A stretch of 32,995 bases of DNA from a virus (taxonomy: Duplodnaviria; Caudoviricetes), in the IMG/VR virus record IMGVR_UViG_3300032233_002986, positions 1 to 32,995 of that record; one strand, 5' to 3'. Numbering within the stretch: position 1 is the first letter of the stretch; each line of letters begins with the position of its first letter. The notes beneath the pieces were generated by a model. That model saw only the letters and a program-made list of their open reading frames with translations. It was not told where the DNA came from and did not search any database. Below, piece after piece: positions 1-32,995 of this stretch. The translations under genes and the position numbers were made by a program.

Positions 1-291
1 AACTGCTACGGCGGTTATGGTTTGATTCAATGGACATCTGCTAATCGTTATTATGGATTGGGTGATTTTGCTAAGAAGTATGGTGGTTCTCCATCATCAC
101 TTCAAACGCAACTTCGTTATCTAACAAATGAAGTTCAATGGCAACGAATTGAGGAGAAGATGAAAACTCCTGGTAAATCAATTAATCGTTACATGGACTA
201 TGCGTACAGTTGGATTGGTTGGGGGCATCATGGTGCTCGCACATCTTATGCCTATGAATATGCTTCCAAACTGATCTCAGTAGAAGTCTAA
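1..291 (+). CDS. Phage tail lysozyme-like protein, C-terminal part (5' truncated)
   Basis: Frame is open from base 1 (NCYGGYGLIQWT...). GYGLIQWT and 'LQTQLRYL' resemble the Phage_lysozyme2 family. Stop at 289-291. Confidence 0.65.
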   Translation, partial: NCYGGYGLIQWTSANRYYGLGDFAKKYGGSPSSLQTQLRYLTNEVQWQRIEEKMKTPGKSINRYMDYAYSWIGWGHHGARTSYAYEYASKLISVEV

Positions 292-306
292 TACAATTTA
301 ATAGTT

Positions 307-333
307 GAGGGGTCTTGACATATGACCCCTCTT
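307..333 (+). terminator. Hairpin, probable intrinsic terminator
   Basis: GAGGGGTC (307-314) / GACCCCTC (324-331), a perfect 8-bp stem after the lysozyme stop; the U-tail is short. Confidence 0.5.
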
Positions 334-344
334 CGTCTTATAAT
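315..344 (+). promoter_or_regulatory. Sigma70-type promoter for tRNA-Gly
   Basis: TTGACA (315-320), 18-nt spacer, TATAAT (339-344), 8 nt upstream of the tRNA. Confidence 0.75.
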
Positions 345-352
345 AATTAAAT

Positions 353-423
353 GCGGGTATAGTTTAGGGGCAAAATGCTATCCTTCCAAGTTAGAGTCAT
401 CGGTTCAATTCCGATTACCCGCT
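353..423 (+). tRNA. tRNA-Gly (anticodon TCC)
   Basis: Acceptor GCGGGTA/TACCCGC, anticodon loop CT-TCC-AA (383-389), T-arm GGTTCAATTCC. CCA not encoded; one T-T mismatch in the anticodon stem. Confidence 0.92.
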
Positions 424-425
424 TT

Positions 426-495
426 CTTAACCAAATCTTAGTTGACAAATCACAATAAGTAACTTAAGATGCCATTGTCTTAAGATTTGTTTAAG
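426..495 (+). promoter_or_regulatory. Porin promoter flanked by inverted Pho-box-like repeats
   Basis: TTGACA (442-447)-17 nt-TAAGAT (465-470). CTTAACCAAATCTTA (426-440) has an inverted copy at 481-495 (14/15 match). Confidence 0.5.
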
Positions 496-567
496 GCATA
501 TTAAATAACGAAGATTTGCGTTGTTGTAAATCTTCACATTATCGTTTAGTACAAAAAAACAAAGTTT

Positions 568-2148
568 ATGAAAATCAAACAACTGATGCTTGCACCTGTT
601 GCTCTTGGTATGCTTACCCCTGTTGCACAAGCAGCAGACCTTAATATGTCTGGGGTTAATCAATACGCATCCGCACAACAAGTCACAAGCGTCACACAGT
701 TCTCTGATGTTCAACCTTCAGATTGGGCTTATCAAGCACTCTCCAATTTGGTTGATCGTTATGGTTGTGTTGCAGGATATCCTAATGGCACCTTCCGTGG
801 TGGCAAAGCACTCACTCGTTTTGAGGCAGCAGCTCTTCTGAACTCTTGCCTTGATCGTGTAACCGAAACCACAGATGAACTCAAAAAACTTCTTGCTGAG
901 TTTGATACAGAACTAACAATTCTGACTGCTCGTGTGGATGGTCTTGAGAACAAAGTTCGTACCCTTCAGGCACAACAATTCTCTACCACCACTAAACTGT
1001 CTGGTGAAGCAAGTATGATTCTTGGTGGTGTACCTAACTACACTGCTGCTGGTGTTAAAGGTTATGGTAACACAACCTTTAATTATGACCTTCGTATCAA
1101 CCTGGATACATCATACACTGGTCAAGATTTGCTGCGTACTCGTCTGCGTACTGGTAATTTTTCCAAGTATCCTTTCGGCACTTCCTCAAACAACATCTTC
1201 AAACTTGATAAAGCAGAAGATTGGAACAATGCAGTCTATATTGATCGTCTGTACTACCAGTTCCCTGTCGGTAAGAACCAAGCAACTAAGTTGACTATCG
1301 GTGCTCTGGTTCGTAACACTGAGATGGCATGGATTCCAACTGCATATAAGTCAAACGTTCTTGATGTGTTTGCTGTTGGTGGTGCTGGTGCTGTCTACAA
1401 CAAGGCAACTGGTCAAGGTGTTGGTCTGCAATGGAAGCAACCTGTTGCTAAAGGCAAACCTGGATTTGTCTTTAATGCAAACTATGTTGTCAATGGTTCT
1501 GCCGTAAACAGTTCTAATACAACTTGTACTGCTGGTTGTAAGAATGGTGCATCGGGTTCTGATAGTTCCTATGGTGTCTTTAATTCTGAGTCTGGCATCA
1601 ATATGATGGCACAGGTTGGTTATAAGGCTCCTCAATGGGGTGCAGCAGTTGGTTATCGTTATGGCACTACTCAAACTGGTGTTCGTGATGGTAATGGTGT
1701 TGCAGGTAGTGCTCTTGGTCTTGGTCAGTATTCCAATGCTGTTGCTGTCAATGCTTATTGGCAACCCAAGAAAACTGGTGCAGTTCCTTCAGTTAGCGTA
1801 GGTTATGCTTATAACTTCGTTGAAGGTAACTCCACTTCTACTGGTGCAACTGCTCAGAAACAAGCACAATCTTCCCGTTCTTGGATGGTTGGTCTTCAGT
1901 GGGATGATGCTTTCATCAAGGGCAATGCTGCTGGTGTTGCTTTTGGGCAACCTGCAAACTCTGAGGGTGCTTCTGGTAGCAATCCTTGGTTGGTTGAATG
2001 GTTCTACAAGTACCAAGTATCTGATAACATCTCAGTTACTCCTGCTCTGTTCTATGCATCTGGTTCAAGCAATTCAACCACGAATGCTGCTGCACAACCT
2101 ATGTTCAATGGTTTGGGTGGTGTAATTCAGACAACCTTCAAGTTCTGA
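568..2148 (+). CDS. Cyanobacterial-type outer membrane porin (SomA/B-like; SLH domain + OprB-type barrel)
   Basis: Signal peptide ending AQA; SLH signature 'QFSDVQPSDWAYQALSNLVDRYGCVAGYPNGTFRG..LTRFEAAALLNSCLD'; coiled coil; 'QFSTTTKL'; C-terminal 'GVIQTTFKF' with terminal Phe. Confidence 0.93.
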   Translation: MKIKQLMLAPVALGMLTPVAQAADLNMSGVNQYASAQQVTSVTQFSDVQPSDWAYQALSNLVDRYGCVAGYPNGTFRGGKALTRFEAAALLNSCLDRVTETTDELKKLLAEFDTELTILTARVDGLENKVRTLQAQQFSTTTKLSGEASMILGGVPNYTAAGVKGYGNTTFNYDLRINLDTSYTGQDLLRTRLRTGNFSKYPFGTSSNNIFKLDKAEDWNNAVYIDRLYYQFPVGKNQATKLTIGALVRNTEMAWIPTAYKSNVLDVFAVGGAGAVYNKATGQGVGLQWKQPVAKGKPGFVFNANYVVNGSAVNSSNTTCTAGCKNGASGSDSSYGVFNSESGINMMAQVGYKAPQWGAAVGYRYGTTQTGVRDGNGVAGSALGLGQYSNAVAVNAYWQPKKTGAVPSVSVGYAYNFVEGNSTSTGATAQKQAQSSRSWMVGLQWDDAFIKGNAAGVAFGQPANSEGASGSNPWLVEWFYKYQVSDNISVTPALFYASGSSNSTTNAAAQPMFNGLGGVIQTTFKF

Positions 2149-2174
2149 TAACCTCTAAGGTATAAGATCCATTT

Positions 2175-2196
2175 ATCCCCCGCAAGGGGGATTTTT
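2175..2196 (+). terminator. Rho-independent terminator
   Basis: ATCCCCC-GCAA-GGGGGAT with a GNRA loop, followed by a T-run, just after the porin stop. Confidence 0.85.
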
Positions 2197-2210
2197 GGTA
2201 TTTCGTCATT

Positions 2211-2218
2211 TATAAATA
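2211..2218 (+). promoter_or_regulatory. T4-type late promoter
   Basis: Exact TATAAATA ending 18 nt upstream of the dps start. Confidence 0.7.
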
Positions 2219-2236
2219 CTTGAAAAGTATAGTATA

Positions 2237-2671
2237 ATGGAAAAGTTGTTTAAACAATTGAGTGATGCTCAGGCATCTCTTTTTGTTCTATTCCAAAAGA
2301 CTTGGATTTATCACTGGGATGTTGTTGGTCCTGATTTTCAACAACTTCATACTCTCTTCGGTGGACAGTATGAAACCATGTTTGAAGAGATTGATACTCT
2401 TACAGAGCACATGAGATATTTGGGTATGAAACCAGTCAGCACTCTTACCAGAGTTGTGGAAGTTTCAGAAATCAAAGAAGCACAAAGTTCAATTGGTGCT
2501 AATGGAATGATTACTGATTTGCTTGATAGCAATAAGAAACTCATTGAGATACTTACAGCAATATCGGAAGAAGCAGATAGTCAAAAGCAATATGCAACTT
2601 CAAACTTAGTTCAAAGTTTTATGGAAACACACGGTAAATTTGTTTGGATGTTGAGGTCTTTTCTAGAATAA
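2237..2671 (+). CDS. dps: Dps family DNA-protection/ferritin-like protein
   Basis: 'KTWIYHWDVVGPDFQQLHTLF..QY...EEIDTLTEHMRYLG' Dps ferroxidase motif; C-terminal 'HGKFVWMLRS'. Confidence 0.92.
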   Translation: MEKLFKQLSDAQASLFVLFQKTWIYHWDVVGPDFQQLHTLFGGQYETMFEEIDTLTEHMRYLGMKPVSTLTRVVEVSEIKEAQSSIGANGMITDLLDSNKKLIEILTAISEEADSQKQYATSNLVQSFMETHGKFVWMLRSFLE

Positions 2672-2722
2672 AAATTAATGTTATAATTAAAATACTTGAC
2701 GAATTTAAAAGGATGAATCAAA

Positions 2723-2977
2723 ATGTTAAAGGTCAGATGCAAAATGTGCAACAAAGAATTGCACTCACATCCAACACAAACTAAATGTTGTGGATGCGAC
2801 AATTTAACCACAGTAAAAGATGATAAAATTACTGCATTGGATTTGAATTTGGTAGAACTAATATCAAAACCAAATCAAAAAAATAATTCTTCTTCTGTTT
2901 TTACAAAAGAAGATCTTGCTTATCAAGAAGCAAGAAGAAACCGTAAAGTTAGAAAAATGGAGTTTGAAATTAAATGA
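2723..2977 (+). CDS. Small Cys-rich (zinc-ribbon-like) cyanophage hypothetical protein
   Basis: CKMC...CCGC motif; AAGGA Shine-Dalgarno-like sequence upstream; stop overlaps the next start. Confidence 0.75.
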   Translation: MLKVRCKMCNKELHSHPTQTKCCGCDNLTTVKDDKITALDLNLVELISKPNQKNNSSSVFTKEDLAYQEARRNRKVRKMEFEIK

Positions 2978-3129
2978 GTTGGGAATCCCCAAATCTATCC
3001 AAAGGTGATATTGAATTACTTACAATTGCATTGGATGAATATCTTTATGCATCAAATTTAGAAATTCCAGATGTGCCTAAAATGGAAAAAATGTTGCATC
3101 GTTTGGAAGATCATTTAGACAAATTTTAA
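2974..3129 (+). CDS. Hypothetical 51-aa protein (MSWESPNLSKGDIELLTIALDEYLY...)
   Basis: Read directly from sequence (below the ORF-track cutoff); ATGA overlap with the upstream gene. Confidence 0.65.
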   Translation: MSWESPNLSKGDIELLTIALDEYLYASNLEIPDVPKMEKMLHRLEDHLDKF

Positions 3130-3160
3130 TAACTATTATTATCTTATTAATACAAAATAA

Positions 3161-3310
3161 ATGGATCAACACACCTACAATAATTGGGTGAAAATTAAAG
3201 AAACATTTGAAATGTCTGGAAATATAAAAAATATGTTTTATATAAGAGCATGTGAAATTATTAAAACCAGAAAAGACCCTTTTGCTAAATTTTTTGGTGA
3301 TAATAAATGA
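3161..3310 (+). CDS. Hypothetical 49-aa protein (MDQHTYNNWVKIKETFEMSGN...)
   Basis: Read directly; its stop overlaps the start of the next gene (ATGA at 3307-3310). Confidence 0.65.
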   Translation: MDQHTYNNWVKIKETFEMSGNIKNMFYIRACEIIKTRKDPFAKFFGDNK

Positions 3311-4059
3311 AAATAAAAGACTATGGAAAAATATGTTCTAAAGAAACAGTAGAAGTATTGCAAAAAAGCATTAATGGTTTAATATTAAATAATCCAATCA
3401 GACAAACTTATTGGTTGCCAATTAATAGAAATCCAAAAAATAATATAGAAAATTTTATAATAAAAACATTTAATTTGTATTTTTCGGAAATTAATAAAAA
3501 ATCTGTTGCTGGATTCGAATGGTGGGTTCAAACTAAAGATTATATAAACCAAGATTCTTGTAATGGACAATTATCACCAATATTGCATTTTGATTGTGAT
3601 GAAGATAAAAATATGTTTGAAAACATAATTATCAGTCCATTAGGATGCACAATAACCTATTTGACAAATACAAAAAATAGTCCAACTTTTATTACAAATG
3701 TTGAAACAACAGGACAAAAAACATATTATCCAGAACTACCAACAGAAATAATCTATTCATATCCTGGTGAAGGTAAATTTCTTACATTTGATCCAAAATA
3801 TCTTCATGGAATTGGAAAAACAAAACAAATTAGAACAACTTTACTTTATAATATTTGGAATTATCAAGTTAGTGATACAGTAAACAATTTTTTTAATGAA
3901 GATTTAATTAATTTAGAAGTCATTAAAAACAAAGAAAAAAATATAAAAAAATATAACGGACCATTTGAATACGTTAATATAAACATATTTGAAATTCCAA
4001 TGAAAGTAAAAAAACCTTCAGAATATAAATTTTATGATAGTTTTCATGTAAATTTGTAA
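3307..4059 (+). CDS. Putative 2OG-Fe(II) oxygenase-superfamily protein
   Basis: 'GFEWW', HxD ('LHFDCDE'), 'TITYL', distal His ('FDPKYLHGI') and 'RTTLLYNIW' fit the facial-triad jelly-roll pattern common in cyanophages. Confidence 0.7.
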   Translation: MKIKDYGKICSKETVEVLQKSINGLILNNPIRQTYWLPINRNPKNNIENFIIKTFNLYFSEINKKSVAGFEWWVQTKDYINQDSCNGQLSPILHFDCDEDKNMFENIIISPLGCTITYLTNTKNSPTFITNVETTGQKTYYPELPTEIIYSYPGEGKFLTFDPKYLHGIGKTKQIRTTLLYNIWNYQVSDTVNNFFNEDLINLEVIKNKEKNIKKYNGPFEYVNINIFEIPMKVKKPSEYKFYDSFHVNL

Positions 4060-4065
4060 AAAACA

Positions 4066-4094
4066 TTGACAGACCTTTTAATAACTGATATAAT
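4066..4094 (+). promoter_or_regulatory. Sigma70-type (early) promoter
   Basis: TTGACA (4066-4071)-17 nt-TATAAT (4089-4094), perfect consensus. Confidence 0.85.
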
Positions 4095-4106
4095 AACTTT
4101 ATATTA

Positions 4107-4325
4107 ATGAAACGAATGGAAAAGTTTACAGTAGAAGAATTTCAAAAAGACTTTGATGATCTATTAGAAAGAGTAGAAAATGGAGAGTCTTTTATAATCA
4201 CCAGTGAAGGAAAAGAAGTGGTCATAATGCCTGCCGAGGATTATGAATATATTGTAGATACAGTTGATGGTATTGTGGATGAAGAAGTCATACGTATCCA
4301 CACGGATCACGAAGAAGGTTCGTGA
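4107..4325 (+). CDS. Phd/YefM-family antitoxin-like protein (orphan)
   Basis: 'FTVEEFQKDFDDLLERVENGESFIITSEGKEVVIMPAEDYE' matches the Phd/YefM N-terminal fold; acidic tail. Alternative start at 4116. Confidence 0.75.
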   Translation: MKRMEKFTVEEFQKDFDDLLERVENGESFIITSEGKEVVIMPAEDYEYIVDTVDGIVDEEVIRIHTDHEEGS

Positions 4326-4331
4326 GTTTTT

Positions 4332-4402
4332 GGGAGTATAGCTTAATGGTAGAGCGACCTGCTTATAACGGGTTGGTCTGGGTTCAATTCCCAGTATTCC
4401 TA
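4332..4402 (+). tRNA. tRNA-Ile (anticodon TAT)
   Basis: Acceptor GGGAGTA/TATTCCT, D-arm TAGCTTAATGGTAGAGC, anticodon arm ACCTG-CT-TAT-AA-CGGGT, T-arm GGTTCAATTCC, discriminator A. Confidence 0.9.
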
Positions 4403-4448
4403 TCAACTTTAAATTTAAAATAAATAATTTAAATTTGAATTAAAGAAA

Positions 4449-4670
4449 ATGTCTAGGAAAAAAACAACTATTGTTGAAACTGAAGAAGGTACTGTAGAAT
4501 CCGAAACTACAGAAGTGGATGGTGTTGTAACTGAAGATGTTTATATGTCAAAATATGATAAAAAAATAGATATTATAATTCAAGATCTTCAGACTCGTCT
4601 TACTGAAACTGAGTTAACACTTTCCAAATTGATTGGATTTTTAAACGGAAAATTTCCAATTGAACTTTAA
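4449..4670 (+). CDS. Hypothetical acidic protein with short C-terminal coiled coil
   Basis: 73-aa ORF; E/T-rich N-terminus and heptad-like 'IIQDLQTRLTETELTLSKL'. Confidence 0.65.
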   Translation: MSRKKTTIVETEEGTVESETTEVDGVVTEDVYMSKYDKKIDIIIQDLQTRLTETELTLSKLIGFLNGKFPIEL

Positions 4671-4683
4671 TTTATAAATTGAT

Positions 4684-4868
4684 AGTCACGGAGAGACTTT
4701 AAAAGTACTGGTCGGGACCCCCTCGAAGTCACGGATGGACTATAACAGAACTGGTGGAGTCATATGACCCTATTGTGAGTTTACAATCTCTCTAAAGGAT
4801 TGTTGGTGCGGATGGGATACTCTCCCCGCCTGGTTTCCAATTTCCAGTTAAAGAATTGGTGGCGTGCA
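4684..4868 (+). ncRNA. Structured repetitive RNA, probably related to the cyanophage manA/wcaG RNA motifs
   Basis: GC-richer intergenic tract. Two 43-nt-spaced AGTC-ACGGA..-GACT...ACTGGT units and two pseudoknot-capable units each followed by TGGYG; lies after a tRNA and before sugar-metabolism genes. Family name is from recollection, not a search. Confidence 0.65.
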
Positions 4869-4882
4869 TGAAAGACCTAAAG

Positions 4883-4909
4883 GGAGAGTTGCATAAACTC
4901 TCCTTTTTT
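4883..4909 (+). terminator. Rho-independent terminator
   Basis: GGAGAGTT-GCATA-AACTCTCC followed by TTTTTT. Confidence 0.8.
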
Positions 4910-4917
4910 GGTATAAT
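4889..4917 (+). promoter_or_regulatory. Sigma70-type promoter for the glycosylation cluster
   Basis: TTGCAT (4889-4894)-17 nt-TATAAT (4912-4917) with extended -10 TG; overlaps the terminator hairpin. Confidence 0.65.
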
Positions 4918-4938
4918 AAAATAAAATTATTTTTATAT

Positions 4939-5439
4939 ATGAAAGTTGGTTTTAATTGTAGTTCGTTTGATTTGTTCCATGCTGGACATGTCACAATGCT
5001 TAAAATGGAAAAAGAATTGTGTGATTATTTAAAAGTTGCACTTCAAGTTGATCCAACAATTGATCGTCCTGGAATTAAAAATAAACCAGTACAATCTGCT
5101 TATGAACGTTATGTTCAACTTCAAGGATGTAAATATGTTGATGAAATTCTTGTATATGAAACAGAAGAAGATCTTCTCAATTTGATTCAATCTCAAACAA
5201 TTCATATACGATTTTTAAGTGAAGAGTATAAAGATAGAGATTTTACCGCAAAACAATATTGTATTGATAATGGAATAGAATTGTTCTTTCATTTGAGAAG
5301 GCATAAGTATTCTTCAACTGAAATTAGAAATAGAGTTCATTATCTTGAAGAGCAAAAAAGATTAAAACATTCAGAAGAAAATGTAATAGAACAATATTCT
5401 CCAGAAATTTTAGAAAAATATTCTATTAAAGATAATTAA
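4939..5439 (+). CDS. Cytidylyltransferase (TagD/glycerol-3-phosphate cytidylyltransferase-like)
   Basis: 'SFDLFHAGHV' HxGH motif, 'KPVQS..ER', 'KYVDEI', 'YSSTEIR'. Confidence 0.85.
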   Translation: MKVGFNCSSFDLFHAGHVTMLKMEKELCDYLKVALQVDPTIDRPGIKNKPVQSAYERYVQLQGCKYVDEILVYETEEDLLNLIQSQTIHIRFLSEEYKDRDFTAKQYCIDNGIELFFHLRRHKYSSTEIRNRVHYLEEQKRLKHSEENVIEQYSPEILEKYSIKDN

Positions 5440-5441
5440 TT

Positions 5442-6362
5442 ATGACAATTTTAGTAACTGGTGGGTGTGGATTTATTGGTAGTAATTTTATTCACCATTT
5501 AAGAAAAAGAACAAGTGAAAAAATCATTTGTATTGACAAAATGACTTATGCTGCTGATTATGGAAATATTTCAGGTCTAGATATTGATTTGTATCCACTT
5601 GATATTAATCATTCAGATTATGTATTTGGACAAAATAAAATTAAAACCATTTATCATTTTGCTGCAGAAAGTCACGTAGACAATTCAATTAAAGATTGTT
5701 CTGAATTTGTTAGTACGAATATTAATGGAACAATTAAACTTTTAACTCTTTCAATGAAATATGAGGTGGAAAAGTTCATTCATATTTCTACTGATGAAGT
5801 TTATGGTTCAATTGATGAAGGTAAATTTACAGAAACAACAACTTATAATCCAAGAAATCCATATTCAGCATCAAAAGCAGCAAGTGATCATTTTGTAATT
5901 TCGTTTTATAACACTTATGGATTGCCAGCAATCATTACAAATTGTTCTAATAATTATGGACCAAGACAACACGAAGAAAAGTTAATTCCAAAAACAATTA
6001 AAAATTTAATGATGGGAAATAAAGTTCCTATCTATGGTGATGGTGAACAAATTCGTGATTGGTTATATGTTCAAGATCACTGTGAAGCAATTTCAGTTGT
6101 AGCAGAGAAGGGGAAGTTTGGAGAAAAATATAATATTGGTGGAGAATGTGAAGTCAAAAATCTTCAATTAATAAAAAAGATTCTTGATATTATGGGAAAA
6201 GGAGAAGATATGATAGAATACGTACAAGACCGTCCAGGGCATGACCGTAGATATTCGACTGATATTACTAAAATTAAAACAGAACTTGGTTGGTCTCCTA
6301 GATTTAATTTAGAACAAGGATTGGAAAGCACAATTAAATGGTATGAATGCAATAGAAACTAA
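5442..6362 (+). CDS. rfbB: dTDP-glucose 4,6-dehydratase
   Basis: GGCGFIGSNF, HFAAESHVDNSI, HISTDEVYGS, PYSASKAASD, DRPGHDRRY. Confidence 0.95.
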   Translation: MTILVTGGCGFIGSNFIHHLRKRTSEKIICIDKMTYAADYGNISGLDIDLYPLDINHSDYVFGQNKIKTIYHFAAESHVDNSIKDCSEFVSTNINGTIKLLTLSMKYEVEKFIHISTDEVYGSIDEGKFTETTTYNPRNPYSASKAASDHFVISFYNTYGLPAIITNCSNNYGPRQHEEKLIPKTIKNLMMGNKVPIYGDGEQIRDWLYVQDHCEAISVVAEKGKFGEKYNIGGECEVKNLQLIKKILDIMGKGEDMIEYVQDRPGHDRRYSTDITKIKTELGWSPRFNLEQGLESTIKWYECNRN

Positions 6363-6882
6363 TCTGAAAGATGCTTATGTCATCACAAATAAAAAGTTTG
6401 AGGATGCTCGTGGTTTCTTTATGGAGTCTTTTAATTTAAAAGAATTTGAAAAAATTGTTGGAGAATGTAATTTTGTCCAAGATAATCATTCAAAATCATC
6501 TAAAGGAGTTTTGAGAGGTCTTCACTATCAAATTGAACATGCTCAAGGAAAACTTGTTCGTTGTATTTCTGGTGCAGTGTTTGATGTGATTGTTGATTTG
6601 AGAAAATTATCTCCATCATTTGGAAAATGGTTTGGAATTAAATTATGTGAAAATAATTTACAATTGTGGGTTCCTCCTGGTTTTGCTCATGGATTTTATA
6701 CTTTAACTGATACTGCAGAGTTTTGTTATAAAACCACAGATTATTATTATCCAGAATATGATAGGACTCTTCTTTGGAATGATAGTGATCTAGGAATTGA
6801 ATGGGGACTTGATAATGAACCAATTCTTTCCGATAAAGATATAATTGGAAAAACTTTTAAGGAGTGTGAAAAATATGAATAA
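6343..6882 (+). CDS. rfbC: dTDP-4-dehydrorhamnose 3,5-epimerase
   Basis: DARGFFMESF, FVQDNHSKSSKGVLRGLHYQ, QGKLVRC, VPPGFAHGF. Confidence 0.95.
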   Translation: MNAIETNLKDAYVITNKKFEDARGFFMESFNLKEFEKIVGECNFVQDNHSKSSKGVLRGLHYQIEHAQGKLVRCISGAVFDVIVDLRKLSPSFGKWFGIKLCENNLQLWVPPGFAHGFYTLTDTAEFCYKTTDYYYPEYDRTLLWNDSDLGIEWGLDNEPILSDKDIIGKTFKECEKYE

Positions 6883-7699
6883 AATTTCTGTTTATGGATC
6901 TACTGGATTTATTGGTGAGGCATTTTGCAATCTTTATCCTGATGAAGTTTTCAAAATTCCAAGAGATTCAAGACCACCAGTAACAAAAGATATTCTCTAT
7001 TTTATTAGTACAACTACAAATTATAATGTTTATGAAGATCTCAATATTGATATCAATACAAACTTGAATGTTTTAATGGATGTTCTTCATTACTGTAAAG
7101 ATAAAAATATTGTTTTTAATTATGTGAGTGCTGGATTTGTTTATGGTCCAGATATTATCGATGCAAAAGAAACAGATAATCCAGATCCAAGAGGATTTTA
7201 TTCTATTACAAAGAGAACGGCAGAACAACTTCTTATTTCTTTTTGTAATACTTTTGGTGTTAAATATCGGATTATGCGTTTAGCTAATCTTTATGGAACT
7301 GACAAAACTGTATCACCAAAGAAAAATGTTCTTGGATATATGGTTTCTTTAATGAGACAAAATAAAGATATTACTCTTTATGATAATGGTGAAGTTCTTC
7401 GAGATTATATGCACGTAGATGATGTTTGCCGTGCTTTGAAACTTGTAATGGATAACGGAAATACAAACGAAATTTATAATATTGCAAGTGGAAATCCAAT
7501 TCAATTTAGAACCATTATTGAAAAACTTAAAGAAAAACTTAGTAGTGAAAGTAAATTAATTGATATTGAAACCCCAGAATTTTACAAAATGGTTCAAGCA
7601 AAGAATTTTTCTTTAAATGTAGATAAACTTAAATCCCTTGGATTTGATCCAAAGTATACTTTGGATGAAGGATTGGATATTTTATGCTATAATACATAA
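6875..7699 (+). CDS. NAD-dependent epimerase/dehydratase (extended SDR)
   Basis: GSTGFIG, YxxxK (YSITK), RLANLYG, RDYMHVDD. Start moved to ATG 6875. Confidence 0.85.
   Translation: MNKISVYGSTGFIGEAFCNLYPDEVFKIPRDSRPPVTKDILYFISTTTNYNVYEDLNIDINTNLNVLMDVLHYCKDKNIVFNYVSAGFVYGPDIIDAKETDNPDPRGFYSITKRTAEQLLISFCNTFGVKYRIMRLANLYGTDKTVSPKKNVLGYMVSLMRQNKDITLYDNGEVLRDYMHVDDVCRALKLVMDNGNTNEIYNIASGNPIQFRTIIEKLKEKLSSESKLIDIETPEFYKMVQAKNFSLNVDKLKSLGFDPKYTLDEGLDILCYNT
7685..7693 (+). promoter_or_regulatory. Possible internal extended -10 promoter
   Basis: TGCTATAAT upstream of an AGGAG ribosome-binding site and ATG 7720; no good -35. Confidence 0.4.
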
Positions 7700-7719
7700 T
7701 ATAGGAGTTTGATATTTTT

Positions 7720-8799
7720 ATGAGTCAATACATTAAAAAGGCACTTGTTCTTGGTGCTGGTGGTTTCATTGGAAGTCACATGGTCAAAAGGTTAAAAAGT
7801 GAAGGTTATTGGGTTCGTGGTGTTGATGTAAAACTACCAGAGCATTCAAAAACTTTAGCAGATGAATTTATTTTAGGAAATTTAACTGATCAACTTTTTA
7901 CTGAAAAAGTCATTGAATATAAAGGAGACAAAGGTAACTTCTATCATTCAGTTCCTTATCGTTATATTCAATCATTTGATGAGATCTATCAATTTGCTGC
8001 TGATATGGGTGGAGCTGGATATATTTTTACTGGAGATCATGATGCTGATGTAATGAATAATTCGGCAAAAATAAATTTGAATGTATTATCTTCAGTTAAA
8101 GATTTGAATGAAAGAATTGGAAAAAATAAAACCAAAATTTTCTTTTCTTCCTCTGCTTGTATGTATCCTGAGCACATTCAATTAGATCCAAATAATCCTG
8201 GTTTAAGGGAAAATGATGCATATCCAGCAGGACCAGATAGTGAATATGGATGGGAGAAACTCTTTTCAGAACGTTTGTATTTTGCTTATCATAGGAATTA
8301 CGGTATTCCTGTACGTGTGGCTAGATACCACAATATTTTTGGACCAGAAGGAACTTGGACTGGGGGAAAAGAAAAATCTCCAGCAGCAATTTGTCGCAAA
8401 GTCGCAGAACTTCCAGAAGAAGGAGGAACTGTTGAGGTCTGGGGTGATGGAGAACAAACTCGTTCATTCCTTTATATTGATGAATGTATTGAAGCAACTC
8501 GTCGTTTAATGGATTCTAATTTTATTGAACCAGTTAATATTGGTTCTGAAGAAATGGTAACCATTAATAAATTGGTTGATATTGTTGCTAAAATTTCTGG
8601 AAAAAAAGTTAAGAAACAATATAAATTAGATGCACCTCTTGGTGTTCGTGGACGTAATTCTAATAATGATTTAATTCGTAAAGAATTGAACTGGGACTAT
8701 GAAATGTCACTTGAAGAAGGAATTTCTAAAACCTATAATTGGATTAATGATAAAGTAAACCCATTTGTAAGCAGTTTTGCTTATTCGCAAGCATATTAA
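7720..8799 (+). CDS. GDP-mannose 3',5'-epimerase-like SDR
   Basis: GAGGFIGSH, QFAADMGGAGYI, SSSACMYPE, YGWEKLFSE, RYHNIFGPEGTW.GGKEKSPAAICRK, GVRGRNSNN. Confidence 0.88.
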   Translation: MSQYIKKALVLGAGGFIGSHMVKRLKSEGYWVRGVDVKLPEHSKTLADEFILGNLTDQLFTEKVIEYKGDKGNFYHSVPYRYIQSFDEIYQFAADMGGAGYIFTGDHDADVMNNSAKINLNVLSSVKDLNERIGKNKTKIFFSSSACMYPEHIQLDPNNPGLRENDAYPAGPDSEYGWEKLFSERLYFAYHRNYGIPVRVARYHNIFGPEGTWTGGKEKSPAAICRKVAELPEEGGTVEVWGDGEQTRSFLYIDECIEATRRLMDSNFIEPVNIGSEEMVTINKLVDIVAKISGKKVKKQYKLDAPLGVRGRNSNNDLIRKELNWDYEMSLEEGISKTYNWINDKVNPFVSSFAYSQAY

Positions 8800-8814
8800 T
8801 TAAGGAGAAAAAAA

Positions 8815-9468
8815 ATGATTGAAAACTTTTCTTGGTCTGATAATAGAAGAGAAGATTGGAGAGATTATGTTCGTTCTTTGGAAGATGATAATCTAAGTGA
8901 AATTCTTGGAGCAATTCCATCAGGATGGAATGTACCACCAAAAAGTCATAATGAATTTATAATTTGGTTGATGAATAGAATTGATCCAAAATTGACTGTA
9001 GAACTTGGTGTTGATTGGGGATATTCGTCTTTTATGCTTGCTTTGAATACAAAGAATAAGGTTGTTGGTATTGATTGTTTTGATATTTCAAAACATAGTT
9101 TAAGAAAAGATGATGACTATCAATTTGTTGTGGACATAAAAGAAAAATTAAAACTTAATAATTTAGAAATTATTAAAGGATATTTTGATGATGTAGCAAA
9201 AACTTGGGATGAAGAAATCAATCTTCTTCATATTGATGGTCTTCATGATTATGATAATTGTAAGAATGATTGCTATACTTGGACTCCATTTTTAGAAGAA
9301 AAAGGTGTTGTATTGTTTCACGATACTGTTTCAAATCCAAATGATGTTGGATTATTCTTTTCTCAACTTGAACTTCCAAAAGTGAACTTTACTAATTCTT
9401 GTGGATTGGGAGTTGCTTCAAATGATGCAGAATTAATTGAAGAAATTAAAAAAACATTTAAATTATGA
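8815..9468 (+). CDS. Class I SAM-dependent methyltransferase (Methyltransf_24-like)
   Basis: VELGVDWGYS, LLHIDGLHDY, GVVLFHD. Confidence 0.85.
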   Translation: MIENFSWSDNRREDWRDYVRSLEDDNLSEILGAIPSGWNVPPKSHNEFIIWLMNRIDPKLTVELGVDWGYSSFMLALNTKNKVVGIDCFDISKHSLRKDDDYQFVVDIKEKLKLNNLEIIKGYFDDVAKTWDEEINLLHIDGLHDYDNCKNDCYTWTPFLEEKGVVLFHDTVSNPNDVGLFFSQLELPKVNFTNSCGLGVASNDAELIEEIKKTFKL

Positions 9469-10001
9469 TTAAACTTATAATCCTTGATGTGGATGGTGTT
9501 CTTACTGATGGCACCAAATATTATGATCATGATGGGAAAGTAGTTCTTAAACTTTTCTGTGATAAGGATTGGACTGCAATTAAAAGGTTTCGTGCTATTG
9601 GAATTCCAGTTGTTTTTATAACTGGTGATCCTTATAATGAGATTATTCTTAAGAATAGAAATCTTCCTGTTGTAGTGAATCGTGGCGAAGGATTTCATAA
9701 AGATAAAGTAAATTATCTTACAGAAATTCTTGACGATTACAATTGTCTTGCAGAAGAAGTTCTTTATCTCGGAGATGATCTTTTTGATGTCAATATTATG
9801 AAATCAGTAGGACATCCTTATTGTCTTTTGGATTCTCCAATAATTGTAAAACAGAATTCAAATACACTTTACTGTAAAGCAGGTGAAAATGTTATTATGC
9901 AATTATTTGATCAATTGGAAATTGATGGAGTAATTCCTGTTGTTCCTTATGATGAAGTAATGACTAAAATTTATGAACTTGACTTGAAGGAAAAGTTTTG
10001 A
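9465..10001 (+). CDS. KdsC-like HAD phosphatase
   Basis: LDVDGVLTDG..YY, FITG, YLGDDLFD. Confidence 0.85.
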   Translation: MIKLIILDVDGVLTDGTKYYDHDGKVVLKLFCDKDWTAIKRFRAIGIPVVFITGDPYNEIILKNRNLPVVVNRGEGFHKDKVNYLTEILDDYNCLAEEVLYLGDDLFDVNIMKSVGHPYCLLDSPIIVKQNSNTLYCKAGENVIMQLFDQLEIDGVIPVVPYDEVMTKIYELDLKEKF

Positions 10002-10672
10002 TGAAAGACATTTCACTTTATGGTCATTTGACTATTGATACGATTCTTGTTGGTGGTACTGAAAAGAAAAGTTTAGGATCAATGGCAAATGTTTGGAAAT
10101 CGTTGCTTGAGATTGATTCGACATTAAATATTGGACTCTCTCCGATTGATGTAGGTCAAGCACTTGTTTATATTGATAAACCAGCAGCGCAAAGATATTC
10201 AAAGGCAAACTTAAATCTTGTGCAACACAAAGCAAAGATTTTTGAATCAAAAGTTCATCATCTCATCTATCTAAATGAGATGTCTATTTATGATTTTATT
10301 CCTGCTCTGGATGGTATTATCACTGCAGATACATGTCCTGGAAAATCATTGAATAAAGATTTACTTAAGTATGTTGATTATCTCTTCATTTCTGATGAAG
10401 ATATTGATGGGGATTTATCTGATTATGTAAACGCAACAAAAGGATATGTAGTACTTCATAGTTCGTCAGGAAGCGTTGTATCAAATGGAAAGAATGAATT
10501 CTTCTATAAACTACCAGAAGAATTTATACTAAAGGGAGTGAACGTTCTTGGTGCTGGTGATACATTTGCTTCTTGCTTCTTATATAAATTACTAAGGAAT
10601 GTGGGAGACATCCATAACTGGATTGAATTTGCTCATTTAAAAACGACTGAAATTATTAGGAATTCAATATGA
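10001..10672 (+). CDS. PfkB/ribokinase-family carbohydrate kinase (compact)
   Basis: N-terminal GHLTIDTI; 'VDYLFISDED'; C-terminal 'VNVLGAGDTFAS' signature. Confidence 0.8.
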   Translation: MKDISLYGHLTIDTILVGGTEKKSLGSMANVWKSLLEIDSTLNIGLSPIDVGQALVYIDKPAAQRYSKANLNLVQHKAKIFESKVHHLIYLNEMSIYDFIPALDGIITADTCPGKSLNKDLLKYVDYLFISDEDIDGDLSDYVNATKGYVVLHSSSGSVVSNGKNEFFYKLPEEFILKGVNVLGAGDTFASCFLYKLLRNVGDIHNWIEFAHLKTTEIIRNSI

Positions 10673-11826
10673 AACCAAATGTTCTTGTTCCGATGGCGGG
10701 ACTTGGTAGTAGATTTATTAAAGAAGGATTTAAAGTACCAAAACAGTTAATCAATATTAAAGACAAACACTTAATTGATATTTCACTTGACTGTTTGAAT
10801 TATGAAGATTGCAATTTAATTTTTGTGGTTAGAGATGAAACTGTCTATAATTTCCATATTGATGAACTTCTAAAGAAAAAGTTTGGTGAAGATATTAAGA
10901 TTGTGATTCTTGATAAACTTACTGATGGATCTGTGTGTAGTTGTTTGTATGCAGAGGAGTATATTGATAATGATGCACCTCTTGTGATTCATACTCTGGA
11001 TATTGAATTTCGTCCAGTATTTGATCCACATACTATGAATGATTTGGATGCAGATGGACTCCTTTTGACATTCAAATCAAACTCTGCAAACTATAGTTAT
11101 GCCGATGTTGATCAAGATGGATATGTAAAGAGAACTGCCGAGAAGAAAGCAATTAGTTCTAATGCTTGTGTGGGAATTTATGGATTTATGAAAGGATCCG
11201 ATTTCTGTAAGTATGCTAGAGAAATGATTGCAAAGGATATTAGAACCAAGAATGAGTTCTACATTGCACCTTTGTATAATCTTCTTATTGATGATGGTAA
11301 AAAGATTGTCACCTCAGATGTAAATAAAATGCATGTATTTGGAACTCCTGATGAGTTTCATTTTTACAAAGAAAATGTTATTCGTAAGATTGGTGATAAA
11401 CCAATTGCAATTTGCTCAGACCATTCTGGATTTGAAGCAAAAGAAGAATTCAAGTATATTCTTGAAAACCATAATCTTGAGTATATTGACTTCGGTACAA
11501 TACTGAATAAAGACTGTGATTATAGAGATTACATTGCACAGGCAGTTAAGGCAATTGCCGAACGTGATTGTAATTATGGATTTGGTTTTTGTAGAACTGG
11601 CCAAGGTGTAAACATCTGTGCTAACAAGTATAAAGGTATTCGTTCAGCATTGATTTATGATGAGTTTGCTATGGAAATGGCCATTCGTCATAATTGTGCA
11701 AACTTCTTTGCAATTCCTGCAAAAGATTATACTATTGAAAAAATGGATAAGTATTTGGAAATATGCTCTACTCATAGTTTTGATGGTGGTCGTCATCAGG
11801 TTCGTATTCAGGAGTTGGAAAAATGA
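10669..11826 (+). CDS. Sugar nucleotidyltransferase fused to RpiB/LacAB sugar-phosphate isomerase
   Basis: N-terminal VPMAGLGSRF...PKQLI, EKKAIS, NEFYIAPLYN, FGTPDE. C-terminal ICSDHSG, IDFG, DY, FCRTGQGVNICANKYKGIR, HNCAN, FDGGRH..R. Confidence 0.9.
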   Translation: MKPNVLVPMAGLGSRFIKEGFKVPKQLINIKDKHLIDISLDCLNYEDCNLIFVVRDETVYNFHIDELLKKKFGEDIKIVILDKLTDGSVCSCLYAEEYIDNDAPLVIHTLDIEFRPVFDPHTMNDLDADGLLLTFKSNSANYSYADVDQDGYVKRTAEKKAISSNACVGIYGFMKGSDFCKYAREMIAKDIRTKNEFYIAPLYNLLIDDGKKIVTSDVNKMHVFGTPDEFHFYKENVIRKIGDKPIAICSDHSGFEAKEEFKYILENHNLEYIDFGTILNKDCDYRDYIAQAVKAIAERDCNYGFGFCRTGQGVNICANKYKGIRSALIYDEFAMEMAIRHNCANFFAIPAKDYTIEKMDKYLEICSTHSFDGGRHQVRIQELEK

Positions 11827-12143
11827 TTCAAGCAAATATTGTTGACTTTAAATTAGGATGGTTTGTTGGGAACTTTGAACCATCTATTTTCAAAAATCCA
11901 TTTTTTGAAGTTGCACATCATAAACATAAAAAAGGATGTGAAACATTTCCTCATTATCATGCAGTCACCAATGAACTTAACTACATTGTAAAAGGTGAAC
12001 TAATAGTATCTGGAAAGCATTTGAATGCAGGTAATATGTGGATTTATGAACCAAAGGAAATTTCTGATGTTGAGTTCTTGAGTGATGTTGATCTTATAGT
12101 AGTGAGATGGCCATCTATTCCTTCGGATAAGTATATAATATGA
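11823..12143 (+). CDS. Cupin-domain protein
   Basis: GWFVGNFEPS; PHYH....ELNYIVKG cupin metal motif. Confidence 0.8.
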   Translation: MIQANIVDFKLGWFVGNFEPSIFKNPFFEVAHHKHKKGCETFPHYHAVTNELNYIVKGELIVSGKHLNAGNMWIYEPKEISDVEFLSDVDLIVVRWPSIPSDKYII

Positions 12144-12607
12144 AACTGATAGCACATAGAGGAAATATCTCTGGGTCAAATCCTTTAGAAGAAAATAATC
12201 CAGAATACATTGAAGCAGCAATTGTAGATGGATATGATGTTGAGATTGATGTAAGATGTGAAGATCATCAGTTTCATTTGGGACATGATGAACCACAATA
12301 TTATGTTCCTATGACTTGGTTAGTTAAAAGAAAAGATAAACTTTGGATTCATTGTAAAGATTTTGAATCTTTGGATATTTTTTGTAATACTCCAATAGAT
12401 TTTAACTTTTTTTGGCATGAAAACGATAAGTATACTTTGACTAGTAAAGGTTATATTTGGACTTATCCTGGACAATTATTTGGAAATAATTCTGTTATTG
12501 TAATGCCAGAATTATTTGACTTGCCAAATAACCAAGATAATGATACAGTAGCATACAGCAAAAGATTTTTTGCTGTATGCAGTGATTGTGTGAAAAAATT
12601 TAAATGA
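12140..12607 (+). CDS. Glycerophosphodiester phosphodiesterase-like (minimal GDPD) protein
   Basis: IAHRG, EN, DVEIDV, LGHD, LWIHCK. Confidence 0.8.
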   Translation: MKLIAHRGNISGSNPLEENNPEYIEAAIVDGYDVEIDVRCEDHQFHLGHDEPQYYVPMTWLVKRKDKLWIHCKDFESLDIFCNTPIDFNFFWHENDKYTLTSKGYIWTYPGQLFGNNSVIVMPELFDLPNNQDNDTVAYSKRFFAVCSDCVKKFK

Positions 12608-13215
12608 CATCTACGATTTCCCCAGTATTTAAAGAATTAAAACAATATGATAAAATTAATGTTATAGATGTTGGATCTGCAAGAGCATCTTTTTTGGTAG
12701 AATTGGAAAAATTTTTTGATCTAAAAAATGTTTATTCTATAGGAATTGATCCAATTGATTATGGAGTAGAATCTTATTATGATAAGTTTTATCGTGTTTG
12801 TCTAGATGACGTTGAAACTCCCCAAAAGCAAATATTTTATAATGATGATCAATCCTCCTCACTGCTTTCTTCCAAAGGTGAAAAAATTGGTTTGGTTGAC
12901 ATTTTAAATATCAATAGCATTATCGATGTTGATATACCAGAAAATATTATACATTTTATTAAAATAGATGCAGAAGGAAAGGATTTGTCTATTGTAAAAT
13001 CTTTATCAAAACAAAATTTAAACAGAACAAAATTTATTGCAATAGAATGTCCAAATAAAATTCCAAGATATGATGGAGAATATATTAAAAAAGATTGTAT
13101 TGAATATTTTAATTCTATAAATTTTGAATTTTTTTATGAATACGATACTAATATTGAATCTTGGAACAAATCAGATTTGAGTGATGTCGTTTTTATAAAC
13201 AAACGAGAATTATGA
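12604..13215 (+). CDS. FkbM-family methyltransferase
   Basis: VIDVGSA, GIDP, FIKIDAEG.D, IAIE. Confidence 0.75.
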   Translation: MTSTISPVFKELKQYDKINVIDVGSARASFLVELEKFFDLKNVYSIGIDPIDYGVESYYDKFYRVCLDDVETPQKQIFYNDDQSSSLLSSKGEKIGLVDILNINSIIDVDIPENIIHFIKIDAEGKDLSIVKSLSKQNLNRTKFIAIECPNKIPRYDGEYIKKDCIEYFNSINFEFFYEYDTNIESWNKSDLSDVVFINKREL

Positions 13216-13952
13216 AAGTAGCATTATGTTTATCCGGCCAACCAAGAGTAGTTGACATTGGGTTTCAAAAACTAAACCAATCAATTCTTCAGTACAATGA
13301 TGTTGATGTGTTCATTCATACTTGGTTTGATCCTGAAAATCTTAGTACAAATTCTGTCATTCCTGGCAGAGAATCTCATAGGTTAGATCCTCAAGCAATT
13401 GATAAATTGGTTCATTATTATCAACCAAAACGCATTATGGTTGAGAAACCAAAAAAGTGGTCAAAGAGATATGAGTTTCCTGATAAGGTTTTCACACATT
13501 CGCATACTTGGGCACTTGAAGTTCCTTCTGGATTAGAAGTAGCAAAGGATTACATTTGTGATACTACAAATAGTATGTTCTATAGTATTATGATGTCAAA
13601 TCTTTTGAAAGAACAGTATTCAACAGAAATCGGAATTGAATATGATTTAGTAATTCGAAATAGAATTGACTATTCTCCTCATGTAATGCTAAAATTGAAT
13701 GAGATTTCAATAGATGATTGTACACTAATATATCAAGATTTATATCAACCTGATGGTATGATTAGTGATTGGTTTGGTATGGGATCAACAAACACTATGA
13801 ATGTTTTTTGTGGAGTATACAATCAAATAAGCCAACTCATCCGACAATCAAATGAAGTTGATGGATATTGGTGTAATGAACTTCTTCTTAAACATCATAT
13901 CAAAAATAATAAAATTAAAACAAATCCTATAGACTATCAAGTTCACTATTAA
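13212..13952 (+). CDS. Putative glycosyltransferase-like protein
   Basis: '[12 protein letters not shown]', 'DVFIHTW', 'SMFYSI', '[10 protein letters not shown]', 'SDWFGMG' pattern, typical of uncharacterised glycan-locus proteins. Confidence 0.55.
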
Positions 13953-13953
13953 C

Positions 13954-14979
13954 ATGAAGAAAGCACTTATTACCGGAATTACCGGACAAGATGGATCATA
14001 TCTTGCAGACTTACTTTTGAGTAAAGGATATGAAGTTCATGGAATTATTCGTAGAAATTCAACATCAGATTGTACTGATAGAATTAATTATCTTTTAGGT
14101 AATCCTAAGATCACTTTGCATTACGGAGATCTAACTGATTTCTCAAATATTACATCCATCATTCAAGAAACTCGTCCTGATGAGATCTATAATCTTGCAG
14201 CACAAAGTCATGTAAAAGTATCTTTTTCCAATGCACTTTATACTGCTGATGTAGATGCTTTAGGTGTTTGTCGTATTCTTGAAGCACTACGAATTCTTGG
14301 CATGATTAATACGACCAAGTTTTATCAGGCAAGCACTTCAGAAATGTATGGTCTTGTTCAAGAAATTCCTCAACGTGAAGGTACAAAATTTCATCCAAGA
14401 TCTCCTTACGGTGTAGCAAAACTTTATGCTCATTGGATTACTAAAAACTATCGTGAAGCATATGGTCTCTTTGGATGTAATGGTATTCTCTTTAATCATG
14501 AGAGTCCTCGTCGTGGAGAAACTTTTGTGACTCGTAAGATCACTAAAACTCTTGCAGAGATTAAGAATGGTAAACGTAGTCTACCATTGGAACTTGGCAA
14601 TATGGATGCAAAACGTGATTGGGGACATGCAAAAGATTATGTGGAAGCAATGTGGTTGATGCTTCAGCATAACACTCCTGACGATTATGTTGTTTCTATG
14701 GGGCAACAACATTCTGTTCGTGAATTTGTTGAGATTTCATGTAAGCACATTGGATTTGATATTGAGTGGAGTGGTAAAGGTGTAGAGGAGATTGCAACAA
14801 TTAAAGGAACTGATAAAGTTTTGGTAAAAGTTAATCCTGAATTCTATCGTCCTGCAGAAGTTGATTCTCTTGTTGGAGACCCTACTTATACCAAGAATAA
14901 GATTGGTTGGAATCCTAAGTATTCTTTTGCCGATCTTGTAAAAGAAATGTGTGATGGTGATATGGAGGCAACAAGGTGA
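13954..14979 (+). CDS. gmd: GDP-mannose 4,6-dehydratase
   Basis: [71 protein letters not shown]. Confidence 0.97.
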
Positions 14980-15905
14980 AGAAAAAGATTGTATTTTGGG
15001 TAGAAAATAAACCATATCAAACTTTTTCTTACATCTATGCTGGAATGAAAAAAGCATTTGAAAGATTGGGTTGTGAAACATATTGGTTTAGTGATTCTAA
15101 TTATCCTTCCAAATTAGAGTTTGATTACTCGGATTGTATTTTTTTTGTAGATAATCAAGGTCCACTTGACTGGAATGTTCCTGTTATTGATACTGGAATT
15201 TATTTTTCTTATGATAAATTTACAAATGTAGATAAGTATCTTGGTAAGGTCAAGTGTCTTGTGAATTATCGAGTTGCTGAATTCAAAAAACCAATTCCAG
15301 ATGGTGATAGGTATATTGAAGTTGAAAAAGGAGTTACTTTTGATACTCAAGCACCAGAACCTTATAATGTTGTTTATTTTAGTTGGGCAACTAATTTACT
15401 TCCTGATGAAATTAATTTTGATTGGGTCAATAAACAGAGAAATAATGAATATAATTTTGTTGGTACTATTCATTCTCCTCGCCCAAATTCCAAACCTCTT
15501 CATCAAGATTTTATTGATATTGTAAAAAATAAAAATATTACATTCAATCATTATAATCCTAATATTAATCCTGCGACTGATCAGGAACATATTAGGATTC
15601 TTCAAGAATCAATGTTTGTTCCAGATTTTAGACCACAAGAACAAAAAGATAATTGGTATGTTTCGTGTCGGGTTTTAAAGGCAATTAGTTATGGTTGTCT
15701 TACTGTTTCGGATTCTTTATATCTTAAACACTTTATTGATGATAGTCTGTTGGTTTCTGAAGATGCTCAAGAAATATTTGATCTTGGAATGAAAAATCAG
15801 TATAATAAAGATTTAATTGTACATCAAATGGAAATTGTAAAAAGAGATCATACTTATTTAAATAGGTGTAAAGGTATTCTTCAAATCGTAGAAAATATAA
15901 AATGA
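14976..15905 (+). CDS. Putative GT-B glycosyltransferase (CgeB/Glyco_trans_1_2-like)
   Basis: GTG start overlapping the gmd stop; 'FVGT', '[14 protein letters not shown]', 'RDHTYLNR'. Confidence 0.65.
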
Positions 15906-16759
15906 AAATTACAATTTTAGGATCTAGTGGACAGATCGGTGCCTACCTTTCAGGATATCTTCGCAATAAAGGTCACGTAGTCATTGATTTTGATAAGGTA
16001 GAAACACCAAATCATGATATGACTGTGATTCCCAATCAATATCTTGAGAATGCAATTGAGACTGCAGACTTTGTTTTCTTTCTTGCATTTGATGTAGGTG
16101 GATCACGTTATCTCAAAAAGTATCAACACACTTTCCAGTTTATTGATAATAATGCTCGTTTGATGGCAAATGCTTTTGGATATCTTCAAAAGTATAATAA
16201 GAGATTTGTCTTTGCTTCATCTCAGATGAGTAATATGAGTTACTCACCCTATGGAGTTCTCAAGAATGTTGGTGAACTGTATACCAAATCACTCAAAGGA
16301 CTGATCGTTAAGTTCTGGAATGTTTATGGTATTGAAAATGATCACGAGAAAGCACACGTAATTACAGACTTTATTCGTAAAGGATTTGAGACTGGTGTGA
16401 TTGATATGCTTACTGATGGACAGGAAGAACGTGAGTTTCTCTATGCTGAAGATTGTTGTGAAGCACTTGAATCTATTATGGAGAATTATACTGACTTCAC
16501 TTCAGAAGATAATCTTCATATTACAAGTTACCATCCAACTAAGATTATTGATATTGCAAATATGATTATTGGACAATTTAATCTAATCGGTAAGTATAAT
16601 GTGAAACTGCAACCATCTATTAAAAAAGATAGTGTTCAGATGGATAAAAAGAATCGTCCAGATATGTATTTTTCTGAGTGGTGGATTCCAAAAACTACTA
16701 TTGAACAAGGAATTTCTAAAGTATTTAAAGAAATGGAGAAAAATTATGTTAGCATGTAA
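15902..16759 (+). CDS. NAD-dependent epimerase/dehydratase/reductase (SDR)
   Basis: GSSGQIG, FASSQM, YxxxK (YGVLK), NVYG, REFLYAED. Confidence 0.82.
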   Translation: MKITILGSSGQIGAYLSGYLRNKGHVVIDFDKVETPNHDMTVIPNQYLENAIETADFVFFLAFDVGGSRYLKKYQHTFQFIDNNARLMANAFGYLQKYNKRFVFASSQMSNMSYSPYGVLKNVGELYTKSLKGLIVKFWNVYGIENDHEKAHVITDFIRKGFETGVIDMLTDGQEEREFLYAEDCCEALESIMENYTDFTSEDNLHITSYHPTKIIDIANMIIGQFNLIGKYNVKLQPSIKKDSVQMDKKNRPDMYFSEWWIPKTTIEQGISKVFKEMEKNYVSM

Positions 16760-17588
16760 TCAACTTGGTAATAATGGTAGACTTGGAAATCAAATGTTTC
16801 AATATGCTGCTTTAAAGGGCATTGCATATCGTAGAGGATTTGATTATTGCATTCCTCCTTTTGATGCACAAGGAATTGATAATTATGGACTTGGAGATGC
16901 TTTTGATATTAAATCTTTTACTGGTGTAGCAAATCTCCCATCAGTTGGAGAACCACATTTTCATTATAGTGAAGAGTTTCATAATACTTGTCCTGATAAT
17001 GTAACACTGGTTGGATATTTTCAATCTGAAAAATATTTTAAGGAAATTGAAGAACAAATCCGTCAAGACTTTATCTTTAAAAAAGAATGGTCAGAACCTT
17101 GTTTACAATTTAAAAAAGAATTTGAGGGGCAGGAAATTGCTTTTCTTCATGTTCGTCGGGGAGATCCAAATCTTGTAGATCGCAGGGGATTTAAATGGGC
17201 TTATGTTAACTGTTCGGATCAGCATCCAGTCCAACCTTTAGAATACTATGAAGAAGCAATTAAACATCTTCCCGAGGATATGCCTATTCTTGTATTTTCG
17301 GATTCAATTGAATGGTGTAGGGAGCAAGAATTTTTTGCACCAGATCGGTTTATGTTATCTGAACCAGAAGATAAGTATTCTGATGGAGCCTTGGTTCCTT
17401 ATACAGATTTGTGCTTGATGTCTCTATGTGACCATGCTATAATTGCTAATAGCAGTATGAGTTGGTGGGGTGCTTGGTTGATTCAAAATCCAAATAAAAA
17501 GGTCATTGCACCTAAGATGTGGTTTGGATCTGCTTATTCTCATCATAATACAAAAGACATTTATTGTGATGGTTGGGAGATTGTTTAA
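16746..17588 (+). CDS. Alpha-1,2-fucosyltransferase (GT11)
   Basis: GRLGNQMFQYA, GYFQSEKYF, HVRRGD, FSD, IIANSSMSWWGAWL. Start moved to ATG 16746. Confidence 0.92.
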   Translation: MLACNQLGNNGRLGNQMFQYAALKGIAYRRGFDYCIPPFDAQGIDNYGLGDAFDIKSFTGVANLPSVGEPHFHYSEEFHNTCPDNVTLVGYFQSEKYFKEIEEQIRQDFIFKKEWSEPCLQFKKEFEGQEIAFLHVRRGDPNLVDRRGFKWAYVNCSDQHPVQPLEYYEEAIKHLPEDMPILVFSDSIEWCREQEFFAPDRFMLSEPEDKYSDGALVPYTDLCLMSLCDHAIIANSSMSWWGAWLIQNPNKKVIAPKMWFGSAYSHHNTKDIYCDGWEIV

Positions 17589-18412
17589 TGATCTATGTTT
17601 CTGGATCTAATGGTTTAATAGGTAAAGAATTGGTTAAAAATATTAGTAATTATGTTCCAATTTCTTATCGCAATCAAGTTCCAGACATAGAATTTTTACC
17701 AAATTCTACTTTGGTACATTTATCCTCATCAATTACACCAAGGAACAATTTTGTAGATTTGGAAGCATCACTTCAAAATGATGTATTGATTCCTTTTCAA
17801 ATTTTTCAAAATTATTTGAAAATAAATCCAAATGGAAAAATCATTTTTCTTTCTACTGCTGGTGATTTGCATAGTTCTGAATTTGATATTATAAGTGATG
17901 AAAATTCATTGCCAAATCCAAAATCAATTTATGGCACACACAAATTGCTTTTGGAAAATTATATTAAATTACTTCATAAGACAAATAATTTTACAAGTAT
18001 AATTTTTAGAGTCACTAATGTTTATGGTGGTGATCCTACACCAAACAGAGTAAATGGTTTAATAGATAAATTCATTGTAAGTGATAATATTACAATAACT
18101 TCAAATATTGAAGAATCTATTAATTTTATTCATATGAATGATTTGATTAGTTTATTGTTAAAATCGGTACAAACAAAATTAAGTGGGTATAATTTATTTT
18201 TGGTTGGTAGTTCTAGTTCTATTTCTATTCAAAAATTAATAAAGAAAATTCTTCTTTATGTTTCTCCAACTATTACATATAAAAATGAAAATTCAAAACC
18301 TTCATACATAAACATAGACACCACAAAAGTAAAAAAATATTTCAATTGGGAATGTGAATATTCAATTGATAGTGGTATAATTAAACAAGTAAAATCTTTG
18401 AAGTCATTATGA
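17588..18412 (+). CDS. NAD-dependent epimerase/dehydratase (SDR)
   Basis: GSNGLIG, YxxxK (YGTHK), RVTNVYG, NFIHMND. Start at ATG 17588 overlapping the upstream TAA. Confidence 0.8.
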   Translation: MIYVSGSNGLIGKELVKNISNYVPISYRNQVPDIEFLPNSTLVHLSSSITPRNNFVDLEASLQNDVLIPFQIFQNYLKINPNGKIIFLSTAGDLHSSEFDIISDENSLPNPKSIYGTHKLLLENYIKLLHKTNNFTSIIFRVTNVYGGDPTPNRVNGLIDKFIVSDNITITSNIEESINFIHMNDLISLLLKSVQTKLSGYNLFLVGSSSSISIQKLIKKILLYVSPTITYKNENSKPSYINIDTTKVKKYFNWECEYSIDSGIIKQVKSLKSL

Positions 18413-19128
18413 AAGTTGCTATTTCATTTTTTGGAACAGGAAATTATTTAAATTTTCTTCCAAATTGGTATGAGTCTATTCAAGATAATTTTCTTCCAGG
18501 AGTAGAAAAAAAGTTTATTGTATTTACTGATGGAGAAGGTGATTTTCCAGAAGATGTGACTAAAATAGAAACAGAACATTTTGGGTGGCCTGATGTTTTT
18601 TATAAAACGTTTGAAACAATTTTAAAAGCAAAAGATATCATCAGTGAATGCGATTGGTTTGTATCTATTGATGCTGATATGATAGTCAAACAATTTGTTT
18701 CTGTTGAAGAATTTTTAGATGATTCAAAAGATTATATTGGTGTCCATCATCCTTGTGCTTATTTGAAACTTAATCCTCATGATAAGTTTCCAGGATCTTT
18801 TGATGTCAATCCACTATCAAATGCTTGCATTACAGAAGATATGGATACTTCTGTTTATTATCAGGGGTGTTTGTGGGGTGGTAGAGTTCCAAAAATTATT
18901 GAAATGATGGAACTTTTAGACCAATGGACAAAAGAAGATAAAGAAAAAAATACCACACCAGTGTGGTATGAAGAATCATATTTCAATAAATTCTTCATTA
19001 CAAATAAAGATAAAGTACATACACTTTCTCCATCATTTGCTTATCCAGAAGATTTTAAACAATATTGTGATTTTGAAGAAAAAATTACACATATCTCTAA
19101 AAATAATCAACAATATCATAATCAATAA
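18409..19128 (+). CDS. GT6-family glycosyltransferase (alpha-1,3-Gal/GalNAc transferase-like)
   Basis: GTGNYL.F, NFLPG, VFTD, WP, IDADM (DXD), HP, YYQGCLWGG, WYEESYFNK. Confidence 0.88.
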   Translation: MKVAISFFGTGNYLNFLPNWYESIQDNFLPGVEKKFIVFTDGEGDFPEDVTKIETEHFGWPDVFYKTFETILKAKDIISECDWFVSIDADMIVKQFVSVEEFLDDSKDYIGVHHPCAYLKLNPHDKFPGSFDVNPLSNACITEDMDTSVYYQGCLWGGRVPKIIEMMELLDQWTKEDKEKNTTPVWYEESYFNKFFITNKDKVHTLSPSFAYPEDFKQYCDFEEKITHISKNNQQYHNQ

Positions 19129-19130
19129 CT

Positions 19131-19907
19131 ATGACTAAAAATTTATCAGTTTACTATCATATTTGGAGTCCTGGTGGAACGGATCTTTGGAAATTGATGG
19201 TAGACGAACAACTTAAAAGAATTTATCGCAGTGGTCTTCCAGAAAGTGCTTCTATTTACTGTGCAATCAATGGACCACAAGCAAACCGAATTGCTGAATA
19301 CATTTCCATTTATGATTGGATAAGTATTCTTGATGTTTGTATTGATGAAAGTGAATACGAAGGATTTACTTTAAAAAGAGCATACGAAGAATCACATTTC
19401 AATCCAGATTTAAAAGCAGTTGCTTATCTTCATACAAAAGGCATTAGTCATATGTGTGGAGTTCGGGATCACTATTCTGATCGTAAGTTTAGAGCAGTGA
19501 ATAGTTGGAGGCATCAAATGGAGTGGGGAATTCTTGATCGTTGGGAAGAAGCAGTAGAGAAACTTGACGAATATCAAGTTTCTGGTGTAAATTATTGTTT
19601 AGATCCTTGGCCCCATATGAGTGGAAACTTTTGGTGGGCACGAGCAGATTATATTAAAACTTTAATTCATCCTACAAGAGATAGATTTCCAAATGACAAT
19701 AAAGATTTTGGACCAATTCAAAGAATGAATTATGAAAAGTGGATTGGATTGAATAATCCAAAATGTTTCAGTTTTTATAATGCTCCATTTAGTTATGATT
19801 TTAAAGGAATGATACCAGATGTACAACCAACTCCTCCAGGAGAACCACATTGGTTCTGGTTGTATAGAGACGACATTGAACCCTATTATAGAAAGGAAGG
19901 TAATTGA
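19131..19907 (+). CDS. Uncharacterised glycan-locus protein (putative GT-A glycosyltransferase)
   Basis: YYHI, YEGFTL, YLHTKG, WR..M, HMSGNFWWA pattern; context between glycosyltransferases. Confidence 0.55.
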   Translation: MTKNLSVYYHIWSPGGTDLWKLMVDEQLKRIYRSGLPESASIYCAINGPQANRIAEYISIYDWISILDVCIDESEYEGFTLKRAYEESHFNPDLKAVAYLHTKGISHMCGVRDHYSDRKFRAVNSWRHQMEWGILDRWEEAVEKLDEYQVSGVNYCLDPWPHMSGNFWWARADYIKTLIHPTRDRFPNDNKDFGPIQRMNYEKWIGLNNPKCFSFYNAPFSYDFKGMIPDVQPTPPGEPHWFWLYRDDIEPYYRKEGN

Positions 19908-19908
19908 T

Positions 19909-20631
19909 ATGACTTTTGGATGCTTTCATACAGTATATGAAAACAAAAGAGCAACAGAGTTTATTTTACAAGAGTTTAGAAAATTTTATCCAGATGCTCC
20001 TTATACTTTAATTTGTGATGGTGGAGTAGATTACTCTGATCTTGCTACAAAATATAATTGCAAATATATTCATTCGTATATGCATATTGGCAGAAGAAAT
20101 TCTGGGGATCCTTCTGGAATTTATGGATTTACAAAAGATGAAAGTCTTCATTGGATTCATATGTTTAGAGAGGCAGCAAGACACGTTAAAGAGAATGGTG
20201 GAACACATATGATTATGATGGAAGATGATGTTCTTACTCAAGGTGAAGTAAAAATTAATCCAATTTGGGAATGTGCTGGATTTGATGTTCCAGGAAATAA
20301 AATTGCTCCTGCTCTTTTAAAGTTTATTGAAGAAAAGTATAATGCAAAACCAAATGTTGATTGGTATGGTGCTGGTGGTGGAACCATTTATAATATTGAA
20401 ACATTTTTAAATAACTATCATAAAATCTATGATTTTATTGACTTTGATTTTGAAAACATTCTAGAAAATATGGATTATAGATTTGGTTGGTTGGATCTTT
20501 ATATGCAAATTGCTTATTTTGTAATTGGTAAACATTATTCAATTAATACAAATTTAACTGAAGTTTGGAAAACACCAAACTTTAGAGATAGTGAATTTAC
20601 TCTTGTTCATGCTTATAAGGAATTATACTGA
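19909..20631 (+). CDS. Putative GT-A glycosyltransferase
   Basis: 'LICDGG.DY', 'MMEDDV' DXD-like motif. Start moved to ATG 19909, 1 nt after the upstream stop. Confidence 0.6.
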   Translation: MTFGCFHTVYENKRATEFILQEFRKFYPDAPYTLICDGGVDYSDLATKYNCKYIHSYMHIGRRNSGDPSGIYGFTKDESLHWIHMFREAARHVKENGGTHMIMMEDDVLTQGEVKINPIWECAGFDVPGNKIAPALLKFIEEKYNAKPNVDWYGAGGGTIYNIETFLNNYHKIYDFIDFDFENILENMDYRFGWLDLYMQIAYFVIGKHYSINTNLTEVWKTPNFRDSEFTLVHAYKELY

Positions 20632-21608
20632 TGAAAATTGCATTTATTGGACCTGGAATTATGCCCATTCCTCCTGATGGATGGGGAGCAGTTGAATCTT
20701 TAATTTGGGAAATTGCTTGTGAACTTGGAGAAATGGGTCATAGTGGGACAATTATTAATGATCCAAATTTGAATGAAATTATTAAAACAGTCCAACAAGA
20801 TGAGTACGATTTCATTCATTTATTTTATGATGTTTTTCACCCAATTATGGATGAGATTAAAAAGTTATGTCCCAAATCTATAACTGCGATTAGTAGTGCT
20901 TATCCTTATGTGGATCAATTTCAATTTCATCAAAGAGATGGATATGATAAAACATATAAGTGGTTGATTGAACAAAAAAATCATTATAATTTTTGTTTGT
21001 CTGACAAAGATTCTGAAACATTTAAAAGAGGTGGAGCAGACGAATCAAAACTTTTGAGACTTGGACTTGGTGCTCAACATAAGAATTTTAAATTTAATGT
21101 TGAATGTGAAAAACCAAATAAAACTTTATACATGGCAAAAATTGAAGTTAGAAAACGTCAATGGGTCTATCAATCAATTGATAGTATTGAGTTTGTTGGT
21201 AGATATTCTCCCACAACTACATTTGATAAACTTCACAAAAGTTATATTGGAGAGTGGACAACAGAACAAAAACATGAAAATGTAACCAAGTATGCAAATT
21301 TACTTCTTCTTTCTGATGGTGAAAATGGAACTCCGCTCGTAATTAAAGAAGCACTTGTTTCTGGTATCGGTGTGGTTTGTTCTAAGTATGCTGCTTATGA
21401 TTTGGATCATAATCTTCCATTTATTACAGTTGTTCCTGATGATAAATTAAATGACTTGAATTATGTGAGTAATGCAATTAAAGAAAATCGTGAAGTATCT
21501 GTAAACATGCGACAGCAAATTCGTGAATATGGTGTGAATAATTTTTCTTGGGAGAATATTGTAAAACCTTATATTCAAACTATTGAAAAATTGGAGAGTT
21601 CTCAGTGA
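20631..21608 (+). CDS. GT4-family glycosyltransferase
   Basis: PIPPDGWGAVE; LLSDGENGTPLVIKEALVSG (Ex7-8E motif); FSWE. Confidence 0.85.
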   Translation: MKIAFIGPGIMPIPPDGWGAVESLIWEIACELGEMGHSGTIINDPNLNEIIKTVQQDEYDFIHLFYDVFHPIMDEIKKLCPKSITAISSAYPYVDQFQFHQRDGYDKTYKWLIEQKNHYNFCLSDKDSETFKRGGADESKLLRLGLGAQHKNFKFNVECEKPNKTLYMAKIEVRKRQWVYQSIDSIEFVGRYSPTTTFDKLHKSYIGEWTTEQKHENVTKYANLLLLSDGENGTPLVIKEALVSGIGVVCSKYAAYDLDHNLPFITVVPDDKLNDLNYVSNAIKENREVSVNMRQQIREYGVNNFSWENIVKPYIQTIEKLESSQ

Positions 21609-22558
21609 AAATCTGTATTATTGGTCCTGGTTTTTCGCAGATCCCACCAGTTGGTTGGGGTGCGGTTGAAATTGTAATTTGGGATACAGTAAATGCCCTA
21701 AAAGAATTAGGTCATCAAGTAGATATCATTAACACTACAAATCCACAAGAAATTATTGGAACAATTAATCAAATCAATCCTGATTTTGTTCACGTTCATT
21801 ATGATGATTATGTGTTCTTATATCCATATATTCAGTTTCCAAAAGCAATTACAACACATTATGGTTATCTAGAAAGACCAGAAATGTATGGTGGATATTC
21901 ATATAAAGCAAATGGATTTGCAAACATCAAACCAAATGTATTTGCTTTATCGGAGGGGATTAAAAATATCTACCAAAATCAAATGAGAATACCCGAGAAT
22001 AACTTATATGTTGTTCCAAATGGTGTAACCAATGATAAATTTAAATTTACTGATGCTCCAAAATTTCCAGATAGAAGCATCTATCTTGCAAAAGTAGATT
22101 ACAGAAAACGTCAGTGTTTATTTCAAAATATCCCATCAATTTATTATGCTGGAAATATTGTAGATGAGAGATTTGATGTAAATAAAAATTATCTTGGTGA
22201 ATGGTCAAAAGAAGATTTATATAATAATTTAACTGATTATGCAAATCTTATTTTACTTTCTGATGGTGAAGCACATCCACTGGTTTGTATGGAAGCACTT
22301 GCTGCTGGATTGGGACTTGTAATTTCTGAATGGGCAACTGCTAATTTGGATTTGAATAAAGATTTTATCACAGTCATTCCAGAAAGTAAGATTATTGATT
22401 TGGATTATGTGTCATCAAAAATTGAAGAAAATAGAACTATATCTTTACAAAAAAGAAATGAAATAGTAGAATACGCAAAAGAATTTGCTTGGAAAAAGCA
22501 AATTGAAACTTACTATATCCCAGCTGTAAAAAAAGTTATACAAAAATCTAATGGATAA
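21605..22558 (+). CDS. GT4-family glycosyltransferase (paralogue)
   Basis: IPPVGWGAVE, VVPNGV, LLSDGEAHPLVCMEALAAG, FAW. Confidence 0.87.
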   Translation: MKICIIGPGFSQIPPVGWGAVEIVIWDTVNALKELGHQVDIINTTNPQEIIGTINQINPDFVHVHYDDYVFLYPYIQFPKAITTHYGYLERPEMYGGYSYKANGFANIKPNVFALSEGIKNIYQNQMRIPENNLYVVPNGVTNDKFKFTDAPKFPDRSIYLAKVDYRKRQCLFQNIPSIYYAGNIVDERFDVNKNYLGEWSKEDLYNNLTDYANLILLSDGEAHPLVCMEALAAGLGLVISEWATANLDLNKDFITVIPESKIIDLDYVSSKIEENRTISLQKRNEIVEYAKEFAWKKQIETYYIPAVKKVIQKSNG

Positions 22559-23354
22559 AAATAAATCAACCTATAAACTTCAAGGTATTGGTCCAATTTA
22601 TTACCTCAATCTTGATGGACAACCAGAAAGAAAAGATTATATGGAAAACCAATTTAAATATTGGGAAATTGAAAATTATACTCGTATTTCTGCTTATGAT
22701 GGTAGAACTGATGATTTGAGTGATATTATTTCTGGACGTTATCCAGATAATATGATTTCTGGTGAAATTGGTTGTACTACATCTCATTTGAAAGCAATTA
22801 AGCATTGGATGGAAACATCAGATAGTCCATATGCAATTATTATGGAAGACGATGTGGATTTGGATTTAATCAAAAATTGGGATTTTACTTGGAAAGATTT
22901 TTATTCATTAATTCCTTATGATTGGGATGTAGTGCAACTTGCTATTATTTGTACTGGACCTTTACATATCAAACTTCATAAAAGATTTGTAAATAATTTT
23001 TCTACTGCTGCTTATATGATTACTCGTCATCACGCAGAAAAACTTTTAAAGTTTCATATTCGTGGTGATAAGTACAAACTTGATAATGGAAGTAGACCAA
23101 GAGCAGTTGCAGATGATTTGATCTATAATTCTGGAAATACTTATTCTATTCCTTTACTTCTTTATAAAATTAAACTTGGTTCTTCAATTCATCCAGATCA
23201 CGTTGATGCTATTCATAGAGCAAGTTATGAAGGACTTCTTAACTTTTGGTCTCAAAATGGTGCAGGATTAAAAATTAAAGAATTGATGGATTATGATCCG
23301 TATTTGGGAAGAATTACTGAAAATGTTCCTGAACCACAACAAAATCCTTCTTGA
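22551..23354 (+). CDS. GT25-family glycosyltransferase
   Basis: YYLNLD...ER, RISAYDG, GEIGCTTSH, IIMEDDV, STAAYMIT...A.KL. Confidence 0.88.
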   Translation: MDKNKSTYKLQGIGPIYYLNLDGQPERKDYMENQFKYWEIENYTRISAYDGRTDDLSDIISGRYPDNMISGEIGCTTSHLKAIKHWMETSDSPYAIIMEDDVDLDLIKNWDFTWKDFYSLIPYDWDVVQLAIICTGPLHIKLHKRFVNNFSTAAYMITRHHAEKLLKFHIRGDKYKLDNGSRPRAVADDLIYNSGNTYSIPLLLYKIKLGSSIHPDHVDAIHRASYEGLLNFWSQNGAGLKIKELMDYDPYLGRITENVPEPQQNPS

Positions 23355-23397
23355 CAAGTCTTTAGATTTGCTATATAATTCTGTAATGTTTCGTAAC
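23351..23397 (+). promoter_or_regulatory. Sigma70 promoter of the hli operon with adjacent HLR1-like box
   Basis: TTGACA (23351-23356)-17 nt-TATAAT (23374-23379). Bases 23380-23397 read GTTACGAA-AC-ATTACAGA on the - strand. Confidence 0.75.
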
Positions 23398-23408
23398 AAA
23401 ACGAAAAA

Positions 23409-23618
23409 ATGACTGTAACGACTAATGAGTTCGGGCAACAAAATATGTTTGCTAAAGAACCCACGATGTATATCTCTGATGCTGATGCCATTAAATATGG
23501 CATGATGACTCATAACGAACGTGCAGAGCTTGCCAACGGAAAATTTGCAATGCTTGGATTTGTTGCCGCAATTATATCTTATGCGACAACAGGACACCTC
23601 TTTTTTGGTGTCTTCTGA
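23409..23618 (+). CDS. hli: High-light-inducible protein
   Basis: 'NMFAKEP' N-terminus and chlorophyll-binding helix 'AELANGKFAMLGF'. Confidence 0.93.
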   Translation: MTVTTNEFGQQNMFAKEPTMYISDADAIKYGMMTHNERAELANGKFAMLGFVAAIISYATTGHLFFGVF

Positions 23619-23704
23619 TGTCCGAAGTTATTTTTACTATTACTAGTGTTGCCTTCTTTGTGCTTCTTTCACATTCAATCAATCAACTTTCAGAAACTTA
23701 CTAA
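23618..23704 (+). CDS. 28-aa hydrophobic microprotein (MSEVIFTITSVAFFVLLSHSINQLSETY)
   Basis: TGATG coupling to the hli stop; one predicted TM helix; ends just before the RBS of the second hli. Confidence 0.6.
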   Translation: MSEVIFTITSVAFFVLLSHSINQLSETY

Positions 23705-23716
23705 CGGAGAACTAAA

Positions 23717-23836
23717 ATGAAATTCGGATTTACCCCTGAGGCAGAACTTCTTAATTCTCGTCTCGCAATGCTTGGGTTTGTAATCGCAGTTGGAACTTAT
23801 CTCACTACTGGGCAACTAGTTCCTGGAGTGTTTTAA
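23717..23836 (+). CDS. hli: High-light-inducible protein, 39 aa
   Basis: MKFGFTPEAELLNSRLAMLGFVIAVGTYLTTGQLVPGVF, with ExxNxRxAM and TGQxxPG motifs; GGAG RBS at 23706-23709. Confidence 0.92.
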   Translation: MKFGFTPEAELLNSRLAMLGFVIAVGTYLTTGQLVPGVF

Positions 23837-23865
23837 AACACTAACACAAATAAGTAATCATACCT

Positions 23866-23898
23866 ATCCCCACTCTAAATATGAGTGGGGATTTTTTT
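23866..23898 (+). terminator. Rho-independent terminator
   Basis: ATCCCCACTC-TAAATAT-GAGTGGGGAT followed by a T-run. Confidence 0.85.
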
Positions 23899-23918
23899 AT
23901 TCACAAAAGAACTTTCAG

Positions 23919-23996
23919 ATGGTCTATCATATTCTTGAAACTTATTTTGTGATTGGTATTATTGTTTTCATAATTAATACTGCAACTTATAAATGA
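23919..23996 (+). CDS. Possible 25-aa hydrophobic microprotein (MVYHILETYFVIGIIVFIINTATYK)
   Basis: Short ORF read directly; TM-like; weak RBS. Confidence 0.3.
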   Translation: MVYHILETYFVIGIIVFIINTATYK

Positions 23997-24018
23997 AAAA
24001 TAGTCGAGTATAGTGTAT

Positions 24019-24026
24019 AATAAATA
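24019..24026 (+). promoter_or_regulatory. T4-type late promoter
   Basis: AATAAATA (1 mismatch to TATAAATA) about 30 nt upstream of the large structural gene. Confidence 0.55.
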
Positions 24027-24056
24027 CTTGATAATGAAAAAAGATGATTATAGTTA

Positions 24057-27000
24057 ATGGAAATTTTTAAGAAGTCTATCAAGTATTCTAAACCTTTAAA
24101 GGATTTAGATAACAAGATAAAAAAACTTGATGAAAAACTTAAAAATACTGGAGTCATTGATATTGAAGATGACTCTGAAATTTTGTGCATTCAAGAAATT
24201 TCTTCTGAAAAATTACCAAAAATATATGATAAAGTAGAAGTTCGGAAAGAAGAAGGAATTTCGTATAATTGGAGAGAATCTTTTCTTGCAGAAGAAACTG
24301 ATGATGAACCTGTAGTAGAAGATGAGACCTATCATAAAACTATAGGTAGAGTTGAAAGTTATATTTCTGAAAGTAATAAAGAACTGATTGAAATAAGAGA
24401 CCAAGTATTTCAAGAAATTTCCGAATCTACATTATTAAATCTTCCAGAAATCAAATGCAAGATTGAGAAAGTATTGAAAATTTATGATCAACTACAGGAG
24501 GGTTTATTAAATGAGCCACCTGAAACTCAAAACTCTGATCCTCTAACTCCACTCAATCAAAAGTTTGTAACTACTGAAGATTTAAATAAGCATTATTCAT
24601 TATTTGTCAATCGTATTCAGGAACAACTCTCAACTCTTGGGGGTGGTGGAGAAACTCGTTTAAAATATCTTGATGATATTGTAGGTATTGCTACAAATGC
24701 AAGTGCTTATGGTGGCAAGTATTTACAATGGAACTCTACAACCAATAAAGCAGAGTTTGTGTTTGTAAGTGGTAGTGATTATGCATCAACGGCAGGTATA
24801 TCAACTGTTGCACAAGGTCTTACAGGAACACCTAATATTTCTGTTGGATTTGTAACTGCTTCACAATTGCAAGTTAATGGTGGTGGAAATTTCACCGGTA
24901 TAGTAACAGCATCATCATTCTCCGGTAATGCATCATCAGCAACTTATGCTACAACAGCAGGAATTTCCACTTATGCTACTAATGCTGGTGTTTCTACATC
25001 AGTTATAGGTGGTATTGGATCTGTTACTCAACTCAATGTTTCTGGTAATCTTGGCATAGGAACAGTTGGAATTAATTCAGTATTCTCAACAACTGATATT
25101 CAATCTTGGTATTATACCAACAAATCAAAATCAGTATCTGGTGATGATGGAACACCACAAGGAGTTTATGTTGGTGCAGCAGGAACTACAATGTTTATTG
25201 TTGGTGATGCTAACAATAGAATTATACAATATGCTCTTTCAACACCTTATGATGTAAGTACTGCTGGTGTTGCTGTTACATATTTTTCCACTGCATTACA
25301 AGAAACTGTTCCTACTGGAATTGATTTTGATCCAACTGGAACAAAAATGTTTGTTTCTGGAACTACTGGTGTTGCTCCACTGATTGTTGGTGGTGATTAT
25401 GTTCATGAATATTCATTATCAACTGCTTGGACTGTTTCCAGTGCTGGATACACAACAAGTTATAATGTAACAGCACAAGATAATACTCCACAAGGAGTTA
25501 CTTTTGGTGATAGTGGTTCCAAGATGTATGTTGTTGGTAATACAAATGATACTGTTTATCAATATTCACTTTCTACACCATACAGTCTTGCTTCTGGTGT
25601 AACTTATGATAATATTTCACTGGTTTTAGGAACAAATCCACTACTATTAGAAACTAACCCAAGTGATATTTCATTCAATTCCACAGGAACTGTATTATGG
25701 GTTTCTGGAAGTTCAAATGATAGAATTTATGAATTCCGTTTAGGAACTGCTTGGGATATTTCTACTGCTGTATTTTATGATGATGTTTATATTGGATTTA
25801 ATGAACTTTTAGTAACTGGAATTCAAGTCATACCAGGACAGAATATTGCTTATATTGTTGGTTCTAACAGTGATACTGTATTCCAATATTCAACAAAGAC
25901 ACCAGCAATTGAGATTGCTTCCAGTGGTATTTCAAGTGAGACTTCAATTGTTCTGAATAATGAAACCAGAGTAAAAGATAAGTTATATGTAAAAGGACTT
26001 GCACATTTTGATAGTAATGTTCTTGCACAAGGAAGTTTGACAGTTGATAATGCCATAACAATATCAGCAGGTTCATTAACTGTTTCTGGTGGTACTATTA
26101 CAGCAGGTAACAATGCTGCAGGTTTGCTTAATGGTAATACTGGGACTAACATTACTATGGCAAATGGCCAAACCACAGGAACTTTTTCTCTTGGTGGTGC
26201 TACCCAAACTGGTACTATGTCTGTTGGATTATCAACAGCATCACAAATCACCAACATTCAGGCAGGTGCTAATGCATCTGCAACAACCAAGACAATCAAC
26301 CTTGGTACTGGTGGTCTTTCTGGTTCCCTTACTCAAATCAACATCGGTCCAACTGCTGGTGTTGGTACTGTTGTTATTAACTCTGGAACTAATCTTGGTA
26401 TAGGAACCACAAATCCAACATCAAAACTTACAGTTATTGGTGATGCATCTATCAGTGGTTTAACAACAACCAATAACTTATATGTTGCTGGTGTAGGAAC
26501 TTTCTTATCATCAGGATTAAATATAAGAAACCCAGCAAACACTTTTGGTTATACAATTGCTGGTGATGCAATTGCTGCTGGTTATACTCTCACATTACCA
26601 GTCATCACAGCAAATACTGGCATTGCAGTAACTGGTTTAGCACAAACATTTACTGCATTACAAACATTTGCTGGTGGTGCAACAATTTCTACAGGTGCTA
26701 TTGTACATACTGCAACTGGAAGTAACTTTACTGCATCTTCATATACAATAGGAACAGTTACAATTGGTGGTCCATCACAAACTGGTGGGATTACTTTAGG
26801 GCAATCAACCGTATCACAAATAGTAGGTATTGCTACTGGTGTTTCTGGTGTAGGAACAACCAAGACAATCAACCTTGGTACTGGTGGTGCTTCTGGATCC
26901 TTTACCCAAATCAATATTGGACCAACTGCTGGTGTCGGTACTGTTGTGATTAACTCTGGAACTAACTTATTAGTAGGAACCACAACACCAACAGGAACAG

Positions 27001-28214
27001 CATCACAACCACTACAAGTTACTGGTGGTGGTTATGTTTCTGGTTCTGTTGGTATTGGAACCACAAATCCAGTAGCAACTCTTCAAGTCAAAGATGCACT
27101 TGCCTTTGAGACTACAAACACCACAACATCATCAACCTCACAAGTTGCAGTAGATACTTTTGCAACAGCAACATTCCGTTCTGCAAAGTATCAGGTTCAG
27201 ATGACTTGCCCAGGACAGATTGCAACTCTTGGTGGTATTACAACTGGTGGTTCTGGATATACTGCTGGAACCTTTAATGTAACTTTCTCCAACTCATCAG
27301 GAACAGGAGCAGCAGCACAAGGAACTCTTACAATCTCAAATGGAACAGTATCACAGATTGGAGTAGGAACTACTGGTGGTTCTGGATATATTACTGGTGA
27401 TGTCTTAACTGCATCAGGTGGTTCAGGACTTCAGGTTTCTGTTGCTTCTACTGCTTCTCCATCAGGTGCAATTCTTACATTAGGTGCAATCACAAGTGCT
27501 GGAATTGGATATACTGCTGGTGTTGGTGTAGGAACAACAACACTCACATTCTTGGGAGGAACAGGAACTGGTGCAGTAGGACTTGCAACAATTTTTGATG
27601 GTGTGATTACTTCTGCAACATTACTACAACAACCAACCACAGGAACTGGTGGAACTGTTTTTTATTCTGGTTCTAACTATACAACTGCTACTGTTCTTAC
27701 AATTGCAAAAACTGATGTAACAAATACTATTACTGATATTACTGGTTCTGTTGGTGTCTCTACATTCACATCACTCACAGCACACGGTATTGGAGTGAGT
27801 GATACTGTAAGAGTTTCAAGCACTTCTAATGGACTTACAGCAGGAACTAATTATTTTGTTGTGACTACTCCTACTCCAACTACATTTACTCTTGGAAGTT
27901 CTGTTGGTATTGGAACCACATTTACAACTGGTTCATCATTATCAATTGGTTTCTATCGTAACAGTGCAAATGCTGGTGGTTCTGTTTCTTATCTAAATGC
28001 AATCACAGGTGTCTCTACAAACTATCAGGTTTCTGATTTGTTAGTATTACAGAATGGAACAACTGCTGATTTTGTTGAGTATGGAACTATTGCAAATAAT
28101 GATGTTCTTGGAACCTTTGCTGCTGATATTTCTGGTGCAAATACAAGACTATTATTAACTCCAACTTATGCAACCAATACAGTTAAGGTTGCAAGACAGG
28201 CAATCACAGTATGA
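24057..28214 (+). CDS. Large virion structural/tail-fibre-like protein (1385 aa)
   Basis: Charged N-terminal region; beta-propeller-like repeats (G..MFVVG..ND...QY.LST.YD.STA); Gly/Thr-rich GIGTT fibre repeats; 'GGSGYT' repeats; C-terminal 'FRSAKYQVQ...EYGTI...GTF.ADISG' domain. Confidence 0.8.
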   Translation: MEIFKKSIKYSKPLKDLDNKIKKLDEKLKNTGVIDIEDDSEILCIQEISSEKLPKIYDKVEVRKEEGISYNWRESFLAEETDDEPVVEDETYHKTIGRVESYISESNKELIEIRDQVFQEISESTLLNLPEIKCKIEKVLKIYDQLQEGLLNEPPETQNSDPLTPLNQKFVTTEDLNKHYSLFVNRIQEQLSTLGGGGETRLKYLDDIVGIATNASAYGGKYLQWNSTTNKAEFVFVSGSDYASTAGISTVAQGLTGTPNISVGFVTASQLQVNGGGNFTGIVTASSFSGNASSATYATTAGISTYATNAGVSTSVIGGIGSVTQLNVSGNLGIGTVGINSVFSTTDIQSWYYTNKSKSVSGDDGTPQGVYVGAAGTTMFIVGDANNRIIQYALSTPYDVSTAGVAVTYFSTALQETVPTGIDFDPTGTKMFVSGTTGVAPLIVGGDYVHEYSLSTAWTVSSAGYTTSYNVTAQDNTPQGVTFGDSGSKMYVVGNTNDTVYQYSLSTPYSLASGVTYDNISLVLGTNPLLLETNPSDISFNSTGTVLWVSGSSNDRIYEFRLGTAWDISTAVFYDDVYIGFNELLVTGIQVIPGQNIAYIVGSNSDTVFQYSTKTPAIEIASSGISSETSIVLNNETRVKDKLYVKGLAHFDSNVLAQGSLTVDNAITISAGSLTVSGGTITAGNNAAGLLNGNTGTNITMANGQTTGTFSLGGATQTGTMSVGLSTASQITNIQAGANASATTKTINLGTGGLSGSLTQINIGPTAGVGTVVINSGTNLGIGTTNPTSKLTVIGDASISGLTTTNNLYVAGVGTFLSSGLNIRNPANTFGYTIAGDAIAAGYTLTLPVITANTGIAVTGLAQTFTALQTFAGGATISTGAIVHTATGSNFTASSYTIGTVTIGGPSQTGGITLGQSTVSQIVGIATGVSGVGTTKTINLGTGGASGSFTQINIGPTAGVGTVVINSGTNLLVGTTTPTGTASQPLQVTGGGYVSGSVGIGTTNPVATLQVKDALAFETTNTTTSSTSQVAVDTFATATFRSAKYQVQMTCPGQIATLGGITTGGSGYTAGTFNVTFSNSSGTGAAAQGTLTISNGTVSQIGVGTTGGSGYITGDVLTASGGSGLQVSVASTASPSGAILTLGAITSAGIGYTAGVGVGTTTLTFLGGTGTGAVGLATIFDGVITSATLLQQPTTGTGGTVFYSGSNYTTATVLTIAKTDVTNTITDITGSVGVSTFTSLTAHGIGVSDTVRVSSTSNGLTAGTNYFVVTTPTPTTFTLGSSVGIGTTFTTGSSLSIGFYRNSANAGGSVSYLNAITGVSTNYQVSDLLVLQNGTTADFVEYGTIANNDVLGTFAADISGANTRLLLTPTYATNTVKVARQAITV
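26282..26985 (+). repeat. Intragenic direct repeat (~130 nt, 573-nt period): 26282-26412 and 26855-26985
   Basis: Both copies encode TTKTINLGTGG.SGS.TQINIGPTAGVGTVVINSGTNL..GTT with high nucleotide identity. Confidence 0.9.
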
Positions 28215-29503
28215 GTATTATAAGACAAGGATTTGAGAGTGCTGATTTAGATGTTCCAGTAGTGCTTCCAACACTCAATCTGGACTTTGCAAACTCTCAA
28301 AGTTTGGATAGTAGAATTACATTCAGCAGAGGAAGTATTGGAACTCGTGTGAATAGAAATGGATTGATTGAAACTATTGCAGCAAATCAACCAAGATTTG
28401 ATTATGACCCTGTGACTGGTGAGTGTAGAGGACTTTTGATTGAGGAGAGTAGGAGTAATCTTTTTACTTATAGTGATGATGCTGCAACTGCTTGGGGTAT
28501 AAAATCTGGACTTACAGTATCTGCAAATACTGATATTGCACCTGATGGAAATCAAACTATGGATACTCTTGTTGAAGATGCAGCAAGAAATGATAAGTAT
28601 CTTGAAAGACAAATTACTGTAAATGCTAATCAAAATATTACTTGGTCTTGTTATGTGAAACCATTAAGAAGAACTAATATCTTTTTAGTCATTTATGATG
28701 GTGCTTCTTATAGTAATAATGTTAATTTTAGATATGAGTTTTCTAATCAAACAGTTACTCTTTCTGCTGCTTCTGGAACAGGAACTTTTGGTAGTTATAG
28801 TGTAGTGTATGTTGGTAATGGTGTTTATAGAATGGTTCTTTCTGGGCAACCAACCACATCAGCAAGTACAAGTGTTAGAATAAGAATTGGTTTTGTTAAT
28901 CAATCAACAACATATACAGGAACTGGTGTTTCTGCTGCTGCTGTATGGGGAGCACAATTAGAAACAGGAGCATTTCCAACCTCCTACATCCCCACAGTAG
29001 CATCCACAGTAACCAGAAGTGCTGATAATGCTTCTATGACTGGAACTAACTTCTCAAGTTGGTATAATCAAAGTGAGGGAACAGTATTGAGTAGTGTTAA
29101 TTTTATAGAAAATCTATCTTCAAGTAATTTTGCATCAAATAATATTTTGTATGGAATAAATGATAATTCCACAAACAATAGGATTACTTTATTTGGATTG
29201 AATGGATTTAAGAGTATTGTTTCAAGATATGTTATTTCTGGATTTACTTATCCAAGTTCTACTGTGGTTATAAGTTCAAGAAAAAATAAATTTGCACATT
29301 CATTTAAAACTACTGGTGTCTCATTAGTAGGTAATGGTGGGACACCATCCGCAACACAAACAGTAACCAATACATATCCAACAGTAAATAGATTAGAAAT
29401 AGGAAATCAAATAGGAACTTTCTATCTCAACGGAACCATAAGTCGTCTCACTTACTATCCAAAAGCACTTTCACCAGCAGAATTACAATATCTAACACAA
29501 TAA
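28211..29503 (+). CDS. Lectin/LamG-like phage spike or fibre protein, paralogue 1
   Basis: LNLDF, RITFSR, PRFDYDP..G..GLLIEESRSN, GAQLETGAFPTSYIPT...VTRSAD, WYNQSEGT, LNGTISRLTYYP. Confidence 0.75.
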   Translation: MSIIRQGFESADLDVPVVLPTLNLDFANSQSLDSRITFSRGSIGTRVNRNGLIETIAANQPRFDYDPVTGECRGLLIEESRSNLFTYSDDAATAWGIKSGLTVSANTDIAPDGNQTMDTLVEDAARNDKYLERQITVNANQNITWSCYVKPLRRTNIFLVIYDGASYSNNVNFRYEFSNQTVTLSAASGTGTFGSYSVVYVGNGVYRMVLSGQPTTSASTSVRIRIGFVNQSTTYTGTGVSAAAVWGAQLETGAFPTSYIPTVASTVTRSADNASMTGTNFSSWYNQSEGTVLSSVNFIENLSSSNFASNNILYGINDNSTNNRITLFGLNGFKSIVSRYVISGFTYPSSTVVISSRKNKFAHSFKTTGVSLVGNGGTPSATQTVTNTYPTVNRLEIGNQIGTFYLNGTISRLTYYPKALSPAELQYLTQ

Positions 29504-29504
29504 G

Positions 29505-30764
29505 ATGACTAAAATACTTTCCAACAAATCCAATATTGATTTAGATTATCCAATCTGTCGTCCAAGTTTGGATTTAGATTTCACACAAGAAGTATTAGAC
29601 CCACGCATTACATTCAGCAGAGGAAGTATTGGAACTCGTGTAAATCGTAATAGGTTGATTGAGACAGTATCTGCAAACCAACCAAGATTTGATTATGACC
29701 CTGTGACTGGTGAGTGTAAGGGACTTTTGAATGAGGAGAGTAGGAGTAACTTATTAGTTAATAGTGATGATTTTACAACTACTTGGGGTCCAAGTGCTGT
29801 TAGTGTTTCAAGTAATGTTATAACAGCACCTGATGGAAATACAACTGCTGATAAATTAGTAGAGAATACTTCATTTAGTTCTTTTAAGTTTGTTTTTCAA
29901 TCAGTTGGGACAATTGTTGGAACTTATACAGTATCTGCATTTTTCAAAGCAGGAGAAAGATTTAGTGGTTATATACAATTATTAAGTTCTGGTGGTAATG
30001 CTACTGCTGGTTTTAATTTGAGAACAGGAACTATAACTGGTGGTGCTGGAACCAATACAATTACTCCATATGGTAATGGTTGGTATAGAGTAAGTTCTAC
30101 TGCAACATTTACAAGTGCAACTGCAACAGTTTATATTGTTTTATATAATAGTAATGCAATTAGTAACTATACTGGTGATGGAACATCAGGCATTTATGTA
30201 TGGGGAGCACAAGTAGAAACAGGAGCATTTCCAACATCTTATATACCAACATCAGCATCTACAGTCACCAGAAGTGCAGATAATGCTTCTATGACTGGAA
30301 CTAACTTCTCAAGTTGGTATAATTCAAGTGAAGGAAGTGTTTATATACGAGCAAATTCTAATAATTTAACTTCGGGAGGAACAATATTTATTGCATCAAA
30401 TGCGTCTTATAGTGAAAGATTTGCACAACTTTCTCTTACTGGAAATGTTGGTTATGGATATGCTTCAACTTGGTTTACAAATAATAGTATTATTGGTGGT
30501 GGTGCATTTACTTTAGTTGGAGATACATATGCAAATGGTGCGTATAAAAAAATAGCATTATCTGGAATTGCTGGAAATTTTAATGGAGTTTCAGGAAATC
30601 AAGTTTTATCAACTAAAAAGACAAATCTTTATCCTACTGGAATAACTCAAGCAAGAATTGGAAGTTATAACAATAATGTTAGTTATTTAAATGGAACCAT
30701 AAGTCGTCTCACATACTACCCAAGAGCACTCAAACCAAATCAATTGCAGTATTTAACTCAATAA
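29505..30764 (+). CDS. Lectin/LamG-like phage spike or fibre protein, paralogue 2
   Basis: Same conserved blocks as 28211-29503 with divergent middle and C-terminal domains. Confidence 0.75.
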   Translation: MTKILSNKSNIDLDYPICRPSLDLDFTQEVLDPRITFSRGSIGTRVNRNRLIETVSANQPRFDYDPVTGECKGLLNEESRSNLLVNSDDFTTTWGPSAVSVSSNVITAPDGNTTADKLVENTSFSSFKFVFQSVGTIVGTYTVSAFFKAGERFSGYIQLLSSGGNATAGFNLRTGTITGGAGTNTITPYGNGWYRVSSTATFTSATATVYIVLYNSNAISNYTGDGTSGIYVWGAQVETGAFPTSYIPTSASTVTRSADNASMTGTNFSSWYNSSEGSVYIRANSNNLTSGGTIFIASNASYSERFAQLSLTGNVGYGYASTWFTNNSIIGGGAFTLVGDTYANGAYKKIALSGIAGNFNGVSGNQVLSTKKTNLYPTGITQARIGSYNNNVSYLNGTISRLTYYPRALKPNQLQYLTQ

Positions 30765-30765
30765 G

Positions 30766-32034
30766 ATGTCTATACTCTCACAGTTCAAGCAATCACAAAA
30801 CACAGATTTTCCAAATGTTCGTCCAAGTTTGGATTTGAGATTTGCACTTGCGAAAAAGTTAGACCCACGCATTACATTCACTCGTGGAAGCACAGGAACT
30901 TATTTTGGTTCTGATGGTCTTATGAGAACTGCTGGTGTGAATGAACCAAGATTTGATCACGACCCAATCACAGGACAAAGTTTAGGACTGATGGTGGAGG
31001 AGAGTAGGCAGAACTTATTAGCTAATAGTGATATTGAAGGAACTGTTGGAGCACAACCTACTGCTATGTTTCTTGCTGGACCAATTAATGGACAAACTGC
31101 TGTTGTTTCTACTGATGTTTCACTTGGACCAAATGGACAATCTTGTAAGCATACAAGAGGAGTTTATGGAGATAATAATATTGGATATATTCCCAGTGCT
31201 GCTGTGGTTGCTGGACAAACTTATGTGTTCTCTGCCTATGTGTATATTCCTTCATCACAAGCAAACAATTTTATAGGAAAAACTTTACAATGGAGTTTTG
31301 AAAGTCCTAACACAAGTAGTACTAATCCTTCTGTTGATGTGAGAATTATTAATAGGTGGCAAAGAGTTTATGGAACTTGTATTCCTTCTACTACTGCTGC
31401 TACTTGGGTTTTAAGAACAACCGCAAATGCTGGAAGTTTCTTTTATACTGATTGTTGGCAGTTAGAACTTGGAAGTCTTCCTACTTCTTATATACCTACA
31501 ACTGCCTCCACAGTCACAAGAAGTAATGATTTTGCTTGGATGATTGGAACAAACTTCTCAAGTTGGTATAATCAAAGTGAAGGAACAATTATAATATCAA
31601 CTGATAAATTATATTCTGGAAACTTTGATTATTATAGACATTATTATCAAATTGGTGATGTTACTGCTAATAATGGTTTAAGCATATACACAAATAGTGG
31701 ATCACAATACATAACAAATTATGGAACTACTAATGGTGGAAGACAAGTATTTGATTACCAACAAATATTTGTTGGTTCATCACCAACTCAATTTAAAATA
31801 GGGCAAGCATTAAATTCAAAGTATTCATTTTTTACATCTTCAAAAGGAACAACATCACCACAACTTCCAAGTAAATCAGCACCCAATTCTCAAAATAATA
31901 CTACTCCAACAAGTGTAGATAGAATGTGGATAGGTAGAAAAGTAAGTGGTGGTGAAATCAATTCACATATTGCTCGTCTCACCTACTACCCAATTCAACT
32001 CACCAATCAACAACTTATCAACTTAACGAGTTGA
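30766..32034 (+). CDS. Lectin/LamG-like phage spike or fibre protein, paralogue 3
   Basis: LDLRF, RITFTR, PRFDHDP, GLMVEESRQN, QLELGSLPTSYIPT, WYNQSEGT, IARLTYYP; the middle domain is different and CBM-like. Confidence 0.75.
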   Translation: MSILSQFKQSQNTDFPNVRPSLDLRFALAKKLDPRITFTRGSTGTYFGSDGLMRTAGVNEPRFDHDPITGQSLGLMVEESRQNLLANSDIEGTVGAQPTAMFLAGPINGQTAVVSTDVSLGPNGQSCKHTRGVYGDNNIGYIPSAAVVAGQTYVFSAYVYIPSSQANNFIGKTLQWSFESPNTSSTNPSVDVRIINRWQRVYGTCIPSTTAATWVLRTTANAGSFFYTDCWQLELGSLPTSYIPTTASTVTRSNDFAWMIGTNFSSWYNQSEGTIIISTDKLYSGNFDYYRHYYQIGDVTANNGLSIYTNSGSQYITNYGTTNGGRQVFDYQQIFVGSSPTQFKIGQALNSKYSFFTSSKGTTSPQLPSKSAPNSQNNTTPTSVDRMWIGRKVSGGEINSHIARLTYYPIQLTNQQLINLTS

Positions 32035-32040
32035 TACAAT

Positions 32041-32048
32041 CATAAATA
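32041..32048 (+). promoter_or_regulatory. T4-type late promoter
   Basis: CATAAATA 15 nt upstream of ATG 32064. Confidence 0.6.
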
Positions 32049-32063
32049 CTAATAAAACTTATT

Positions 32064-32384
32064 ATGTTAGATTACTACCTAAAATTTAGCACAGAAGAAG
32101 AAGCATTCCAAGCATTCAAGGAAGCAGGTTATACTTCCCAAGATGAAGAAGGAAAAGAGTTTGTAATCTCTGCTACTCATCAAGTCTGTGTTGATTTAGT
32201 TGGAACCATTTATAAAGGTGGTAAGTGGGAACCAAATGCAGAAGGTGAAATGATTACAATTGAAGAACCTGTGAAACTTGATGGATACCACGTAAATGTA
32301 AGAGTATTGAGTGGTGATATTGCAGAAACTTTGAGAACCTTTGTGATTGATAATCCTTCCAGTCCTTATCGTATTTTTGGGTAA
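32064..32384 (+). CDS. Small fibre-associated protein (possible chaperone or tip partner)
   Basis: 'DYYLKF..EEE', 'D.VGTIY', 'GYHVNVR', 'P.SPYRIF' pattern of small genes found next to spike/fibre genes. Confidence 0.65.
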   Translation: MLDYYLKFSTEEEAFQAFKEAGYTSQDEEGKEFVISATHQVCVDLVGTIYKGGKWEPNAEGEMITIEEPVKLDGYHVNVRVLSGDIAETLRTFVIDNPSSPYRIFG

Positions 32385-32391
32385 TTTATAA

Positions 32392-32784
32392 ATGGCTAAC
32401 TTATTTGGAACAGGCATCAACCAAATCCCTACAAATGGAATGTTGGGAAACCTTGCGTTCCAAGATAAGTCTTATGTGGGAGTAGATGCAATAGGAATTG
32501 GAACTACCTTTGTTGATAGTGGAACAGTAGGGCAACCACTTCAAGTATCTGGTGGTGCTTATGTAAGTGGAAATATTGGTATTGGAACCACAAGACCAAC
32601 ATCACCACTTCACGTTGTTGGTTCTACTTTAATTACTGGAATTACAACAGTTGGTTTAGGGTCAACATCAACTCCTCCAAGTAATTCACAATTAAGCTTT
32701 GAACTTACTAGTGATACGAACTTAAGATTTAAAGTTAGAGGGTCTGATGGTGTTTTAAGAAGTGCTAATATAACACTGGCATAA
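32392..32784 (+). CDS. Small virion structural protein
   Basis: N-terminal 'GTGINQIPTNGMLGNLAFQD'; GIGTT repeats; shares 'QPLQV.GG.YVSG..GIGTT.P' with the 1385-aa protein. Confidence 0.7.
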   Translation: MANLFGTGINQIPTNGMLGNLAFQDKSYVGVDAIGIGTTFVDSGTVGQPLQVSGGAYVSGNIGIGTTRPTSPLHVVGSTLITGITTVGLGSTSTPPSNSQLSFELTSDTNLRFKVRGSDGVLRSANITLA

Positions 32785-32789
32785 ACCCC

Positions 32790-32823
32790 TTGACACCATA
32801 GGCACTAGGTGCTATGATAAATA
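32790..32823 (+). promoter_or_regulatory. Sigma70 promoter with overlapping late-promoter-like motif for psbA
   Basis: TTGACA (32790-32795)-17 nt-TATGAT (32813-32818) with extended TG; GATAAATA at 32816-32823. Confidence 0.75.
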
Positions 32824-32852
32824 GATGTTAAGGAATCAAAACATTTCTTAAT

Positions 32853-32946
32853 CTTCTGTAACCGAGATCATCAGAAGTAAAGCATCTCTCATACCTGTAC
32901 TGGAGGGTGGTACAGGATATATTGTAACTGTTCAGTTCCCCCTGAA
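32853..32946 (+). ncRNA. Structured psbA leader, probable PhotoRC-II RNA motif
   Basis: CTTCTG/CAGAAG stem (32853-58/32872-77); loop GAGAT pairs with ATCTC (32884-88), forming a pseudoknot; CCTGTAC/GTACAGG hairpin (32894-32916). The position upstream of a cyanophage psbA matches the described context. Confidence 0.7.
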
Positions 32947-32967
32947 TTCATACTTACCCTTTAACAA

Positions 32968-32995
32968 ATGACTGCTACTATTGCTACACGCAATT
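32968..32995 (+). CDS. psbA: Probable photosystem II D1 protein, first 9 codons (MTATIATRN; 3' truncated)
   Basis: MTAT...R start typical of D1, with a strong promoter and structured leader; only 28 nt are visible. Confidence 0.6.

Follow-up and report, generated by a model that had tools for sequence, protein, structure and literature searches.

A wcaG-family array of four pseudoknots in a cyanophage as a candidate trans-acting RNA for tRNA 3' ends

The wcaG RNA motif (Rfam RF01761) was introduced by Weinberg et al. in 2010 as a riboswitch candidate, and a single pseudoknot was annotated in it, corresponding to that of unit 4 in the locus described here (PMC2864571). The motif is catalogued as cis-regulatory; this role in the 5' UTR was a proposal of that paper rather than a demonstrated property, and its accessible text mentions neither complementarity to tRNAs nor an intervening terminator or promoter (PMC2864571). 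Two cyanophage genome papers, in the text available, restate the proposal of a polysaccharide regulator (PMC9964418, PMC9602691). Our literature search, which covered openly readable papers, returned nothing on wcaG function, on its arrangement in modular arrays or on binding to tRNAs; repeats or terminators may be described in subscription papers or in the 2010 supplements. In T-boxes, a UGGN sequence lies against a helix, on which the tRNA end stacks (PMC7583486). Type III antitoxins (ToxI, AntiQ, CptI) are near-identical pseudoknot repeats with A-rich sites that are cut by a toxin encoded past the terminator, and phage mimics of them (pseudo-ToxI) are known (PMC5086642). The manA (RF01745) and abiF (RF03085) RNAs are likewise non-coding RNAs of cyanophage tRNA clusters. 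A 2026 cryo-EM preprint reports that manA RNAs form RNA-only cages, and its accessible portion does not mention wcaG (bioRxiv 10.64898/2026.07.01.735769).

We analyzed a four-unit RNA element in a virus fragment of 33 kb, 17% complete; the whole stretch of 32,995 nucleotides is referred to as the window. The record carries a cyanobacterial-type porin, Dps, two tRNAs and PhotoRC-II, and a BLAST search with the stretch returned 89 phage records, 88 of which are named Synechococcus, Prochlorococcus or cyanophage. The RNA belongs to a T4-like cyanophage. The locus comprises the following features.

4066..4094, + strand: sigma-70-type promoter TTGACA-17-TATAAT, perfect (12/12 consensus matches)
4107..4325, + strand: Phd/YefM-type antitoxin gene (Pfam PF02604, E=1.7e-11; PHROG 375)
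4331..4404, + strand: phage tRNA-Ile (anticodon UAU)
4449..4670, + strand: 73-aa ORF, its stop 13 nt 5' of unit 1
4684..4708, + strand: unit 1 fold, type A (4-bp stem, 7-nt loop, A-rich linker)
4709..4719, + strand: unit 1 tail, first 9 nt complementary to a tRNA-Pro-type 3' end including CCA
4727..4751, + strand: unit 2 fold, type A, starting 43 nt after unit 1
4752..4762, + strand: unit 2 tail, 11 nt complementary to a tRNA-Ala (or tmRNA) 3' end, U70 included
4775..4873, + strand: wcaG RNA motif RF01761, units 3 and 4 (94.7 bits, cut-off 42)
4777..4803, + strand: unit 3 H-type pseudoknot, type B, UUU loop
4804..4829, + strand: unit 3 tail (4804-4814, complementary to a tRNA-Leu 3' end) and hairpin (4808-4829)
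4830..4859, + strand: unit 4 H-type pseudoknot, type B
4860..4870, + strand: unit 4 tail, UGGC class, pairing at 10/11 positions with the host tRNA-Arg(CCG) 3' end
4880..4911, + strand: intrinsic-terminator-like hairpin (stem 4880-4906) and T run
4889..4917, + strand: promoter-like TTGCAT-17-TATAAT, -35 (3/6 matches) within the terminator hairpin
4939..5439, + strand: cytidylyltransferase-like gene, first of a nucleotide-sugar cluster (Pfam PF01467; PHROG 7878)

The perfect promoter presumably starts the transcript that carries the array. Since promoter, antitoxin gene, tRNA-Ile(UAU) and small ORF all lie upstream, the array likely forms the 3' end of that transcript. The antitoxin gene is an orphan without an adjoining toxin partner, and the 73-aa ORF matched no family above cut-off in Pfam, PHROGs or PADLOC. 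In S-PM2, a Phd-like antitoxin lies about 2 kb upstream of that phage's own wcaG array.

The Rfam match covers the full length of the model (positions 1-98) and spans units 3 and 4 only. In its cyanophage range and its place before nucleotide-sugar genes the array agrees with RF01761: three hairpins with a pseudoknot on the last unit are present, and sugar genes come next, as described for cyanophage sites upstream of polysaccharide or high-light genes. The proposed 5' UTR role appears not to apply, as a terminator and a promoter-like site intervene and no antiterminator covariation was seen. Among the families that the first-pass annotation had named for comparison, wcaG matched, whereas manA, abiF and ToxI did not. 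With E-values up to 10, a search of 4300-5100 gave no match for units 1 and 2, nor any manA, abiF, antitoxin (ToxI), T-box or ribozyme family, and a ribozyme was dropped on this ground. That annotation was right in calling the pseudoknots, but it overlooked that Rfam already lists units 3 and 4 as wcaG and that the 2010 alignment contains the pseudoknot of unit 4. The model spans two modules, whereas array chains hold two to five, and it lacks units 1 and 2 as well as the 3-bp stem of the unit-3 pseudoknot; such modules occur as rows in the accessible 2010 alignment (PMC2864571). Units 1 and 2 are sister modules outside the reach of the Rfam model. Half of the element is already catalogued.

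All elements called by the first reading, i.e. the units, their stems, the GCGG/CCGC hairpin and the terminator, were recovered. Units 1 and 2 are 29-nt copies with 83% identity at a spacing of 43 nt, each with a perfect 4-bp stem and a 7-nt loop, and in unit 1 the loop pairs back to the bases just 5' of the tail. In unit 3, a 3-bp stem (4777-4779/4790-4792) is interleaved with a 7-bp stem (4783-4789/4797-4803), and the tail provides the 5' side of the GCGG/CCGC hairpin at 4808-4829. Unit 4 interleaves a 4-bp stem (4830-4833/4844-4847) with one of 7 bp (4837-4843/4853-4859). Every module sets the final helix of a pseudoknot against an invariant UGG(U/C). Plain folding of 4680-4880, with a program that cannot model pseudoknots, yielded a stability not above that of shuffled sequences (z = +0.99).

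Compensatory changes, which the first-pass annotation had noted in both interleaved stems between units 3 and 4, were seen in every stem among the homologues, with permutation tests as the reference. For 77 distinct modules at the unit-3 position, 71-77 were Watson-Crick paired at each position of the long stem, compared to 39-56 after permutation. The short pseudoknot stem reached at least 3 bp in 50/77 modules (20.3 expected) by four different sequence solutions; it was shorter in the other 27, 12 of which close with a wobble. In type A, loop base 2 and the base four positions 5' of the tail form a pair in every one of 73 distinct modules (38.5 expected), as C:G in 45 and U:A in 28; the search pattern had fixed part of the stem and demanded a pyrimidine at loop base 2, and an independent scan gave the pair in 35/35. 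The stem permutation tests ignore relatedness; the pair swap nonetheless recurs in three sequence backgrounds. Across 157 stems, G.U was found 65 times and A.C twice, which identifies the plus strand as the RNA. This wobble polarity, together with absent T-arm conservation, ruled out a DNA att site or a minus-strand tRNA mimic. The isolated pyrimidine-purine pair of type A (4688-4708 and 4731-4751 in the window; loci L001-L337) is out of register with the neighbouring pairs, and its position suggests a tertiary contact near the presumed dock of the tRNA end. CsrA-type GGA loops were dropped by eye, as several type-A loops lack GGA.

Scanning viral sequences for the wcaG core returned at least 120 loci, with an estimated total of 560. 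From the matches listed, we assembled 100 distinct arrays with enough flank, including the window; they hold two (23 arrays), three (35), four (37) or five (5) modules. A second scan revealed lone type-A modules, which follow a tRNA end at a distance of 0-1 nt, immediately precede a tRNA, or lie a few nt upstream of an ATG. These are often split from the remaining chain by an ORF, likewise in S-SM2 and S-SRM01. In solitary units the order is always fold, UGG(U/C), short hairpin. At several loci (L012, L015, L040 and similar), the upstream ORF extends with its final codons and stop into the first module; a stop-codon read-through signal is unlikely, because modules follow tRNAs too. The exact core pattern had seven matches in 185,579 species genomes and none in a cyanobacterium, although a diverged host copy could escape a single pattern. 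Three of the seven were chance matches and four were full arrays on short MAG contigs, one of them sitting with a cyanophage tRNA cluster. These four arrays in non-cyanobacterial MAGs (L458, L460, L461, L462) are probably mis-binned cyanophage DNA.

S-CREM1 carries a wcaG array, manA and abiF within 850 nt, and a tRNA-Met after the array. The three RNAs are interleaved with tRNAs (L243:2380-3380), manA nearly exactly filling the gap between tRNA-Leu and tRNA-Asn, so that tRNA processing, as judged from this arrangement, would free them.

Scans were run with the fold alone, the tail being absent from the query. UGG came next in 35/40 type-A and 93/125 type-B distinct matches; the other matches resemble chance hits or copies in decay. 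Wherever UGG was present, U or C came next without exception. A tail-blind detector found U or C in 471/472 cases, the sole exception being a false match within an ORF of the window. Each tail continues for 5-7 nt past UGG(U/C), and this stretch is complementary to the discriminator and to the 3' side of the acceptor stem in a single tRNA class. Targets were sought by locating tRNA T-arms in viral contigs and then the complement of each tail class. The unit-1 class hit 81 Pro among 86 called viral tRNAs (121 distinct matches, 35 uncalled), the unit-2 class 31 Ala among 35 (49 distinct, 14 uncalled), the unit-3 class 35 Leu among 41 (59 distinct, 18 uncalled) and the unit-4 class 23 Arg among 30 (69 distinct, 39 uncalled). 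The exact complement of the window's own unit-4 tail occurred in 18 distinct viral-contig matches, comprising 17 uncalled, one Trp and no Arg. The fourth tail base fits the discriminator, with U opposite A73 and, for Arg, C opposite G73. In 99/100 arrays no tail class occurs more than once, and the usual order is Pro, Ala, Leu, Arg; an Ala or Leu tail can be borne by either fold type. Minor tail classes starting UGGUGGAU, UGGUGGUG or UGGUGCGU (L009, L016, L017, L023, L102 and similar) may have other tRNAs as targets. The same UGGU tail also terminates other pseudoknot families that share no sequence relationship with types A and B (L030, L036, L056, L068, L071).

The G3-U70 pair defines tRNA-Ala and tmRNA (PMC5041485). 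Facing U70, the Ala tail carries an A instead of the G3 found in the tRNA 5' strand; it is therefore a complement of the 3' strand, not a copy of the 5' strand. Such copying was ruled out by the wobble positions of the Ala and Arg tails and by position +12, at which no U is conserved. Conservation drops from +11 to +12 from 1.6 to 0.7 bits for Ala and from 1.4 to 0.4 bits for Arg, i.e. right past the seventh acceptor position, which is the length of the acceptor stem. It extends one base further in the Leu class and fades sooner, at +9/+10, in the Pro class; in unit 1 the complementarity measures only 9 nt.

For the host side, Synechococcus tRNA 3' ends were taken from the reverse primers in Table S3 of PMC11726456; eight of the ten were used, Val and Asn being dropped since they start off the discriminator. 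Within these eight primer-derived ends, which include neither a Pro end nor the main Leu isoacceptors, unit 2 matched Ala(TGC), unit 3 Gly(GCC) and unit 4 Arg(CCG) at 7/8 each, with one G.U, a mismatched discriminator and a U.U mismatch, respectively. The best match of unit 1 was 5/8, in a table without a Pro primer. Three tails at 7/8 were reached by none of 100,000 shuffled sets and by 1,091 of 100,000 sets with tails resampled from tRNA ends. A search of 47 higher-GC porin contigs for host tRNAs yielded one tRNA. Cofolding with 12 viral tRNAs per class gave -9.1 kcal/mol for unit 1 with Pro, -17.4 for unit 2 with Ala and -9.4 for unit 4 with Arg; unit 3 gave -12.5 with Leu, with a predicted strand-exchange junction, and -9.2 with Gly. 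Off-target values ranged from -2.2 to -6.7 and those for the window's own tRNAs from -1.6 to -5.7 kcal/mol. These tRNAs had been preselected for matching ends, which makes the energies partly circular and only the specificity pattern informative. Within the array RNA, the two Gs of UGG are predicted to be partly paired in cis (unpaired probability 0.2-0.35, Leu and Ala linkers). Among phage tRNAs located near arrays, those for Leu, Arg and Ala pair with the tails at no more than 6/8 positions; the ends of phage Pro(UGG) and Gly(UCC) reach up to 8/8 and 7/8, respectively. On the strength of these complementarities, the modules probably bind tRNA 3' ends.

The same binding, used in cis, is the alternative that fares best, and the region between array and sugar genes bears on it. 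A generic scan listed neither the terminator at 4880 nor the promoter at 4889; both were recovered by custom rules across homologues. By the rule used, a terminator follows 76/100 arrays and is absent in 24/100. A sigma-70-like site follows 68/100 arrays (7.3 expected, maximum 14), with -35 variants that were picked after viewing the loci, and in 61 of the 62 arrays having both elements the -35 lies inside the terminator hairpin. A late promoter directly 5' of the array was rejected, as ATAAAT[AT] is present in just 2/98 arrays. In the 99 arrays other than the window, the next feature is an ORF (87), a tRNA-Gly (7) or neither (5). A hand count of Pfam matches among the 87 ORFs gave 39 NDP-sugar epimerases/dehydratases, 10 cytidylyltransferases, 7 2OG oxygenases, 4 mannose-phosphate isomerases, 14 others and 13 without a match. 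A terminator and a separate downstream promoter-like site, as the first-pass annotation had described, are present in the window and in most other arrays, and its argument for an RNA acting in trans rather than a 5' UTR switch gains from them and from the missing antiterminator covariation. The array appears mostly insulated from the sugar genes.

A T-box-like sensor would use uncharged tRNA to open the module hairpin and thereby alter translation of the next ORF or terminator read-through. The geometry is akin to the T-box discriminator, with UGGN against a helix, complementarity to the tRNA NCCA and a fourth base that fits the discriminator (PMC7583486). The hairpin of solitary modules often lies 2-3 nt before an ATG, and in the window the freed unit-3 strand 4819-4826 complements the 5' arm of the terminator, so that the two can compete (-14.7 versus -14.2 kcal/mol for the terminator). 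This alternative fold wins in only 4 of 73 distinct linker/terminator pairs, the window being one of them. Over these 73 pairs no antiterminator covariation was detected (own -8.74, permuted -8.84; 7,396 of 10,000 permutations as good), and an antiterminator was rejected as a general feature. A mutually exclusive terminator/antiterminator pair, by which T-boxes control amino-acid genes, is possible in the window taken by itself. The genes that follow arrays are not amino-acid genes, a separate promoter-like site precedes the downstream gene, and some arrays are followed by tRNAs. The array further differs from T-boxes in lacking Stem I, a specifier loop, a covarying switch and any Rfam T-box match, in using the helix of a pseudoknot, and in holding several units per RNA, with a specificity that would stem from 5-7 additional acceptor-stem pairs. 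We consider a sensor of this kind unlikely.

Returning to binding in trans, we slightly favor a model in which this wcaG-family RNA of four pseudoknots captures Pro, Ala (or tmRNA), Leu/Gly and Arg tRNAs and holds them out of translation. The antitoxin-tRNA transcript would carry the RNA at its 3' end and stop at the terminator. The single-stranded NCCA of a tRNA would pair with UGG(U/C) and stack on the last helix of the pseudoknot in the fashion of the T-box discriminator. The next 5-7 nt would then invade the acceptor stem as the weak hairpin of the module opens, and the resulting duplex of 8-11 bp would block aminoacylation. In this way an AT-rich phage could deplete tRNAs devoted mainly to the host's GC-rich codons, with phage tRNAs supplied from the same operon.

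Codon usage bears on this last step. In the window (7,160 codons), GCC accounts for 0.17%, CCC for 0.14%, CGG for 0.01%, CTG for 0.34% and GGC for 0.24% of codons; the values in 34 high-GC porin ORFs, taken as host-like, are 6.16%, 1.91%, 0.54%, 4.45% and 6.63%, respectively. The phage freely uses GCA (3.25%), CCA (2.09%) and CTT (2.75%), however, which are read by the same isotypes. Given this usage and the matching phage Pro and Gly tRNAs, a selective shut-off of the host would not be clean. Moreover, tRNA scarcity restricts Syn9, and tRNA supply decides Synechococcus infection according to the accessible text of PMC11726456; as a shortage of tRNAs blocks infection, removing them could cost the phage. 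Sequestration of host tRNAs as the purpose is hence put forward tentatively, as a proposal that may well turn out otherwise.

The purpose could also be the opposite, i.e. that modules bind tRNA ends protectively, against nucleases or end-modifying toxins, or soak up uncharged tRNA or tmRNA and thereby damp stress signalling. This would draw on the same tail-tRNA complementarity, and an operon with a Phd-type antitoxin and tRNAs, the S-CREM1 cluster with abiF RNA, and toxins hitting tRNA acceptor ends, which are described in the accessible literature, are in keeping with it. Invasion of the acceptor stem would by itself halt charging, though, the GC-rich-form codons of the targeted isotypes are little used by the phage, and no such host toxin was identified here. 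Protection therefore seems quite improbable to us.

Stated more generally, wcaG might, instead of a riboswitch, be the tail of a programmable phage anti-tRNA RNA, with swappable pseudoknot clamps directed at one isotype (or tmRNA) each through invasion of the acceptor stem, and with a pocket at the last tRNA nucleotide that reads or even acts on the aminoacyl end, an idea to which we would give just under an even chance. Were capture in trans correct, a single operon would add phage tRNAs and subtract host tRNAs, for which no precedent was found in the literature searched, and abundant aquatic phages would steer translation through a trans-acting RNA on tRNA acceptor ends. To our knowledge, binding of tRNA acceptor ends by bacterial RNAs is known mainly from cis-acting T-boxes. 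An orphan riboswitch candidate since 2010, wcaG is given a candidate partner by its modular anatomy and isotype-specific tails. The model would also tie in with the tRNA-supply result for Syn9 (PMC11726456), and the array would provide a small natural scaffold with which tRNAs could be captured by isotype.

The first-pass annotation had itself favored a multivalent decoy, cut into pseudoknot monomers, for type III-like toxin RNases or another protein. Tandem H-type pseudoknots of 43-56 nt with an intrinsic terminator and a variable copy number do resemble type III antitoxin loci, phage mimics of which exist (PMC5086642), and counter-defence genes lie nearby; the context of Phd-type antitoxin, tRNAs and, in S-CREM1, abiF is compatible with counter-defence. 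Nevertheless, the array units are not near-identical, only units 1 and 2 being repeats, and the tails differ by tRNA class, non-repeating in 99/100 arrays, so that the units are not copies of one site. The invariant UGG(U/C) is G-rich and central in solitary modules, in contrast to the A-rich cuts of ToxN and AbiQ at unit boundaries, and A-rich cut sites are missing at the unit ends. No antitoxin family matched at E-values up to 10, no toxin was found among 87 (Pfam) or 60 (PADLOC) downstream ORFs, PADLOC giving four 2OG matches only, and the exact-pattern scan detected no cyanobacterial genome with the core. The decoy thus lost its support and retains only a small chance; a protein partner for the array is possible, and would leave the tails unexplained.

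The small-molecule riboswitch or 5' UTR element for exopolysaccharide or high-light genes of Weinberg et al. is more improbable still. Its association with sugar genes is real (39 epimerases/dehydratases, 10 cytidylyltransferases and 4 mannose-phosphate isomerases of 87), 24/100 arrays lack a terminator by our rule, and the conserved isolated pair of type A suggests an intricate pocket. Yet terminator and promoter insulate most arrays, a covarying expression platform is missing, ORFs may sit between modules, tRNAs follow the arrays in S-CREM1, S-PM2 and 7/99 loci, and the tRNA complementarity would go unexplained. Cis elements that block 5'-to-3' decay or guide the cutting of tRNA operons, with the tRNA match incidental, are equally far-fetched: modules often begin 0-1 nt past a tRNA end or at a stop codon, and cyanobacteria possess RNase J and RNase Z (PMC10989914), but four isotype-specific tails and the discriminator rule would find no explanation and terminal arrays would shield themselves alone.

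Further observations concern the remainder of the window. The PhotoRC-II RNA lies at 32839-32930, where the record ends. At 28211-32034, a 1385-aa fibre-like ORF is followed by three tandem ORFs, each about 420 aa long, that look paralogous by eye, and small ORFs at 23340-24070 resemble high-light-inducible proteins by eye. At 307-344, a hairpin with TTGACA in its loop is followed by TATAAT 18 nt on and then by a tRNA-Gly, with neither a module nor a T run; a hairpin placed around the -35 is therefore not specific to wcaG.
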